In this document: piece after piece, positions 1 to 64,000 of the stretch
How positions within the stretch are numbered: position 1 is the first letter of the stretch
Layout of the letters: each line of letters opens with the position of its first letter
From: an uncultured Nitrososphaeraceae archaeon
Lineage (GTDB): Archaea; Thermoproteota; Nitrososphaeria; Nitrososphaerales; Nitrososphaeraceae
Assembly (NCBI GenBank): GCA_963779615.1
Contig: CAVZZA010000005.1
Coordinates: forward strand, 1-64,000
DNA length: 64,000 nt
Direction: 5' to 3'
Made by a program: the position numbers and the translations under genes
Notes under the pieces: generated by a model
Database searches by the model: none
Seen by the model: the letters and a program-made list of their open reading frames with translations, nothing else
Told to the model about the DNA's origin: nothing

Positions 1-330
1 CAAATAAATCATAGGAAAATTTTTTCCTTCATCTTTATGGACGTTGCAATTTAAAAAATGAAATGAATACTGCTAGTGCTAAACACATTGATACCTATGC
101 CTTGTCTTCATTGGAAAATCATTACAAGATAATCCATTTATCTTCACACAATGATCAATTTTTGCGCATTTAAAATAACTTTTATAAAAATCAGTACTTG
201 ATATATGTATGGATTATTATTAATACAAAATAATAAAAGAAATAAATCCCTACGTTGATTACCATCCTGAGGATTATATTAATGAGATAGAATTTGGCAA
301 TGCTAAATTGGAAGGTGTAGGATCAACATA

Positions 331-582
331 ATGAATATTGCCAGAACAGAACAGCAGATCTTTATCGAGGCAAAGACAAGCGGCAATTATAAGAAAAAGA
401 GCATTTCATACCATGTCATGGAATCCTCTCATAGTCTATGTCTAAGCAAGATAGAAATAATATCAGCGCAAATACAAGCATGCGAAAGACTATTAAAATA
501 TGCAATGGATGAAACGGATTTGAGCACTATTGAAAAGGAGATCCTAGAGCTAAAATTTGCCCTGGATCTTATCAATTTTTAA
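331..582 (+). CDS. small hypothetical helical protein
   Basis: 83-aa ATG ORF with a plausible coiled C-terminus (ISAQIQACERLLKY...IEKEILELKFALDLI), followed by a T-run; function unknown. Confidence 0.55.
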   Translation: MNIARTEQQIFIEAKTSGNYKKKSISYHVMESSHSLCLSKIEIISAQIQACERLLKYAMDETDLSTIEKEILELKFALDLINF

Positions 583-954
583 ATAAAAATTTTAATAACG
601 AGAACAAAATTTAAAAACCTGTAAAATTATTGTTGACATAAAAAATAACGATCAATATCCCAAATAATTAATTTTCTTGTGCATAAGAATAAATAAGAAA
701 ACCATATTTGAGTACCACTTTAATACATGAATACCCCAATCAAGTCTTATTCTAGTAAAGCACAATAGAAAATCCATTGTTAGCAAAATTACTCATCACC
801 AGCATTTATTACTATATTTATTAATCAGTTGTTAAAATCATGAACTTTTATTGAAGCAGCAAACAATATATGATTATAAATAATCACTGAATTTCTGTTA
901 TTCATTCCAACTACCGAGATAGACAAATTAACAAAAATACGTCGAATATACTTA

Positions 955-1893
955 GAGATTATCCCAAAATTATCTTTTTATAAATAATGATACAGCAGGA
1001 GAACTATACTAATCCAAGATAGTTTTCCATCTTCTTTTCATATCTTGTGAATATCTTTCTAAACCTGTTGTGCCATGAATTGGTTCTCTCCAAAACCCAT
1101 CTTCCTGCAGGGTATTTTTTGCGATTTGAGGTTTTTTCTTCTCCCTTCTTGACCTCTCTTTTTCTTCTCCTGTACGGTAAATGTATTACATATCCTCGTT
1201 TTTCAATTGCTTGTCCTTCGGGCTTGGACTATATGCTTTATCAAGACACAGGTGTTGCAGTTTTCTTTTTCTGCCTGTCCTTTGTTTTTAGGCATGGAAT
1301 GCGTCTTTTAGCAACTGCACTATCCACCACATCTATTACTAGTTTAACATCATGCATACTTGCGTAAGAGATGACAACCGAGAGCGGGATACCTTCCTTT
1401 TCAGTTAAAATGTGCCTTTTTGTGCCCAGATTGCTTCTGTCAGTAGGATTAATACCGGTCATTCCCCCCCCCAATGGCGACTCTATCGATATGCTATCAA
1501 GTGATTGCCAGGTTCACTTGATACCAATTAGGTTATCATAAGTTTTGAGCAGCCTTATCCATATTTTCCTAAAAATGTCAAGATTGATCCACTCCTGAAA
1601 TCGCCTTTGGCATGTTGAACCGGATCCACATCCAGAAGACAGCATCTTCCATTGGCATCCAGTTCTTAGGATGTATAGGACACCATCAAGTACTTTTCTG
1701 AAAGGTACAATTGGTCGGCCATTGTTTTAGATGGTTTCTCTTTGGGCAAAACGATTCTAATCTTTTTCCATAATTCATCTGGAATATTGAGTATGGTGCA
1801 ATTATCCCTTTTATCGCCCTTCTTCCGGCTACAGGCCACAGTTTAGCAGTGATGACAACAAGCTATGTTTCTATCGAATTTTGGGATAAGCTC
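955..1893 (-). mobile_element. IS5-family element (IS427/IS1031-like), degenerate transposase
   Basis: Terminal inverted repeats GAGATTATCCCAAAATT (955-971) and AATTTTGGGATAAGCTC (1877-1893), 1 mismatch; flanked by a TTA/TTA duplication (952-954, 1894-1896). Transposase motifs ILRTGCQW and NPTDRSNLGTKRHILT; internal stops. Confidence 0.9.
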
Positions 1894-1970
1894 TTAATTA
1901 TGATTTGCATATCTAAAAGAAAAGATATGCCTATTGGGTTTATTTACGATTTACCCTCTTTTTTAGTTAC

Positions 1971-2390
1971 TCAGGTGGTAAATGACAAATAAATGATTGT
2001 CATTACGCTTAAAATAATTATGACTGTTGAAACGACATAGAGGAGAATGGGATTTGATTGGTAACTTCCCGTCTTTATTGCTTTATCTGTTTGGATGTAG
2101 TTTTTTAATGCAAAAACTATAAGCACAATTGCCAACAATACCATACCAGTGCCTAAAATAGACATATAGTCTGTCATTGTCTTAGATGAGGGAAGAGACG
2201 TATTGACAGCGTTACTGTCCGCTGCGTTTTGAATTATGATTTTGAATTCGGCTATAAAAAGGCTAAATTTTGCAATGATGAAACCCAGTCCAATAAGCGA
2301 TATGGATGTCCTTATCCATGCTAGAAAAGTTCTCTCGTTGGCCAAATATTGTTGTGGATGATCCTGATTCGGTCCTTTGTCTTTAGACAT
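1971..2390 (-). CDS. YidH/DUF202 family membrane protein
   Basis: LANERTFLAWIRTS signature and three hydrophobic segments. Confidence 0.9.
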   Translation of the reverse strand: MSKDKGPNQDHPQQYLANERTFLAWIRTSISLIGLGFIIAKFSLFIAEFKIIIQNAADSNAVNTSLPSSKTMTDYMSILGTGMVLLAIVLIVFALKNYIQTDKAIKTGSYQSNPILLYVVSTVIIILSVMTIIYLSFTT

Positions 2391-2787
2391 TTAACTATCC
2401 ACCATGCAATATAGTGTAAGTTAACATTTTCTTATAAAGTATATTCATATGTGATATCCAGCATAATGCATTTGCTTTGTATTGGAAATCACAGAATAAA
2501 ATAGAATTAATTCTATAGCACTACTGTTCACTATGATTTGTAACGATTTCATAGTTGAAAAAGTTTGGTCAAAAAATAATCCGGATCCATCACCAATAAG
2601 TATTCTTCAAAATAAAGCGGGATAATAATTTTGCAGATTCATTTAACTCATCAAATGGCATGCATACACATTCAAAGCAATAGAAAGCCTGATAATTTAA
2701 CAATTTCCATTTTTTTGGAAATTAAAATTGTTAGTGGTTAAAAGAAAAATAGCAGGCATTAATTAAAAAAAATTTAGTGGTGTATTT

Positions 2788-3669
2788 TCATTTTTCTATA
2801 GGATTTCCAATCAAATTGCCCCATTCTGTCCATGAACCATCATAGTTCTTTACGTCAGGATATCCTAAAAGGTATTTTAATACAAACCATGAGTGAGATG
2901 ATCTTTCACCTATGCGGCAATAAGTAATAACTTCATTTTCTGGCAATATGCCATGTGCTTCGTATAGTTTTGTTAACTCATCTACAGATTTGAAAGTACC
3001 GTCTTCATTCAAAGTTTGGGCCCATTGAATATTTTTTGCTCCAGGGATGTGTCCAGATCTTTGTGCATGCTCCGTGGGATATTCAGGTGGCGCGGTTATC
3101 TTTCCGGTGTATTCATCAGGACTTCTAACATCGACTAATCGGATTTGAAATTTCCTCCTGGTAACCAGTGCATTTTTAATGTCGTTTAGAAATACCCTGA
3201 TATTACTATCCGGTTCAGTTGATTCTTCGATTTTATACGCTCCCTTAGCATATTTTGGAATATCCTTTGTAATTGCTCGATCTTCCTCGAGCCATTTTTT
3301 CCTTCCCCCATTTAAAAGTCTCACATTTTCATATCCATAGTATTTGAAGACCCAAAATGCAAATGCTGCAAACCAGTTGTTGAAATCTCCATACAGAACT
3401 AAGGTAATTGCATTATTATCGATTCCAATTCGTTGAAGAAGTTCCTGATACTTATCCAGTGGCAAAATGTCCCTCGTTAAATCGTGATTTATATCCCTTT
3501 TCCAATCAATAAGAACTGAATTTGGGATATGTCCTATGTCATAATTTGACTGTGAATCATAATCTACCTCTGCAATTTTAACATTGGGATGATTAAGATG
3601 ATCTTCTATCCATTATGTGTCGACCAATACTTCTGGGTGGGCATATTCGGTTTTTGTTATTTGAGCCAT
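2788..3669 (-). pseudogene. tandem-domain rhodanese/thiosulfate sulfurtransferase with an in-frame TAA at codon 19
   Basis: From ATG 3669 it reads MAQITKTEYAHPEVLVDT*WIEDHL...GHIPNS..., in frame with ORF 2788-3465; YCRIGERS active site and YDGSWTEW tail; TAA at 3613-3615. Confidence 0.85.
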
Positions 3670-3880
3670 ATGAATAGTAAATCACAGATGCAATATCTTT
3701 GCACTGCTTTACGTAGTTTAATGCATAAATATGCAATTTGAGCACTTAAATTAGTTAATAATATTTTCAAAAATGTTTTTGATGTAAATAACATTTTTAA
3801 TAGATGCCAAATCAACCTATTACCAATCCTATTGTCATATACAGATTTTGTTATATTGCTAGTTATCCATATGGGTAATA

Positions 3881-4207
3881 ATGTCTTCAGTAAACAACAC
3901 GGTGTTAAAACCTAAATCAAAAAAGAGCAAACAAATTCAAAAGAATAAAGTCACACAAGACGATAAAAAAACGCAACACACAAAACTAACTTCAATGTCG
4001 CATTCAAACCAAGGTGCGGATATATGGAAATACATTATATCTTGCCGATCTAGTTTTTGGGGCACCCCCTTTGTTAATTACAATAGAAGCAAAACTAAAA
4101 ATAATAATCTACAAGCGGTCTGCCCATCATGTGCTAGCAAAAATATCGGATATTTATCGATATCCGATAATAGATTATTTAATTATATTAGTAACAATAT
4201 AAATTAA
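3881..4207 (+). CDS. hypothetical protein, possible degenerate zinc ribbon
   Basis: 108-aa ATG ORF with CRSSFW...CPSC. Confidence 0.4.
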   Translation: MSSVNNTVLKPKSKKSKQIQKNKVTQDDKKTQHTKLTSMSHSNQGADIWKYIISCRSSFWGTPFVNYNRSKTKNNNLQAVCPSCASKNIGYLSISDNRLFNYISNNIN

Positions 4208-4319
4208 TTATTTTTGGATCACTACAATAAATCAATTTATTCACAAAATTGACTATTCTGCTTTTGTACTTCAATTTTGATATACCAATTAACATACTAC
4301 ATAAACCACAAGTGTTCAT

Positions 4320-5396
4320 TGTCCTATTTTTCTCCAAATGTTCATAGATGTGATGATCCTTTCCCCCATTTTGCATGGTGTTTGACTATTGCCAGGACAG
4401 CGTTTGAAAGGGTTTACAGCGCTCAAAAGGATGTAAGGGTAAAGGAATGGATGCTGCTTGTACTCAACGTTGCGTTTTACGGGAGGTTGCAGCCAATGTG
4501 GTCAGAGAGATTCACAAAGTTAAGGTTGAGCATGCCAATGGTTAAAGAGATGCAAGAAGAAGGATTGGCGGACAGACCAAAAGGCGGGAGACATCCACAG
4601 GTATCCAGACAAGCAGTATACCGGACAAAAACTATTTTGTAGGAAAGAAACCATCAGGGCTGGAAAACAAAGAAGCAGGTTGAAGGGATGACCATGCAGG
4701 AGGGTGGAGCAAGGTGTCACCATAATTACATTTACCGCATACTTCGCAGGCGGGGCTTTAGACAGAAGGTGCCAGTAAAAGTACATGTTAACACAGCAAC
4801 CATAAAAAAAATGATTTCAAAAAAAGGCCTCTTGGATGCTTGTGGAAGATGATACCAAAAGAAAGGTTTTGCCCTTGTGTTTTTAGATGAGTACTTCCTT
4901 TTTTATGATGCACTAGTAAGAAGGGTTTGGACAGATGAGAAGAAAAGTCCGTTAGTAGGGCAACAGGTTCCTGCAAACATTCATGTCTGTTTGGGACCAC
5001 AAGTTCGGCCTGCAAGCAGATCTTCAGAAAGCACGATTGGTTTCAATGGAGATGATACCTTCCTTGACTTTTTAGACAATTCATTCACGGTTTCCAAAAT
5101 GCTGTCTTTTCATGGACAAGGAGTCACCACACTGCAGGTCAAGAAAGGTAAATGGTACCTGGAACAAAAAAGGTGTCCTATCCCCAGCGTATCTTCCAAC
5201 AGCGTCCCCTGAGTTTATGACACTGGAAGGAATGTGGAACATTGCCAAACAAGACATGCTTGTGCTAAAGTACTGCCCATCATTTGAAGATTTTAAGGAA
5301 AAGATATCAACATATCTAATGACAAAAAGATTCAATCTCGATATGATAAACTACTTACTATAAGCGGATTTTGGAGAACCTATGCCAATTGCTATA
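4320..5396 (+). mobile_element. IS630-family transposase remnant (multiple frameshifts); ends approximate
   Basis: Fragments GLADRPKGGR (HTH), IYRILRRRGFRQKVP, VFLDE..F.YDALVRRVW (first D of the DDE motif) and YLPTASPEFMTLEGMWNIAK across different frames. Confidence 0.75.
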
Positions 5397-6284
5397 ATTG
5401 TGTGTTAACAGAGAATGATGGATAAATATTCTCAACATTCTTTTGATTAATGTTTATTCAACAAAGGTAATTAAATATTTCGTCACATCAAATATTGAAA
5501 CTGAACTGATAACACTTGAAAATTTGTTAGTTTTCATCTCCGCCAATTAAGTTTGAGTATGAATGTCTTTGTTGTTTATGGTGGAGAAATTCAAAGCACC
5601 CTTTTGCCCTTTACCAACTAACTGAAATGTAAACACGATTAAAGAGTTATCAGGAACCTCAAAATCACTCCTTCCATTAAAGTAAAACCTTTATCGTATG
5701 ATGCAATAATTTGATTCTGTTAAAAGGTATTGATTGAATCTCAGAACCCAAACAAAAGTTCAGTTACCAAACAAAATAAATAATATACAATACTGTAAAA
5801 TATTGGAAAGAGAAAAATAAGAAACGCCGGCCGTTAAGGCATCATTCAGCCAAATGTCCCCTAGACAAGGAATTATATGACAAAAACGATTAAACTTGAT
5901 GGTAACTGTACCATACTTGAATCATAATTTTAATAATTTTTACTTAATTCTTGTATTATTATGGTCTTTTTCTCGATATATAACCAATTGCCAACTTACT
6001 TGGCATATATTCATAAATGATTCTACATTTTTGATCAAAACCAGTCCCTTGTATAGCAGTTGCTTGAGTATACCCTATGCCATCGCTTTATTTTGCAGCA
6101 CCGTTATTAATGCAATAGCTGCCGACAAGCCGAGTGAAAATTTCTTTGCAAATTAAGTTATCTCATTAAATCTAATTTATCTATCACAATTTGATATTAG
6201 GTGTTTGTACAACCTTTTTGTCTTACAATAACAAAAAAAAAGTGGTTGTTTTTGTGTGTTATTTGTTTTGTTGTTTACCTTGAC

Positions 6285-6461
6285 CTAGTCGTTTTTGTGT
6301 GATGCTTTTCCGCCTTCACGGGCCACTCTTTCTTTTGTCTCTTCGTCAGCGGCCTGCAATCCTCTTTTGTCATGAGGAGCTTCTCCTCCTTGCTTGGCTA
6401 CTTTTTCTTTTGTTTTTTCATCAGCAGATGCTAATCCTCTGTTGTCATTATTTGAAACCAT
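6285..6461 (-). CDS. KGG-repeat general stress protein (YciG/GsiB/Con-10-like), 58 aa
   Basis: Manual translation MVSNNDNRGLASADEKTKEKVAKQGGEAPHDKRGLQAADEETKERVAREGGKASHKND*, two RGL..AD..T...VA..GG repeats; below the ORF-track length cutoff. Confidence 0.85.
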   Translation of the reverse strand: MVSNNDNRGLASADEKTKEKVAKQGGEAPHDKRGLQAADEETKERVAREGGKASHKND

Positions 6462-6822
6462 GGTTTTTGTTAGTGATTAACATAATATTTAAAAGATGAA
6501 GCTTATCTTTATTAGCTAATTGTCATTTTTTTTGACCAAAAAAAAGGATATACATGGTTAATTTTAAAAGATATCGTTAGTGTTTCATTTCAGGGAATTT
6601 TGAATAACGTCATAGAAAAAAAGCGAAAGAAAAGAGTAAGGTGAAACATGGCTGTAAAGTTATTCATTCTAATTGCAAGAGATTTATAGCATGAATTCCT
6701 AATGATAATCATGAATAAAATGTATACCCTTGTAACGGTTAGAAGGTTCTTTTCCAATACATAATAATAATTTCAATAACATTGACCCAGATACTGATGG
6801 GTGTCAAAATACAATCCCTGGT

Positions 6823-8923
6823 GTGAACTCAGGCTTTTTAAACAGCAGTGGTTTTTACGGGGACAATAATGATGACGATGGCAGCATACCAACCACAAAG
6901 GTGTATTATGGCCCTCAAAAAGCAGACAGCGCAATCTTAAGGTTCATAGACGGGGCCAAAGTGAAAATAGACTCCTGCCTAAACTCTGTGGCCCCATCCG
7001 TAATCGTCGAGGTTGACGCCATAATGGAGAGAAGGGTTGACGCGGTCAAAAACAGGGGACTCAAGCTCCGATATGTAATCGACATCACAAAGGACAATCT
7101 GGACTATGTCAAGCAGATGCTCACGTTTTCTGAGATTCGGCATTTGGATGGCATGAAGGGAAACTTTGAGGTTGCAGACCAGAGGGAATACGTCGCCGTT
7201 GCCACTCTGCAAGAGGCACAGCCAATACCCCAGCTTCTGTTCAGCAACCTGCCTGAGATTGTTGAGCAGCAGCAGTTTGTGTTTGACAGCTTTTGGAGCA
7301 GGGCAATCCCTGCGGAGCACCGAATAAAGGAGATAGAGGATGGGATTGCCGTGCCCGTCTCAATAGTTTTCTCGGACTTCAAGGACGCAGTCCAAAAGGA
7401 GTTTGAGATGATAAGAAGGGCCAAAAGGGAAATACAGATAATGTACTCCACGGTAAACGCGTTTCACCTGCAGGAGAAAGGCGGCACCCTCCAGCTTTTG
7501 CAGGAAATGGTGGATCGCAACGATGGCCTGAAAATCAGCATCCTCACGCCGATAGACGCCTCGATAAGGGGGTCGCCGTCCCTGAAGCTGCTGACAAAGT
7601 ACAGGCACAACATCCAAATCCAGGACATTGCGCCAAGCATTGGCATCAAGGTAAAGACCCTGGTTGTGGACAGAAAGGAGTCACTGGTGATGGAGCTGAT
7701 ACACACAAGGGAGGAGGTGGCAACAGCCGCAATTGGCTTTTCAATCTACTCCAACAGCGAACCCACGGTTTTATCGTACTCGTCCATTTTTGAGGTCCTG
7801 TATGACCAGAGTGTCCTGTTCCAGCAGCTTGACCAAAACGACAAAATCAAGAGCGAGTTCATAAACGTGGCTGCGCACGAGTTGCGCACACCAATCATGC
7901 CCATCCTAAACGGTGTGGAGATACTGGAGGAGAAGCTTGGTGAAAGAGTTAATGAGTTTAAGCGGGAGCTTGACATGATAACAAGAAACGCGTCCCGGTT
8001 GCAGAACCTGGCCGAAAGCATTCTGCAGGTAAGCAGAATCGAGAGCGGGAGCTTCAGCCTTGACATCCAAAAACACGTGGATTTCCACAACCTGGTTTCC
8101 CAGGTCATAGAGGACGTTGAAAAAAAGTACGCCTACAAGGAGAAGGCAAACAGGGTGTCGATACTGTTTTTGCCGTTTGATGACCGCGGGAACAGCGGCG
8201 GCAGCGGAGCGGTGCAGAGGCAGAGGCAGAAACAAAAGCAGCGGATACAAAGCAAGCGCAAAAAAAACAAGAGCCGCAGCAACCGCATGAGCAACCCATA
8301 AAAAATGGCCCGAATCACCTTCTGTACGTCGACTGCGACTCGCAAAAAATAAGCCAGGTGGTTTTCAACCTGCTGGACAACGCAATGAAGTTTACCACAG
8401 ACGGCAAGATTCTTGTTTCCACGGCAATGACTGGTGGGTCTCCTACTTCTTCCCCTCCATTTCTAGGGAAGGATATCCCAAACACTGATGCAACCGATGG
8501 CTGTAGTGGGGTATAGCAAGTGGCAATGACAGTGATGGGGGTGGTGATGGCGAAAATGGCGGCAGTCATGTTGATGGGCAGAAAAAAGACGCGGTGTTAG
8601 TAACAGTTCAGGACACCGGCGTGGGGATCAACTCCAAAATAAAAGACCAACTGTTTGAGAAATTTGTCACAAGATCAACCCAGGGCACTGGCCTTGGGTT
8701 GTACCTGTCAAAGAAAATTGTTGAGGGACATGGCGGAAGGATATGGTTTGAGGAGACAAACGATGATGGCAACAACAGCAAAAACAGGGATGGGGATATG
8801 CATGATATGCTGCCTCAACTTGGCAATGGCAAAAAAATAGGCGCCACATTCAAATTCAGCATACCCAAATCCCTGTCTGGCCCCTACATCAGTAAAAGGC
8901 CTGCCAAAAAAAATGATGAATAA
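6823..8923 (+). pseudogene. soluble sensor histidine kinase, split by two frameshifts
   Basis: H-box EFINVAAHELRTP; N-box QVVFNLLDNAMKFT in a second frame (~8355-8395); G-boxes VQDTGVGI and GTGLGLYLSKKIVEGHGG in a third frame (ORF 8594-8923); shifts near 8208 and 8510. Confidence 0.85.
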
Positions 8924-8939
8924 TAATACAGATGGGTTG

Positions 8940-8985
<46 letters not shown>

Positions 8986-9097
8986 GAGGCAAAACCAGGG
9001 AAACAGACTGAATGGCAAGGCAGAATCTCCATGCTCTAGGATGATGTTACCATAATTAGGCTACCCGGTACCTTCTCCAGGTACATGCGAATATTCT

Positions 9098-9790
9098 GAG
9101 CCTATCCCAAAATTCAATAGAATTATAGCTTGTATACCTATCTAGTGAGATGTGAACTCATCTCCAAAAGCTAATAAAACACAAAAATGATAAACGTACT
9201 ATCACAAATACTCTAGATGAACTCTGGGATGAGACAAGAGATATTTTATCCAAGGAGAAACCATCTAAAACTGTAGACCGTCCAATCGTATCATTTAGAA
9301 AATCAATGGATGGTGTCCTCTACATCCTAAGAACTGGATGCCAGTGGAAATTGTTACCTTCCGAATATGGCTCTGGTTCCACATGCCATAGACGATTCCA
9401 GGAATGGGTTCAATCAAATGTTTTCAAAAGGATGCGGATTAGGTTGCTAAAAGCATATGATGACAAGAAAGGAGTTAAATGGAACTGGCAATCCATTGAC
9501 AGCATATCGATAAAGTCTCCCTTGGGGGGGGGGCTATGACCGGTAGCAATCCCACAGACAGAGGCAAACTGGGCACAAAAAGGCACATTTTAACGGATAA
9601 AAATGGTATACCCCATTCTGTTGTTATATCATCAGCAAACACTCATGACATAAAGCTAGTAACAGATGTAATGGATAATATGATTATCAAGCGATCATCA
9701 CCATCAACGAAATGCAATTCATCTAGAGTTCACCTGTCATGCAGCATCATCTATAGAAAGATAGTTTTGGAATGGGCCATAATCCACTAA
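9098..9790 (+). mobile_element. truncated IS5-family element related to the copy at 955-1893
   Basis: Left IR GAGCCTATCCCAAAATTC at 9098; ORFs MDGVLYILRTGCQW...KSPLGGG and MTGSNPTDRGKLGTKRHILTD joined at a G10 tract (9524-9533); no right IR seen. Confidence 0.85.
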
Positions 9791-9902
9791 TATTGAGATC
9801 CTAGATAACACTAATCGATGTGTCACTAGCACAATCTTCACCTTTTCAATACATAATGCATATTTGAAAGCAGCAATATGTCGATAACTCGTGGTCATAT
9901 TG

Positions 9903-10169
9903 ATGGGTAATAAAAAAACAATTTTAGTATTGGATTAATCTTATCAGTAACAATAATGGGAGCAATGTTTTTTTCATCCATACCAGCATCTGCTTTTTCC
10001 CAAGCAAATACCACAGCAAGTAATGGTAGGTACAAATACAACCGCAACTCCAGGTTCAAATGATGACACATTGTATGCAAGTACAAATACAACTACGGCT
10101 GCAGGTGTAAATGGCAATTGGTCAAATTCCACAACCCCTTCTAATCCAACATTGGATCAAAGTCAATAA
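9903..10169 (+). pseudogene. small secreted Thr/Asn-rich protein, frameshifted
   Basis: Signal-peptide-like IGLILSVTIMGAMFFSSIPASAFSQ followed by NTT/NWS/NST sequons; needs two frameshifts to join. Confidence 0.35.
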
Positions 10170-10171
10170 AC

Positions 10172-10310
10172 TGCTTTGTTGCATGATTTTATTGTAAATC
10201 GTTTTTTGTTAGCGCTTTGGTTATTATGCGAAGAGTAATAGTCATAATTTAATATGGATTACCAGGAAAGTAGCATAGTATTAATGTATTTCGAGTAATG
10301 CAACAAAGCA
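10172..10310. mobile_element. 139-bp MITE with IS903-like termini
   Basis: Ends TGCTTTGTTGCAT(GATT) and ATGCAACAAAGCA match the IRs of the IS at 14144-15149; flanks TCAATAAAC/TCAACAAAC form a 9-bp TSD with 1 mismatch; no coding capacity. Confidence 0.9.
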
Positions 10311-10772
10311 TCAACAAACAATTAAACTAATAAAGATTATTTGCATCATATCCAATTTTTTTGGTAACCCATAACTGACTATATATTTTTAAAAGGATTT
10401 AAAATTTTGATTCGCGGTACTTAACAAGTGTATCAAAAAAAAAATAAAAAAGGCTTCAGTTTTGAAACTGTATTTGTGCATATGCATAGAAAATCACCTT
10501 TTTAAACAAATCAACTTGGATTGACTATTAATAAAATAACATTTGCATCTATTTTGATTAGAAGAATCTAACCAATACCCTACAATAGTAAATAAATAGG
10601 CAAAAGATGGAATCTCTACAATTATAATCGGCAAAGGACATAATTAATTCAAAGATATGATTTGAATACTTTAATAAAAATCGATACTAAACATTATATT
10701 TTTAATTACCGTTTATATTAATTACCCAAATCAATTCACATATAAACAAATTAAAACCCAGGGTTCAGCACG

Positions 10773-11414
10773 CTAGTTTTTAACTTGGGTAAAGTTGGCG
10801 AGTGTCAAATCGATATTGCTTGGGGAAACCTTTTGCAGTTCCCGCAGGTAGATGCTGTACCTTGAGCTAAACCCGTTATTGTTCATGTCAAAATGAACAT
10901 CCACGTTGTTTGGCTCTGACATCAGCGCAAGGTACGTAAGCAGCTTCCTGACGTCCCTGTCGTTGGTGTGTTCGGGCTCGTTGACTATGATTGACAGCAG
11001 CAAAACCAGCCTTCGCCTAAGCCCAAGGATGTAAAAGGAGTGTGTAAGGTATAGCTTGGCGTCTATGTAGTCACCGGCCAGTGCGGATAGGCTGAAGTCA
11101 AACAGCAGGTTCTTTAGCGGCAGTCCCGAACCACTGGCCTGCAACTGCCTGTAGCGTCGGGGGCTTTCCACCATCTCCTCGACTGCGGCATCCTTCAGAA
11201 ACTTGTTCAGTAGTTTGACAACATCCCTTAAGCTTATTGTGTTTTTGCCCATATCCAGCACACCCAGCCTTGCGGCAATTCCGTCCAGGTCCTCAAAATG
11301 AAACTGCGTGTCGATATCCGTGTTGCCCGTAAGCCTGCCAATGCCCTCGGCATGGGTTTCAACAGGAATGTACTCCACAAGCCTCTCAATTTCTTTAAAT
11401 ATCCCAAACGTCAT
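10773..11414 (-). CDS. hypothetical protein (visibly GC-rich gene)
   Basis: Long open frame from ATG 11414 with GC-rich codon usage; no family recognised. Confidence 0.7.
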   Translation of the reverse strand: MTFGIFKEIERLVEYIPVETHAEGIGRLTGNTDIDTQFHFEDLDGIAARLGVLDMGKNTISLRDVVKLLNKFLKDAAVEEMVESPRRYRQLQASGSGLPLKNLLFDFSLSALAGDYIDAKLYLTHSFYILGLRRRLVLLLSIIVNEPEHTNDRDVRKLLTYLALMSEPNNVDVHFDMNNNGFSSRYSIYLRELQKVSPSNIDLTLANFTQVKN

Positions 11415-12004
11415 TTGACAGTTAATCAACTATAGTGCATTGGTATTGGTTATTATGGTATTGATATGCGCAAAACAATGCGTGTAATGCGCACATATCT
11501 CCCAGGTGCCATGCTTTTTGTTTGATTCTTCATCCATCATAACAAGTCTCAAAAGCAGAAATAGGTTTGGTCTTGCAGTGCGTCTTGTTTGGTAAAAGTA
11601 TCAATAACTGCAGCAAAACAAGAATATGCAACATGGTAGTCTAGTTTGATTTGATCTTTAATATTTTAGACTTTGTTAGTTTGATGGAAAAAATTAACAT
11701 GTTTAAAATGTTATAACCCCCCATGAACTTGAAGAAGAAGAAGAACACTCCCTTCGGGAATATATTGGATATTGTTGCCTTCCTGTCGGGATTGTTTCGT
11801 ATAGCCATAAATGTTATCCAATACAATAAACCGGCATTTGTTTGAAAGCTGAAAAAAAATTGTCGTCAATTCAATAGTTTATATGGCAATAATACAATCC
11901 ATTATTAAATTAGGTTATTGTGACTGTAAAATGCTATTTTTGCTGGAATCATTTGAAATCCAAGTTATAAAGGCGATTAGACACTATTAATAACGAGTCA
12001 GTGC

Positions 12005-12376
12005 TTGATATGCTTAATAGGAACGGAGTGTATATATATAATAATGGTAATTGAAAAACTTTTTAATCGCGGGGTTATGACTGTAGATTCTCTTCATAGT
12101 AATAACATAGTTAAAGAAACAGACAACAAAACAAGTATTTTTAGTGAATCAAATGAAGAAAAAGAAAAATCCTTCCGCCTGATGTATTCTCAAGAATTAA
12201 TGAGCAAGAAACAGCAAGTATATGGTACATACAGAGGATTTAATGAATTAGAAGACGAAAGGAAGAAAGTAAGACACCAGATGATGAGAACCCCTGGACG
12301 TAGAGGGGAAATAATAAAAGATGAAGAAATCAACAAGGAAATCAGCAGACGATATAATGAAAATCAAATGGAATAA
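12005..12376 (+). CDS. hypothetical protein, resembles a conserved thaumarchaeal family (start uncertain)
   Basis: RTPGRRGEIIK.EEI motif in a charged helical protein. Confidence 0.65.
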   Translation: MICLIGTECIYIIMVIEKLFNRGVMTVDSLHSNNIVKETDNKTSIFSESNEEKEKSFRLMYSQELMSKKQQVYGTYRGFNELEDERKKVRHQMMRTPGRRGEIIKDEEINKEISRRYNENQME

Positions 12377-12727
12377 ACCTTTTCCATCCAAATAAATATG
12401 TCATATTATTATTAGCACTTAAAAAACCTAATAAATAATTCTCTATTATCATCTTGATAAATAAAGAAACCAATTATCTATTGCATGTTAATTTGCATTT
12501 CCTTTTTTCTGCCGAAATGAAACAATCACTTTAATTACATATCGTTTCCACACTATACCAAATAGTGTAGCACAGTAATTCGTTTGATATTACACTTTTT
12601 TCTTAATTGCAAAATAATGATTGCACATCGTTTATCCATTTCAAATTATTTTTTAGGCAATTATAATTATAAAACCAAACTGCGCTTTTCCCTTATTTTC
12701 AAGCTATTGATTAGGGCCATTAAAGTG

Positions 12728-12797
12728 TATGCGAAATTTGCATATATTTCATTTGTAAAACATATATTTTATATTATATATATGCAAATTTCGCATA
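12728..12797. promoter_or_regulatory. pair of TATGC-N7-GCATA palindromic operator-like sites forming a perfect 20-bp inverted repeat
   Basis: TATGCGAAATTTGCATATAT (12728-12747) and its exact reverse complement ATATATGCAAATTTCGCATA (12778-12797), upstream of TATA-like TTTAAATA (12831-12838). Confidence 0.7.
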
Positions 12798-12861
12798 TAT
12801 TTTACATTTTTTTCATATTTTTTAGATAAATTTAAATAGCTTCCGGGGCACACTAAACTAA

Positions 12862-13230
12862 ATGAACAATACAACTACTTCCATGTTAAAAAACCAGCAG
12901 TACTCTGGCTGCATCGAAAGCTGCAACGAATGCATGATGGCCTGTGAGGCCTGCTGCACCGAATGCATGACCACGTCAAACACCCAGATGGCTGGGATGA
13001 TGGGAAGGTGCATGATGATGTGCAGGGACTGCGCCGACATGTGCAGGATGGCATCCATGATGATGTGCAGGGGAAGCGAGTACGCAAAGCAGGTGTGCAA
13101 CATGTGCGCCGACATGTGCGAGGCATGCGCAACGGAGTGCGAGAAGATGGGCGACAAGATGGAGGTGTGCAAGCAGTGCGCCGACATGTGCAGGAAATGC
13201 GCACAGGAATGCAGAAGCATGATGAGGTAA
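12862..13230 (+). CDS. Cys-rich four-helix bundle protein (Csp3/DUF326-like), Met-rich and His-free
   Basis: Repeated CxxxCxxC motifs (CADMC three times); 22 Cys, 23 Met and 0 His in 122 aa; no signal peptide. Confidence 0.9.
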   Translation: MNNTTTSMLKNQQYSGCIESCNECMMACEACCTECMTTSNTQMAGMMGRCMMMCRDCADMCRMASMMMCRGSEYAKQVCNMCADMCEACATECEKMGDKMEVCKQCADMCRKCAQECRSMMR

Positions 13231-14143
13231 CCGGAAAAATCATTACCAAACAGCAACATCAATAAAATCTTTTTTTATAAACATATAATAAAGACAAGTT
13301 TTTACGAATAACAGCATAAATGAACTAAACCACTTTCTCCCAGTTTTCGCAAGGATATTGTAATTACCTAAAGTCATTTGAGACACACTAAAGCTAATCA
13401 TCCATGTGGCATCATGTTTCTATTGACAAACTAGAGGGTTTTCATAGATATTTACAAATGTGAATATTTCCCATCATTTTTAATGCCAATTGAGCATAAA
13501 ATGGTATAAAGTTGCATACATAAATCCTAATTTACATAGAGCCTATAAAAGATATTACTTAATTGATACCATATGGTTATGGTTGATTCAAAAAATATAC
13601 AAAAAAGCGCTAACAGAGGGATTCAGATTGATTCCAATATCAACACTAACCATCCAGACAACGAAAAAAGAATGTCATTAAATAGTGACTGCAATCCCGA
13701 TGTTATCATAGGCAATGGATTGGGACATCTTTATGGATCTTGGTAGTTTGGATATCAATCATATTAAAATACAAAGAACCCAATTCAATATAATTTTTTT
13801 TGTTTATGATTGTACTCAACAGAATTGATAGAGTATATTCAAAACACATTGCAAACCCTTTTAATAATTAGTTAATGATCCATTTTTAATATATATATTT
13901 ACAATATCAAACCATAATTTGTCATACCCTAACATAGTGATATTACCATAAATGATATCAATAAAGCCATATTCCCAAATATCTCATATATCTAAAGCCA
14001 AAACATCACTATTAATTTAATCCAGAGGTCAAAAAATTTGATTAGAGATGGTGTCACAATGCAACATAAACCCCCACTCTAATCAAATGCATGTTTTTCT
14101 TCAACTCAATCGAATTGTAAGTGTTTTTATTAATGGTTATTGG

Positions 14144-15149
14144 TGCTTTGTTGCATGATTCTTAAAAATCTGCAATCATGTGGCACATTTTGTCTAAAAA
14201 GATATCATCTTATTATATAACGATGCTTTTAATATCATTTCTTTTATCATATTCTCAAACTTTACAGAATAAACGTACTCCCCAAACGTCCTCTTTATAC
14301 ACGAAAACACGGTTTCGGCCATCCATCTTTGTCCATAGCTTACGCTATCCTTCCATTTTTTAATATCATTTCTTTGGGCTAACACTGATAGGTTCCTAAG
14401 AAAATGTCCTGTTTTCAATCTGACTCTTGCATTCTTTCTTACTTTAATACAAGGCAGGATTCCATTGTCTGCCATGCATCTAAAAATATCATTATTATCA
14501 TAGGCACCATCAGCAAATAGTTTGGATATTGTTATTTTTCCACTATCAGATTTTATGACATTCTTAACCAATTCAGGTAACGCTTTGCTATCGTGAACAT
14601 GCTCGTCAGTAACCTTCATCGAAAGGATTTTCTTGCTCTTCACGTTTACTGCTATGTGGATTTTCAAATATCTCTTTCTTATACTCCATTTGTCTCTTAA
14701 CCACTGGCCTCTGTTCGTAACCTTGATGCCGGTACTGTCTATTGCAATGATAAGGTAGTCATCTTCAGATTCCATGCTTTTGTTATTGTCTTCTGTTTTC
14801 ATATCCAGCCTGTTTATTCTCCTGCTTATTGTGGTATAATCTGGAATGGAAGGTACTTTCCCTTTCGCATGTCCTTGTGCAATTCCCTCTGTCTGTCTGT
14901 ATGGAAGATGAAAGTACACTTTGGCATAGCCAAGTAAAAGAAGAAATGTATTAGGATAGTGAAATGGCTCACCGATTTTGTCTTTATTCATCTCTTTTAG
15001 CTCTGCATCCCAGTTGTCAATAACGTCAAAACCAATCAGTATTTCACCTCGTCTAACTAGAAATTGGTTGTAGTATGGCCATTTCATATGGTTTACTAGT
15101 TGAGGCTCACTAAATGTATTTGGAAATAGGGGAATCATGCAACAAAGCA
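14144..15149 (-). mobile_element. intact IS5-family element (IS903/ISH1-like)
   Basis: Perfect 18-bp IRs TGCTTTGTTGCATGATTC; perfect 9-bp TSD GGTTATTGG (14135-14143, 15150-15158). Confidence 0.97.
14194..15087 (-). CDS. IS5-family DDE transposase
   Basis: MKWPYYNQFLVRRGE, AIDSTGIKV, ADGAYD, YGQRWMAETVFSCIKR; frame intact. Confidence 0.95.
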   Translation of the reverse strand: MKWPYYNQFLVRRGEILIGFDVIDNWDAELKEMNKDKIGEPFHYPNTFLLLLGYAKVYFHLPYRQTEGIAQGHAKGKVPSIPDYTTISRRINRLDMKTEDNNKSMESEDDYLIIAIDSTGIKVTNRGQWLRDKWSIRKRYLKIHIAVNVKSKKILSMKVTDEHVHDSKALPELVKNVIKSDSGKITISKLFADGAYDNNDIFRCMADNGILPCIKVRKNARVRLKTGHFLRNLSVLAQRNDIKKWKDSVSYGQRWMAETVFSCIKRTFGEYVYSVKFENMIKEMILKASLYNKMISF

Positions 15150-15426
15150 GGTTATTGGCAATATTAAAATTCTCAAGTGTGACTTTTTTACTACATCCAT
15201 ACCATTATTGCACATATATTAAACATCACTCTTCAGACAAAAAACTAACTTTTTTATGTCGATTCTCTTTAATGGTTTTTTTCCATTAGTCCAGTGCTAG
15301 TTTTTTTGAAAAGCATCCCTTAATAAGTAGAAAATATTCAAGACCAGCCATTAACCATTAAACAATAAGCCACAATAACAATTTCCATATATCCATGTTG
15401 TTGAGCCATCACAATATCTTGGGATA

Positions 15427-15530
15427 TACGCAGAATTTGCATGGAGTATGAATGAAAGGTGATGATGGTCAGAATCTTTTCATAATAAATCATATATCAA
15501 TACTTCCAAATATGCAGATACTACATATTT
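15427..15530. promoter_or_regulatory. two further TA(T/C)GC-N7-(G/A)CAT sites upstream of the ComA-HTH gene
   Basis: TACGC-AGAATTT-GCATG (15427-15443) and AAATATGC-AGATACT-ACATATTT (15508-15530, ending 8 nt before the ATG). Confidence 0.5.
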
Positions 15531-15537
15531 TGTTATT

Positions 15538-16524
15538 ATGCTAGACAGTCTAACTGAGAACAGGGTCGACCATAAAAAGCCACGTCATGAGGGAATTACC
15601 TACATAATAGATAAGTTTCAAGGTTTTGACAGACAGAATTTTGAGATAATATCCCCTTTTGTAGACATGGTGAAAATCTATGGAGCTTATCCCCTTTTAG
15701 TATCCGAAGAGCACCTAATAAAGAGGATCGACTATTATCATGGTAATAATGTTTTGGTTTCTACTGGAAGCACGTTAACCGAGTATGCCCTTAGAGAAAA
15801 CGTATTTGAGAAATTCGTTGAAGAATCCAAAATAGCCGGATTTGACATTATAGAAATCAGCGAAAATAACATACATCTTTCCATTGAGGAAAAGAAAAAA
15901 ATTACAAAAATTCTGAAATCCCACGACCTAAGGCACCAGTGGAAGGTAGGCAGAAAGGACCCACGAAGACAACTGACCTTGGATGAGACAATCAAAATGA
16001 TGAATGAAGTTTTGGAGCTAAACCAGGAGAAGATAATACTTGAAGCTAATTTAGGTTATAATGTCGGAATATACGATGAAAAGGGAGACATAAAATGGAA
16101 TATTCTGTCAGCCATTACATCAAAAATCTCACCAAATAACATTATTTTTGAAACACCACTTGAAATTCAACAGGCTGTGTTAATTGCTGAATTTGGGCAA
16201 AGAGTGAATCTTGGAGAGGTAAAACTAGAAAACGTTGCCTCGGTGGAATCCCAAAGAAGAGGATTCCTCTCAAAAGCAAGCTTTAGCATAAACCCAGTAA
16301 AAAAGGGACCCGAAGGTAGTCCCGCTACAAAGTTTATCTACTACATAATCCGCAACAAACACCCTGTGGAACAAAGCGAACTGATTCATATGACTAATCT
16401 TCCAAGAAGAACAGTTCAGGCATCAATTGAAGAGTTAAGAAATCAGGGGCTGATAATGGAAAAAAACAGTCTTGATGACACCAGAAAAAAGGTGTATAAC
16501 TTGGTTAAGGATGAATGGGTATAA
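15538..16524 (+). CDS. phosphosulfolactate synthase (ComA)-like domain fused to a C-terminal winged HTH
   Basis: KPR..G.T.IIDK, EIS, VGRKD, IIFETP..QQ..LI.EFG..VNL give the ComA fold; the tail EQSELIHMTNLPRRTVQASIEELRNQGLI...DTRKKVY is a MarR-type wHTH. Confidence 0.85.
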   Translation: MLDSLTENRVDHKKPRHEGITYIIDKFQGFDRQNFEIISPFVDMVKIYGAYPLLVSEEHLIKRIDYYHGNNVLVSTGSTLTEYALRENVFEKFVEESKIAGFDIIEISENNIHLSIEEKKKITKILKSHDLRHQWKVGRKDPRRQLTLDETIKMMNEVLELNQEKIILEANLGYNVGIYDEKGDIKWNILSAITSKISPNNIIFETPLEIQQAVLIAEFGQRVNLGEVKLENVASVESQRRGFLSKASFSINPVKKGPEGSPATKFIYYIIRNKHPVEQSELIHMTNLPRRTVQASIEELRNQGLIMEKNSLDDTRKKVYNLVKDEWV

Positions 16525-16940
16525 CCTAACACAGATATTTTGGTTACCGATCCAAAGGGCCTTTCACCAAACTCAACACCTTTCAATGATAATAGCAGCA
16601 AAACAAGTAAACAAAAAAAAGAATAAAAGCTTTAGAGCCTAATTTCTTTTAGGCTGAAATTTACCTTTAAATTCAAAATTTCACATTTATTTATAGAATA
16701 AAATTACCAATATCAGTTTTCATCTGGAAAAAAACGACAGTCAAGTTCACCCAAACAAGAATTAGATCACCAAAAAAGCGGAAAAATAATAGATGAAAAT
16801 TAAGAACACGCCTAAAATAGTTTTTATTTAACTATCAATGAGGTCACAAGGATTAATTACAACCCAAACAGTAACAAACCCATTTCAACGGACAGAAAGA
16901 ATCTTGATATACGGGCCCAAAGTTATTAAAAGAGATTTCT

Positions 16941-17885
16941 GTGCATAATTCATCCGAAGATAACAGAAATGTAAAAGATGTTGACAATATTGAAAATAAA
17001 AACAGATTCAAAGAAAAAAAAGCAAAACCTTTGCAAGAAATAGACTCGCCTACCATAGTGGAAAAAAACAAGGTATTGCGTTCCTTTTTTGTCAACAAAC
17101 ATAAAATTAACTTGACCGAATTAGCAAATACAATATTATTCATATCCGTTTTTGTCGGCATTTGGCAACTGGTATATATCATAGGAATATGGCCAAAAAT
17201 TTCTCTACCTTCGCCTTTAATGGTCGCAGAGGCTTTCTATGATCTATTTCAAAATAATACTCTTCTAACAAGTATCGGCATGACTATGTATAGACTTGCC
17301 GTTGGTTTCATCATATCAATAGCAATAGGGATGGCGGTTGGTCTTGCAATGGTAAAATTCGCAGGATTTGGAAAAACAATGGGCTCATTCGCTGTAGGGC
17401 TACAGTCCTTCCCCAGTATTGCATGGGTTCCGTTTGCAATACTACTCATAGGGTTGAATGACGCTGGAATACTGTTTGTTGTAATAATGAGCTCCATATT
17501 TTCTGTGATGATGTCTACATACAGTGGCATTCGCAACATTCCTACAATATACATCCGTGCTGCAAAGAATATGGGTGCAAAAGGGTTACACTTGTTCAGG
17601 CACTTAATGATACCAGCGGCAACTCCAGCCTTGATTACAGGAATAAAACAAGCGTGGTCTTTTGCATGGCACGCCCTAATTGGCGCAGAAATACTTATGG
17701 CTGCCTCGATAGGTATAGGGCATATTCTATTGATTGGGAGAGAGTTTCAATCCATGAGCCAGATAATAGCATCCATGATTACAATATTTGCTTTGGGTAT
17801 GATATTTGATAGAGTGATATTTATGAAAATAGAGGACAAAGTGAGGGAGAGGTGGGGACTAAAACAGGAACAAGACAATGTTTGA
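16941..17885 (+). CDS. NitT/TauT/Ssu-type ABC transporter permease (SsuC-like)
   Basis: LPSP, GLQSFPSIAWVP, EAA-like loop RAAKNMGA, WHALIGAE. Confidence 0.92.
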   Translation: MHNSSEDNRNVKDVDNIENKNRFKEKKAKPLQEIDSPTIVEKNKVLRSFFVNKHKINLTELANTILFISVFVGIWQLVYIIGIWPKISLPSPLMVAEAFYDLFQNNTLLTSIGMTMYRLAVGFIISIAIGMAVGLAMVKFAGFGKTMGSFAVGLQSFPSIAWVPFAILLIGLNDAGILFVVIMSSIFSVMMSTYSGIRNIPTIYIRAAKNMGAKGLHLFRHLMIPAATPALITGIKQAWSFAWHALIGAEILMAASIGIGHILLIGREFQSMSQIIASMITIFALGMIFDRVIFMKIEDKVRERWGLKQEQDNV

Positions 17886-18213
17886 TCTTGACCAAAAAAT
17901 ATAACAACACTGTCAGAAAAAATCCGAAATAAAGCGGTTTAATTATTTTGTATTCAAAAACAAATGCTTATCCATCTATCTATCATAACGCTTTTGACGA
18001 TATTGAAGATATCTTTTATAAAGAATATATTACTGCAAGGAAAAAATGCGTTCTAGTTAAACAAAAGATCAAAAAAATTCAAAAACACAGCACAAGACTA
18101 TCTTAATGTGTTTTTAATCGCATAATATTCGCCTAAAAAGAGAAAATTACGCATAAATTACTTTTTTTGCCTATTTCTAATTGCTAATACGTTCCTTGCT
18201 TTAAAAATAATCT

Positions 18214-19380
18214 GTGGACACAAAAACAAAATTTGGAATTTCTATCGGAATAATTATTGCAGTGGTAATATCATCTCAATCAGATAATCATGGGTTATTC
18301 TCAAATAGTGAAAGTAATACCATAAAAACCGTCAACAACAATGATGCAGAATCAAAAACATTAAGACTTGGATATTTTCCAAATGTAAATCATGCGCAAG
18401 CCATAATTGGCCTGAAAAATGGAGACTTTCAAAAGATAATAGAAGGTAACAATACCAACCAAGGTAAAATAAAGATAAATGAGTTTGTTTTTAGCGCAGG
18501 GCCATCAGCCATAGAAGCGTTATTTGGCGGTCAAATTGATGCGGCATACGTGGGCCCAAACCCCGCAATTAGTGGGTATATCGCGTCGGGTGGAGAAGGA
18601 TTACGAATAGTATCGGGGGTTGCAAGCGGGGGTTCTGTTTTTATAGTAAGAAATGACGCTGGAATAGAATCAGCAAAGGATTTAGGGGGCAAAAAATTCG
18701 CCTCACCCCAACTGGGCAACACACAGGACATATCCTTAAGAAAGTACCTCATCAACAACGGATTTAACACAGTCGAAAATGGCGGGAATGTTACGGTAGC
18801 TGCAATAAAACCAGCAGATATCCTCACCCTCATGTTAAAAAAAGAGGTTGACGGGGCATGGGTTCCTGAGCCCTGGGGGGCAAGGTTAGTAAATGAGGCA
18901 AATGGTAAAGTATTTGTTGATGAACGCGATTTGTGGCCACCTGAAGGCAAATTTGTCACAGCAAACATCATTGTAAGGACCGATTACCTGAAGGAAAACC
19001 CAGATGTGATAGAGAAGCTACTGGAGGCTCATGTGAATGAAACCTTGTGGATTGACGCTCGCTTAAACAGTTTAGATAATGGCACTGCACAAGAAAACAG
19101 CAGCAGTAAGGTTATGGAGGTTGTAAACGCATTTAACGATGGCTTAAAGCAAATAACAGGAAAAACAATCCCTGATAATGAGTTGGAAGAATCGCTGAAA
19201 AGGATGGACTTTACATATGATCCTTTGAAGCAATCCCTCTATAAAATAGGAGATGACGCAAGCAGTTTAGGGTTCATTGGCAAAACCAAAGGAAATCAAT
19301 TAGACATTTCGGGAATATTTGATTTGTCCCTGTTGAATAAAGTACTGCAAGAAAAAGGTCTTGAACCACAAGTACAATAA
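18214..19380 (+). CDS. aliphatic-sulfonate-type ABC substrate-binding protein (SsuA-like), copy 1
   Basis: N-terminal anchor; GYFPNVNHA, AGPSAIEAL, ASPQLGNTQD, WVPEPW. Confidence 0.92.
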   Translation: MDTKTKFGISIGIIIAVVISSQSDNHGLFSNSESNTIKTVNNNDAESKTLRLGYFPNVNHAQAIIGLKNGDFQKIIEGNNTNQGKIKINEFVFSAGPSAIEALFGGQIDAAYVGPNPAISGYIASGGEGLRIVSGVASGGSVFIVRNDAGIESAKDLGGKKFASPQLGNTQDISLRKYLINNGFNTVENGGNVTVAAIKPADILTLMLKKEVDGAWVPEPWGARLVNEANGKVFVDERDLWPPEGKFVTANIIVRTDYLKENPDVIEKLLEAHVNETLWIDARLNSLDNGTAQENSSSKVMEVVNAFNDGLKQITGKTIPDNELEESLKRMDFTYDPLKQSLYKIGDDASSLGFIGKTKGNQLDISGIFDLSLLNKVLQEKGLEPQVQ

Positions 19381-19418
19381 GTAAAGTATTGTGACCAATG
19401 TTTGGTTTTATTATACTT

Positions 19419-19451
19419 ATTTATGGTGTGTTCAGTAAACACACCATAAAT
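19419..19451. other. perfect 14-bp hairpin between the two binding-protein genes
   Basis: ATTTATGGTGTGTT-CAGTA-AACACACCATAAAT. Confidence 0.7.
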
Positions 19452-19668
19452 TATGATATTTAACAATGGTTAACATATGCCATAATCATCCAAAGTAACA
19501 ATAATAATAACAAACCAGATGGGTGAATGTCAACTCAGGGTATTTTAAAATGACAGTTTTGGTTTATGGTGGTAGGAAACACTAAAAAAAGATGTTCAAA
19601 TTGCATTGAAAAGTGAAAAACTGCACATTCAACAGGAATAATAAGTGACTATCACGATAAAATTCTAG

Positions 19669-20868
19669 ATGAGACATAACACATCAAAGTCAAAACACAA
19701 AGCAAAATCACAATCTGCGCAAGTCAAAAAGTTTGTTCCAATTATCCTCTCGTTGATTTTAACTATCGCAGTATTAGCAAGTTATTATCCAATGGTTAAC
19801 ACATATGCACAAACTGACTCCCAGGCCCCAAAGACGCTAAAAATAGGTTATTTTCCAAACATAAATCACGCCCAAGCAGTTATTGGCCTCAATAATGGAG
19901 ACTTTCAAAAGGTTTTGGGCAATACAAAGGTTGAAACGGTTGTTTTCAATGCAGGCCCATCAGCCATAGAAGCACTATTGGCAAAAAGGATAGATGTCAC
20001 CTACATAGGGCCCAACCCCGCAATCAACGGCTATGTGGCTTCAGACGGGAAAGATGTAAGAGTCATTGCAGGTGCGACTAGTGGAGGGGCATCATTTGTG
20101 GTAAGAAATGACGCTGGAATAGAATCAGCAAAGGATTTAGGGGGCAAAAAATTCGCCTCACCCCAACTGGGCAACACACAGGACATATCCTTAAGAAAGT
20201 ACCTCATCAACAACGGATTTAACACAGTCGAAAATGGCGGTGACGTCACAGTGGTACCTGTGTCAAATGCGGACATAGTCACGCTGTTTTTGAAGAAGGA
20301 AATTGACGGGGCATGGGTTCCTGAGCCATGGGCAACAACACTGGTAAATGAGGCAAATGGTAAAGTATTTGTTGATGAACGCGATTTGTGGCCACCTGAA
20401 GGCAAATTTGTCACAGCAAACATCATTGTAAGGACCGATTACCTGAAGGAAAACCCAGATGTGATAGAGAAGCTACTGGAGGCTCATGTGAATGAAACCT
20501 TGTGGATTAACGACAATAAAGAAAAAGCAATAAACGAATTTAATGCTCAACTCAAAAAGTTAACCGGAAAAACAATTCCACAGGCAGTGTTAGCAAACGC
20601 AGTAACAAAACTAGAGTTCACATACGATCCAATAAAGTTGTCCCTGATTAAAGATGCAAATGATGCCTATGATTTAGGGCTGTTGCAGAAAGGAAAAGAA
20701 CGACCAACCTTAACGAATATCTATGACTTGGCAGTATTGGACAAGGTTCTTGCTAAGAAAGGCCTTGATACCATCAACAGCGCAAATATTGGGTCACCCA
20801 TCAACACCGGCAATAAAACCTCATCTAACGGTACATCCGGTGATGCTTTGTCAGATATAGTCACATAG
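19669..20868 (+). CDS. aliphatic-sulfonate-type ABC substrate-binding protein (SsuA-like), copy 2
   Basis: Same motifs as copy 1, with a signal/TM segment. Confidence 0.92.
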   Translation: MRHNTSKSKHKAKSQSAQVKKFVPIILSLILTIAVLASYYPMVNTYAQTDSQAPKTLKIGYFPNINHAQAVIGLNNGDFQKVLGNTKVETVVFNAGPSAIEALLAKRIDVTYIGPNPAINGYVASDGKDVRVIAGATSGGASFVVRNDAGIESAKDLGGKKFASPQLGNTQDISLRKYLINNGFNTVENGGDVTVVPVSNADIVTLFLKKEIDGAWVPEPWATTLVNEANGKVFVDERDLWPPEGKFVTANIIVRTDYLKENPDVIEKLLEAHVNETLWINDNKEKAINEFNAQLKKLTGKTIPQAVLANAVTKLEFTYDPIKLSLIKDANDAYDLGLLQKGKERPTLTNIYDLAVLDKVLAKKGLDTINSANIGSPINTGNKTSSNGTSGDALSDIVT

Positions 20869-21425
20869 ACCATAACCTTTTTTTATGCTTTGATTTTACA
20901 AATAAAAATTTTATTGCAATAGCATGAATTAAAGGGTAGATATCCAATGACGTTTATTTAAGAAATATAATGCTATAAATAATTTATCGAAAATCATTTT
21001 GAGAGGAAAAACACATGTGTCTTCCTGTGATCGGGTTATTAAGAGAAGTGTATTCAGATTCATTTAGTGGTCATTAATTGGGGTATTGCAAGATTGCATG
21101 TCTGCTGATCATTAGTTCTTGTTGCTGTAGAACCTACAATGTTGAGCTAGACGTTCACATGGTTATGGAAAAAAAATAAAACTGAAGCAATCAAAAAGAA
21201 TGTGAAAATCATACACCTTTGTTTCCGCCTTTCCCCACCACCATCATCATCATCGTCATCAACAAGTAAATTTAAAATGTACTGTATGCACATAGAATGG
21301 CATCTTCATATATTTTCATATCCTATCGATGACTTTTCAATCCCAAATGGCTACAAACCTATTTAGGTTTCTTATTGTGTAAAAACGATTTTAAATGGCT
21401 AATTCGAGATTTATAATATATAATC

Positions 21426-22100
21426 ATGATTAACAATGACCAGTTAAATGCGCTTATAAAGAGGGCTAGGGAAACAGCTCCAAAAAGAAAATTTACTCAA
21501 TCAGCCGAATTAACACTAGTGCTCAAAGACATTGATGTAAAAAAGGGATTTAGCTTAAACGAAATAGTTGTGTTGCCAAATCCCACAAAAAAAGGTCCCT
21601 CATTATGTGTTTTGGGTGGGGGAGACATGGGAATGAGAGCCAAAAGGGCAGGTGTCGAAACAGTGATGGAGCCTGACTCACTTGACCGACTAGGTTCAAA
21701 CAAAAGAGATGCAAGAAAAATTGTTCGTGCCCATGATTTCTTCCTAGCAGACGCAAGCTTAATGTCATCAGTGGGTCGTTCCTTGGGGCCGTTTCTGGGA
21801 CCCAAAGGCAAAATGCCCACACCTTTGCCCTACGGAGCTCCAATAGAGAGCATCGCATCAAGGTTGAGATCATCAACAAGAATTCGTTCAAAAAACCAAT
21901 TGAACATGTCAACCAAGATAGGCGATGAATCTTTAACTGATGATCAGATAGCGGCAAATGCCAGCGCAGTCATCTCAGCGGTTGAAAAGAAACTGCCCCA
22001 AGGTGATAAAAATCTAAGAAATACTATAATAAAGTTCACAATGGGCAAAGCGGTCAAGATGAACAGCTTTAACAAACAAACAAAAAATGAAAGCGTATGA
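21426..22100 (+). CDS. rpl1: 50S ribosomal protein L1
   Basis: KRKFTQSAEL, LGPKGKMPTP, KFTMG. Confidence 0.97.
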   Translation: MINNDQLNALIKRARETAPKRKFTQSAELTLVLKDIDVKKGFSLNEIVVLPNPTKKGPSLCVLGGGDMGMRAKRAGVETVMEPDSLDRLGSNKRDARKIVRAHDFFLADASLMSSVGRSLGPFLGPKGKMPTPLPYGAPIESIASRLRSSTRIRSKNQLNMSTKIGDESLTDDQIAANASAVISAVEKKLPQGDKNLRNTIIKFTMGKAVKMNSFNKQTKNESV

Positions 22101-23026
22101 GTCAAGCAACTACCACAACCACAGCTGATACTAACACTAACAATAAGATTAACAGCAGGACTAGCTACCCTGAAAGAAAAGTAAAACTTTACGATGAACT
22201 ACAAGACTTGGCCAAATCCTACAATGTTATTGCATTGTCTAAAATGACAAAAGTAAGGTCAGCACAATTAATGGCAATTAGAAAGAAATTTAGAAAGGAA
22301 ATAAAGATAATTACAATAAAAAACAAAGTAGCGCAAAGATCGTTTGAGAAAATACTTGGCGATGTAAAGGGATTGGAATTTCTCAACAAAGAGCTTGAAG
22401 GCCAGTGCGCATTAATGTTTACTAACATCAGTCCGTTTAAGTTAAACCTAACATTTGATAAAAATAAAATATTTTTGGCAGCTAAAGGTGGAGATATTGC
22501 ACCAAATGAACTTGTTGTACCCGCTGGAAATACCGGCATTAATCCAGGCCCGGTCTTGTCCGAATTTAAGGAATCAAAAGTTCCGACCAAAATAGATCAA
22601 GGCACAATTTGGGTATCAAAGGACACCAGAGTTGCAAAACCGGGGGATACGATTTCACAAAAATTAGCTGCACTATTAAGCAAACTAAACATCAAACCAA
22701 TAGAAGCTGGTGTTGCGGTTAATTTTGCAATCTCAGAAGGGCTTCAATTTAAAGAAAAAGATCTAAAGATCGTAATAGAGGATTATGTTAAAGAGCTAGT
22801 CAAATCATTCCAAGAGGCATTAGTGTTGTCGGTAGAGGCAGTGTACTTTAACAAAGAATCCATGCCGCTAATTTTGCAAAAAGCAAAACAGCATGCACTC
22901 TCATTGTCAAGCGAATCCGCATACCTGTCTCCTGAAACCACCGAATTGGTAATATCAAAAGCCAACTCAATAGCAGGCAGTTTATCACGTCAGCTGGATG
23001 AAAAAGGATACAAGTCCAACAACTAA
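22097..23026 (+). CDS. rpl10: 50S ribosomal protein L10/P0
   Basis: VPAGNTGINPGP, PTKIDQGTI, LLSKLNIKPI; ATGA overlap with rpl1. Confidence 0.96.
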   Translation: MSQATTTTTADTNTNNKINSRTSYPERKVKLYDELQDLAKSYNVIALSKMTKVRSAQLMAIRKKFRKEIKIITIKNKVAQRSFEKILGDVKGLEFLNKELEGQCALMFTNISPFKLNLTFDKNKIFLAAKGGDIAPNELVVPAGNTGINPGPVLSEFKESKVPTKIDQGTIWVSKDTRVAKPGDTISQKLAALLSKLNIKPIEAGVAVNFAISEGLQFKEKDLKIVIEDYVKELVKSFQEALVLSVEAVYFNKESMPLILQKAKQHALSLSSESAYLSPETTELVISKANSIAGSLSRQLDEKGYKSNN

Positions 23027-23046
23027 TCCCATATTTTTCAAAAATC

Positions 23047-23063
23047 TTTTTTTTTCAAAAAAA
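23047..23063. terminator. T9-C-A7 tract, possible bidirectional archaeal terminator
   Basis: Lies between convergent rpl10 and rpl12. Confidence 0.45.
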
Positions 23064-23191
23064 TAAAAATATTCAAAATCTCCTTCTGTTGTATTTTACT
23101 CAAAAATGTAGAAGGGGAAAATTACTAAAAATATTTAATTTTGGCGGAAGGTTGAGATAAATTAACAAACAATACAATAAAATGGAAAAAA

Positions 23192-23506
23192 TTAGCCGAA
23201 CAGTGAAGACAGACCTTCCAAGGCTTCTTCTTCCTTTTTCTCCTCTTTTTTCTCCTCTTCTTTGTCGGCAGCAGCTCCTGCATTTGACGATGCGGGTGCA
23301 GCAGCAGCAGCAGCAGATGGGGCAGCAGCTATTGGAGAGGCTTTTAGTGCATCTTCAATATTTACTTCACTTATAGCAGCAACTAGTGATTTGACTCTAA
23401 CATCATCAGGGGCAACCCCAGTGGCTTTTATTACATTTTTTATATTATCTTCATTAATATCTTGCTTTAATTTGTGCAACAGTAAAGCAGCATATACGTA
23501 TTCCAT
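23192..23506 (-). CDS. rpl12p: 50S ribosomal protein P1/L12
   Basis: [11 protein letters not shown], Ala-rich hinge, [13 protein letters not shown] tail. Confidence 0.98.
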
Positions 23507-23543
23507 AATAAGTGAAAATTTGATACAACCTTAATATAAAACT

Positions 23544-24050
23544 TTATAAAATTCGTGCGCTGCGTGCTACCGCATAAACATGCTCTTTTAATTCTGGAGA
23601 TATGAGGGAATTCATTTTTTTAATTATAACATTCCTTGCCTCTAATTTTTCTTCCTGAGAGGGGGCATTAAAAAAATTACTAAAAATATCCGAAAAACTC
23701 TCTTTTAGCCACCCATCCAAAACAAAAAATCGATTTTCGTTGATAGGGAATATTTTATCATATTTTGCATCAACAATACCGTCATATGAGTAGGTATCAA
23801 CCTTGTCTATTATTAAAAATATACAATTGTTTGGGTCAGGATTATTTAGTGCATCTACCGGTTTACCACCGGCACGTCCAGCCCTTATTCTTTCTATTAG
23901 GCCTACGGGCCTGAAAAAGGAGCCTCTAACAGTATATGTTTTGTTATTGTTTTCTGCCATGACTCTCCCGATAACTATAAAATTGGAAATTTCATCGCGT
24001 TTCACAACAAAAACGAAACTACCAACTTTAATTTTTGATAATCCAAACAT
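23544..24050 (-). CDS. conserved hypothetical protein
   Basis: 168-aa clean ORF co-oriented directly upstream of rpl12p. Confidence 0.75.
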   Translation of the reverse strand: MFGLSKIKVGSFVFVVKRDEISNFIVIGRVMAENNNKTYTVRGSFFRPVGLIERIRAGRAGGKPVDALNNPDPNNCIFLIIDKVDTYSYDGIVDAKYDKIFPINENRFFVLDGWLKESFSDIFSNFFNAPSQEEKLEARNVIIKKMNSLISPELKEHVYAVARSARIL

Positions 24051-24194
24051 AATAAAAAATCAAAACCCTAATAATATATTATTTACTGAAAATAAAGAAA
24101 ATTTTTAATGGTATTTTTTTAACAATATCCAATTTTTTCAAAAATACTTAATTACATTTATTAATGTAGCTAATATTATAAAAATGAATCAAAC

Positions 24195-24671
24195 TTGCAA
24201 AGATTTGATGAGTTAGACATGAAAATATTGTCAGAATTAACAAAGGATGCAAGTATTTCTATTCCACAATTAAGTAAAAAGTTAAACATAAATTCGTCCG
24301 TTCTTTATAGCAGAATAAAAAGGCTGACGAAAAGAGAGCTCATTAAAAAATTTACAATCATCATAAACGAGTCCCATCTTGGAATTAACATAAAAGCAAC
24401 AGTTGGTATTAACAGGGACCCCAAATTAAAAGAACCCATACATAAAGAATTGTTAAAAATACCAGAAGTTCGATCTTTAATAGAAGTCACCGGTCGTTTT
24501 GACATAATATTAACAGTTTATGCAAAAACATTAGAAGAACTACACAAAGTGGTTATAGAAAGGATAGGAAAAATCGAAGGGCTTCAAACTACCGAAACAT
24601 TTGTGGAAATGCAAAGAACAGATAAGGAACCGGTATACCTGATTCAGTCTAATAAAGACTCTTATCAATGA
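24195..24671 (+). CDS. Lrp/AsnC family transcriptional regulator
   Basis: FDELDMKILSELTKDAS HTH and EVTGRFDI RAM domain. Confidence 0.93.
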   Translation: MQRFDELDMKILSELTKDASISIPQLSKKLNINSSVLYSRIKRLTKRELIKKFTIIINESHLGINIKATVGINRDPKLKEPIHKELLKIPEVRSLIEVTGRFDIILTVYAKTLEELHKVVIERIGKIEGLQTTETFVEMQRTDKEPVYLIQSNKDSYQ

Positions 24672-25457
24672 AATTGCAATATGTATTGAAATGGTCTCAG
24701 CAGTATCATAAAAAAATGTGCGAATAGCTTTTCCATGAATAAGCCAAGACTTGTACTAAAGATATTAAATTTGCTGCTACCAGCCTTGAAGACATCAAAA
24801 AATGAGGCCCTGCACATATCACAGAATGTATTTTCGTATACAAAAAAAGAAAAATTATTCAAAGTTGGTTATGGCACTGGGCACTGACCGTGGTGGATTT
24901 TGCCAAAGGGTCCAGAACATTATTGAAACGTCAGAAACCAAAAAAGGGTCCTGACTTTTGCAAAAATGAGAAAAAAGGTAGGGCAATGCTAATGTTTCTT
25001 GGCATCCGTGGTTGGGGGTGGTTTCCATTGCCATTATGGGTTTTGTATAGACGAATATTACAAACGAATTAAAAAGTTTATAATCTTTTTTTATCAGTAT
25101 GACATAACAATGTTCTTCTAACGTATAATCACAATAGTATTGACCTACAAATATAAAAAAAGAAATATTCTGAACTAAAATCCGCCTCATGAGTTATAAC
25201 GGTCACAAATCCTTTTTTCTTTCCCTGCTATCGACCTTGGCCTTTAGTTACAATCAAATCCTTTAACTTGGTGCTGAATTCTGCATATTGCACACATACA
25301 ATAGTCTAAATATGCTCCATTTCTCTGCAAGAACAATAGACATCTCAAAGTTAATATTTTTTGCCATGCCCATAATTTGCCACTAATATTCCATTAGTTG
25401 GAGAATCATTTAGAAATGTTAAAATAATATCAAAAGCCTAAAAAAAACAGAATTCAT

Positions 25458-25655
25458 TTGTTATCGTTATCAACCATTCCTAATACGGTTCAGAGAAAAA
25501 TAATAGAGATACTTCAGACTTTGAAATTAGCAAAAAAAACAAGCAAAGACGATTATTTTACTCACCTTAGGTTGGTGTTATTGGCCATAGGGGCTATTGG
25601 TGGAATAGGTTTCGTATTTAAATTGGTCGGAGAAGTTCTTTTTGTCGCAAAATAG
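25458..25655 (+). CDS. secE: protein translocase SecE/Sec61 gamma
   Basis: LKLAKKTSKDDY followed by a TM segment IGAIGGIGFVF. Confidence 0.85.
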   Translation: MLSLSTIPNTVQRKIIEILQTLKLAKKTSKDDYFTHLRLVLLAIGAIGGIGFVFKLVGEVLFVAK

Positions 25656-25771
25656 CAGTTATCGGCTATAGATATGAACTGCAGACTGTAATTTAAAAAG
25701 ATAACATTAAACTTGTTAATTGTTTCAAATAACTGATAACATCCATTCTTTGCAAGAAGAAGGTCACTGAA

Positions 25772-26017
25772 ATGGAATATAGCCCAATTGAGCTTGATAG
25801 TGAAAACAAAATCAAGATGAAACCCGAATTGATGGTAGAGGAAAAATTGTATCCTTTTATTTATGAAAACTCAGTTTTTTTGTTTTACAAAGATGAAAGT
25901 GAGATTATACACTGTTATGAAATAGCAGACAAAGAAATTAAAGATAGGATTATAAGCAATCCTGATAAAATAATAGAAATCCTTGATGAGGTAAATAATA
26001 ACAATAATTTAAAATGA
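25772..26017 (+). CDS. hypothetical protein
   Basis: 81-aa acidic ORF, co-oriented between secE and alba. Confidence 0.65.
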   Translation: MEYSPIELDSENKIKMKPELMVEEKLYPFIYENSVFLFYKDESEIIHCYEIADKEIKDRIISNPDKIIEILDEVNNNNNLK

Positions 26018-26098
26018 TGGTGACAGAAATGGCTCAGGTATTCCCATAAATAAGAAATTGAAATATTATTATAGGCTTTAATGCCTGCATAATATCTA

Positions 26099-26407
26099 AT
26101 GTCGAACGGTAAATACGAAACAGGAAGTAGAAAAGGCAATGAGATTTTTATTGGTAAAAAACCTCTAATGACCTATGTGACTGCTACACTAGTCCAATTA
26201 GCTAATGAACCAACAGTAGTCATAAAAGCAAGAGGAAAAAGCATTACAAGAGCTGTGGATGTTGCGCAAATAATTGTTAAAAGAATGGACTCTTTGGGAT
26301 ACAGGGTTCAAAGTGTAAAATTAGGATCTGACCTTTTGACCAGCACTGAAGGTGACAAACCTAGAACGGTATCCACAATTGACGTATCATTATCCAGATC
26401 AAAATGA
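26099..26407 (+). CDS. albA: DNA/RNA-binding protein Alba
   Basis: IFIGKKPLMTYV, IKARGKSITRAVDVA. Confidence 0.96.
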   Translation: MSNGKYETGSRKGNEIFIGKKPLMTYVTATLVQLANEPTVVIKARGKSITRAVDVAQIIVKRMDSLGYRVQSVKLGSDLLTSTEGDKPRTVSTIDVSLSRSK

Positions 26408-26508
26408 TACAAAAAACGCAATTTACCATCAAATCTTATAAAACAAGGCGATTGTTTTAATATTTTAACGTTTTAATATTTTAATAAAGGCTTTTTCATA
26501 CTGTATCC

Positions 26509-27127
26509 ATGCAAAAAAGACTAGATTTCCCGTTTTGTAAATATGGGCAAAAAGCTCTTCTTTCAATAACAGTATCAACCTTACTAGCTATACTATGTCA
26601 CACATCTATCAATAATAATCCGGATGCTTCAGGGTTTTTTTTTAATGATCAAAAAGCTCCCATGCTAACGTATGAAAATAATGAGTTTAAGTTTAAGATA
26701 GGTTATCCCGATAATTGGGAAAGATCGGTTAAAATAAATAACGAAATTACATTCGTTTCTCCCAAGGACAAGGATTCTGTCAGTAGCCCGGGGGGGCTTG
26801 TCATAAAGGTGGTTTCCCTTCAGTCAAAAAATGTATCTATAGGGCCTGTTTCTAACGCGTTAATGTCTCAACTAAAAAAAGAGCACAAAGACTTTAAGTT
26901 AGAATCGTCTCAGGATTTCGTCATTGGAGGAAAAAAGGCAAAAAAAATTATCTTTACTGCCACAGATAACAGACTTCAAGAGAGAAAAGCTTTACAAATA
27001 ATTACAATAAATAACAATAACATATTTATAATTACTTACAAGGCATCAATAAACAAGTTACTCTACCTATGAGGGCACAATCAATGACATGATATCATCC
27101 TTTAAGTTTACAACAGCAACAAAATAA
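26509..27127 (+). CDS. PsbP-like exported protein (one extra T near 27058 truncates the computed ORF)
   Basis: TYENNEFKFKIGYPDNW motif; removing one base restores YSTYEGTINDMISSFKF...*. Confidence 0.8.
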
Positions 27128-27134
27128 TTTTTTT

Positions 27135-27202
27135 AAAATTGCTTGGCAGGACGATTGTGTCATCCCGCCAAGCATGTTCCCCTTCGGTTTGGTCGATGTG
27201 CC
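27135..27202 (-). ncRNA. candidate small RNA with a 15-bp hairpin
   Basis: Minus strand UGCUUGGCGGGAUGA-CACAA-UCGUCCUGCCAAGCA (27140-27174) with two G-U pairs; TTTAAATA at 27229-27222 upstream and U-rich sequence downstream. Confidence 0.5.
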
Positions 27203-27830
27203 TACGTATACAAGAGTATCATATTTAAACCTATCAAAATTTAACAGGATCGGTCATCAACTTTCATCCATTTTTCCATTGTTCAGGTATAAAAAAGATA
27301 TTGGCATATTTTAATGCAGGTTTTTTCTTTTCCACATGACAAAGGAAATAAATACTGACAGTTCGTTTTGTTTTGGCAATTAATATAGGCAATATATTGC
27401 ATGGCAACCACCATAAAAGAAATACAGGTTACGTTGTCCTATAGTTATAAAGTCGGCATCCTTTTAGAAACCTTCACCTTCAACACTGGAGAATAATGTT
27501 TCCCTGGTTTAAAGGAAATACCCAAAAAAACTATGCATCCGCCTCTAAAAAGATAATTTCCATCAATTGTCAATCGACCTTTTGCTTTTAGGATTTCACA
27601 TTTATTTTTCCCAGATGAAGGTTTGGAAAAGAGGGCCTCTTGCTTAATTTGTGGTGAATAATCGCCATTGGATTTGGGCAGAGTGTGAAATTCATTTTCC
27701 TTTTTTTGTAAAAAAAATCCCGTTATTAAAGAAACAAAGTATCAAAATCCAGTGTTGTTTCCATCGCCATATAATCCCCAACCAAAAAAGTCTTCACAAC
27801 CACAACCACAATTGTAAATATTTTTTACTT

Positions 27831-28238
27831 ATGATGGGAGAGGAAAATATGATGAACATAAAAAAGCCTGAAACAATTATAATATTTTTGATAATAATAG
27901 TAGCAGGAGTAATAATATTTAACCTAGTTGTTTCCATTCCAACTAGAAACTATTCACTAGAAGTTGACGCACTAAAGGATCCAGAATCATTACTTGTAAA
28001 TTCAAGGGTGGTTTTAAAAAACTCGGGACTTCAACCCTTAAGTGATATTAACATTGTTTACGATAACAATTTAAAATTTTACGAAAAGATTAACACCATA
28101 AAATCTGGGGAAACAATAATCCTTTCTCCTCCAGAGGGCACTTCATTAAAAACAGTGCATGTTAAAACTAAAGAAGGTTTAGACATAACTAAGGAATTTA
28201 GAACCCCTATAAAGCTGCCAGGGATGATAGGCTCTTGA
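27831..28238 (+). CDS. membrane-anchored hypothetical protein
   Basis: Single N-terminal TM, then a beta-rich domain (VVLKNSG..PL); start uncertain. Confidence 0.75.
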   Translation: MMGEENMMNIKKPETIIIFLIIIVAGVIIFNLVVSIPTRNYSLEVDALKDPESLLVNSRVVLKNSGLQPLSDINIVYDNNLKFYEKINTIKSGETIILSPPEGTSLKTVHVKTKEGLDITKEFRTPIKLPGMIGS

Positions 28239-28334
28239 ATGCTTTTATTTATTATTTTTCTTATTTTATACAAAAATATAGTAATGATTAAATAGAGTCT
28301 CTCGTTCAATATGAAAAATTCCTAATGACCTATT

Positions 28335-29213
28335 CTATAGAACACTATTTGAAGAGGATAATCTCAATATCTTTTTTTGTTGGATGTCTCTAACTAATAG
28401 AGACCCGTCATCAGACACATCAATTATTTTCCCTTCAAATTCAACATTATTTTCATCCTTAAAGGAATAAGGGAGATAGTTTTTTGAGGTCATTATCCTT
28501 TCTTTATAGCTCCTTACAACGTAATCATCAAGAAAAGACTTGCTGTTAATGATCTTTGAGAGATAGATGTTAAGACTATTAAGCAAACGGGATACAAATG
28601 AAATGTTGGAGACATCTACACCATTGAATTCTTTTTTTAATGTCGTTATCTCATAATGGGGCAAGATGGCGGAGACAGCCGTATTGTTTTTTTCAATTTC
28701 AAGTGTTGTTGAGTTTATATCATTATTGGTATTTATTCCAATCCCAAGTACTATCCTATTTGTGCTACCATCAGGGCCGGTTTCAGCATCTAGTAAAACT
28801 CCGGCCACCTTTTTTCCATTTATGAAAATGTCATTAGGCCATTTTATGCCAGGTTTTAGGCCGGCAGTTTCCTTTTCTATTGTTTCGCAAACGCAAATGG
28901 CAGAAATCATTACAAAAGAATATAAATTTTCAATCTTCAAGCCCGTTTCTAGAATAAGAGACATCCAAATCCCCCCTTTAGGTGAATACCATGTAGATCC
29001 TTTTCTGCCTTTACCACAGGTCTGTAAACTACAAATGATTACGGAAGGATTGACCTTTTTTTTTCTTTTTAATAGATTTAATGCAAAATCCTGGGTTGAG
29101 GGCAGCTTATCGAAATAGTAAAAATCTTTAAAAATGAAATTATTACCGGATGACTCAATGATATCAGAAACAAAGCTAATATGTTTTTTTTTCGATACAT
29201 ATATCTTCCACAA
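28335..29213 (-). CDS. birA: biotin-[acetyl-CoA carboxylase] ligase
   Basis: STQD, QT.GKGRKG..W.SP.GG, IKWPNDI...KKVAGVL, GIGIN. Confidence 0.95.
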   Translation of the reverse strand: MWKIYVSKKKHISFVSDIIESSGNNFIFKDFYYFDKLPSTQDFALNLLKRKKKVNPSVIICSLQTCGKGRKGSTWYSPKGGIWMSLILETGLKIENLYSFVMISAICVCETIEKETAGLKPGIKWPNDIFINGKKVAGVLLDAETGPDGSTNRIVLGIGINTNNDINSTTLEIEKNNTAVSAILPHYEITTLKKEFNGVDVSNISFVSRLLNSLNIYLSKIINSKSFLDDYVVRSYKERIMTSKNYLPYSFKDENNVEFEGKIIDVSDDGSLLVRDIQQKKILRLSSSNSVL

Positions 29214-29253
29214 TGTCTATCATCAGCACCTCTCCATAGATTTCATCAAATTA

Positions 29254-30201
29254 TTATTTGTTGATGTATTTGCTAATACATAATATCAATATCCCTATTA
29301 CAATAGAAAGTCCATAAAGCCTAGAAAAAAGGACAGTCTTTCCCATAATTTTTTCATATGATGAATAATCTAGTCCATTTTTATTTTGATGTAGATAAGC
29401 ATTAAATTTTATTAGGATCGTTATTCCCAGAGGTATTAAAAAAAGGCTTGGAATAATCAGCAAAACATTGTCCATAACAGAAAAATAAAAAACAGCAGTC
29501 AACAAATAGATGAAAATAAAAAAGCCTGAAACGAGTAAGAATGTCTTTGAGGCTGCATAGTTTTCCAGAATAATTGCCATAGTTTTTCTACCTTTTTCTT
29601 TATCAGCCCTAACATCAGGAATTGAATTAATAAAAAGAACTAATGATGACAGCAATCCAATCACAATTCCTGCAGTAATCGACTCTAAAATTATGGTACC
29701 AGCCTGAACATAAAATGAACCAATAACTATCAGAGCTCCTTTGATTCCCACAAAAAGCTCCCCTAACCCCAGATTAACCAATTTGGTAGAGTACAATACT
29801 ATTGACAACGTCGCAAAACCAAGAATCAATCCAACAACATAGCCTTTAATGAAAACAAAATAGACCCCGATTAACAATCCAAATACCAAAAATAATATTC
29901 CTGCCCTGTACACCTCATGGGGTTTTAATAGGCCTTCAGGCAGAACTCCCGTGCCTCCACTAAATTTTGTTTTTTTTGTAACCAAATCTATCCCACGTTT
30001 GTAATCCCAATAATCATTCAACAAATCTACGCTCGAATGAAGACAAAAAATTCCCAAGTAAGTAAAAAAAGCAAAAAAAACATTAAAACCATTTGGCTGA
30101 TACCAATAGCTTAAAACTAGTCCAATGGTAACAGCAATAGCTGAAGCTGCCAGAAATCTAAACCTAATAGCCCTAAGCCAAATCTTTAATCCAGAATGCA
30201 T
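29254..30201 (-). CDS. UbiA/MenA family prenyltransferase
   Basis: NDYWDYKRGID and NSIPDVRADKEKGRKT motifs; multiple TM segments. Confidence 0.9.
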   Translation of the reverse strand: MHSGLKIWLRAIRFRFLAASAIAVTIGLVLSYWYQPNGFNVFFAFFTYLGIFCLHSSVDLLNDYWDYKRGIDLVTKKTKFSGGTGVLPEGLLKPHEVYRAGILFLVFGLLIGVYFVFIKGYVVGLILGFATLSIVLYSTKLVNLGLGELFVGIKGALIVIGSFYVQAGTIILESITAGIVIGLLSSLVLFINSIPDVRADKEKGRKTMAIILENYAASKTFLLVSGFFIFIYLLTAVFYFSVMDNVLLIIPSLFLIPLGITILIKFNAYLHQNKNGLDYSSYEKIMGKTVLFSRLYGLSIVIGILILCISKYINK

Positions 30202-30463
30202 AATTTTTATCTAATCAAAAAGCATTGGACATTATAGTACAATATAAATACACGTGCGTTGGGTAACTAAGCCATTAGTTATTTTATTCACAATGTGATG
30301 AATGAAATTTTTGTATTTTTAGTGTTAACCAGAAATTTTTGTAGCGCCGGATGCTGGAAGGCCTGAAGGGCCTTTTAAAGCAACAATACTTCACTACTAG
30401 CAAATATTGATAGAGCTGTATTCATTATCTTCTTGCTCTTCTTCCATATATTAAAAAAAATAT

Positions 30464-30634
30464 TTAGAATTTTTCCAATTCAATTGTAAAGTCAAGGGGG
30501 TTTAATCCAATACCACAAGACTTACACCTATATTTTGTGACCCTAAGTACGTCTTTAATTGGCTTGATGGTTATCATGTGTTTTAATTTATCACCACAAG
30601 AGTCACAATAAACTTCTATTACAGGGCAAGACAT
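30464..30634 (-). CDS. small zinc-ribbon protein, 56 aa
   Basis: Manual translation MSCPVIEVYCDSCG...YRCKSCGIGLNPLDFTIELEKF*, two CxxC pairs. Confidence 0.75.
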   Translation of the reverse strand: MSCPVIEVYCDSCGDKLKHMITIKPIKDVLRVTKYRCKSCGIGLNPLDFTIELEKF

Positions 30635-30785
30635 TTCATTTTTATTGGTTCAGCCTCAATAAATTAGAATAGAGTTAATAAATATTGACACAAAAATAAA
30701 AAAACAAAAATAAAAAATAGGGTTATTTTATGCTTGCTATTTTTATTAAGGAAATAATAAATATCTTGGTAATTTTTTTTCAAGT

Positions 30786-30926
30786 GTGCCAGTAGACCCA
30801 GTATGCGGAATAGAATTAGACAAAGAACTAGCCACAACCTTTGAACACAAAAAAATGACATTTTTCTTTTGTTGTGAAGGATGCAAAAAACTATTTGAAA
30901 AAAAACCGAAAAAATACATAAAATAG
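30786..30926 (+). CDS. YHS/TRASH domain protein, 46 aa
   Basis: Manual translation MPVDPVCGIEL...FFFCCEGCKKLFEKKPKKY. Confidence 0.88.
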   Translation: MPVDPVCGIELDKELATTFEHKKMTFFFCCEGCKKLFEKKPKKYIK

Positions 30927-30968
30927 GCAAATATTTTAAGATATTGGACAACAATTATTATTAATTAA

Positions 30969-32018
30969 ATGAAAACAGCAGTAATTGACGACGATAACGC
31001 AGTAAAAATAGTAAACGCAGACTTACCTAAGGTAAACAAAAATGATGTTTTAGTTAAGATGAAGTCATGTGGCATATGCGGCTCGGATCTAGAAAAGGTA
31101 TTTGGCAGGTATGGAATGAAGTCATCCAAAATAGGTCATGAACCAGCTGGGGAAATAATCGATTTGGGGGAGAACGTCAAAAACTTTAGCATAAAAGACA
31201 GGGTGTTTATTCACCATCATGTTGCATGTTATTCTTGCCACTATTGTTATAATGAAGACTTTACAATGTGTGAAAAATATCAATCAAGCAACATAGAACC
31301 ATCAGGTTTATCAGATTATATCCTAGTGCCTGAGTGGAATGTTATAAGGGGCGGACTTGTAAAACTACCGGAAAATATTAATTTCAATCAAGCCGCTTTA
31401 ATAGAGCCTGTCGCATGCTGTCTTCGATCATTAAACAAACTCAATATGAAAAAAGCAGACAAAATTGCGATATTCGGAGCAGGGCCAACAGGGCTAATTC
31501 ACATGATTTTAGCCAAGCATTTTGGAGCATCCAAAATAATTTTAGTGGACATAAATGAATTTAGATTAAACTTTGCAAAAAATATTGACTCTAGTATCAC
31601 CACAATAAACTTGAAAAACAATATCAACAACCAACAATTTGAAAATATAGTTTTTTCAAATGTTGGAAGTATTGGCGTGGACATGTCAATAATTTCCACC
31701 AGTAATCTTGATGCGTTTGTTAGATCGATAGCAATTACCCGCAGGGGAGGAACTATATCCCTTTTTGGGGTTCCACCTAAAAATTCAGACCTAAAAATAG
31801 ATTTTAACCTGATATATTCAAAGGAATTAAAGATTATCCCAAGTTATGCAACAACTGAAAAAGAAATTCATCAAACAATAGCCTTGATAAAAAACAACAT
31901 TATAGACATCGAACCACTAATAACTCATAAATTCGTGTTGGATGATTCACAAGAAGCCCTAAGCCATGCGCACAGTGGCAAAGATGCAATGAAAATAATC
32001 ATTACTGCATCGGACTGA
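30969..32018 (+). CDS. zinc-dependent alcohol/polyol dehydrogenase
   Basis: CGICGSD, GHE, structural CxxCxxC, GAGPTG. Confidence 0.93.
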   Translation: MKTAVIDDDNAVKIVNADLPKVNKNDVLVKMKSCGICGSDLEKVFGRYGMKSSKIGHEPAGEIIDLGENVKNFSIKDRVFIHHHVACYSCHYCYNEDFTMCEKYQSSNIEPSGLSDYILVPEWNVIRGGLVKLPENINFNQAALIEPVACCLRSLNKLNMKKADKIAIFGAGPTGLIHMILAKHFGASKIILVDINEFRLNFAKNIDSSITTINLKNNINNQQFENIVFSNVGSIGVDMSIISTSNLDAFVRSIAITRRGGTISLFGVPPKNSDLKIDFNLIYSKELKIIPSYATTEKEIHQTIALIKNNIIDIEPLITHKFVLDDSQEALSHAHSGKDAMKIIITASD

Positions 32019-32067
32019 TATTCAAAATTTTTATAACATCCCAAGAAAAGCATTATTAGTGAACAGT

Positions 32068-32877
32068 ATGGATTGGGGATTGAAAAATAGATTTTCAAAA
32101 ATTATCAGGCCAGAAGATGGACGCTGTGTGATGTTGGCCGTAGACCACGGTTATTTTCTCGGGCCGACAGAAAAACTAGAAAACCCGAAGGAGACCATAA
32201 AGCCTTTGCTTTCACATGCCGATTCAATAATGTTAACCCGGGGGATTCTGCGAACATCTGTTTCTCCCGAAAGTAATGTACCTATAGTTTTAAGAGTTTC
32301 AGGGGGCTCAAGCATCATTGGAGAAGATTTATCCAATGAAACAATAGTTACATCCATAGACGAAGCAATCAAATTGAATGCATCGTGCCTAGCATTGTCC
32401 ATTTTTGTCGGAAGCAAATACGAATCTCAAACGCTAACTAATCTAGCCAAATTAGTGGATGAGGGCCAGAGATTTGATATTCCTGTTTTAGCCGTAACCG
32501 CTGTTGGAAAAGAAATGGCCAGAGATGCGAGATACCTGGCATTGGCCTGCCGAATTGCAGCTGAGTTGGGAGCGCACATAGTAAAGACATATTATTGCAA
32601 AGATTTTACAAAGGTGGTTGAAAGTTGCCCAATTCCAATAATCATAGCAGGTGGCAAGAAGATATCGGAAAAAGATGCCCTACAATTGACTTTTGATGCC
32701 ATAAATGATGGCGCGTCAGGTGTGGACATGGGAAGAAACATCTGGCAATCAGACTATCCTATCGCAATGATTAAAGCAGTAAAATCAATTGTACATGAGA
32801 ATTACAATTTTCAAGATGCCTATGATTTATTCATAACAGAATCCAAAGGAAAAAGCAAAATTCAAATAGAAAAATAA
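32068..32877 (+). CDS. lsrF: LsrF-like class I aldolase/thiolase
   Basis: MDWGLKNR, MLAVDHGYFLGPT, ELGAHIVKTYY, GVDMGRNIWQ. Confidence 0.88.
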   Translation: MDWGLKNRFSKIIRPEDGRCVMLAVDHGYFLGPTEKLENPKETIKPLLSHADSIMLTRGILRTSVSPESNVPIVLRVSGGSSIIGEDLSNETIVTSIDEAIKLNASCLALSIFVGSKYESQTLTNLAKLVDEGQRFDIPVLAVTAVGKEMARDARYLALACRIAAELGAHIVKTYYCKDFTKVVESCPIPIIIAGGKKISEKDALQLTFDAINDGASGVDMGRNIWQSDYPIAMIKAVKSIVHENYNFQDAYDLFITESKGKSKIQIEK

Positions 32878-33109
32878 ATTAAAAACATATAGCAATGACA
32901 ATTTAGTAAAATGTAATTCCAGCTTTGCAGAACAACGACTGCTATTTTTTTCGTAATAATATTTATTAAATCAAAACAAGGAATGTGTACTTAATAAAAG
33001 ATGTTGAAAAAATCAATTTGTTATAATATGGCCTTTAAAATGGATTTCAATTTAAAAGTTTTTTATTTTAAATTTTAAATATTTTAATTAGGAGATGTTT
33101 TGATAATCA

Positions 33110-34801
33110 ATGAGTGAAATTTCTGGCGCAGCTGCTTTATTGACTGCCTTAGAGAAAGAAAAGGTAGAATATATATTTGGTCTTCCAGGGGGAGCCAATC
33201 TTCCAATTTATGATGCATTAGTCGACTCTAAAATAAGACATATTTTAGTCAGACACGAACAAGCTGCCGCGCATATGGCAGATGGATATGCAAGGATAAA
33301 AAGAAAGGCAGGTGTTTGTTTTGCTACATCAGGGCCCGGAGCCACTAATCTTGTAACAGGAATTGCTACAGCATATGCAGACTCTTCCCCCATCGTAGCT
33401 GTAACAGGTCAGGTGGCAGTACCAATGATAGGAAAAGATGCATTTCAAGAAATAGATATCATTGGAGTAACCAACCCATGTACAAAATATGCCTTCCAGC
33501 CAAGACACGCATCAGAAATCCCCGAAGCAGTAAAAAAATCGTTTTATATTGCTGAGAGCGGCAGACCTGGTCCAGTATTAATTGACATTCCAAAAGACGT
33601 ACAGCAGCAGGTAACAAATGTAGAATTTCCGGAATACATAAAGGTTAGGGGATACAACCCCGTTGTGGACCCCGATTTATCGGAAATAAATAAGGCATGT
33701 GACATGTTGCTGAAGGCTGAAAAACCTGTAATTATGGCTGGAGGCGGTGTAATTCTATCTGGAGCTTTTTCCGAATTGCAAACCTTGGCGGAGTTGTTAT
33801 CAATTCCGGTAGTTACAACATTCAAAGGTAAGGGAGCATTTCCTGAAAACCATCAGTTAGCTTTGGGGCCAATAGGCATGCATGGACATGCAGAAGCAAA
33901 TAGAATGATCCTTGAGGCAGATTGCATAGTGGCGATAGGGGCAAGGTTTTCGGATAGAACTGTAGGGAGATTTGATGAATTTGGTAAAGACATCAACGTA
34001 ATTCATTTTGACATAGATCCTGCTGAAATCGGCAAGAATAAATCCGTAAACGCAGCGGTAATTGGTGATGTAAAATCATCATTAAGAACCTTAATTAAAA
34101 TGATACCAAAAACATTCAAAACAGATGAAGAGGCCTCAAAGCTATGGTTGAATAGGAAAAAGGAATTGGTGGATTACTATATCGACAATCTTAAGGATTA
34201 TTCAAGGGAAATTACTGCTAAAAAGGCCTTGAAAAAATTAAGGGAGATATTACCCTCAAATGGAATAGTAACAACAGAAGTTGGTCAATGCCAAATGTGG
34301 GCATCGTTACACTTTGATGTCATATCACCTGGAACTTTTTTCAGCTCTACCGGATTAGGAACTATGGGTTTTGGTTTCCCAGCTTCAATTGGAGCCAAAG
34401 CTGCCAGAAAAAATGTTCCAGTTGTAGACATTGCAGGAGACGGTTCATTTAACATGACTGAAAACTCACTGGCGGTATCGGTGTTAGAAGATCTTCCTGT
34501 TATTGTTTTCATTTTAAACAACTTTATGTTAGGGATGGTTGCACAATGGCAACGTACATTTTATAATAGAAGATACAGTGGAGTTCATTTAAAAAACTGT
34601 CCCGACTACTGCAAAATAGCAGAAGCATATGGCGCTCAAGGTATTCGTGTTCAATCAATGGAAGAGTTAGAAAAATCATTAAAAACTGCGGTAAACTCAA
34701 ATATAGCTACTGTAATCGATATTCCAATTGATCCTAATGAAGATGTATATCCATTTGTTGCTCCAGGTACAGGCTTGAAAGATATGGTTGTTGGAGCCTG
34801 A
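33110..34801 (+). CDS. ilvB: acetolactate synthase large subunit
   Basis: RHEQAAAHMADGY, TSGPGATN, GDGSF...NN ThDP motif. Confidence 0.96.
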   Translation: MSEISGAAALLTALEKEKVEYIFGLPGGANLPIYDALVDSKIRHILVRHEQAAAHMADGYARIKRKAGVCFATSGPGATNLVTGIATAYADSSPIVAVTGQVAVPMIGKDAFQEIDIIGVTNPCTKYAFQPRHASEIPEAVKKSFYIAESGRPGPVLIDIPKDVQQQVTNVEFPEYIKVRGYNPVVDPDLSEINKACDMLLKAEKPVIMAGGGVILSGAFSELQTLAELLSIPVVTTFKGKGAFPENHQLALGPIGMHGHAEANRMILEADCIVAIGARFSDRTVGRFDEFGKDINVIHFDIDPAEIGKNKSVNAAVIGDVKSSLRTLIKMIPKTFKTDEEASKLWLNRKKELVDYYIDNLKDYSREITAKKALKKLREILPSNGIVTTEVGQCQMWASLHFDVISPGTFFSSTGLGTMGFGFPASIGAKAARKNVPVVDIAGDGSFNMTENSLAVSVLEDLPVIVFILNNFMLGMVAQWQRTFYNRRYSGVHLKNCPDYCKIAEAYGAQGIRVQSMEELEKSLKTAVNSNIATVIDIPIDPNEDVYPFVAPGTGLKDMVVGA

Positions 34802-34808
34802 TAGTCAA

Positions 34809-35342
34809 ATGGACAATAAACCCATTTTTCCAAATTATAGTGATATAACCCTTTATATTTTGTCAGTAATTGTAGAAAATAAGCCCGGCGTATTATTCAG
34901 GATTACTAATCTTTTTAGGTCAAGAAATTTCAATATTGAAAGTATTACTGTCGGGATAACTGAAAAACCTGATCTGTCTAGAATGACCATAACAACCAAA
35001 TCGGATGTAAAAACATTAGAACAACTGGTAAAACAATTACGCAAAACTATAGATGTGATTCAAGTTAGTGTACTAGACAAGGAAAATGCGGTGTATAGGG
35101 AATTAGCTCTGATTAAAATGAATGCAAAAGATCCAACATCAAGAATCGAAATAGCTAACTTTGCATCAATATACCGAGGGAATATTATGGATATAAGTAA
35201 CGAAACTATGACTGTGGAATTAATCGGGACGCCCGATAAAATCGATGCCTTTAAAAATTTGGTTTCAAGTTATGGCATAATTCAGGTTGCTCGCACAGGA
35301 GTTTCAGCATTGCCACGGGGAGGAATAAACGATGAACTCTAG
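34809..35342 (+). CDS. ilvN: acetolactate synthase small subunit
   Basis: LSVIVENKPGVL ACT domain, RELALIK, ARTG. Confidence 0.95.
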   Translation: MDNKPIFPNYSDITLYILSVIVENKPGVLFRITNLFRSRNFNIESITVGITEKPDLSRMTITTKSDVKTLEQLVKQLRKTIDVIQVSVLDKENAVYRELALIKMNAKDPTSRIEIANFASIYRGNIMDISNETMTVELIGTPDKIDAFKNLVSSYGIIQVARTGVSALPRGGINDEL

Positions 35343-36847
35343 CAGCAGAAAAATCAGGATTTTTGACACGACATTAAGGGATGGAGAACAAACTCCTGGA
35401 GTCAATGTCTCTCCAAATCAAAAAATAGATATCGCAATAAAGCTTGATGAGCTTGGAGTTGATGCGATTGAAGCAGGATTTCCCGTAGTTTCCCCAGGTG
35501 AGGAGGAGGCGATAAAAAAAATATGCAAACTAGGGCTTAAGGCAGATATCTGCGGTTTGGCTCGAACGGTAAAAAATGATATAGATGTAGCAATTGGTTG
35601 TGATTTAACGTATATTCACACTTTTATTGCAACATCGGATATACACCTACAATATAAATTAAAAATGACCAGAGAACAGGTTTTGGATAAAGCGATATTT
35701 GCTGTAGAATACGCCAAAAAACATGGTTTAAAGGTGGAATTTTCTGCAGAGGACGCCACAAGATCCGACAGACAATTTCTCAACCAAGTTTTCAAAGCAG
35801 TAGCGGAGGCTGGTGTGGATAGAATTGACATACCAGACACAGTTGGGTACTCAACCCCAAAATATATTTCTCAATTGGTAACAGATGTAATTACGGCAAC
35901 CAAATTGCCAGTAAGTGTACATTGTCATGACGATTTTGGGCTTGCGGTTGCAAATTCTATTTCCGGATTTGAAGCAGGAGCATCATGCGCCCATGTAACA
36001 ATTAACGGATTAGGCGAAAGGGCAGGGAACGCATCGTTAGAAGAGGTAGTAATGGCATTACAATGCCTTTATAATTTTCAGCACAACATCAATTCAACTA
36101 TCTTGTATGATGTTTCAAGGTTTGTCTCAAACACCATGGGAATTATTGTACAGCCCAATAAAGCGATTATTGGCGAAAATGCATTTGGGCATGAATCTGG
36201 CATTCATACTCATGGAATAATAAACAATCCCCTTACCTACGAGCCGATCAGCCCCGAATTGGTAGGCAGAAAAAGATGGCTACAAGCTGGAAAACATGCA
36301 GGCACACATGGAATCAAAGCAATTTTAGATGAGTTTGCCATTAAAGCAACAGAAGAACAGTTAAAACAAATAGTAGATAAACAAAAGATAATAGCTGATT
36401 CAGGGCAACCAATAACTACTTCAGACTTACTATCAATAGCATCCGAAGTCATTAAAAATAAGAAATTTGATGAGAAATTTAAACTAAATGAATTTCATAT
36501 AGTTACGGGGTTAAACATCACACCTACCGCAGTTGTAAAGCTAAACATTCATGACAAAGATGTTATTGCCTCAGATACAGGTGTTGGACCAGTTGATGCA
36601 GCACTAAAAGCAATTCAGACCATTGCAAATGAAATAGCAAGCATAAAAATTAGAGAATATAAATTGGACTCAATTACAGGCGGCTCAGATGCCTGTGCAG
36701 AAGTACCTGGTCAAAGTTGAAGACAGGGAGGGCAATATAATTTCAGCACGGAAATCGGGCAAAGATATAGTGGTAACGTCAGTCCAAGCGGTAATCGACG
36801 CCATCAACACAAGCATGTTAAAAAAACTAATCCTAAAAGAAAATTAA
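35332..36847 (+). CDS. leuA: 2-isopropylmalate synthase family enzyme (extra C near 36706)
   Basis: [26 protein letters not shown]; removing one C restores [12 protein letters not shown]...AINTSM to TAA 36845-36847. Confidence 0.9.
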
Positions 36848-36883
36848 GTTAAATGAATAACTTTTCTTGCCCTTTATTACGTC

Positions 36884-37924
36884 ATGACAAGATATAAAAT
36901 TTCGCTTCTAGTTGGTGATGGGATAGGTCCCGAACTATCAGAATGCGTAAACAAAATATTAGAGAACATTCATGACAAATCGTCCTCATTAAAATTTGAA
37001 ATAGTCAAAGTAGAAGCAGGTGATAACGCCTTACAGAAATACAACTCAGCTTTACCTGAAGATTCATTTACAAAAATAAAGAATTCCCAAGCTTGTCTCA
37101 AGTCCCCAGTTGGGGAGTCTGCTGCGGATGTCGTATTGGTTTTAAGGCGACACTTTGAACTGTTTGCAAATATTCGGCCATCAAAAAATTATCCTAATAT
37201 CAATTCGATTTCAAAAGACGTAGATTTGATAACAGTTAGAGAAAACACAGAGGATCTTTATCTAGGATGGGAATTTTTTTCTGACGACAATACGGTTATT
37301 TCATTGAGAAAAATAAGCAGAGAAGCCTCTAAAAAAATTTCAGAATATGGATTCAAAATAGCCAATACAAGAATCAAAAAAAAAGTAACAATAGTACACA
37401 AGTCAAATGTTCTGAGAAAAAGTGACAGGCTTTTTATTGAAACTGCGAAAGAAGTTTCAAAAAAATATTTGGATGTTCATGTGGAAGAAATGTACGTTGA
37501 TGCCTGCTCCATGGAACTTGTAAGAAATCCAAACCGATTTGATGTAATTTTAACGACAAATCTATTTGGGGACATTATTTCAGACGAGGCGGCTCAAGTA
37601 ACGGGGAGTATAGGTTTAGCTCCGGCTGCAAATATCGGGGAAAATTTTGCTTTGTTTGAGCCTGTGCATGGAGCGGCTTTTGACATTGCTGGAAAGAACA
37701 TAGCTAATCCTACTGCTTTTATATTAGCTTTAAAAATGATGTTTGATTGGCTGGGAAATAAATACAATGATAAAAAAATTACAAGTCAATCTCTTAAAGT
37801 TGAAAAAGCTGTTGACCTAATTTTTAAAAAGAATATAAAAACCAAGGATATTGGTGGAGAGTTATCTACTTTTGATTTCAATAAAAAGTTCTTGCAAATA
37901 TTGGATCTTGGCGGGTATGACTAA
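36884..37924 (+). CDS. leuB: 3-isopropylmalate dehydrogenase (isocitrate/isopropylmalate family)
   Basis: GDGIGPE, RENTE, NLFGDIISD, EPVHGAAFDIAG; operon context. Confidence 0.88.
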   Translation: MTRYKISLLVGDGIGPELSECVNKILENIHDKSSSLKFEIVKVEAGDNALQKYNSALPEDSFTKIKNSQACLKSPVGESAADVVLVLRRHFELFANIRPSKNYPNINSISKDVDLITVRENTEDLYLGWEFFSDDNTVISLRKISREASKKISEYGFKIANTRIKKKVTIVHKSNVLRKSDRLFIETAKEVSKKYLDVHVEEMYVDACSMELVRNPNRFDVILTTNLFGDIISDEAAQVTGSIGLAPAANIGENFALFEPVHGAAFDIAGKNIANPTAFILALKMMFDWLGNKYNDKKITSQSLKVEKAVDLIFKKNIKTKDIGGELSTFDFNKKFLQILDLGGYD

Positions 37925-37930
37925 CGTTTA

Positions 37931-38515
37931 TCAATGCTTTACTATTTCATCAAATAAATTCTTCAAGATCCTTGCAGTGGCACCCCAAATTAAAAAATCA
38001 TCGACAAAAAATTTGTACATCCTAAAGTTTTTACTTGAATGATAATCATCTTCGGACAAAGAGTCCATTAACTTTTCAATAGGCAAACTAATTATCTGTT
38101 CAACCTCTGAATTTGATTTAAGCTTGTCAGTGATGTTTTCTTCTTCTAATGCAATAAATGGATAAATTAAGATTTTAGTGGTATAGGTATAGGTTGGATT
38201 GAGGCATCCAATTATCTGTTTTTTCTTTACAGCTAAACTTATCTCTTCATGCGTCTCCCTTAGGGCAGTGTCTAAAATTGATTTATCCGATGGAGAAAAT
38301 TTTCCACCGGGAAATGATATTTCACCTGCATGATTTTTCAAGTTTGGATTTCTTTTAGTCAATATTACTGAAGGAATATTTTCGGGAAAATGAATAATGA
38401 CCAAAACACTGGAATAAACTTTATCTGGGTTAAACCAAGAGATATCTTTATGGGCCGGAATTTTGAAACTTTTGATGTTTGAAAACCTTTCATGAAATTG
38501 TTTGGGGGATAACAA
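37931..38515 (-). CDS. Nudix hydrolase, CoA pyrophosphatase type
   Basis: HAGEISFPGG...TALRETHEE, IWGATA. Confidence 0.93.
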   Translation of the reverse strand: MLSPKQFHERFSNIKSFKIPAHKDISWFNPDKVYSSVLVIIHFPENIPSVILTKRNPNLKNHAGEISFPGGKFSPSDKSILDTALRETHEEISLAVKKKQIIGCLNPTYTYTTKILIYPFIALEEENITDKLKSNSEVEQIISLPIEKLMDSLSEDDYHSSKNFRMYKFFVDDFLIWGATARILKNLFDEIVKH

Positions 38516-38591
38516 TAACTTAAAATATATATTACAAAACCTTTAAAAAACTTTTTTTATATATAATAAACACTGTATTTATAGGTAAAAG

Positions 38592-39374
38592 ATGAATGTT
38601 ATCTATGAAATAAATCCCCCTAAAATCTTACATGACTCAGTTATCAACATCAATACAATAAACCAGGAAATAGAAAAATTTCTCTACAGGACCATGATTC
38701 TCAGCAAACTTACGAATTTTATACACATCACCGATTCAGTTTTAGGAATCCCCAGGATATCAAGCATTCATGGGGCCGCCTTGATAACTGAAAATTTAAA
38801 GAATGATCAATTAAAAATAAGTTGTAGCGTAAGGACTCGGGACAGAAACATCAATTCGTTAATTCAATTTGCAACTCAATCGGTTTATTTGAAAGTAAAA
38901 GATTTATTATTCATAATGGGTGACAAACCTCAACTAAATAACAAAATCCCCGAGGATACGCAACTATCTAAGCCCACAGATGTGATTAAAATACTCAATT
39001 CCCTTGGGTACAGTGACCTGATAAACTTAAACTTATCAGTACCAAACAAGATTATAAATAGTAACAATTTTATTAAAAAAAAACAGGCAAATCCTTATGG
39101 ATTTATAACACAATCAATTAATTCAGTTCAAGAAGTAAAAGACATAAAAAGAATGCTAGAGCCAAGTCCAATAAAATTGATTCCTTGTATTATGATTCCT
39201 TCTGAAAAAAATAGTCAGGCTGCAAAAATGATTGGACTGGATTGGAACGAATATGAGGATAACCTGCTAGAGTTTATTCTTCAAGTTGGAAAACTTGTTG
39301 ACCAAATTTTAATTACATCCCCGAATAGCTTTAGCGAGGGTGTGGAATTATTAAGTAAAATTAAAAGTTTTTAA
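38592..39374 (+). CDS. divergent methylenetetrahydrofolate reductase-like protein
   Basis: YEINPPK, ITDS, RTRDRN, MGD, ITQ. Confidence 0.75.
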   Translation: MNVIYEINPPKILHDSVININTINQEIEKFLYRTMILSKLTNFIHITDSVLGIPRISSIHGAALITENLKNDQLKISCSVRTRDRNINSLIQFATQSVYLKVKDLLFIMGDKPQLNNKIPEDTQLSKPTDVIKILNSLGYSDLINLNLSVPNKIINSNNFIKKKQANPYGFITQSINSVQEVKDIKRMLEPSPIKLIPCIMIPSEKNSQAAKMIGLDWNEYEDNLLEFILQVGKLVDQILITSPNSFSEGVELLSKIKSF

Positions 39375-39395
39375 TCTATTATCTATATTTTTATA

Positions 39396-40175
39396 TTATT
39401 TTTTTGTCTGAATTATCTCTGTTTTTAATTCATCCAAAACCAATCTGTTATATTCAAATAAATTAGAATCTTCAGATAACCTGGGCCTCCGATAATCAAT
39501 CACTATCTCCTTCTTTACGGATGCAGGTCTTTTGGTGAAAACCACAACTTTATCGCCTAGACAAATTGATTCGGATATGTTATGGGTTACAAATATTATC
39601 GTTTTTCTTGTTTTAGCCCATATCAATTGAAGCTCCACTAACAATAGATCCCGAGTTTGAGAATCTAAAGCAGCAAATGGCTCATCCATTAACAAAATAT
39701 CGGGATCCATGGATAACGCACGAGATATAGCAACTCTCTGCTTCATGCCGCCTGAGAGTTGATAGGTATAGGATTTAGCAAATTTGCCTAGATCCATCAT
39801 ATCTAGGTAATGCATAGCAATTTTTCTTCTTTTTTCTTTTTCGACGCCTACCATCTTTAATCCAAATTCAACGTTATCTATAACACTTAACCATGGAAAC
39901 AGGGCATTTTCTTGAAATACCATTATTCTGTCGGGTCCTGTTTCGAAAATCGGTCTTCCATTTAAAACCATTTCCCCATCCGAAGGCTTTTCCAATCCTG
40001 CAATTATATTTAAAAGTGTAGACTTTCCACAGCCGGACGGTCCAACAAAGCAAACAAATTGACCTTCTTCAATTGATAAATTTACATCACTAACCGCCAA
40101 AACTTTATTTTTTTCACCCTTATTGCCATTAAGGGAAAATGTTTTAGATATGTGTTTAATTTCTAATTTACTCAA
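39396..40175 (-). CDS. NitT/TauT-type ABC ATPase (SsuB-like)
   Basis: GPSGCGKST, FQENALFPW, LSGGMKQR, MDEPFAALD, VTH. Confidence 0.94.
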   Translation of the reverse strand: MSKLEIKHISKTFSLNGNKGEKNKVLAVSDVNLSIEEGQFVCFVGPSGCGKSTLLNIIAGLEKPSDGEMVLNGRPIFETGPDRIMVFQENALFPWLSVIDNVEFGLKMVGVEKEKRRKIAMHYLDMMDLGKFAKSYTYQLSGGMKQRVAISRALSMDPDILLMDEPFAALDSQTRDLLLVELQLIWAKTRKTIIFVTHNISESICLGDKVVVFTKRPASVKKEIVIDYRRPRLSEDSNLFEYNRLVLDELKTEIIQTKK

Positions 40176-40265
40176 TTAAATTAATATTTTTTCCTGTCCT
40201 GATAATATAACTTATTCATATATGAAAGATTATTATTCCTAAAATTCAACATATTAACGAAGTAA

Positions 40266-42098
40266 GTGAAAAAAAAAATTGTTTTGGATACAAGTATTAT
40301 AATAGATGGCGAAATAAGTAAAAGAATTGACAACAATGAGATTAATGAAAACCACGAAATAATAATTCCTCTTGCAGTAATTGATGAATTACAATCGCAG
40401 GCTTGTAAACTAAAAGAACATGGCACAATAGGACTGATAGAGTTAAAAAATATCAGAGAAAAAAGCCTTGAAAAAAAAATCAATTTCAACTATGCGGGGG
40501 AAAAACCCAGTCTTTCAGAAATAAAACTAGCAAAAAATGGGAGAATAGATTCGATAATTAACGATATTGCCAAGAATGAAAACGCCACTTTATTCACATC
40601 CGATTTTATTCAACATTTGGTTGCTGATGCTACTGGAATTTTAAATGTCCATAAAAAATCAGAGGTTTCGGAAGTTTACAATATCGAGAATTATTTTGAT
40701 GACAACTCAATGAGTGTCCATTTAATAGAAGGCATAGAACCATTGGCCAAAAAAGGGACTCCAGGAAATTTTTCCCTAGAAAAGATTTCCGATAAAAAAA
40801 TAGATAAAGATAATTTAAATAAAATAATAAATTTTTTATTTTCGGTAAAGGATAACAATAGGGTAGCTAACATAGAGATAGCATTTGAAGGGTGCTATGT
40901 TATAATGTATAAAAATCTTAGAATTGTTATCACTCAACCACCTATATCAAATAAAATTGAGATAACAGCTGTTAGACCAATAAAAAAACTATCGTTAAGT
41001 GACTATGAGATAACAGATGAGCTTATAAAAAGAATATCAAGTGAGGCCGAAGGAATTTTAATTGCTGGCCCTCCAGGTTCAGGAAAAAGTACCTTTGCAA
41101 GTAGTATTGCAGAACACTATGTTCTAAACAACAAGTTGGTAAAAACATTGGAATCTCCCAGAGATTTACAAGTTCCAGAAAGTGTGGTTCAATACGGATC
41201 ATTTAAAAATGGCTATGAAAAGGTTTCGGATCTCTTGTTACTGGTTAGGCCTGATTTTACCATATTTGATGAGGTGAGAAAAATCAAAGATTTCGAGTTA
41301 TTTGCAGATATGAGATTAACTGGGATAGGTATGATTGGGGTAATCCATGCAAGTAAGGCATTGGATGCAATTCAAAGGTTTATCGGTAAAATCGAACTTG
41401 GTATGATTCCTCACATAATTGATACCGTAATTTTCATTCATGAAGGCCATATCAAAAAAATATATGAGCTTAACCTAACGGTCAAGGTTCCATCAGGCAT
41501 GATGGAACAGGATTTGGCAAGACCTGTAGTGGAAGTCAAAGATTTTTATTCTAAAGAAACGGAGTATGAAATTTATTCCTATGGAGAAGAGAATGTGATA
41601 ATTCCTCTAAAAAACATAGATAAAGCTACAGAAAAAAATAATAGCAATAAAATCAATAAATTAGCAGAATCAAAGATAAGAGAAATAATAAACCGGTTCG
41701 ATTCCCATGCCGAAATTAAGATCATATCATCGGATAAGGTCAGAATCTTATTGAATAAAGAGGCCATTCCCAAAATAATAGGTAGGGGAGGCAGCACAAT
41801 TTCAGAAATAGAAAAAGTGTTAGGCATCAAGATAGATGTGGAAGCAAAAACCCCTACATTTGGTGAGGAGATGCAGTTTAGTGTTACAGAGTCAGGCGCA
41901 CATATTTATTTTATAGTTGAGGAGAACCTCATAGGGAAAAAAACAAATTTATTTTTAAATGATGAACTGCTTTTGAGCAACCTAATCGGAAAGAAGGCAA
42001 GACTAAAGATAGATAAAAAATCAGAAGCAGGTAGAAAAATTCTTAATACTATTTTGAGTAACAATATAAGCGCAATAAAACTTTATGAAACCAAATAA
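40266..42098 (+). CDS. PIN-domain/ATPase/KH-domain protein (PINA type)
   Basis: VLDTSIIIDG (PIN), GPPGSGKST, ESPRDL, FDEVR, IIGRGG (KH). Confidence 0.93.
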   Translation: MKKKIVLDTSIIIDGEISKRIDNNEINENHEIIIPLAVIDELQSQACKLKEHGTIGLIELKNIREKSLEKKINFNYAGEKPSLSEIKLAKNGRIDSIINDIAKNENATLFTSDFIQHLVADATGILNVHKKSEVSEVYNIENYFDDNSMSVHLIEGIEPLAKKGTPGNFSLEKISDKKIDKDNLNKIINFLFSVKDNNRVANIEIAFEGCYVIMYKNLRIVITQPPISNKIEITAVRPIKKLSLSDYEITDELIKRISSEAEGILIAGPPGSGKSTFASSIAEHYVLNNKLVKTLESPRDLQVPESVVQYGSFKNGYEKVSDLLLLVRPDFTIFDEVRKIKDFELFADMRLTGIGMIGVIHASKALDAIQRFIGKIELGMIPHIIDTVIFIHEGHIKKIYELNLTVKVPSGMMEQDLARPVVEVKDFYSKETEYEIYSYGEENVIIPLKNIDKATEKNNSNKINKLAESKIREIINRFDSHAEIKIISSDKVRILLNKEAIPKIIGRGGSTISEIEKVLGIKIDVEAKTPTFGEEMQFSVTESGAHIYFIVEENLIGKKTNLFLNDELLLSNLIGKKARLKIDKKSEAGRKILNTILSNNISAIKLYETK

Positions 42099-42106
42099 AA
42101 AAGTGA

Positions 42107-43688
42107 TTAAAATGAATTTTTTGGTGAATAGGAACCAAATATTTCTTTCAACCCGTTACTTATTTCCCCAAGTGTTACTCTGCTTTTAACTGCAGATATA
42201 ATAAAGGGCATTAGATTAACATCCTGTTTTTCTGCAGAAGAGATAAGGTCAGAAATAGAATGTTGAACCTTTATGCTATCCCGAGACCTTTTAAATTCCT
42301 TTAATTTATTTATCTGTTTCATTTCAAGTTGATGATCAATAACATTTAATTTAGGTTCGACATCCTTGGAATCTCTAAATTTGTTGACACCTACAATAAC
42401 TCTTTTATTTTGATCAATCTCCTTTTTTAACTCGTATGCATTTTTTCTAATCTCCTCTTGGAAAAAGTTACTTTCAATAGCTGCCAATGACCCACCCATT
42501 TTCTCAATTTTATCAAGATAGGTATTCACACCATTAACTATTTGTTCAGTTAAATACTCAATATAATACGAACCAGCCAATGGATCAACAGTTTTAGTAA
42601 CGCCTGTCTCAGTTGCAATAATTTGTTGGGTACAGAAGGGCAATTTTAACTGATTCTTCAGTTGGTAATGCTAATGCTTCATCGCGTGAGTTGGTATGCA
42701 AAGATTGACACCCACCCAAAACAGCAGCTAATGCCTCTGTTGCAACTCTAACGATATTGTTATCAACCTGTTGTGCTGTTAATGATTCTCCGCTAGTTTG
42801 AACATGAAATCTTAAATGCAAAGATTTTGGATCTTGAGCATTGAATCTTTCTTTAATAATTTTTGAATAAATAATTCTTGCTGCTCTGAACTTGGCAATT
42901 TCTTCGAAAAACTCCATGGTACAACAAAAGAAAAATGAAAGCCTAGGAGCAAAATCATCTATATGAAGTCCTTTGCTAATACATGTATTTATATATTCTA
43001 TGGCATTTGCAAAAGTGAATGCTAGCTCCTGAACCGCATTAGAACCTGCTTCTCTAATATGATAACCCGAAATACTTATTGGATACCATTGAGGCACATG
43101 AAGCGAACAATATTGTATCATATCACCAATAAGCCTCAGTGATGGTTTTGGTGGATATATGTAGGTGTTTCTAGCTATATATTCTTTTAAAATATCGTTT
43201 TGGGTTGTACCTCTTATTTGAGAGGGCGGTATTCCCTGATACTCTGCTGCGGAAATATACAAAGACAAGAGTATAGATGCAGTAGAATTTATGGTCATCG
43301 AAGTACTTACCTTGTCCAAAGGGATACCTTCAAAACAAGTAAGCATATCCTCAATAGAACTTATTGGTACTCCTGTTCTACCAACCTCACCTTCAGATTG
43401 AGGATTGTCAGAATCTCTTCCAGTTTGTGTCGGTAAATCAAAAGCCAATGATAAACCTGTTTGACCATGATCTAACAAAAATTTGAATCTTCTATTAGTT
43501 TCCTCTGCACTACCAAAACCACTATACTGCCTCATTGTCCAAAGACGCTCCCTATACATTGTAGGATATACCCCTCTCAAAAATGGATATGTACCAGGAT
43601 CAGTTTCTTTTTCTTTTTTAATATCCTGTTTTGTAAAGAATTGTTTTACAGGAATACCAGAATCGGTTTTATCTGTGTTTTCGTTCAT
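42107..43688 (-). CDS. methylmalonyl-CoA mutase large (substrate-binding) subunit (extra base at ~42634)
   Basis: [37 protein letters not shown]; removing one base restores IALRTQQIIA. Confidence 0.93.
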
Positions 43689-43700
43689 ATGCTATACATA

Positions 43701-44637
43701 CTACTTAATTGAAAATACTAATAAAGATAATTCTTCAGATACAGTATAAGGATCTTTAATTTTATTTAACATTGAATCAAGTAATTCATCAATTTCATGT
43801 TTTTTTAATTGAAAAACTTCCAATGTTTTTTGTTTAACTTTTTCCAAAACCATTTCTTTTAATTCGGAATCCAGAACTTGTTTTTGTTTTTGTTTTTGTT
43901 TTAAAATCCATTCTTCACTTTTAATTATAATATCGACTTTTGAACACAGCTCTTGCAAACCCTCTCCTGTTTTCGCAGAAGTTTTAACGATAAGGGGCCT
44001 CCGAGGCGTTTCACCAATTAGTTCCAGCAGAGAAAGGTATAGAGTATCAGAACCTTTTATGTCAGATTTATTTACAACATAAATATCGCCTATTTCAGTC
44101 AACCCTGCTTTTACTGCCTGAACGTTATCACCAGTATTTGGATTAAAGATAACCATTGTTAAATTAACAACATTTGATATTTCAACCTCTAGCTGGCCCG
44201 CTCCTACACTTTCAACTAAAATAAGAGTATACCCAGCAGCATCTAAAATCCTAATTGCATTTCTTAGTGACTTTGAAATGCCACCCAGTGTTCCTCTAGA
44301 GCCAAAGCTACGCATGAAAACATCTTCATCATCCATAGTCGACTGCATCCTAACTCGATCTCCAAGGATAGCACCCCCAGTAATAGGGCTGGTGGGGTCT
44401 ACTGCCAGAATAGCAATTTTGTAACCTAGACTCTTAAAATGGGGGATTAAATTTCCAATCAGAGGTACTTTTACCTGCACCTCCAGGACCAGTAAACCCA
44501 ATAGTAACAGCATTTCCTGTTCTTTGATAGATTTGTTTTAAGAGTTCATGAGCTTGAGGATTTTCATCATCAATTATAGAAATAGAACGAGCTATTGCTC
44601 TTTTATCCCCGATCAATATGTTGTCTACAATATCCAT
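43701..44637 (-). CDS. meaB: MeaB/ArgK GTPase (extra base at ~44464)
   Basis: GFTGPGGAGKST, AVDPTSP.TGGAILGDRVRM, VNKSD; joins two ORF-track frames. Confidence 0.93.
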
Positions 44638-44697
44638 TCATATTTATCAAAAATTTATAGAAATAAATTATTTTGCAATACAAATTAACATTCCATT

Positions 44698-45513
44698 TTA
44701 ATTCCTAAATAAATCTTGAGATTTCTCTCTGAAAAGAGATTTGATAGAAATATTATAAATAACACTATCATCATCATCATCATCATCTTCTAAATCAATC
44801 GATTGATATCCATATCCTCTAATAATTGCAACTGGAACTTCCAAGGTTTTTCCCATTACAAGTTCAGCGGAGGATGCTAATTCATCAACTATTGCTATTT
44901 CAGTCACCCTTAATACTTTGCCGAATGAGTCTTTCGATCCAACATAACTTTTTAATGGACAAATACCGGCTATCCCTATTGCAATATTTGTTTGACCTTT
45001 TCTAAAAGGGCGTCCAAACGTATCAGAAATTATTATTGAAACATTTTTTTTAAGTTTATGATAAATGTATTTCCTTATTTTTTTTGCAGATTCATCAGGA
45101 TTTTCCGGTAAGAGTAAGACTATATCTGTTTCGACTGAAACATTACTTTGATCTATCCCAGCATTTGCACATATAAAACCATATTTAGTTTCTACTATCA
45201 AATTTTTATTTGTTATCCTTATAATATCTAACGACTCGCGTAGAATCAGTTCTATCAAACGCGGGTCTTTTTCATGGATAGAAAATATTTCAAGTGCTTT
45301 TTTTGATGGAATAACATCTTTTAAATTTAAAATTCGATTTTCAGATTTAGAAATTATTTTCTGGGCTATCACAATAACATCATTTTCATAAATTTGTAAA
45401 TTGTTTAAATTCAAAGCCTCAAGAATTAATTCTGAAATATTATCGCCTTCTTCTATATTTTTATTTATTTTTACAGGTATAATTGTTATGGGGAAAAAGA
45501 AACAACACCTCAT
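44698..45513 (-). CDS. cofE: coenzyme F420-0:L-glutamate ligase (start uncertain)
   Basis: KIISKSE, ICANAGIDQSN, SDTFGRPFR.GQ, ELVMG. Confidence 0.94.
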   Translation of the reverse strand: MRCCFFFPITIIPVKINKNIEEGDNISELILEALNLNNLQIYENDVIVIAQKIISKSENRILNLKDVIPSKKALEIFSIHEKDPRLIELILRESLDIIRITNKNLIVETKYGFICANAGIDQSNVSVETDIVLLLPENPDESAKKIRKYIYHKLKKNVSIIISDTFGRPFRKGQTNIAIGIAGICPLKSYVGSKDSFGKVLRVTEIAIVDELASSAELVMGKTLEVPVAIIRGYGYQSIDLEDDDDDDDSVIYNISIKSLFREKSQDLFRN

Positions 45514-45523
45514 TGGTCATAAT

Positions 45524-46168
45524 TTATATATTTATCTTATTTCCAAATTTTTCTATGAAAATTGGAATTAAATCTGCCAAGTTTTTTCGATCTATAACAA
45601 CATCTGCCTTTTTCCTGACTATGTCAACTGGGCAAAATCCAACAGTGAAAGAAGACAAATTAAAAAGTTTCAAATCGTTTGCACCATCCACTACAACTAT
45701 TACTTCTTCTTTAGTAAAACCACCATTCTGAATGTAGGATTTTACGGAAAGTGATTTATCTGATGTAACTGATATTTCAACATCATGGAGTTTATTATCT
45801 TTAAAAATAAGATTATTAGAGAATATCCTGTCCAGCTCTAAATCTTCCACCAACCTATCAGTAATGATTGTGAACCCTCCAGAGACAGCAACCATTTTCC
45901 ATCCGGATTTTTTTAAAAAAGAACAGAGCTGTTTTGCTCCGGGCATGATTTCCAAGCTTTGGGCAATTTCATATGCCCTATTATAGTCTATGCCTCTCAA
46001 AGCATGGACTCTTTGTTTTAAACCCTCTTCCCAATTAATTTCACCACTAATACCTTTAATAGTAATATCCCAAATCTCTTTTTCTTTTTCTGATCCCATT
46101 AACTTGGCCAATACTGGGAGATATTCTGCATTTAACAAAACCCCTTCTACGTCAAATATAACAAGCAT
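45524..46168 (-). CDS. serB: phosphoserine phosphatase-like HAD hydrolase
   Basis: FDVEGVL, VSGGF, DGAND. Confidence 0.85.
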   Translation of the reverse strand: MLVIFDVEGVLLNAEYLPVLAKLMGSEKEKEIWDITIKGISGEINWEEGLKQRVHALRGIDYNRAYEIAQSLEIMPGAKQLCSFLKKSGWKMVAVSGGFTIITDRLVEDLELDRIFSNNLIFKDNKLHDVEISVTSDKSLSVKSYIQNGGFTKEEVIVVVDGANDLKLFNLSSFTVGFCPVDIVRKKADVVIDRKNLADLIPIFIEKFGNKINI

Positions 46169-46375
46169 AGGACAAACTTCTCTCCTTTATTTTACATAAT
46201 ATTAAGCTATTGAAGAGAAAAAACAGCATTATGCTTCTTTATCACTTATAAATTACGATGAATAAATTTTATGTTATTCTTTGTAAAACCAAAGCGGCCG
46301 TTATTAATCAACAGGTAGAAACATTAGTAAAAACTAAGATAAACATTTATTTGCTAAAAGGGGTTTTATTATAGT

Positions 46376-46633
46376 ATGTCTTCTAATTCTAATGATAATG
46401 TCAAATCAGGTATGAAAACAATTGACGTTAGAGGACTATATTGTCCTGAACCAGTTTTTAGAACAAAAATAGAAATAGAAAGAATGACAAAAGGGGATAC
46501 TCTTCGAATAGTGTCCGATGATCCAGACTCCGAGGAAGACATATCAAGATGGGTTAATCGTAATGGACATGAATTGATTTCACTGAATAAAAATAATAAC
46601 GATCTAGAATTTACAATCAAAAAGGCAAAATGA
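46376..46633 (+). CDS. tusA: TusA family sulfur carrier
   Basis: [11 protein letters not shown] and SDDP motifs. Confidence 0.93.
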
Positions 46634-47653
46634 ATAAAATGACCTCAACAACGTTCGCAGAATCCAATAAAAATAAAATAATAGGCAGAATTGGCAACAC
46701 TCCATTAATAGAATTAAAGAGTTTTTCCACAGAAAAAATAAAGATATTTGCAAAGTTAGAATGGTTCAATCCTTTTGGCTCTGTTAAAGACAGAGCAGCG
46801 TAACTGGATGATCAAAGATGCAGAAGAGAAAAATATATTAAAAAAAGATAAGAGTATAATTATTGAACCAACTTCAGGCAATACTGGAATTGCCCTAACT
46901 GGAATTGCCTCTAATTTGGGTTACAAGGTGGAAATAGTTATTCCAGAAAAAGTGAGCAAAGAAACAAAAAATATACTAAGAAAATTAGGCGCCACACTGC
47001 ACGAAACATCAGACGATCTATGTCCAAGGGTAGGTGCAGGAACAGATCAAAGTATTGCGTTAGCATATGCAATCTCAAAACCTCGACCTGATACATACTA
47101 TATGCCTAATCAATATGAAAATGATGCAAATTTTCTTTCCCATTATCAAAGCACCGGTCCAGAAATATGGGAACAGACTCATGGCAAAGTGACTCATTTC
47201 TTTACGGGGTGCGGTACAGGCGGTACAATTACTGGTATCGGTACATATTTGAAAGAAAAAAACGAAAATGTCCGGGTTATTGCCATTCAAGCTCAGAAAA
47301 ATCACTTGCTACAAGGCTTGAGAAATTTCGAGGAGTCATCAAAACCAGATCTTTTTATACGCAGAGAAAAAATAGTGGATGAGTGGTATACTGCAACCAA
47401 TGAAAAATCATTTCAAATGGTAAAATCACTTGCAGAGAAAGAGAGTATTTTGGCAGGTCCATCTTCAGGGTCAGTCATGTCATCAATGATGGATTATGTG
47501 AAAAACCACGATGAAGGCATATTTGTAGGGATTTTTGCTGATGATGGCAGGAAATTTGAAAGTCTGTATCATCAACAAAATGTATTTACAGAAGAAGAAT
47601 ATAACAAATATTTAAGAAATTGTAAACTGTTGCCTTTGTTGGCATATCAATAA
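46630..47653 (+). CDS. PLP-dependent cysteine synthase family (extra A at ~46802)
   Basis: [22 protein letters not shown] in the first frame; [18 protein letters not shown] in the second; ATGA overlap with tusA. Confidence 0.92.
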
Positions 47654-47694
47654 CTTTTACTTTATGTAATTAATTGTAAATGTATACTACAAAG

Positions 47695-48681
47695 TCATTG
47701 TTTTCTCTCAGCTAGCCATTTTTCAATATCTAACGCAGCCATGCAACCAAATCCCGCTGCAGTAATAGCTTGTCTATATCTATAATCATGAACATCACCG
47801 GAAGCAAAAACTCCATCGATATTTGTCTTTGTATAATTTTTAACAATAACATAACCTTTATCATCCATATCCACTTGGTCTCTAAATATAGATGTGTTTG
47901 GCTCATGGCCAATTGCAACAAATAATCCCCCAATACTTAATTTTTTTTCTTCATCATTAGTCATATTTTTAATAATAATTGATGATATTTTACCATCACC
48001 CTTTATATCCACTACCTTCGAATTCCAAATAAATTCTATTTTTGGGTTTTCAAATGCTCTTTCCTGTAATATTTTACTGGCTCTCAGGTGTTCTCTTCTA
48101 TGTATTATTTTAACAGACTTACCAAATTTGGTTAAGAAATTCGCTTCTTCTAAAGCAGTATCCCCACCACCAACAACTACAATATGTTGATCTTTGAAAA
48201 AAGGGCCATCACAGGTAGCACAATAAGAAACACCCCTTCCCGAAAAAGCTTGTTCAGATTCTATACCAAGTTTTCTGGGGGTAGCACCTGTGCTTATTAA
48301 TACACTTTCTGCGGTGTACAAAGATGATTCGGTAAATATTTTAAAAGGCTTGTTCTTAAAGTCAACCTTTTTGACCTCATCTGTTACCATAGCTGTTCCA
48401 AAACGTTCTGATTGCTGCTTCATGTTTATCATTAACTCGGGGCCAAATATTCCGTTTGGAAATCCAGGATAATTTTCAACCTCGCTTGTAGTCATCAATT
48501 GACCACCAGGCAAGCTACCTGTAATAATTAATGTTTTTAGTTTGGCTCTAGAGGTATAGATAGAAGCTGTGTAACCTGCCGGTCCTGAACCAACTATAAT
48601 AACATCAAAATGTTCATTTGAATTACTTTCAGATGAGAAATCACTATTTTTATCTGCTGATCCATCAGCCATATACAACAT
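47695..48681 (-). CDS. trxB: thioredoxin reductase
   Basis: GSGPAG, CATCDG, GGGDTA, RQAITAAG. Confidence 0.97.
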   Translation of the reverse strand: MLYMADGSADKNSDFSSESNSNEHFDVIIVGSGPAGYTASIYTSRAKLKTLIITGSLPGGQLMTTSEVENYPGFPNGIFGPELMINMKQQSERFGTAMVTDEVKKVDFKNKPFKIFTESSLYTAESVLISTGATPRKLGIESEQAFSGRGVSYCATCDGPFFKDQHIVVVGGGDTALEEANFLTKFGKSVKIIHRREHLRASKILQERAFENPKIEFIWNSKVVDIKGDGKISSIIIKNMTNDEEKKLSIGGLFVAIGHEPNTSIFRDQVDMDDKGYVIVKNYTKTNIDGVFASGDVHDYRYRQAITAAGFGCMAALDIEKWLAERKQ

Positions 48682-48836
48682 TATTTAATTTCTTGTTTTG
48701 TTTTCATTTATTAATGTGTTATGAGTTGTTTTTTTTAAAAATAAGGAAAATAAATATATATGAATATATATCTTCATTTTAATTTTAAAACAAATTTTAT
48801 TATATTCAATGCTTCTAAAAATTAGAAGATATTGTA

Positions 48837-49844
48837 ATGAGGTTAATTATTTGCGGAATGGGAGTAGTTGGTCAAAGCTTCATTAAATTATTAATTGACA
48901 GTTCTGATCCTTTATATAAAAAATATGGCATTAAACCTAGGATTGTTGCATGTGCAGATAGCCATGGTATAGCTTATTCTCAAACAGGCTTGGATCTCGA
49001 AAAATTATTATTTGTTAAAGAAAAGTTTGGAACTGTTGGAAAATATTCTAATGAAAAACCAAATGTTGAGAACTATATTGAGAATACCGACGCAGAAATA
49101 TTTTTAGAACTAACTCCCACAAATTTAGTTTCTGGAGAACCGGGTCTATCCAATATTATCTCAGCGTTAAGAACTCAAAAAAACGTAATAACTGTAAATA
49201 AAGGGCCACTAGCACTATCATTTCCTTCTTTAATTGAATTAGCCAACTATAACAACGTAATGTTAAGGTTTAGTGGAACAGTTGGTGGAGGAACGCCTGT
49301 ATTAGAATTTGCAAAACATTGCCTAAAGGGGGACAAAATCACGTCATTTATGGGGATATTAAATGGCACTACCAATTATATTTTAACCAAAATGTCAGAG
49401 GGTATGACTTTTGAGGAGTCTTTGAATGATGCAAAAATTAAGGGTTATGCAGAAGCCGAAGTTTCTTTAGATATAAATGGCGACGATGCAGCAGCTAAAT
49501 TGGTTATAATGGCAAATTGGATAATGGGACATAAGGTGACGATGAAAGACATAGATAAAGAGGGAATTACAGATGTCAAACTCGAAGATATTAATAGCGC
49601 AGCAAAAAATAGAGAAAATGTAAAACTAATTGCCAAGTGTGACGATAAAAATTTATATGTTAAACCTATAGCGATATCAAAAGATGATCCAATTTGTGTA
49701 AATGGCACATTGAATGCAGTTACTTTTAAATCGGAGCATTCAGGGGAACAGACAATTATTGGAAGAGGGGCAGGGGGCATGGAGACAGCAAGTTCTATAT
49801 TAAGGGATCTCATTGAAATCAAGGAAAACTTTCCAGTCTCCTAA
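48837..49844 (+). CDS. hom: homoserine dehydrogenase
   Basis: GMGVVG, TVNKG, GILNGTTNYIL, GRGAGG.ETAS. Confidence 0.95.
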   Translation: MRLIICGMGVVGQSFIKLLIDSSDPLYKKYGIKPRIVACADSHGIAYSQTGLDLEKLLFVKEKFGTVGKYSNEKPNVENYIENTDAEIFLELTPTNLVSGEPGLSNIISALRTQKNVITVNKGPLALSFPSLIELANYNNVMLRFSGTVGGGTPVLEFAKHCLKGDKITSFMGILNGTTNYILTKMSEGMTFEESLNDAKIKGYAEAEVSLDINGDDAAAKLVIMANWIMGHKVTMKDIDKEGITDVKLEDINSAAKNRENVKLIAKCDDKNLYVKPIAISKDDPICVNGTLNAVTFKSEHSGEQTIIGRGAGGMETASSILRDLIEIKENFPVS

Positions 49845-50497
49845 CTAATAAAACCATTAATACGATTGTAATAATATTTTATTCTTTTAAAAATATCAAA
49901 GATACAAAATTTCTAAAAAAGAATTATTAAGAACTTAAGATCAGTAAAAACGCATAGATGTATAAGAGGTTGGTTGAAATTCAAGGAAAAAGAACTTTAA
50001 GTCCGATATTTCAGATTGAAAAAGATGAAGTATTTTATCATGTAAGAGAAATCCCACGCCAAACAAAATATATCTGCAAGCCCGTTAATGAAAAATATGG
50101 AAATGCTTTAAAAAATGTATAAAGTGGAAAGTTTTTTGAAGTGCAAAGAAGAATTGTTAAGAACGGCCTTTTATCTTATTGGTCAAACTGCAGGTCTCAT
50201 AGGTGGCGTTTCTTTTGGATTATCAAACATCGATTCAAAAACAAATGAGCAATATGAAATGGACATAGGTAAACCAGTTAATTGTATTATAAAAAGCATA
50301 TTTAAAAACAATAGAATGTCAAGATTATTGACAAAAAAAATAGAAAATTTTCCAGGATTATATATCGAGCTAAAAAAAATAGAATGCATTGTAAATGTCA
50401 GGTATCTAGAGAGAACAATTAAATCATCACTCCTCACAACTCTAACCAAACAATTGCTTTTTTTAAAGGATGCAATAGGAGGAAAAAAAGAAAATGT

Positions 50498-51103
50498 ATG
50501 CAAATGTCGACAAGTCTACAGCCCTTTTGTAATTTTAGCATCAAGTATTTGACGACTAAATATTCTGGTCAATTAATAGAGAATCGTATTTTCATTCATG
50601 ATATTTTAGAATCAAGGGATTTATTTAGTGGAGGTTATTATGGCAAACCCTTAGGTGTATCAAAACCAAAAAACTTTGACTTTGATTCACAATTGGTTCT
50701 TGACCTAATTGAAGGATATTTTCTATTCCTTAAAAATAAATTAGTCATATACAAACATGATGGAAAACTGATTTCTTTAAAGGAAATAACAAATATTTGC
50801 AAAAGACAGTATACGGATTTTGAAGTAAAGTATATGGTTTTTGAAAATCTAAGAAATAAAGGGTATGTTGTCTCTCCAGGAATTAAATTCGGATGTGATT
50901 TTGCTGTGTATATTCATGGCCCAGGCATAGATCATGCACCCTATTTGGTAAAGGTATTGAAGCCATCTGAAAATATCTCTGGTGTAGATATAGTTTTGGC
51001 AGGAAGGCTTGCCACCACAGTAAAAAAACAGTTTATTTTAGCAATTGTATACACAGAGGAAAAAAGTATAAAATTTGTAGGGTTTGACTGGTGGAAAGCA
51101 TAA
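50498..51103 (+). CDS. endA: tRNA-intron endonuclease (catalytic subunit)
   Basis: GIKFGCDFAVY..GPGIDHAPY, RLATTVKK. Confidence 0.94.
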   Translation: MQMSTSLQPFCNFSIKYLTTKYSGQLIENRIFIHDILESRDLFSGGYYGKPLGVSKPKNFDFDSQLVLDLIEGYFLFLKNKLVIYKHDGKLISLKEITNICKRQYTDFEVKYMVFENLRNKGYVVSPGIKFGCDFAVYIHGPGIDHAPYLVKVLKPSENISGVDIVLAGRLATTVKKQFILAIVYTEEKSIKFVGFDWWKA

Positions 51104-51527
51104 TAATATTTATACAGAATCCCATCTCAACAAAGAAATATAAATCTGTTAATCATTGTTCTACAAAATTAAGAGTTGGATTGAATAGTTCTAGACTCTC
51201 ATATTTACATTTCATAGTTGTCGGAATTATTTACAAACATATTGACAAATTTTTTCAGTCACTGCCATAGATATACCATAAATAAGAATATGTGTGATAA
51301 CTTTTCCAGGGAAGGTTAGTTAGTTTTTATTTTTTTAATTTATATATGCCATGTTTAAATGGTTGTATCACAACATTTAGAATTATGTGAGATGATTAAA
51401 ATTATAAAAATGTCTTAAATAACAGTTTTTGTTCAGGCATCCATCTCACAGTTAAAACATCTTTATAAATTACTTTAAATGACGTATACATACTAATTGT
51501 ACGAATTATAAAGTTTATGAATTATAT

Positions 51528-53018
51528 TTATAAGTATTCAAAATCATCTTTATCATACCAATAGTTAAATCGTTGATGTAACCAAGGAAAAAAATTATTA
51601 TTCTCATTTTCAAAATCCTTTTTAAGTATTTTTACTATTTTTTTTGACACCTCTCCAGGTTTTCCATAAATTGGCTTTTTTTTACTAAAATCAAATCCAT
51701 AATTCTCTCTTTTTTCATACATCATTGATATGATGTGAGGCAACCAACTCCTGTTTATAGGTGGAATTAACAAATTTCCCCGGGCATCAAAAATTGTTTC
51801 AGGTCTGTCAGTATTCAATCTCATTGTAAAAGAACAAACCTTCGGAAAATACAACAATTCTTCTTGCATAGAGCCTGAATCAGTTATCTCTGCCCAACAT
51901 TTACCGCTATCTAAAAATTCGACTACATTACCATATTCTTTCCACAAATTTGAAATAATAAATTTGTCACTGTATTGTTCTTCAAGTCTTTGAAGTTTTG
52001 AATAAAGATTAAACTTATTTAAAGCAGAAACTGTTGCGTTTAATAATATCAAAATTACCTTAAATTCTGTCTTGGTTAACAAGTCAATTAACCCACCTAT
52101 GATCGCATTGAATCTATTATAAGTCAAATTTTCCCTTCTATGAATATCCATTCTAATCCAATTTCCAGAATCTAATTTTGGATAGATCTCAAATATACTT
52201 TTTTTTGGTTTATTGTTTCGTTTTAGATTTATTGCATCTACAACAGAATTTCCCACGACATGGATATCTTCCTTAGGATAACCTTCTCTAATCAAATTCT
52301 CTTTATTTAATTTTGTAGGAGCAAAAAAGAATTTTGTGCCTGCTGAGCAGACCCATGTATCGATTTGCTCAGGAAATGGTTCCTCTCGTGTAATGAACCA
52401 GTTGTTTGATAACTGATCTATTATAAAATCTTCTAAAAATTTTTTATTTGGAATCTGATTTGTTTTTATTTTCGTTATAATTTTCGGGCTCATGGAACGA
52501 AGGCCAGCCTCATTCTGCCCCACTTTTTGACCCAATCCAAAAACCCATGATAACGTTGCCATTCCAGCCACTAAGGTATCACCATGCACTATTGGTAAAA
52601 TATGATGATTTGGGCAGTATTCCTTTAAATATCTTCCAAAGTATCCAAACTTCAAGATCAAATCTCCAGATTTTTCCATTAAATCTCCCCGTATATTCAA
52701 ATCACATGCAACAGAATCATTTAGATCGAATTCTTTTATACCATAACCTAGTAAATCATCATAGTGCTGACCAGTTGAAATTATAAATGCGGGTAAATTC
52801 TCTTTTTTAGCTTCCAATAACAACGGGGCCTGTTTATAAAAATCTGGTTTAGTACCAATAACTATTGCTAAAACTTTTTTTATATCCTTATTATTTGAAA
52901 ATAAATCAGAAAGAAAATTTCGATTTATTGTGATTGGTAAAAAGTTTTTTTTTATATTAATATTTATTACATTACCTGTATCTTTTTTATTTTGATAATT
53001 AGTTACTTTATTATTCAA
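51528..53018 (-). CDS. UDP-N-acetylglucosamine 2-epimerase family
   Basis: GTKPD, TGQHY, HGDT, EAGLRS, HRREN, TDSGSMQEE. Confidence 0.9.
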   Translation of the reverse strand: MNNKVTNYQNKKDTGNVININIKKNFLPITINRNFLSDLFSNNKDIKKVLAIVIGTKPDFYKQAPLLLEAKKENLPAFIISTGQHYDDLLGYGIKEFDLNDSVACDLNIRGDLMEKSGDLILKFGYFGRYLKEYCPNHHILPIVHGDTLVAGMATLSWVFGLGQKVGQNEAGLRSMSPKIITKIKTNQIPNKKFLEDFIIDQLSNNWFITREEPFPEQIDTWVCSAGTKFFFAPTKLNKENLIREGYPKEDIHVVGNSVVDAINLKRNNKPKKSIFEIYPKLDSGNWIRMDIHRRENLTYNRFNAIIGGLIDLLTKTEFKVILILLNATVSALNKFNLYSKLQRLEEQYSDKFIISNLWKEYGNVVEFLDSGKCWAEITDSGSMQEELLYFPKVCSFTMRLNTDRPETIFDARGNLLIPPINRSWLPHIISMMYEKRENYGFDFSKKKPIYGKPGEVSKKIVKILKKDFENENNNFFPWLHQRFNYWYDKDDFEYL

Positions 53019-53044
53019 TAGAGAAAACCTTCACATTGATGGGA

Positions 53045-53491
53045 TTAATTATAGTCAAAATTCCGGTTGTTTTGTTTCTTTTTATTCTGTCTATAGGTAT
53101 TTACACCAACCAGGAACAATAAGACTCCAAACCCAATAAAAATTAAAGGGATATTAGAAATCCATAAAGGTAATTCAATACTTTGTACTTTGGGTACTAA
53201 AAAAGAAACATAAATCATACCAATTATAAGAACAATTCCAGAGGACATAATTAACAAAGATGACAATTTTGAAGTATCTTTTGATACAGCATTTGTAAAA
53301 AAAGATAGCGCTATGGCAGGAGCTATAGTTATGAAAACAATTTGAATAAAGGAACTCGAAGGCTCTACCACCCTTTGAGGACCTTTAGAATCAGGTCCGA
53401 TTAAAAAAGAATAAAAAGAAACCGTCAGGAAGATAAATAAAACAACTAAACCTACAATTGAAAAAGATAACCATTCACCTGTCTTTAACAT
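53045..53491 (-). CDS. hypothetical membrane protein
   Basis: Four hydrophobic segments. Confidence 0.75.
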   Translation of the reverse strand: MLKTGEWLSFSIVGLVVLFIFLTVSFYSFLIGPDSKGPQRVVEPSSSFIQIVFITIAPAIALSFFTNAVSKDTSKLSSLLIMSSGIVLIIGMIYVSFLVPKVQSIELPLWISNIPLIFIGFGVLLFLVGVNTYRQNKKKQNNRNFDYN

Positions 53492-53532
53492 TTCTTTATT
53501 TTTAGTAAAAAAGGTTGATTATTTTAATTTTG

Positions 53533-54600
53533 TTAAATTATTCCAATTAGTCGTGCCAACTCTTTTCTAGATGCAGCACCCAAGATTTCAGCAGAATATT
53601 CAGGACTAGGCAAGTTTACAAATATTCCAAATCCCCTTTCAAGGCCAGACCAAGATGTTATAAGTGGATAAATCTCGATATGCCAGTGTAGCTGCCTGCT
53701 ATTTTTCTTTTCTGGTGATATATGAAACGCCATGCTGAAATCCACTTTTCCTAAAACACTATCCATCCCTCGCATAGAAGAACAAATAACCAAGGATAAA
53801 TCTGAAATTTCTTTTTGACTTATTTTTGAGAAGTAAGTAGAATGTCTTCTTGGGCATATCCAAAACTCATAATTATATGTAGGTGCCCAAGGAACCATGG
53901 TGATAAAACTGTCGGTTGAAAAAAGCTGTCTTGGGCCATTTATCTCTGATTCAATTGTATTACAGGAAGGACAACTACCATTTTCATTCATCAATTGATT
54001 AAAAGTTTTAGATTCTTTTTCAATAACTGGAGGAATTGATGAAAAAGTAGTGACATGGAAATGAGGGTGATTTATGATACTGCCACCACTTAAACCTCTG
54101 CTCGCATGAATAGCTACATATGTAACTCCCCGTTGACTATAAAGCCACCGTATCCTATCTTGCAAAACTAACAATAAATTAGTCCATTGCTCTACAGAAA
54201 GTTCTGTTAATGAAACATTATGTTGGGGGGTGGGTATTACTATTAAATCATATCCAAAAGCTGGTTCTCTGTAAAAAGGTTTGTCTGAATATTCGTGATT
54301 TGGGTTTGTTGTCACTATGGGATTTTTACATTCAAATACCCGGATAGTCCAATCATCACGTTCATCTGCTTGGGTATCATACAACCTTTGAAGTATGCCA
54401 TTTTTAATTACAAAAGACAACATTAATTGATCAGATATTTGTTTGGTTCCAGGACAATAAGGGCATTTATTTTCTTCTTTTAAATTGCCTTGCATGTTAT
54501 TTTGTTGAGAAATTTTGTGATGGGTTTCATTTTTGTTAACATTATGTGGGATTAAAACATATTTATCTGGTACATAGTAATCTTTCCTCATTTCCGACAA
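53533..54600 (-). CDS. galT: galactose-1-phosphate uridylyltransferase (GalT/HIT family)
   Basis: SEMRKD, CPYCPG, HPH, HWHIEIYP, GLERG. Confidence 0.88.
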   Translation of the reverse strand: MSEMRKDYYVPDKYVLIPHNVNKNETHHKISQQNNMQGNLKEENKCPYCPGTKQISDQLMLSFVIKNGILQRLYDTQADERDDWTIRVFECKNPIVTTNPNHEYSDKPFYREPAFGYDLIVIPTPQHNVSLTELSVEQWTNLLLVLQDRIRWLYSQRGVTYVAIHASRGLSGGSIINHPHFHVTTFSSIPPVIEKESKTFNQLMNENGSCPSCNTIESEINGPRQLFSTDSFITMVPWAPTYNYEFWICPRRHSTYFSKISQKEISDLSLVICSSMRGMDSVLGKVDFSMAFHISPEKKNSRQLHWHIEIYPLITSWSGLERGFGIFVNLPSPEYSAEILGAASRKELARLIGII

Positions 54601-54653
54601 CTTTTCTATCTAAAAAGTTCACTAAAATCTTTTAAATAAATATTATGCTTTTT

Positions 54654-55385
54654 GACTCTGTAAAGTTAAGGATTTAATTTCCACTAAATTAATTATACTG
54701 GTTTTTCAAGATGTTTCGGTTCTTTTAAGATTTCAATTCCTTGTTATGAACATCTGCGAAAAGAGTCAGCCAATTAATCACATGCTTTAATTTGCATTTC
54801 TTATTTTTGCAAGAAAAATGATCATCTAAGCATTCAGTTTGGTCCTTGATGTAATGTATGGTTATCTCTATGATACTTTCTCATAAGATGAATTGATATG
54901 ATGCTTAACCTTCAGAAATGTGCCGCTTGAGGGGTACCATGTCCCTCATTAGTCGAAACAGGGTGTTCTCCATGGTCTTCCAAAAGGCCGGATAGAAATG
55001 TTCGGCCACAAACATCTTTATTTCTTGATATGCTTACTGAAAGGATTTACTTGGTGGCAGGCTCCACAACTGCCACCCATCAAAGGCCATACCAACTCTG
55101 AACCAATTATAAGCAATGTCTCGTCAAGGGCAAAAAATCCTCATCAACCTTCTTTTTCTTTGAGGAAAGCCTCTTTGGTTTGTGCTTTTGTATCCAGTTC
55201 CAGACGGAAACTCGGTTTCGTTTGATAGCATGAGGACAATATTGGGGAGGTTGTTCTTAAATACAAACCTGAAAAATAAAAATGTTATCCATAGTCAATA
55301 GACACTGGAAGGTGTCCTGTTTCTAATACTCACAATGGAAATAGGCATCTTCAAGCTATAGATTTATCGTTAAGTGAACAGAGCC
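54654..55385 (-). mobile_element. degenerate IS6-family element
   Basis: Imperfect IRs GACTCTGTAAAGTTAA (54654) and TTAAGTGAACAGAGCC (ending 55385); frameshifted minus-strand fragments RNRTPS, VSVWNWIQKHKP, DETLL, SYEKSII, HVINWL. Confidence 0.85.
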
Positions 55386-55625
55386 TTCAAGACTGTTAGC
55401 AATTATTTTTACTCAAAAAGAAGATTCCTTCTAAACCTACAGGGTCGTTCTTTTAAATATCATTTTAACATATACCATAATAATTCATAAAAAATTCAAA
55501 GGAAAATAAAGATCCCAATACAGTTTGGATCTCAATACAGTTGGGATTTGTAAGTCTTTGCATGTTTCATCAACTGCACAAATCAAATAATCAATAAATA
55601 AATTAAGTAAAATTGAGATTACTCT

Positions 55626-56918
55626 ATGCCCAAAGAATCAACAATCGGGGAGGAAAAATGGGATTCTGTTAAAAAATATAAAATAACAAAAATGCTGAAT
55701 GATTTATCGAAAATATCAGGACATGGAACAGAATTAGTAACTGTGTACATTCCACCGCGAAAACCTATTTATGACATAATTTCACAACTTAGAAATGAGG
55801 CAGGTACTGCTACCAACATCAAATCAGACCTTACCAGAACCCATGTCCAGGATGCATTAAGTAAAACAATGGAGCAATTAAAATTATATAAAGAAACACC
55901 AGACAACGGATTGGTTATATTTTGTGGAGCAATTCCAACCGGCAAAGGTCTAGGAACTGAAAAAATAGAAATTTTTACAATTACCCCTCCAAAACCCGTC
56001 CAAATAAGTCTCTACAGGTGTGATGACCATTTTTGGATAGATCATATAAAAGAAATGCTAAAAGACGATAAGGTCATGGGAATAATTTCCATTGACACAC
56101 AGGAGACAGGTCTAGGCATATTAACTGGAGACAGATGGCAAACAGTGGAAACATTAACTTCAGGTGTAGCTGGAAAACACAGACAAGGTGGTCAGTCTGC
56201 AAGAAGGTTTGAAAGATTGAGGGACAATGAGCTTAATGAATATTATCGCCGCGTAGCAGACTACGCTCAAAAAATATTTATAGATCAATTTAAGACAAAG
56301 GGACTAATAGTTGGAGGACCCGGTCCCACAAAAGATAACTTTATCAGAGAGGAGTATTTAGATTACAGGTTACAAAACAACATCATTTCAATAGTTGACA
56401 CATCATATACTGGCGAGGAAGGGGTAAGAGAAATTATTGACAAGGTAAATGAACAAGGCATAATGTCGGAATATAGATTGATGGAAGAAAAAAAAATGGT
56501 AAAAAAATTTATGGGTGAAGTTCATTCTGGAAGAGGATTAGGAATATATGGAATGAACGATGTTGTTAATAATCTAAAGTCTGGCATTACCGATTTGATT
56601 ATTGTCACTGATGATATAGACCTAGTAAGATTAGAAGCGATTTGTAAAAAATGCGACAACACCATCGAAAAAATAGTAGACAAGGAGCATCTGATTGATA
56701 CCAAACAAAACATTATTTCAAATCCATGTCCAAATTGTTCCGGTATGGACTACCTGATTAAAGAAAAAGATTTTATTGATTATTTAGAAGAATTAGCTGC
56801 CTTGAGTGGAACGAGACTTGAAATCATCTCATCAAAAACAGAGGAAGGCAATCAAATACAAAGTTTAGGAAAAATTGGTGCATTATTAAGATTTAAGCTA
56901 AATAATCAGTATCTTTAA
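55626..56918 (+). CDS. prf1: peptide chain release factor aRF1
   Basis: NIKS, YRCD and GGQS motifs. Confidence 0.98.
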   Translation: MPKESTIGEEKWDSVKKYKITKMLNDLSKISGHGTELVTVYIPPRKPIYDIISQLRNEAGTATNIKSDLTRTHVQDALSKTMEQLKLYKETPDNGLVIFCGAIPTGKGLGTEKIEIFTITPPKPVQISLYRCDDHFWIDHIKEMLKDDKVMGIISIDTQETGLGILTGDRWQTVETLTSGVAGKHRQGGQSARRFERLRDNELNEYYRRVADYAQKIFIDQFKTKGLIVGGPGPTKDNFIREEYLDYRLQNNIISIVDTSYTGEEGVREIIDKVNEQGIMSEYRLMEEKKMVKKFMGEVHSGRGLGIYGMNDVVNNLKSGITDLIIVTDDIDLVRLEAICKKCDNTIEKIVDKEHLIDTKQNIISNPCPNCSGMDYLIKEKDFIDYLEELAALSGTRLEIISSKTEEGNQIQSLGKIGALLRFKLNNQYL

Positions 56919-56921
56919 TAT

Positions 56922-58199
56922 TTAATCTCGTCCCAAAAGATTCAAAGATCGCCCTATTACCTCGTATCCAAGAATTTTTCCAATTGTTCCTTTCTTTGAA
57001 TAAGATTCAGTGAATCGAGATGTCCCATCTTTTTCGACATTTTTTCCCGAAACAACAAGAGGAATTGGATCGTCAGTATGAGCTTTTTTAATACATGGAG
57101 TAGAATGATCTCCTGAAATAATGAAACTTACATCCACATCCTTATAATTATGGAGTCCATCTTGCAAAGGTCCAAAAAAATGTTTATCTATTTCTTCTAT
57201 ATTTTTCTTTTTTCCTTTTGCGTTACCATCATGGCCGAATTCGTCTGGGCCCTTAATATGAACATAAAAAAAGTCATGATAACTTATTTTCTCTAAAAGG
57301 GATTTAGCTTTTAATTCATAATCTTCAGGTTTACCTGCATCATAGGAGGTAATGCCAAGGATTTTTGATATTCCAATTTCTACAGGCATATCGACCAAAG
57401 ATGCAAAATTAAGGCGATATTTTTCATTAATTGACTGAACATGGGGATACCTATTTCCAGCATCCCTCAACAAAATACAATTAATAGGCAATAAACCATT
57501 ATTTACTCTTCTGTCATTAACTTCGCAATTATTCAATAATTTAATGACATGATCGGAAAAACAATTTACAATCTCTGCAGAAGATTTGGAAGATTCATCA
57601 GTATATTGAGAAGGAATAACATAAAGTTCATCTTTTGAATTAGATTTGGCTATACCAATTCCATTAATTTTTTCATAAGCTGGATCAGTATTAGTTATAT
57701 TTTCACCTAAAACGGAATGTCTTTTTCTAAAATGTAATATTACCCTATGACCTATAGTAGGCTTGACAGAAAACTCCACATCATCTTTTAATTTAACATT
57801 TTTATTTATTAAATCACAAATTTGTATCGAGTCTTCTTCTGGTATGACTCTTCCTGCCCGCCTATCTAAAATTTTTTTATCGGTATCAATAGTAGCAAAA
57901 TTTCCACGTAAAGCGAGATCACCATCTTTAAAATCAATATTACTACCAAGACATTCTACAACTCCTCTTCCAACATAATCCTTGTCTTTAAAATTGTATC
58001 CTAGCATATTAAAAACTGCTATATCTGATTGGGGAGCAATCCCATCACCTACACTCGTTACTTGACCTGAAGACCCATTTCGCGCAATTTTATCCAAGTT
58101 AGGAGTAATAGCTGCCTCCAATGGGGTCAAATCATTTAAATCATCATTAGGCAGATCTCCGATTCCATCCAACAAAACATAAATAATTTTATTGTCCAA
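56922..58199 (-). CDS. apgM: 2,3-bisphosphoglycerate-independent phosphoglycerate mutase (archaeal type)
   Basis: LLDGIGD, TPLEAA.TPNLD, PQSD, DEFGHDG, GDHSTP; likely TTG start at 58199. Confidence 0.92.
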   Translation of the reverse strand: MDNKIIYVLLDGIGDLPNDDLNDLTPLEAAITPNLDKIARNGSSGQVTSVGDGIAPQSDIAVFNMLGYNFKDKDYVGRGVVECLGSNIDFKDGDLALRGNFATIDTDKKILDRRAGRVIPEEDSIQICDLINKNVKLKDDVEFSVKPTIGHRVILHFRKRHSVLGENITNTDPAYEKINGIGIAKSNSKDELYVIPSQYTDESSKSSAEIVNCFSDHVIKLLNNCEVNDRRVNNGLLPINCILLRDAGNRYPHVQSINEKYRLNFASLVDMPVEIGISKILGITSYDAGKPEDYELKAKSLLEKISYHDFFYVHIKGPDEFGHDGNAKGKKKNIEEIDKHFFGPLQDGLHNYKDVDVSFIISGDHSTPCIKKAHTDDPIPLVVSGKNVEKDGTSRFTESYSKKGTIGKILGYEVIGRSLNLLGRD

Positions 58200-58315
58200 C
58201 CAATCTTTTAGTAGATTAGCTAAATTTAATTTTAATGAAAGAAAGATCAATTTAAAGAAAAAATAACCCCTAGGTAAAAGAAAATAAATTATACCGACAA
58301 AAAACAAAATTAACA

Positions 58316-59374
58316 GTGGAGTATAGGTTAATTTCAAATCAGAACAATGAAATATTATTAACAAATGATAAAATTAAAGTTTATTTAGATCCTATGCACA
58401 TAACAGACGAAAACTTCATCTTTATTTCTCATGCTCACACAGACCATATATTACAAAAGAAACATTTAAGAAAATTTGATTTACAAAACAAAATTATTAG
58501 TTCTATGGAAACATCTGCAATAGCAAATTTAAGGGGGTACCCCATAAGTGATAATTTAGGCGCCTATGAAGATTTCCAATTGATAGATACCGGTCATATT
58601 TTGGGATCCAAAGGATTGCTAGTCAACAAGAAAATTTTTTATACAGGAGATCTATCAACAAGAAAAAGAGCTTTCTTTAAAAAACCTCAAATACCAAGAG
58701 TAGAGACATTGATTATTGAATCAACTTTTGGTAAACCAGAATACGAATTTCCGCCAGTTGATAAAATAATTCACCAGGTAAATTCACTGATTTCAGAAAT
58801 GTATTCAAGAGGTATTCCGGTCATTTTAATGGGATACTCTTTAGGTAAGGCACAAATCTTAACATCCATATTTGGTTCATGGAAGCCACTTATTGTTCAT
58901 GACGATGTCTATAGATTTAATGAAATCTATAGACATTTTGGCATATTTCTAGAGGATGCAACACCTCTTTCCGAGGCCAAAGAAAAAGAATTGTTGGGGA
59001 AAAAACCATGGATATTAATATACCCACTAACCAGCGGTAAGCAAAACTTTATTGCATATTTAAAAGAAAAACACTGTGCAGTTACCATAGGATTTAGTGG
59101 TTGGGCAGTCAATAAAAATTATCGCCATTTTATGAATTTAGATTATGTCGTACCATTTAGCGATCATTGTGATTTTGATGAGCTGGTTGAAGTGGTAAAG
59201 AAGAGTAAGCCAGAAAAGATTTTTACAATTCATGGGTTTCAAAAAGAGTTTGCTCAGCATCTAAATTCTCTAGGGTTTAACGCAGAGCCCATTGACAAAC
59301 TAAAAATGAAAAAATTAAGAGTAAGTGATAAAAATGAAAAAAGAAATAAAACACTGGATCAGTTTTTGTACTAA
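58316..59374 (+). CDS. metallo-beta-lactamase/beta-CASP-like nuclease
   Basis: SHAHTDH, GHILGS, YTGD, IESTFG, SDHCDF, TIHG. Confidence 0.9.
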   Translation: MEYRLISNQNNEILLTNDKIKVYLDPMHITDENFIFISHAHTDHILQKKHLRKFDLQNKIISSMETSAIANLRGYPISDNLGAYEDFQLIDTGHILGSKGLLVNKKIFYTGDLSTRKRAFFKKPQIPRVETLIIESTFGKPEYEFPPVDKIIHQVNSLISEMYSRGIPVILMGYSLGKAQILTSIFGSWKPLIVHDDVYRFNEIYRHFGIFLEDATPLSEAKEKELLGKKPWILIYPLTSGKQNFIAYLKEKHCAVTIGFSGWAVNKNYRHFMNLDYVVPFSDHCDFDELVEVVKKSKPEKIFTIHGFQKEFAQHLNSLGFNAEPIDKLKMKKLRVSDKNEKRNKTLDQFLY

Positions 59375-59377
59375 GTT

Positions 59378-60457
59378 CTACTTTTCCAAATCTCTAAAGT
59401 AAGGCACCACTTTATTTCCAAAGGTTTCTATATTTTTGTATAAGCCATCACCCCAGAATCGAATTATAAAGTGATTTGTTCCAGCTTGAATAAATCGCTC
59501 TAACATTTCTATAACATCATCCGGACTTCCTACACCGATTGCAGTACGAGCCACTTCATCTGGAATTTTAATAGATGCTTTTTTCATCTGTTCCATAAGT
59601 TCAGGTTTATTCATCGCATATTCGGTAAAATATTTACGAAAGTCAAATTCAGAATCCTGAGGAATATTATGGACTTTTAAAAGTTCTGGTTTATAGAGAC
59701 TGACTTTTACAGCATTTTTCATTTTTTCCCAAGCCCCCTCACCGTCTTCTGTCAAGTAAACATCGACGTCGTTTGCGAATTCAAAGTCAGGAATATCACG
59801 CCCTATTCTTTTTGCATTTTCTTTTATAACATTCGAATGAAATTTAAATAATTCCGGGGTGTAACCAATTGGTATCCACCCATCACCAAAAGTTGCGCAT
59901 AACTCCAGGGTTTTCGGAGCACCTGCTGCAATATATACAGGCGGCCTTGGCTTTCTGATTGATTTTGCTTGCAAGCACGCTTCTATTAATTTATAGTATT
60001 TGCCATCATAATTTACCTTATTATCGGGATTTGACTCAAATAACTTCTCAATCACTTCTAACTGTTCTTTAAACTTTGTTACTGGTTTACTAAATTCGAT
60101 TCCAAAATCAATAACGTTTTGTGCCTCTCCTGCCCCGATACCCAATATTCCCCGTCCTTTAGTTATTCTATCCAAAGTTACAGTAGATAATGCAATAGTG
60201 GAAGGGTGCCTTCTTATTGCATCAGTTACACAAGCTCCTAGCTCCACCTTATTTGTGACTGCACCAATAGCTGCTAACATTAGCCAGGCATCATTAACTA
60301 CTGCATTTTTCCATTGAGGTACATTTGTATGATCCATTGCCCATATAGAATCGAAATTTGTTCTATCAGCAACCTGGGCAGCAGTGATAACCTGTGTTTC
60401 ATCCAAACCAAGCCTTGCAACATTTAACCCAAACGTCAAACCAAATTTAATTTTCAT
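59378..60457 (-). CDS. LLM-class (possibly F420-dependent) oxidoreductase
   Basis: FDSIWAMDH, LDRITKGRGILGIGAG, GDGWIP. Confidence 0.92.
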   Translation of the reverse strand: MKIKFGLTFGLNVARLGLDETQVITAAQVADRTNFDSIWAMDHTNVPQWKNAVVNDAWLMLAAIGAVTNKVELGACVTDAIRRHPSTIALSTVTLDRITKGRGILGIGAGEAQNVIDFGIEFSKPVTKFKEQLEVIEKLFESNPDNKVNYDGKYYKLIEACLQAKSIRKPRPPVYIAAGAPKTLELCATFGDGWIPIGYTPELFKFHSNVIKENAKRIGRDIPDFEFANDVDVYLTEDGEGAWEKMKNAVKVSLYKPELLKVHNIPQDSEFDFRKYFTEYAMNKPELMEQMKKASIKIPDEVARTAIGVGSPDDVIEMLERFIQAGTNHFIIRFWGDGLYKNIETFGNKVVPYFRDLEK

Positions 60458-60653
60458 CTTAATCTTACCCCCGCATCATGAATATTGTTAATAAATCCAT
60501 AATTTTGCATATCTATGATATCTCTGAAATAATCTTGTTTTAATAGTTTTTTTTTTATAAATGAGAATATTTAAGTAATCGTCCGGTAATAACCTGTAAT
60601 AATCTTTAAAAATACAATTAATATTAGAGAATTATAACTTCATAATTATTAAA

Positions 60654-62435
60654 ATGAATCAGTATAAAAAAACAGTGCTCGTTACCGGTAGCGGAACTGG
60701 AATAGGTCAAGCTGTAGCAAGAAAATTTGCAAAATTAGGTTTTAACATAATAATATTAGGAAGAAGAAAGGAACCACTAATAGAAGCTTCGGAAGTATTA
60801 AACGAAATTATAAAAAAAGAAGGACATGACACCATGGTTAAATATTATCCGGGTATTGATGTTGCAGATGAATACGGAATAAACAATCTGTTTGATGAAA
60901 TAAAGAATGAATTTGGAAAAATAGACATTGTAGTGAATAATGCGGGTGTTTCAGGCCCCGTAAAGGTTTTTACTAATTCTAGCTTTAGTGATTTTAAAGA
61001 GTGTGTGTCGATCCACCTTACAGGAACCTTCTGGACAAGTGTAAAAAGCTTAGAAGCATTGAAAGATGATGGTAAAATAATCACAATTTCAACATTCTTT
61101 ACAGAAGAAAACAAATTTGAACAAAGACCGTATAGATTTAGAACGCCTTACACTGCGGCCCAAGGAGCCAAAAATAGGTTAACTGAAGCAATGGCATGGG
61201 AGTTGGTCGGAAAAGGAATCAAGTCTGTAGGAACGAACCCAGGGCCCGTGCACTCCGATAGAATATATAAAACCGTTTATCCAAAAGCCGCCTCAGAGTT
61301 TTTGAGAATTGGCGGTTTTGAAGGATTAACAAATAAACAAATTGAAAATGCTACTAATGTACTGCTTCCTTATCTTGGAGAGAAACAGAACATTATTGAA
61401 GGTGAAGCAACAAAACTAGCAGAAGTCATTATCAAAGAAAATGGCAATACAACGGTAGGAACGGAAGAATACCAAAAAATAATACTAAAGCTTCTTGAAA
61501 AGGTTCAAGAAATTGCTGAAAAGATTCAAAATAATACCAAAAAAATGATTATAGATAAAGAATTTCTGTCCCAGGATGACGTTGCGGAAATGGTTTTCAA
61601 TTTATCTATTGATGCCTTTAGTAAATTAATAAATGGCAAAATAATTCCTAATGATCGGGTATTTTACCCAGTAAAACCAATAGTAAATAAAAATATAGAT
61701 GTTGATGTAGGTTTATCCCTACAAGGGAATACAATACTTATTACCACCACAACAAATGAAGTAGACACTTTAACCATGATAAAGAAAATCGCAGATAAGA
61801 TTACTATAGAAAAAGTAAAACAGATTATAATTCTCACACACAAAAACGAGGTTTCTGACAAGGCTAGCAAAATTTTTAAAGAATTTCATCATCACAATAT
61901 AGACTTCGGAAACGAGGAAACTGTAAATCGGATATTTAACACCATTCAAACCCATTTTGGGAGAATAAATTCAACAATTCATTTTACAGGAAGTTATGAT
62001 TATAATAAAGATATTACATTTTTATCAAGAATGGAATGGGATCACCTTGTAAATAATTTTATATATTTTCCACACTTGGTTACAAGGTCGTCGGTTTTAT
62101 CGATGTCCTCCCAGGAAGCCTTGGAAAACCCCGATAAATTTAAAGACTCTTTTGGCAACATTGTCATAATCGGGCCTGTGGCTCCAAGTGGTGGGAAAAT
62201 AGAAGGGAAAATCCGAGCTAAATCCGAGATATTTCGAGGAGCTCTAAGACCATACATAACAACCGCTAATCAAGAGTTACATGAGGTTTTAAATTCTAAA
62301 ATTAATCTAACATTGATTTTACAGGGAAGCATTAGTGGAGAGATACCTACCTATGAAAAATTAGAAACTACCGTATTGAATCTCTGTTCACAAAAAGAAT
62401 TAAAAAATAACCTAATTATATATATTAATGAATGA
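60654..62435 (+). CDS. tandem-domain SDR oxidoreductase with an atypical active site
   Basis: TGSGTGIG, NNAG, RTPYTAAQGAKN, NPGPVHSDRI; second degenerate Rossmann domain. Confidence 0.85.
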   Translation: MNQYKKTVLVTGSGTGIGQAVARKFAKLGFNIIILGRRKEPLIEASEVLNEIIKKEGHDTMVKYYPGIDVADEYGINNLFDEIKNEFGKIDIVVNNAGVSGPVKVFTNSSFSDFKECVSIHLTGTFWTSVKSLEALKDDGKIITISTFFTEENKFEQRPYRFRTPYTAAQGAKNRLTEAMAWELVGKGIKSVGTNPGPVHSDRIYKTVYPKAASEFLRIGGFEGLTNKQIENATNVLLPYLGEKQNIIEGEATKLAEVIIKENGNTTVGTEEYQKIILKLLEKVQEIAEKIQNNTKKMIIDKEFLSQDDVAEMVFNLSIDAFSKLINGKIIPNDRVFYPVKPIVNKNIDVDVGLSLQGNTILITTTTNEVDTLTMIKKIADKITIEKVKQIIILTHKNEVSDKASKIFKEFHHHNIDFGNEETVNRIFNTIQTHFGRINSTIHFTGSYDYNKDITFLSRMEWDHLVNNFIYFPHLVTRSSVLSMSSQEALENPDKFKDSFGNIVIIGPVAPSGGKIEGKIRAKSEIFRGALRPYITTANQELHEVLNSKINLTLILQGSISGEIPTYEKLETTVLNLCSQKELKNNLIIYINE

Positions 62436-62447
62436 GTAAATAATTAT

Positions 62448-62657
62448 TTAATGGTGTTCAGTATGGACTGGATTTTTCCTTTCATTCATAAACGACCAAA
62501 CTCCAAGACCGAGTGTAGCTACACCTAAAGCTATTATCAAGTAATCTGCGACAAATATCAAGGCCCAAGCAGGATTTAGGTATCCTGCAATTAGAAAAAT
62601 CACGCCCAATATCAATATTGCAGTACCTGCAATAATTTCAGAATTTATGTTGATCAT
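62448..62657 (-). CDS. small two-TM membrane protein
   Basis: 69 aa, two hydrophobic helices and a His-rich tail. Confidence 0.75.
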   Translation of the reverse strand: MININSEIIAGTAILILGVIFLIAGYLNPAWALIFVADYLIIALGVATLGLGVWSFMNERKNPVHTEHH

Positions 62658-62723
62658 GAAATTAAAAATTATCTCTCACTATAAAAACTATTAGATTATA
62701 TAAAAAATAAAAGCATTAAAAAT

Positions 62724-63422
62724 GTGAGATTAGCAGGTTTATTTTCGGGAGGAAAGGACAGTACATTCTCTTTATTGAGGTCTTTGAAAAAAGGTCATCA
62801 AATCCCATGCTTAATATCTATTCATCCATTCAATGACGAAAGTTTGCTATATCACCATCCAAATAGCAATCTGTTTAAAAAAATTTCAAAAGCTGTTGAA
62901 ATTCCAATCATCGAAAGATATTGCAATAATACAGACAAAGAACACGAAATTAATCAATTAACCTCATCAGTAAAACAGGCTATTGATGAATATTCAATAG
63001 AAGGTTTAACGCATGGAACCATATCAAGTAAATTCCAACTCAATATTTTTCAAACTATTTGTACCGATTTAAGCATAAAGTTATATTCACCGATTTGGAA
63101 TATTGAGCCTCACAAATATTACAACGAGTTACTTAATTCTCATTTTGAGATTATAATTACTAGGGTAGCCACGTTAGGACTCGATGAAAAATGGTTAGGA
63201 GCAACAATTAATAAAAATACTTATAAGGAGTTAAAGAAATGTAGCGAAAAGTATAAATTCAATTTAACTTTTGAAGGGGGAGAAGCTGAAACACTGGTAC
63301 TGAATTGCCCAATATACAAAAAAAGAATCAAAATAGCTCGGTCTAACATACAATGGGATGGTATAAGGGGAACATTTGAAATATTAGATGTTGATTTAAT
63401 AAGAAATAGTAGTAATGCTTGA
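62724..63422 (+). CDS. dph6: diphthine-ammonia ligase (PP-loop ATPase)
   Basis: LFSGGKDS, FEGGEAETLV. Confidence 0.92.
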   Translation: MRLAGLFSGGKDSTFSLLRSLKKGHQIPCLISIHPFNDESLLYHHPNSNLFKKISKAVEIPIIERYCNNTDKEHEINQLTSSVKQAIDEYSIEGLTHGTISSKFQLNIFQTICTDLSIKLYSPIWNIEPHKYYNELLNSHFEIIITRVATLGLDEKWLGATINKNTYKELKKCSEKYKFNLTFEGGEAETLVLNCPIYKKRIKIARSNIQWDGIRGTFEILDVDLIRNSSNA

Positions 63423-64000
63423 TAATTTAAAAGATAACCTGCGCTCCGCACTAAAAAAAATTGTTGGGGCTTCAGATGTGAATGAAGAACTAATTGATGA
63501 ACTTTGTAAAGATCTACAAAGAGCATTATTATCATCTGATGTGAATGTTAAATTAGTATTAGAAATAACTAAAAATCTTAAGGAAAGAGCTCTTAAAGAC
63601 ATCCCACCTAAAGGATTATCAAAAAAAGATCACATAATATCTATTCTCTATGGCGAATTATCAAGGCTATTGGGGTATGGTGGAGAGATGACTAAAAACA
63701 TCGATAGGATAAAAATAGATGAAAAAGTAATCAACTTTCATCCAGACAGACAAAACACTATATTGATGCTTGGTATTCAGGGAAGTGGAAAAACAACTGT
63801 CGTTGCAAAGCTTGCTCGATGGTTAACTAAACATGGATATAGAGTTGGAGTAATAGGAGCAGACACATGGAGACCAGGCGCCTTAACTCAATTAAAGATG
63901 AATTGCAATAAAATCAATTCATTAGTGTATGGAGAAGAAGAGAACAAAAATGCACTAGAGATAGTTAAAAACGGACTTGATTACTTTAAAGAACAAGCAA
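63415..64000 (+). CDS. srp54: signal recognition particle protein SRP54 (truncated by the window end)
   Basis: Manual translation MLDNLKDNLRSALKKIVG...LQRALLSSDVNVKLV...LGIQGSGKTT...ADTWRPGA. Confidence 0.95.
   Translation, partial: MLDNLKDNLRSALKKIVGASDVNEELIDELCKDLQRALLSSDVNVKLVLEITKNLKERALKDIPPKGLSKKDHIISILYGELSRLLGYGGEMTKNIDRIKIDEKVINFHPDRQNTILMLGIQGSGKTTVVAKLARWLTKHGYRVGVIGADTWRPGALTQLKMNCNKINSLVYGEEENKNALEIVKNGLDYFKEQA

Follow-up and report, generated by a model that had tools for sequence, protein, structure and literature searches.

A conserved palindrome at ComA–winged-helix, sulfonate-type importer, and Csp3-like genes in Nitrososphaeraceae, and the local regulon it may mark

Genes and features of the locus

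The window, meaning the whole 64,000-nucleotide stretch of DNA analysed here from an uncultured Nitrososphaeraceae archaeon, had been interpreted in a sequence-only reading as holding a candidate sulfur regulon, in which a ComA-fold/winged-helix (wHTH) regulator, a Cys/Met-rich storage-like protein, and a sulfonate importer are linked by a shared palindrome. The features of this locus are collected in Table 1.

Table 1. Coordinates of genes and sequence elements at the locus (a dot marks an element given without strand)
Feature	Position	Strand	Basis or sequence
Distal palindrome, Csp3-like (DUF326) gene promoter	12728–12744	.	TATGCGAAATTTGCATA; exact pattern match
Proximal palindrome, Csp3-like gene promoter	12781–12797	.	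TATGCAAATTTCGCATA; exact, reverse complement of TATGCGAAATTTGCATA
Third half-site TTCATA	12812–12817	+	its C lies 20 bp past the C of the right half-site
TATA-like A/T box, Csp3-like promoter	12827–12838	+	~28 nt before ATG; alignment of orthologous promoters
Csp3-type four-helix-bundle Cys/Met-rich protein (DUF326), 122 aa	12862–13230	+	PF03860, 34.6 bits (cut-off 20.4)
Insertion sequence with 9-nt target duplications	14135–15158	-	DDE_Tnp_1, E 5e-28
Distal palindrome, ComA-wHTH gene	15427–15443	.	TACGCAGAATTTGCATG; 2 mismatches
Proximal palindrome, ComA-wHTH gene	15511–15527	.	TATGCAGATACTACATA; 1 mismatch
ComA-fold (TIM barrel) + C-terminal winged-helix protein, 328 aa; proposed one-component regulator	15538–16524	+	PF02679, E 1.2e-61
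ABC permease (SsuC/TauC-like)	16941–17885	+	PF00528; under NCBIfam SsuC cut-off
Weak palindrome-like site	18148–18164	.	TACGCATAAATTACTTT; 66 nt before first SsuA-like gene
SsuA-family substrate-binding protein 1	18214–19380	+	NMT1_2, E 9e-33; TIGR01728 152.5 bits, below cut-off 163.5
Degenerate promoter module, second SsuA-like gene	19591–19644	+	decayed palindrome GATGTTCAAATTGCATT at -78
SsuA-family substrate-binding protein 2	19669–20868	+	TIGR01728 204.2 bits, above cut-off 163.5

The DUF326 protein contains 22 Cys and 23 Met residues—that is, 36.9% of its length, in agreement with the 37% first reported—and it is homologous to Csp3 in the PDB (5fig, E 3.3e-18). The Cys/Met richness of the proposed "storage-like" protein thus stood, but its novelty did not: an unknown storage protein was rejected in favor of a homologue of the solved Csp3 copper-storage proteins (5fig, 5arm, 6ei0), which it resembles in length, in its Cys-rich four-helix bundle, and in its aligned Cys pattern, and also, as in cytosolic Csp3, in having no obvious signal peptide in its sequence. 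Unlike Csp3, it combines its Cys residues with nearly as many Met residues, occurs in five copies (92–100% identical, with promoters of 91–99% nucleotide identity), has a ComA-wHTH-type dyad in its promoter, and neighbors sulfur rather than copper genes. Among the 31 genus genomes searched, 17 contain a Csp3-like gene, with 0–5 DUF326 matches per genome, and 3/18, 1/12, and 2/37 loci of three clades have such a gene no farther than 7 kb from ComA-wHTH. The presence of the Csp family in Nitrososphaerales was noted earlier (PMC7554672).

The element at 14144–15149 is an insertion sequence, as first read, with perfect 18-nt terminal inverted repeats (14144–14161 and 15132–15149), a 9-nt target duplication (GGTTATTGG, at 14135–14143 and 15150–15158), and a DDE transposase gene on the minus strand (14194–15138). 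It lies between the Csp3-like and regulator genes without belonging to the regulon; with the element removed, the DUF326 stop codon and the ComA-wHTH ATG are ~1.29 kb apart, close to the ~1.3 kb estimated before. The cluster in this genome has been split by rearrangement, and the sites at its SsuA-like genes and rhodanese gene have decayed. An MsrB gene is found in the split cluster on another contig.

Open reading frames and profile matches confirmed that an SsuC-like gene and two SsuA-like genes follow the ComA-wHTH gene co-directionally. The second SsuA-family protein is distantly related to solved TauA/SsuA proteins (E 2e-7 to 8e-6). The linkage recurs across clades: in two of them, 17/18 and 34/37 loci have importer (SsuABC-like) genes no more than 7 kb away from the ComA-wHTH gene, and in two other genera an importer operon is divergent from it. 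A search for desulfonation enzymes found no SsuD or TauD, and "sulfonate" is therefore not secured as the importer substrate.

The ComA-wHTH protein

Clear homology to ComA, with the same fold, spans residues 12–244 (PF02679; 1qwg from M. jannaschii and 1u83 from B. subtilis), with ~33% identity to 1qwg and E values of 3e-33 by sequence and 8e-15 by fold (Foldseek). A further Foldseek match, 9cm1, is a designed icosahedral particle, the sequence of which is named phosphosulfolactate synthase in the PDB. Unlike ComA, the protein has an additional 85-aa C-terminal winged-helix tail, predicted as helix-helix-helix-strand at 262–309 in a model of mediocre quality (pLDDT 67.9). Matches to HTH_27, TrmB (18.7 bits against 25.6), and MsvR are all under the family cut-offs, and the tail matches MarR/SlyA with an E value of 0.015. 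The fused architecture occurs in at least 15 clusters at 50% identity, Thermoplasmata among them, and the wHTH segment is its best conserved part, with P262, K265, F266, R291, T292, and L300 invariant in 15 diverged members; the LPRRTVQ helix is also kept in a paralogue group of 63–66% identity.

The ComA-like domain retains 15 nearly invariant positions of the whole ComA superfamily. It differs from stand-alone ComAs in a score of 163 bits against the NCBIfam equivalog cut-off of 280 and in the replacement of conserved residues, namely the charged residues in E136K (E in 19/20), R171N (R in 17/20), and R244L, as well as G27F. ComB was not found in the genome (92.5% complete), and coenzyme M synthesis is not known in ammonia oxidisers. 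The score below the cut-off, the replaced residues, and the failure to find ComB suggest that the protein is a sensor rather than a pathway enzyme. Public records label it "phosphosulfolactate synthase."

Distribution and placement of the palindrome

All four palindromes of the sequence-only reading were found again, with the same mismatch counts. At the Csp3-like gene, the two sites are 53 bp apart, the distal one 134 nt and the proximal one 81 nt before the DUF326 ATG; at the ComA-wHTH gene, they are 84 bp apart, the distal one 111 nt 5′ of the ATG (15538) and the proximal one spanning -27 to -11 and adjoining a TATA-like A/T run. In the window, exact matches number 2 against 0.08 expected (at least 2 in 0/100 shuffles) and matches with at most one mismatch 6 against 2.29 (at least 6 in 1/100), whereas those with at most two number 27 against 30.4 (at least 27 in 82/100). 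By counting alone, just the two exact sites at the Cys/Met-rich gene are above chance; the sites at 15427 and 15511 show no enrichment, since the two-mismatch count is at expectation, and are taken as real because they are conserved in other genomes. Furthermore, the exact 17-mer occurs six times genome-wide, each time 5′ of one of the five DUF326 copies, and these occurrences are not independent evidence because the promoters were duplicated along with the genes. The loose pattern TATGY-N7-RCATA shows no genome-wide enrichment in five relatives (e.g., 15 against 16 in the control).

A matrix built solely from the ComA-wHTH gene sites of 13 other genomes was scanned over 3,169,391 bases (3.17 Mb). 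Six Csp3-like promoter sites took ranks 1–6, with the proximal site at 12781–12797 as the top match genome-wide, followed by 15511 at rank 7 and another Csp3-like copy at rank 8; 15427 scored 15.9. With the reciprocal matrix, made from the Csp3-like promoter sites, 15427 ranked only ~25th and 15511 fell outside the top 45. An upstream site scoring at least 14 was found for 3 of 2302 crude genes, a set lacking the Csp3-like genes, at whose positions longer antisense ORFs had been picked instead, and the top two belonged to ComA-wHTH and an ABC ATPase.

Among orthologous ComA-wHTH promoters having upstream DNA, a site with at most two mismatches is present at -26 to -32 in 14/14, with diverging flanks, and at about -110 in 4/14. 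In a wider sample of 80 named Nitrososphaeraceae loci (801,940 nt), 72 sites scored at least 14, against none for a composition-matched control matrix, and 51 of these are no more than 260 nt upstream of a ComA-wHTH gene. Such a site is upstream in 16/17 loci of the clade with at least 76% identity in the ComA-wHTH protein, in 10/12 of its 68–70% sister clade (all ten at -108 to -111), and in 21/36 of a 56–61% clade, mostly Nitrososphaera (17 at -25 to -31 and 4 at -65; the other 15 below 14). The latter two clades contributed no sites to the matrix, and the sampled genomes, being related, are not independent samples. The palindrome is accordingly found at ComA-wHTH genes in three clades, Nitrososphaera included, either 25–32 or ~110 nt upstream, and the motif shared by the ComA-wHTH and Cys/Met-rich genes is real, conserved, and operator-like by conservation across genomes, though not by the counts for 15427 and 15511. 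The 63–66% paralogue group has the site in 0/11 upstream regions and the importer in 0/13 loci. Nitrososphaera keeps the site position despite a very different G+C content.

At other genes the placement is different. Across five gene classes—the Cys/Met gene, ABC ATPase, rhodanese, SsuA-like gene, and a zinc-ribbon ORF—27 promoters have their best site in the searched range of -90 to -55 at -76 to -84 relative to the ATG, and an unrestricted 250-nt scan places it at -76 to -81 in most of them. G3 and C13 of the palindrome are kept in 27/27, a third half-site has its C at +33 from the palindrome start in 22/27, with a TATA-like box after it, and an A/T block is conserved at +46 to +53. For the Csp3-like gene, a site with at most two mismatches is present at -71 to -84 in 17/23 loci of this DUF326 type, and most orthologous promoters also retain a TATGY-N7-RCATA variant at -124 to -135; given the distance from its TATA-like box to the ATG, the mRNA would be leaderless or have a very short leader.

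The candidate regulon is wider than the sequence-only reading proposed: the second SsuA-like gene, an ABC ATPase–permease pair, and a tandem rhodanese also come under it, as does the zinc-ribbon ORF; the last belongs to no Pfam family, is conserved, and is divergent from the rhodanese gene, with its own site at -78 or -81. Upstream scores in relatives reach 23.4 for the ATPase, 19.3 for the rhodanese, and 15.2 for the second SsuA-like gene. In this genome, the permease has no palindrome upstream (best score -5.0) and its own conserved upstream block instead, the weak site at the first SsuA-like gene scores 4.2, a value reached by 4.5% of background genes, and the site at the second scores -1.8, against 9.6–15.2 at -78 to -80 in six relatives; the module here still has TGCACA as third half-site, with its C at 19624, and AATAATAA as TATA-like element at 19637–19644. 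The rhodanese site in this genome is also weak (6.1).

A proposed regulon and its alternatives

The dyad marks a regulator gene, a sulfonate-type importer, a sulfur transferase, and Csp3-like copies, which points to an undescribed control circuit. The locus probably belongs to a small, local regulon in ammonia-oxidising Nitrososphaeraceae under an autoregulated, enzyme-derived one-component regulator, the ComA-wHTH protein. The operator would be a 17-bp dyad with a consensus of about TATGCAAAnTTTGCATA, tolerating TAYGY and RCRTA half-sites, and its most likely binder the 328-aa protein, in which the ComA TIM barrel would be the sensor and the winged helix at the C terminus would read the DNA. 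The protein would act on its own gene at the dyad that lies between the TATA-like run and the ATG, another site being ~84 bp farther upstream; occupancy there would block assembly of the pre-initiation complex, and the protein is therefore probably self-repressing. At the presumed targets in the genus—the SsuABC-like importer (ATPase–permease pair and SsuA-like genes), tandem rhodanese, zinc-ribbon ORF, and Csp3-type protein—the dyad would lie ~40 nt upstream of the TATA box, with the third half-site two helical turns after it and adjoining the presumed BRE position, an arrangement typical of archaeal activation and also compatible with repression by spreading. We infer binding of the motif by this protein, and likewise the sign of regulation. 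The ComA-like domain may sense sulfite, PEP, or (phospho)sulfolactate, the ancestral substrates and products, or an imported sulfonate, and the Cys/Met-rich protein might store sulfur.

Archaeal one-component wHTH regulators, such as TrmB/TrmBL1 and SurR, the sulfur-response regulator of Thermococcales, activate or repress depending on site position. The proposed system resembles them in joining a winged helix and a sensor domain in one chain, in its palindromic operator, and in the location of that operator downstream of or overlapping the TATA box at its own gene and upstream of it elsewhere; as with SurR, regulation would be tied to sulfur availability. It differs in its putative sensor, a ComA TIM barrel rather than a sugar-binding or CxxC redox domain, in the C-terminal position of the wHTH, in its operator sequence, and in a TrmB match below cut-off. 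Bacterial ssu/tau sulfonate-uptake operons are controlled by the LysR-type CysB/Cbl/SsuR or by CymR, which respond to sulfite- or thiosulfate-related small molecules. There, too, SsuABC/TauABC-type importers follow sulfur status through a regulator of their own, but here the regulator family is unrelated, the host is archaeal, none of the partner enzymes SsuD, SsuE, and TauD was found, and a rhodanese and a Csp3-type protein are included. The trigger enzymes or enzyme–repressor fusions BirA, PutA, and NadR similarly combine an enzyme fold with a DNA-binding domain, such that a metabolite-binding site controls transcription; a ComA fold in such a role was not found in the literature searched.

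The regulon could be real and yet respond to copper or thiol-redox status rather than a sulfur compound, with the Csp3-type protein as core Cu(I) buffer or store, the importer and rhodanese feeding it sulfur or handling Cu-thiolate chemistry, and the ComA-like domain re-purposed for another ligand. The Cys/Met-rich protein is clearly homologous to Csp3, stretches rich in Met typically bind Cu(I), the five near-identical copies here and the 0–5 matches among the genus genomes searched may reflect metal-driven gene amplification, and MsrB belongs to the split cluster. Furthermore, a Csp homologue of N. viennensis is copper-responsive, being up-regulated under copper limitation (PMC7785015). We nevertheless consider this reading unlikely: many genomes that retain regulator and importer have no Csp3-like gene (found in 17/31), the genes that constantly accompany the regulator are those of the SsuABC-like importer and rhodanese, inspection by eye of the clusters of five relatives (L051–L055) revealed no evident copper transporter, CopA/CopZ, or multicopper oxidase, and the published N. 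viennensis copper-limitation motifs are different sequences.

Equally improbable, in our estimation, is binding of the dyad by another factor, such as a global regulator or the cluster's zinc-ribbon protein, with ComA-wHTH just a regulated gene product and possibly an enzyme with an accessory domain. Binding by ComA-wHTH is itself deduced, its HTH matches are below family cut-offs, the motif is missing from the paralogues that share the putative recognition helix, the zinc-ribbon ORF has its own site, and M. jannaschii ComA is presumably a trimer, a point against ComA-wHTH since a dyad operator better suits a dimer. Against this, the motif tracks the ComA-wHTH gene in three clades of varying cluster content, a core-promoter site at that gene alone is the usual autoregulation signature, conservation within the fused family is highest in the wHTH segment, and no other regulator or DNA-binding gene was recognisable and conserved in the five relatives' clusters, the ORFs of which were read by eye. 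That there is no regulatory link at all, with the exact sites arising from recent duplication of an AT-rich promoter and those near the ComA-wHTH gene being chance look-alikes, would agree with the two-mismatch count and with the confinement of the exact 17-mers to duplicated DNA, but is very hard to credit, being contradicted by the cross-genome matrix ranking, the position kept in all 14 orthologous promoters and in Nitrososphaera, the 72 matches against none for the control matrix, and the constant distance, -76 to -84, at which the site is placed across five unrelated classes of gene.

Gene cluster and the ComA-wHTH protein

The window is positions 1-64000 of contig C5 in a genome of 3.17 Mb (five contigs, 36% G+C, 92.5% complete), and homologues are listed under Candidatus Nitrosocosmicus and Nitrososphaeraceae. 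In the window, the importer genes are followed by those of ribosomal proteins L1 and L10. An insertion sequence (IS) sits 380 nt upstream of the regulator gene; its terminal inverted repeats (18 nt) are perfect, and it is flanked by a duplicated 9-nt target, GGTTATTGG. This insertion is real and recent, and it has left both dyads of the regulator gene intact. A transposase 49% identical to its own is found next to the cluster in one relative (locus L058).

Features of the cluster and of related loci (window coordinates unless a contig, C, of the genome, G000, or a relative's locus, L, is named)
Feature	Location	Strand	Remarks
Csp3-like DUF326 protein, 122 aa	12862-13230	+	
IS (1006 bp) with target duplications	14135-15158		IS5/DDE_Tnp_1-type transposase
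DDE transposase of the IS	14194-15138	-	
ComA-domain protein (ComA-wHTH), 328 aa	15538-16524	+	C-terminal tail with sub-threshold winged-helix matches
ABC permease	16941-17885	+	SsuC model 101.9, cut-off of 347 not reached
SsuA-family binding protein 1	18214-19380	+	TIGR01728 152.5, below cut-off of 163.5
SsuA-family binding protein 2	19669-20868	+	TIGR01728 204.2, passes cut-off of 163.5
Block ATTGATATACGGG before permease gene	~16900-16916		
Block TTTTTTGCCTATTTCTAATTGCTAATAC before SsuA-like gene 1	~18162-18190		
Luciferase-like monooxygenase ORF	59462-60298	-	
Csp3-like gene and promoter copies	10773-13265; C4:343952-346398; C4:337767-338330; C5:495800-497313; C1:419591-420047		
MsrB/DUF202 neighbours	G000:C4:329765-330175, 339547-339966; L051:2432-2839, 1624-2052		
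Two-CxxC ORFs	G000:C4:341456-341782, C5:498382-498606; L051:8020-8340; L052:4904-5215; L053:922-1233		

The candidate regulator contains a ComA domain (Pfam PF02679; residues 12-244; 208.8 bits versus a gathering threshold of 25.2; E = 1.2e-61), is ~33% identical to M. jannaschii ComA (1qwg), and does not reach the cut-off of the NCBIfam ComA equivalog (TIGR03849; 163.1 bits versus 280). An AlphaFold model—mediocre, with a mean pLDDT of 67.9, and built from a shallow alignment of 22 rows—matched the TIM barrel of 1qwg in a Foldseek search (E = 8.1e-15; TM 0.57/0.73), with 1u83 also matched by fold; the ComA fold was all that this search recovered. In this model, the C-terminal region folds into helices at residues 262-273, 279-286, and 290-302 and a strand at 306-309 (pLDDT 71-88 over 251-310), and the LPRRTVQ helix of the domain is invariant in 22 homologues. 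HTH families scored below their curated cut-offs (HTH_27, 20.4 versus 22.2; TrmB, 18.7 versus 25.6; MsvR, 23.2 versus 220); the last 85 residues weakly match MarR/SlyA regulators (4mnu; E = 0.015), and PF12802 is precomputed on a few homologues.

Relative to 20 stand-alone ComA homologues, most of the 56 columns with at least 80% conservation are kept, and the conserved residues that are changed are E136K, R171N, R244L, G27F, G78S, and N227E. Position 136 is Glu in 19 of the 20 stand-alone homologues and Lys in the window protein; position 171 is Arg in 17 of the 20, Asn in the window protein, and Arg in only 7 of 15 fused proteins. The literature search yielded nothing usable on the roles of ComA active-site residues. 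ComB (PF04029) gave no match in the 92.5%-complete genome, in a search whose control was positive in 7 of 14 known genomes. The ComA moiety is read here as a putative ligand-binding domain with the enzyme as its ancestor; that it still catalyses the reaction would also be compatible with these observations. The fused ComA-wHTH form comprises at least 15 clusters at 50% identity, including representatives in Thermoplasmata and other Nitrososphaerota, and its database name, where given, is "phosphosulfolactate synthase"—an annotation that should be reconsidered for these proteins of 320-340 residues.

Conservation of the dyad

The 17-bp TATGC-N7-GCATA-type dyad occurs at window positions 12728 and 12781, before the Csp3-like gene, and at 15427 and 15511, before the regulator gene, exactly where the sequence-only reading had placed its four palindromes. 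The exact pattern was found twice in the window versus 0.08 expected, with 6 sites versus 2.3 when one mismatch was allowed and 27 versus 30.4 when two were allowed; 15427 and 15511 are therefore indistinguishable from chance by counting. The loose pattern TATGY-N7-RCATA likewise occurs at background level in the five relatives' genomes counted. Counting is the wrong test, since the motif is rare and local. Genome-wide, the exact 17-mer has six occurrences, all upstream of five DUF326 copies; these repeats are copies and not convergence, the promoters having been duplicated together with the genes.

Homologues of ComA-wHTH are present in 35 of 41 related genomes; those of the genus comprise a group of orthologues (77-92% identity) and a separate group of paralogues (63-66%). 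All 14 orthologue loci having upstream DNA carry, at -26 to -32, a site with no more than two mismatches, versus none of 5 paralogue loci. When the orthologue promoters were aligned, the proximal site and a block at about -110 were the sole conserved blocks, and the other intergenic DNA had diverged. A weight-matrix scan gave the decisive check of the connection between the two genes: a symmetrised matrix, for which 13 ComA-gene sites from other genomes were the sole input, was run over the 3.17 Mb and ranked the six DUF326 promoter sites 1-6 genome-wide, followed by 15511 (rank 7) and a further DUF326 copy (rank 8). The reciprocal matrix was weaker, with 15427 ranking ~25th and 15511 not among the top 45. 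Gene starts in relatives were fixed by alignment to own-genome proteins, and a crude ORF call served as the background gene set; upstream sites scoring at least 14 were found for 3 of these 2302 genes, the top two being the ComA-wHTH gene and an ABC ATPase gene.

A wider sample of species-representative genomes gave 80 named Nitrososphaeraceae loci (801,940 nt), in which 72 sites scored at least 14, versus 0 with a complemented control matrix; the corresponding numbers for the own genome are 25 and 6. Of the 72 strong sites, 51 precede a ComA-wHTH gene by no more than 260 nt, another 12 precede ATPase, DUF326, SsuA-like, or rhodanese genes, and the remaining 9 lie elsewhere.

Strong upstream sites and importer genes by ComA-wHTH clade (identity to the window protein)
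Clade	Loci with a strong upstream site (score of 14 or more)	Loci with importer genes within 7 kb
At least 76%	16/17	17/18
68-70%	10/12	5/12
63-66% (paralogues)	0/11	0/13
56-61% (mostly Nitrososphaera)	21/36	34/37

The 68-70% and 56-61% clades gave the matrix no sites. In the former, many of whose loci are short contigs, every one of the ten sites falls at -108 to -111, and 7 of 12 loci include a rhodanese gene, directly upstream. In the latter, the 21 sites divide into 17 at -25 to -31 and 4 at -65; the Nitrososphaera dyad falls within the 100-bp region that separates the regulator gene from a divergent SsuA-like gene. An SsuA-ATPase-permease operon diverges from the regulator gene in two other genera of the order (ComA-wHTH identities of 55% and 40%); the 90-bp intergenic region of the 55%-identity genus contains five ATGCA/TGCAT half-sites. 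The paralogue group, found in many genomes of the genus (L016-L020, L061-L063, L091-L104), has its own upstream DNA with a different conserved block, GTATAATTCAATATAC ... TATTGATAC, and, in 7 of 13 loci, a rhodanese gene that follows at a distance of ~4.9 kb; its gene was not found in the own genome (92.5% complete). Considered as the candidate for a second regulon and set aside, it has neither the dyad nor an importer nearby.

The Csp3-like gene and further candidate targets

The Cys/Met-rich protein, with 22 Cys and 23 Met among its 122 residues, is a Csp3 homologue, which may bind many Cu(I) ions through its Cys thiolates. The DUF326 repeat (PF03860) scores 34.6 bits versus a cut-off of 20.4, and the solved Csp3 structure 5fig is matched over residues 13-120 (E = 3.3e-18), as are ~20 more solved Csp entries. 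TIGR04401, the NCBIfam Csp1-family model, which takes in the Tat-exported Csp1 leader, scores 41.3, its cut-off of 100 not being reached. A literature search found no paper on DUF326 copper storage in archaea under that name; one study reports that Csp was acquired by the Nitrososphaerales ancestor (PMC7554672).

The five DUF326 copies of the genome encode proteins 92-100% identical to one another behind promoters of 91-99% nucleotide identity, and this repeat probably broke the assembly, as contig C4 ends inside one copy. Three of the copies are accompanied by the same two Pfam-less ORFs (218/197/213 and 123/134 aa). Across the 31 genus genomes searched, DUF326 matches number 0-5 per genome. 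Thirty loci were fetched for comparison, 23 of them of the window type (~70-100% identity for whole genes). In 17 of these 23, a proximal site with at most two mismatches lies at -71 to -84; 4, which are truncated copies, carry their exact site farther upstream, and 2 have a site at -80 with more mismatches (scores of 18.7 and 13.8). The distant type (46-50% identity) has no site in any of its 7 loci. In the seven genomes covered by both searches, window-type DUF326 occurs only where the orthologue-group regulator is present, a pattern consistent with a link, among kin that are not independent.

The window contains no ATPase gene, and an ATPase-permease pair on contig C4 bears the dyad: a combined matrix placed a site 76 nt before this pair, and another 81 nt before a 74-aa zinc-ribbon-like ORF. 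In the own genome, TauD had no matches and a true SsuD was not detected (best score of 64.6 bits versus 518 for the SsuD model). The best SsuD-model match is the luciferase-like monooxygenase ORF, 40 kb from the cluster. An identification of the permease as SaoP/SaoX was rejected, as the score is far below the NCBIfam cut-off and this selenoprotein-linked transporter is unrelated.

In eight loci of relatives, a cluster of ~15 kb unites the genes for DUF326, ATPase-permease, a tandem rhodanese (E = 7e-108 to PDB 1uar), ComA-wHTH, the permease, two SsuA-like proteins, and L1. The cluster is split in the own genome, where C4 329-342 kb contains the ATPase-permease pair, an IS fragment, a DUF326 copy, DUF202, rhodanese, the zinc-ribbon ORF, and MsrB. 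The best sites within 250 nt upstream in relatives lie at -76 to -80, with scores of up to 23.4 for the ATPase, 19.3 for the rhodanese, and 15.2 for SsuA-like 2 genes; fewer than 0.3% of background genes reach scores like these maxima. The sites before SsuA-like genes 1 and 2 in the window are decayed (4.2 and -1.8), and the own-genome rhodanese site scores 6.1; the SsuA-like 2 promoter of the window still has the right half-site, a third half-site, and a TATA-like box. The permease gene after the ComA gene lacks a dyad and has a different conserved upstream block.

A shared design emerged when 27 promoters of five gene classes were aligned on the best-scoring site between -90 and -55 relative to the ATG. 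All 27 retain G3 and C13 of the dyad, 22 have the C of a third half-site at +33 (20 bp after C13), and a TATA-like block lies at +46 to +53 from the dyad start, which itself precedes the ATG by 76-84 nt. This spacing of dyad, TATA, and ATG points to leaderless or short-leader transcripts. The sites are 53 bp apart at the DUF326 gene and 84 bp apart at the ComA gene, and the third half-site follows after 20-21 bp; these spacings would correspond to whole helical turns.

Proposed regulation and neighboring elements

On the basis of comparison among related genomes, ComA-wHTH probably binds the dyad, represses its own gene, and controls the importer, rhodanese, zinc-ribbon ORF, and Csp3-type genes. 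Self-repression would act through the dyad at its own gene, located between a TATA-like run and the ATG. At the targets, control would be exerted from ~40 nt upstream of TATA, with the third half-site beside the BRE position, and could be of either sign. The effector would be either a relative of the ancestral ligands (sulfite, PEP, sulfolactate) or a sulfonate brought in by the importer. SsuABC-like genes and a thiosulfate sulfurtransferase, an enzyme whose product is sulfite, are the regulator gene's constant partners.

Chance, with which the two-mismatch count of the window agrees, is essentially excluded as the explanation of the shared sites; the complemented matrix found no strong sites in the relatives' loci. 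Of the main rivals, binding of the dyad by a different binder is improbable, and the site recurs upstream of ComA-wHTH genes in clades that had no part in the matrix. It is also unlikely that a copper or redox signal takes the place of the sulfur compound. In a study of N. viennensis, Csp goes up under copper limitation, and the two promoter motifs given there for copper-limited cells are sequences other than the dyad (PMC7785015). A further reading, speculative and rather doubtful, extends the sulfur model: the sensor would read sulfite or a C3 sulfonate (e.g., sulfolactate) and turn on a "sulfur feast" programme, with the Csp3-type bundle storing reduced or sulfane sulfur, possibly as Cu-S clusters. 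The importer and rhodanese would feed sulfur into this multicopy four-helix bundle of 37% Cys+Met, and sulfite would be the common product of rhodanese and sulfonate breakdown. We know of no sulfur storage role for Csp3 proteins. If true, this reading would mean a sulfur-status regulator family undescribed in archaea.

As regards control by ComA-wHTH through the dyad, both one-component wHTH regulators and Csp3 proteins have been described before; what appears new is that the sensor has a ComA fold, that the operator belongs to a promoter module of three half-sites, and that a Csp3-type gene is coupled to genes for sulfur. No description of the regulator, dyad, or regulon was found in the titles and abstract openings searched. 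Ammonia-oxidizing archaea drive soil nitrification and have a copper-dependent metabolism, and, to our knowledge, almost nothing is known of their specific transcription factors, operators, or sulfur control. A cheaply testable triplet is offered: a candidate regulator misnamed in databases as a coenzyme-M enzyme, a 17-bp operator of defined architecture, and a small target set. If true, the proposal would give the one-component regulators of archaea a further, new sensor fold and connect a copper-storage-type protein, central to that copper-dependent metabolism, with sulfur uptake genes, and the principle may be wider, given that the fused family also occurs in Thermoplasmata.

Only two soil/rhizosphere metatranscriptome runs contain 5-6% of the sampled words, and their contigs, 90-95% alike, cover the regulator, permease, SsuA-like, and Csp3-like genes; these are relatives' contigs and carry no information on level, strand, or starts, and stretches left uncovered are uninformative. 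With 417 nt between it and the regulator gene, the permease gene may be transcribed separately; before it (~40 nt from the start), ATTGATATACGGG is kept in 6 of the 6 relatives' loci shown, with differing flanks; this block may be the gene's own promoter or another operator. The block TTTTTTGCCTATTTCTAATTGCTAATAC hardly varies among 7 of the 8 loci shown, and its conservation far exceeds that of the weak dyad-like site immediately preceding it. MsrB and a DUF202 membrane protein adjoin the Csp3-like gene in the split cluster and in the closest relative, with no dyad seen before either gene; this adjacency may be relevant to a protein with 23 Met. Finally, a conserved feature divergent from the rhodanese gene is a small Pfam-less ORF (74-108 aa) that contains two CxxC pairs. 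Such ORFs are preceded at -78 or -81 by dyad-like sites (scores of 18.7 and 4.9, and -3.8 for a decayed one), and they are possible extra regulon members or co-factors.

Follow-up and report, generated by a model that had tools for sequence, protein, structure and literature searches.

Positions 15538 to 16524 (plus strand) of the 64,000-nt stretch of archaeal DNA analysed here (the window) encode a protein of 328 aa that pipelines would name phosphosulfolactate synthase (ComA). The first-pass annotation had predicted this label, and public sources indeed apply it to the relatives of the protein; hundreds of archaeal genes in ammonia oxidisers, Thermoplasmata, and Korarchaeota bear it. It implies synthesis of coenzyme M or sulfolactate in organisms without any sign of the pathway. 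Is the product an enzyme of this kind, or does its ComA barrel serve another function? Our analysis favors the second answer: with a probability of roughly 60%, the protein is a local transcription factor that senses a ligand and is probably linked to sulfur. Next to nothing is known so far about the regulation of nutrient uptake in ammonia-oxidising archaea, and the locus offers a concrete candidate regulator together with a putative operator and regulon.

Domain architecture and predicted fold

The protein is bipartite, and the initial description of a ComA-like domain joined to a C-terminal winged helix-turn-helix (wHTH) in one open reading frame was correct. Residues 12-244 (15571..16269, plus strand) match the Pfam ComA family PF02679 over practically its full length (profile positions 4-241 of 243; E 1.2e-61; 208.8 bits at a cut-off of 25.2). 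The AF2 model of this part (pLDDT 89.6) is a TIM barrel of eight beta-alpha units, and its best Foldseek match is the Methanocaldococcus jannaschii enzyme 1qwg (E 2.9e-21), on which it can be superposed with a target TM of 0.85. The NCBIfam equivalog model for ComA, TIGR03849, scored 163.1 bits, below its cut-off of 280. At least 120 homologues of about 328 aa were found among the matches listed. An Rfam search of the window gave no match.

The barrel is followed by a linker (residues 245-261; 16270..16320, plus strand), which follows an RRGF motif and is modelled with lower confidence (pLDDT blocks of 68 and 67 for residues 241-260). The remaining segment, residues 262-322 (16321..16503, plus strand), was modelled with pLDDT blocks of 86-96 as three helices (262-274, 279-286, and 290-302) and a beta-hairpin wing (strands 306-310 and 318-322), with a recognition helix around LPRRTVQ that is also found in the Thermoplasmata fusions. 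The first-pass annotation had assigned this domain to the MarR type. The modelled wHTH fold and a weak resemblance to the SlyA/MarR regulator 4mnu (E 0.006) agree with this, but all profile matches of the C-terminus, including HTH_27 (E 6.6e-4), TrmB, and MarR_2, stay below threshold. HTH_27, the best Pfam wHTH match, reached 20.4 bits at a cut-off of 22.2, MsvR (NCBIfam) 23 bits at a cut-off of 220, and the Pfam family 'wHTH-PRTase associated' was matched faintly (E 0.06). Since no Pfam or NCBIfam wHTH score exceeds its curated cut-off, the protein falls outside every named wHTH family.

These low scores would suit an ordinary, divergent metabolic enzyme whose winged helix serves assembly or protein contacts instead of DNA binding and whose gene neighborhood reflects shared metabolism. 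A similar wHTH (37% identity) is carried by a NAD kinase homologue in the host and many related genomes, so the domain is not confined to obvious regulators in this lineage. But the host genome encodes an additional, unfused NAD kinase, and the fused form may therefore be a regulator itself. Moreover, the wHTH is the most conserved segment of the protein and is basic (pI 9.06, compared to 5.87 for the barrel), and the motif of its recognition helix has been conserved between Thermoplasmata and ammonia oxidisers. At dN/dS values of about 0.01 (wHTH) and 0.02 (barrel), purifying selection on the wHTH is as strong as on the barrel. Together with the gene arrangement described below, this makes a purely structural role of the winged helix highly improbable.

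When modelled as a trimer, the protein reached an ipSAE of 0.88 (best control, 0.00). Of 30 solved one-chain pairs, 20 attain the mark that it passed, as does 1 of 23 single chains; the model may owe this pass to a similar trimer that has already been solved. At least 67% of the contacts agreed between the runs, with partner pLDDT values of at least 82. The RRGF motif contacts the adjacent subunit in this model. Among metatranscriptome contigs, X1 record 2 (541 nt) spans positions 16039-16582 with 26 letters different. Such contigs derive from relatives at 90-95% identity, and carry-over of DNA into the libraries is possible, so at most they hint at transcription of related genes in soil.

A remodelled pocket

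Pairwise alignments to the two solved enzymes, 1qwg and 1u83 (Bacillus subtilis), confirmed all of the motif changes noticed initially. KFGWGT is replaced by KIYGAY, PGGTL by TGSTL, EISDG/EISNG by EISEN, EVGKK/EVGSK by KVGRK, EGRESG/EARESG by EAN-LGY, and RRGLR/RLGLRSDT by RRGFLSKA. As had also been proposed, conserved acidic, arginine, and glycine positions are lost while the fold is kept: the canonical residues G78, G110, E136, R171, N227, R244, and T247 (numbering of the window protein) are changed to S, N, K, N, E, L, and A, respectively. The canonical residue occupies these seven positions in 83-98% of 73 unfused ComA representatives and in both solved enzymes. All derived positions lie at the C-terminal ends of the barrel strands in the AF2 model.

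We then asked how the replacement residues are distributed. The residues of the remodelled pocket are Y48, S78, N110, K136, N171, E227, and F243; except for Y48 (108 of 110), each is invariant in all 110 members of the clade. Few unfused ComA proteins share them: the residue of the window protein was found in only one of the 73 unfused representatives at each of positions 78, 136, 171, and 227 and in three at position 110, and 49 of the 73 rows show none of the eight deviations. Judging from these alignments, the substitutions are fixed across the clade and are not the result of random decay. The substitutions are real, but eroded, as the motifs had been called, is a misleading word for residues that are fixed.

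A number of family-invariant pocket residues are kept (K14, R16, D25, D43, K46, E82, E106, K140, E169, E205, Q211/Q212, and R240), so the protein may have an altered catalytic activity. The barrel could belong to a trigger enzyme that still catalyses the addition of a nucleophile, be it sulfite or another, to PEP or a similar enol-acid, with the wHTH coupling this flux to transcription. Such an enzyme would possibly be Mg-free, because Lys136 replaces a glutamate. The retention of most family-invariant residues fits this idea; among them are three of the four strand-end glutamates and the lysine equivalent to M. jannaschii K137. So does the fixation of the replacements, which show no drift. 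On the other hand, seven near-invariant positions on which both solved enzymes agree are altered, with a reversal of charge at two. Further evidence on both sides comes from the relatives and from the host genome.

Origin of the fusion

In a tree based on the barrel only, 36 unfused rows fall on one side of a branch with an SH-aLRT value of 99, and the clade of the window protein is nested among the fused forms. All seven canonical residues are kept in 8 of 21 fused representatives, including the fusions from Korarchaeota and Thermoplasmata. Of 401 genomes searched across the phylum for such canonical-site fusions, only 4 gave a match, three with members of the window protein's own family and one with an unfused form; the assignment to Korarchaeota and Thermoplasmata therefore comes from source names alone. 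Based on this tree, the ComA-wHTH fusion is an old archaeal family, and the clade of the ammonia oxidisers is derived from fusions with canonical residues. We propose a single origin of the fusion in archaea, from an ancestor combining the enzyme with a wHTH.

About 8 of the 21 fusion representatives thus have an intact-looking active site, and for those relatives trigger enzyme is the better word. Their existence lends some weight to a catalytic role of the window protein as well, as does the setting of the Thermoplasmata members, which lie beside metabolic-looking genes: a short-chain dehydrogenase and a type I phosphodiesterase at three of seven loci each, and ATP sulfurylase at one of seven. 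Members with an intact, a partly changed, and a fully remodelled site on one tree would form a natural series leading from enzyme to sensor.

The host genome and the coenzyme M pathway

The host, an ammonia oxidiser from soil, belongs to Ca. Nitrosocosmicus, and its genome is 92.5% complete. A check for a separate canonical comA had been suggested; the PF02679 profile search of this genome returned a single match, which is the gene described here, and hence no second ComA homologue. Likewise, neither ComB (PF04029) nor ComC (PF02615) was matched in the 92.5% complete genome. Ammonia oxidisers are not coenzyme M users. The absence of matches to the downstream enzymes speaks against a barrel that is still catalytic, and so does the fact that its gene is surrounded here by genes for transporters and not for enzymes. 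Weighing these points against the retained residues and the canonical-site relatives, we consider a trigger enzyme unlikely for the window protein. In the ammonia-oxidiser clade, the label phosphosulfolactate synthase is probably wrong. A ligand-sensing transcription factor remains our preferred reading.

Gene neighborhood

Downstream of the regulator gene, the window contains a gene for an ABC permease of the NitT/TauT family (16941..17885, plus strand; BPD_transp_1), which is SsuC/SaoP-like but stays below the cut-offs of both the SaoP and the SsuC models. It is followed by two genes for SsuA-type substrate-binding proteins on the same strand. The first (18214..19380) is SsuA-like (NMT1_2, E 9e-33; TIGR01728, 152.5 bits at a cut-off of 163.5), and its nearest solved proteins bind taurine, bicarbonate, or nitrate, all of them weak matches. 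The second (19669..20868; NMT1_2) is a member of the SsuA family proper, with 204.2 bits for TIGR01728 SsuA_fam and thus above 163.5. Neither an SsuD above the cut-off nor TauD was found, so the word sulfonate rests solely on the family-level similarity of the substrate-binding proteins.

On the other side of the regulator gene, a DUF326 gene (PF03860; 12862..13230, plus strand), a candidate member of the regulon, encodes a protein of 122 aa with 22 cysteines and 23 methionines. Between the two lies the gene for an IS5-family transposase (14194..15138, minus strand; NF033579, 258 bits at a cut-off of 140). Relatives have an ABC ATPase-permease pair upstream in place of this transposase; the host genome has such a pair on contig C4.

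To see how far this arrangement is conserved, we surveyed 301 Nitrososphaeria genomes, which yielded 50 intact copies of the gene from 12 genera. A gene for an SsuA-family substrate-binding protein lies within 5 kb of 39 of these copies, a linkage seen in 10 of the 12 genera; 24 of the 39 are direct neighbors (within 500 bp), and 19 are divergently oriented. The intergenic gaps of the divergent copies measure 95-1281 bp (at most 292 bp in 17 of 19) and contain the palindromes described in the following section, a layout that argues against a winged helix without a role in DNA binding. At 16 of 17 orthologous loci, a permease gene is located within 1.2 kb of the regulator, and in another subclade a rhodanese gene lies directly upstream at six of eight loci. 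Phyletic co-occurrence with the substrate-binding protein was considered as evidence but proved uninformative, because SsuA-type proteins are present in 220 of the 301 genomes, most of which are without the regulator.

Candidate operator and putative regulon

Across genera, the region just upstream of the gene contains an inverted repeat with the half-site TATGCA and a 5-nt spacer. In the window, this candidate operator (O1, 15508..15530) ends 8 nt before the ATG. It was selected by a blind inverted-repeat search, lies within a block conserved in the orthologous promoters, and has counterparts in 25 of 29 promoters when searched by regular expression. We built a centred 23-nt matrix from 12 promoter sites of other genera and used the reversed genome as a null. 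O1 scored 13.9-14.1 bits with this matrix, and a second candidate operator located 92 nt before the ATG (O2, 15424..15446) scored 20.6 bits. Two more copies, 53 nt apart, precede the DUF326 gene (12725..12800), with 17.5 bits for positions 12725-12747 and 24.0 bits for 12778-12800.

In the whole genome, 22 matches exceeded 15 bits compared to one in the reversed genome, and 14, including O2, exceeded 17 bits compared to none. Eleven of these 14 are located upstream of open reading frames: seven precede DUF326 genes (at least four paralogous copies, so that these promoters are not independent), and the other four precede the gene described here, the ABC ATPase gene on contig C4, a 74-aa open reading frame, and an unannotated one at a contig end. 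Corresponding promoters with a site also occur at the loci L012, L015, L018, and L035. In the window, the permease gene and the genes for the substrate-binding proteins are not preceded by any site above 9 bits, and the 65% and 70% paralogue groups lack the palindrome in their own promoters. The palindrome could also be the site of another regulator. When recognition helices and promoter palindromes of the paralogues were compared for covariation, the helices differed at only two to three positions. The palindrome fits a dimer better than a trimer.

Two other candidates were discarded. A TATATCAATA-like block is conserved in the promoters of the regulator and the permease, but with 48 genomic occurrences against 40.6 expected it is not specific and probably represents a core promoter element. 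In the window, a strict pattern search gave seven matches compared to 3.8 expected, was equalled by 15 of 100 shuffles, and missed the true sites.

The strongest palindrome matches of the genome are the paired sites before DUF326 paralogues, and a DUF326 gene with a palindrome is found near the regulator at L012 and L035 too. DUF326 proteins are also known to store copper, which would allow for a metal-related regulon, and ammonia oxidisers depend on copper. The protein might accordingly be a regulator of copper homeostasis with the DUF326 genes as its main targets, the link to the ABC transporter being secondary and the sensed signal unrelated to sulfonates. But the neighbor conserved over 10 genera is the SsuA-family substrate-binding protein and not DUF326, a rhodanese adjoins the regulator in another subclade, and the ligands of the ancestral fold are sulfite and a sulfonate product. 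We therefore regard a primary function in copper homeostasis as very unlikely.

Proposed mechanism

Under the preferred reading of a sulfur-linked transcription factor, the protein would be a one-component regulator with the ComA TIM barrel as its sensor and the C-terminal wHTH as its output domain. In the ammonia oxidisers, the pocket of the ancestral enzyme appears to have been rebuilt and then frozen: the near-invariant glutamate at the end of strand 5 would have become lysine, the Arg-Glu pair after strand 6 Asn-Leu, and the asparagine after strand 8 glutamate, and two glycine positions as well as the C-terminal arginine and threonine would have been replaced. The barrel presumably no longer supplies phosphosulfolactate to any pathway. 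We infer that it binds a small anion instead, with a sulfur oxyanion or a C2/C3 sulfonate as the likeliest candidates. The subunits probably associate via ComA-like trimer contacts, and occupancy of the ligand site at the subunit interface may be relayed through the linker after RRGF to the wHTH. The latter would bind TATGCA repeats with a 5-nt spacer at its own promoter and, in addition, at the promoters of a NitT/TauT-type ABC ATPase-permease operon and of the genes for the Cys/Met-rich DUF326 proteins. As a result, sulfonate-type uptake and sulfur-rich proteins would be tuned to the sulfur status of the cell.

A broader scenario is conceivable, to which we give only tentative credence. The fusions might constitute an ancient, unrecognised group of TIM-barrel-sensor regulators that at first sensed sulfite and PEP in a catalysis-coupled manner, as the members from Korarchaeota and Thermoplasmata might still do. 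Those of soil ammonia oxidisers might then have become non-catalytic, trimeric master regulators of sulfur status that sense a sulfur oxyanion or a sulfonate where the subunits meet and control sulfonate import and Cys/Met-rich proteins via paired TATGCA-N5-TGCATA operators.

Comparison with known systems

Enzyme folds have been turned into sensors of transcription factors before, as in the ROK repressors (NagC/Mlc), MocR/GabR, archaeal TrmB, and the PRTase-wHTH protein GfcR, and PutA combines a TIM-barrel enzyme with a DNA-binding domain. Like the protein described here, these regulators keep a ligand pocket and wire it to a helix-turn-helix, and they usually control neighboring transport or catabolic genes. 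Their sensor folds are unrelated, however, and the window protein differs in the C-terminal position of its wHTH and in its predicted trimer. To our knowledge, and in the literature searched, ComA barrels have not been described as part of a regulator. In bacteria, the ssu and tau operons are controlled by CysB and Cbl. The proposed logic is alike, with a small sulfur metabolite setting the expression of an SsuABC-type importer, but CysB and Cbl belong to the LysR type, sense through periplasmic-binding-protein-like domains, and have no homology to the window protein.

The closest known relatives are the ComA proteins themselves, i.e. M. jannaschii MJ0255 (1qwg), B. subtilis YitD (1u83), and bacterial XcbB, which share the Pfam family, the TIM-barrel fold, and many pocket residues. 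The window protein is set apart from them by its additional wHTH, the replacement of seven near-invariant residues, the score below the equivalog cut-off, and a genomic context with transporter neighbors and with ComB and ComC not found in the host genome. Its predicted trimer contacts resemble those of the ComA homotrimer. ComA has been reported to be a homotrimer (10.1101/2024.10.15.618377), and the role of XcbB is treated in PMC9457059. HSA32 is another ComA homologue with a role other than coenzyme M synthesis, and no enzymatic function has been established for it (10.1101/2024.10.15.618377). This eukaryotic protein lacks a DNA-binding domain and acts together with the chaperone HSP101, and it represents a separate case of re-use of the ComA fold.

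Domain architecture and selection

The gene at 15538-16524 (+ strand), embedded in DNA of 33-36% G+C, encodes a protein of 328 aa. Pfam assigns a complete ComA (phosphosulfolactate synthase) domain to residues 12-244 (E 1.2e-61, 208.8 bits, profile positions 4-241 of 243), while all winged-helix matches at residues 267-323 were sub-threshold (HTH_27, E 6.6e-4; TrmB, 1.6e-3; MarR_2, 0.015). Against the NCBI curated archaeal ComA equivalog, the protein reached 163.1 bits, well under the cut-off of 280. A confident AlphaFold2 model (mean pLDDT 89.6; input alignment of 74 rows) consists of eight beta-alpha units spanning residues 21-240, a linker of weaker confidence (241-261) and a classic winged helix with three helices and two strands (262-322). 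The winged-helix tail proposed in the first-pass annotation is recovered in the model, with family scores remaining sub-threshold. The top Foldseek matches were both solved phosphosulfolactate synthases, M. jannaschii ComA (1qwg; E 2.9e-21, TM 0.85) and B. subtilis YitD (1u83; E 5.7e-13), together with a designed cage derived from one of them. The tail by itself showed weak similarity to the SlyA/MarR regulator 4mnu (E 0.006) and is basic (pI 9.06, versus 5.87 for the barrel). Relative to the nearest orthologues, dN/dS amounts to ∼0.02 in the barrel and ∼0.01 in the winged helix, at saturated synonymous sites. We have hardly any doubt that this fusion of a ComA fold and a winged helix (ComA-wHTH) is maintained by selection.

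The pocket residues are replaced and fixed

The first-pass annotation had described the enzyme motifs as eroded, with KFGWGT, PGGTL, EISDG, EVGKK, EGRESG and RRGLRGDT of ComA reading KIYGAY, TGSTL, EISEN, KVGRK, EANLGY and RRGFLSKA. Every one of these substitutions was reproduced in alignments to M. jannaschii ComA and B. subtilis YitD. A profile-free exhaustive search returned 682 proteins at E ≤ 1e-3, the best 150 of which were listed, and the window protein was aligned with 93 representatives of 235-360 aa drawn from them (21 rows with a C-terminal extension, including the window protein, and 73 without). The canonical residues G78, G110, E136, R171, N227, R244 and T247 are each present in 83-98% of the 73 unfused rows. 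The window protein instead has S, N, K, N, E, L and A, respectively; its residue was found in 1/73 unfused rows each at 78, 136, 171, 227 and 247, and in 3/73 at 110. No deviation at any of eight scored positions was seen in 49 of the 73 unfused rows, and a single one deviates at all eight; this row probably stems from the window's own clade and is truncated. The substitutions are therefore uncommon in ordinary ComA proteins, which answers a question raised together with the motif list.

Within the clade (110 full-length members of 320-370 aa and 58-99% identity, namely the window protein and 109 of 120 listed relatives), S78, N110, K136, N171, E227 and F243 do not vary, and all but two members have Y48 (108/110). 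"Eroded" is therefore misleading, as the replacements are fixed across the clade and do not represent decay. In the AlphaFold2 model, each of these positions sits where a barrel strand ends C-terminally or in the loop directly after it; TIM-barrel active sites are located at strand C-terminal ends. Many anion- and metal-site residues are kept (K14, R16, D25, D43, K46, E82, E106, K140, E169, E205 and R240), others are swapped, and the charge changes (E to K, R to N, E to L, N to E and R to L) cancel by count over six positions. We read these patterns as a pocket that may have been re-specified for another small anion, rather than abandoned.

Predicted assembly

A three-copy model gave an ipSAE of 0.88, compared to 0.00 for the best of three controls, with a contact agreement between runs of at least 67% and a partner pLDDT of at least 82. 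The ipSAE mark is reached by 20/30 proteins solved as one-chain pairs versus 1/23 solved as single chains. The confident interface comprises residues 26-38, 49-63 and 79-100 of one chain and 230-244 of the next, with the winged helix outside; in this prediction, the altered KIYGAY loop meets the altered RRGFL motif. ComA is known to form a homotrimer (10.1101/2024.10.15.618377). Since this trimer is already solved, the good score of the model may reflect memory of it.

No partner enzymes of the coenzyme M pathway found

By the source names of close homologues and of 43 related genome loci, the host genome belongs to Candidatus Nitrosocosmicus, a soil ammonia-oxidising archaeon of the family Nitrososphaeraceae (3.17 Mb, 5 contigs, 92.5% complete). 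The ComA-wHTH gene is its sole PF02679 match, and neither ComB (PF04029) nor ComC (PF02615) was matched in this 92.5%-complete genome, while control genomes did match. A separate canonical comA, for which the first-pass annotation had proposed to look, is therefore not present, and no user of the product was found. The ComA-wHTH protein is very probably not an enzyme of the coenzyme M pathway.

History of the fusion family

Down to 27% identity, there are fused forms of 320-340 aa whose alignment extends across the winged helix. A search with P0138, a canonical-looking fusion protein, returned 1113 proteins at E ≤ 1e-20. The named relatives among the 120 listed stem from Korarchaeota and Thermoplasmata MAGs and are all called phosphosulfolactate synthase, the label that had been anticipated for such proteins. 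The consensus of the P0138-type fusions retains every canonical barrel motif, and the recognition-helix motif LPRRTVQ is common to them and the window protein. In a quick maximum-likelihood tree (barrel columns only, 68 rows, SH-aLRT support only, drawn with midpoint rooting), a branch with a support of 99 sets apart 36 unfused rows from all 31 fused rows and one unfused row nested among the latter. The window's clade is nested within the fused forms, beside two partly changed representatives. All seven canonical residues are kept in 8/21 fused representatives, and the rest are changed to differing degrees. Read most simply, these sequences would go back to a single ancient joining of a winged helix to an active enzyme, after which the pocket was remodelled or eroded in several lineages. 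The neighbours of seven Thermoplasmata-type metagenome loci, which are 68-100% identical to each other and thus not independent, look metabolic (short-chain dehydrogenase in 3/7, type I phosphodiesterase in 3/7, ATP sulfurylase in 1/7).

A second, very divergent ComA-wHTH paralogue (39% identity, long branch) was observed in two loci (L030:10166-11152 and L032:5061-6011), directly upstream of a gene for an SsuA-family substrate-binding protein (SBP); the locus also holds a window-type copy and a rhodanese.

Conserved transporter neighbourhood

In the window, the ComA-wHTH gene is followed by three transporter genes, encoding a NitT/TauT-type permease (16941-17885), an SsuA-like binding protein (18214-19380) and a second binding protein (19669-20868; 204.2 bits, over the curated SsuA-family cut-off of 163.5), and then by ribosomal protein genes. 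An IS5 transposase gene (14194-15138, - strand) lies just upstream. Among 17 related loci of at least 76% identity, the permease is found within 1.2 kb in 16, and a matching ABC ATPase directly upstream in five. In a subclade of ∼70% identity, a two-domain rhodanese is encoded ∼270 bp upstream on the same strand in 6/8 loci, and ABC parts within 5 kb in 3/8. No transporter was found near the 11 loci of a ∼65% identity paralogue group.

We surveyed 301 Nitrososphaeria genomes, drawn evenly from the class, which contain 50 intact full-length copies. By SBP coordinates from the listed matches (95 weaker ones lay outside) and with related genomes not being independent, an SsuA-family SBP gene lies within 5 kb of 39/50 copies, 24 of them within 500 bp, and 19/50 are transcribed divergently from it. 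The 39 linked copies span 10 of the 12 genera possessing the gene. With the SBP occurring in 220/301 genomes, co-occurrence says nothing here and the information comes from adjacency alone. In one of the genomes (G291, contig C40, 13764-15714), a stop codon splits the ComA-wHTH gene and five stops interrupt the divergent SBP gene beside it, suggestive of a joint loss. Within the window's own family, nearly every genome has the full-length gene, and in the sister family few do; tallies including winged-helix-only matches are 36/39 versus 15/180 genomes.

In relatives (L014), ATPase, permease, regulator, permease and two SBP genes lie in this order in one place. The host genome has an ATPase-permease pair on contig C4 (333427-335123), beside an IS240-type fragment and a gene of the Cys/Met-rich DUF326 family, and insertion sequences appear to have broken up its transporter locus. 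The window also encodes a second ABC ATPase of the NitT/TauT type (39471-40172, - strand; 49% identity to the regulator-linked ATPase of relatives), which hints at a further transporter of the same family.

A candidate operator and regulon

Orthologous promoters have a conserved block in common within the last 50 nt 5' of the start codon. In G+C-richer genomes with a divergent SBP gene, this block is an inverted repeat (half-site TATGCA, 5-nt spacer) ending 7-18 nt before the start codon, with more half-sites toward the SBP gene. When the best 8+5+8 inverted repeat was sought blindly, this site or a neighbouring register came out in 17/28 promoters, by our reading, and a short regular expression found it in 25/29. 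A matrix from 12 sites, none of the window's genus, was used to scan the host genome, with the reversed genome as null. It gave 50 matches above 11 bits (null 8), 22 above 15 bits (null 1) and 14 above 17 bits (null 0).

Eleven of the 14 matches above 17 bits are followed by an ORF start within 350 nt, and the remaining three are inside long ORFs. Seven of the 11 precede paralogous DUF326 genes, four of which were mapped with paired sites; one more match of this DUF326 set precedes a short ORF at a contig end. The others are located before the ComA-wHTH gene (15424-15446), 57 nt before the ATPase-permease operon on contig C4, before a 74-aa zinc-ribbon ORF and before an unannotated ORF at a contig end. 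The candidate nearest the ComA-wHTH start codon (15508-15530) scores 13.9-14.1 bits, and six of the seven window matches above 9 bits fall within 12725-15530. In other species, the site also precedes a DUF326-like gene, the ATPase and the regulator (loci L012, L015 and L018), and DUF326 in L035, with no match above 13 bits in the reversed loci. The promoters of the 65% and 70% paralogues themselves lack the site, and in the window, neither the permease gene nor the SBP genes have one.

The window's DUF326 gene (12862-13230, + strand; candidate sites 12725-12747 and 12778-12800) encodes 122 aa with 22 Cys and 23 Met, i.e., 37% sulfur-containing residues. Near-identical paralogues number at least four in the genome, and two palindromes lie upstream of each of the four that were mapped, ending ∼61 and ∼114 nt before the start (61-62 and 114-115 nt where both were found). 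DUF326 could serve as a sulfur-rich store or in copper storage. At the same 62-nt spacing, the palindrome also precedes the ∼74-aa zinc-ribbon ORF (contig C5, 498298-498606; L149:4383-4607), and a similar small ORF adjoins the DUF326 gene in L012 (L012:1995-2216).

We assign the palindrome to the ComA-wHTH protein because this is the only transcription factor encoded in the recurring locus, and give an even chance to its being the operator. One site overlaps the stretch that separates the promoter block from the start codon, which by the usual archaeal pattern would hint at possible autorepression.

A putative sensor-regulator

Taken together, the initial observation is confirmed and its interpretation as a sensor or regulator is supported, and the reading is extended by the history of the family, a conserved neighbourhood of putative target genes and a candidate operator with its regulon. 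We favor, at a probability of roughly 0.6, that ComA-wHTH acts as a DNA-binding local regulator of an SsuABC-like system, judging from sequence and gene context. Ancestral ComA ligands are sulfite, PEP and a C3 sulfonate; based on these and on the conserved SsuA-type importer and rhodanese neighbours, we tentatively guess that a sulfur oxyanion or sulfonate might be the ligand. Bound at the subunit interface, it would act on the linker starting just after the RRGF motif, which would then pass the signal to the winged helix.

By design, the protein comes closest to enzyme-derived sensors such as the ROK repressors, MocR, TrmB, GfcR and PutA. For non-enzymatic use of the ComA fold, the nearest precedent is plant HSA32 (10.1101/2024.10.15.618377). 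No description of a ComA-wHTH fusion or ComA-type regulator was found in the search listings and abstracts covered; the fusion may nonetheless have been described elsewhere.

Other features of the window and genome

No Rfam family was matched anywhere in the window. Its G+C content is higher at 6000-10000 (0.43 versus ∼0.33), where a 492-aa ORF is located (6823-8301). Outside the window, contig C4 of the host genome encodes an NAD kinase homologue (PF20143, E 1e-18) with a C-terminal winged helix (228547-229551; L045:1048-2052, + strand); a second, unfused NAD kinase homologue is also present in the genome. The winged helix of the former is 37% identical to that of ComA-wHTH, and the fusion recurs in many Nitrososphaeria genomes, those of the sister family included; it may represent a second enzyme-derived regulator family.
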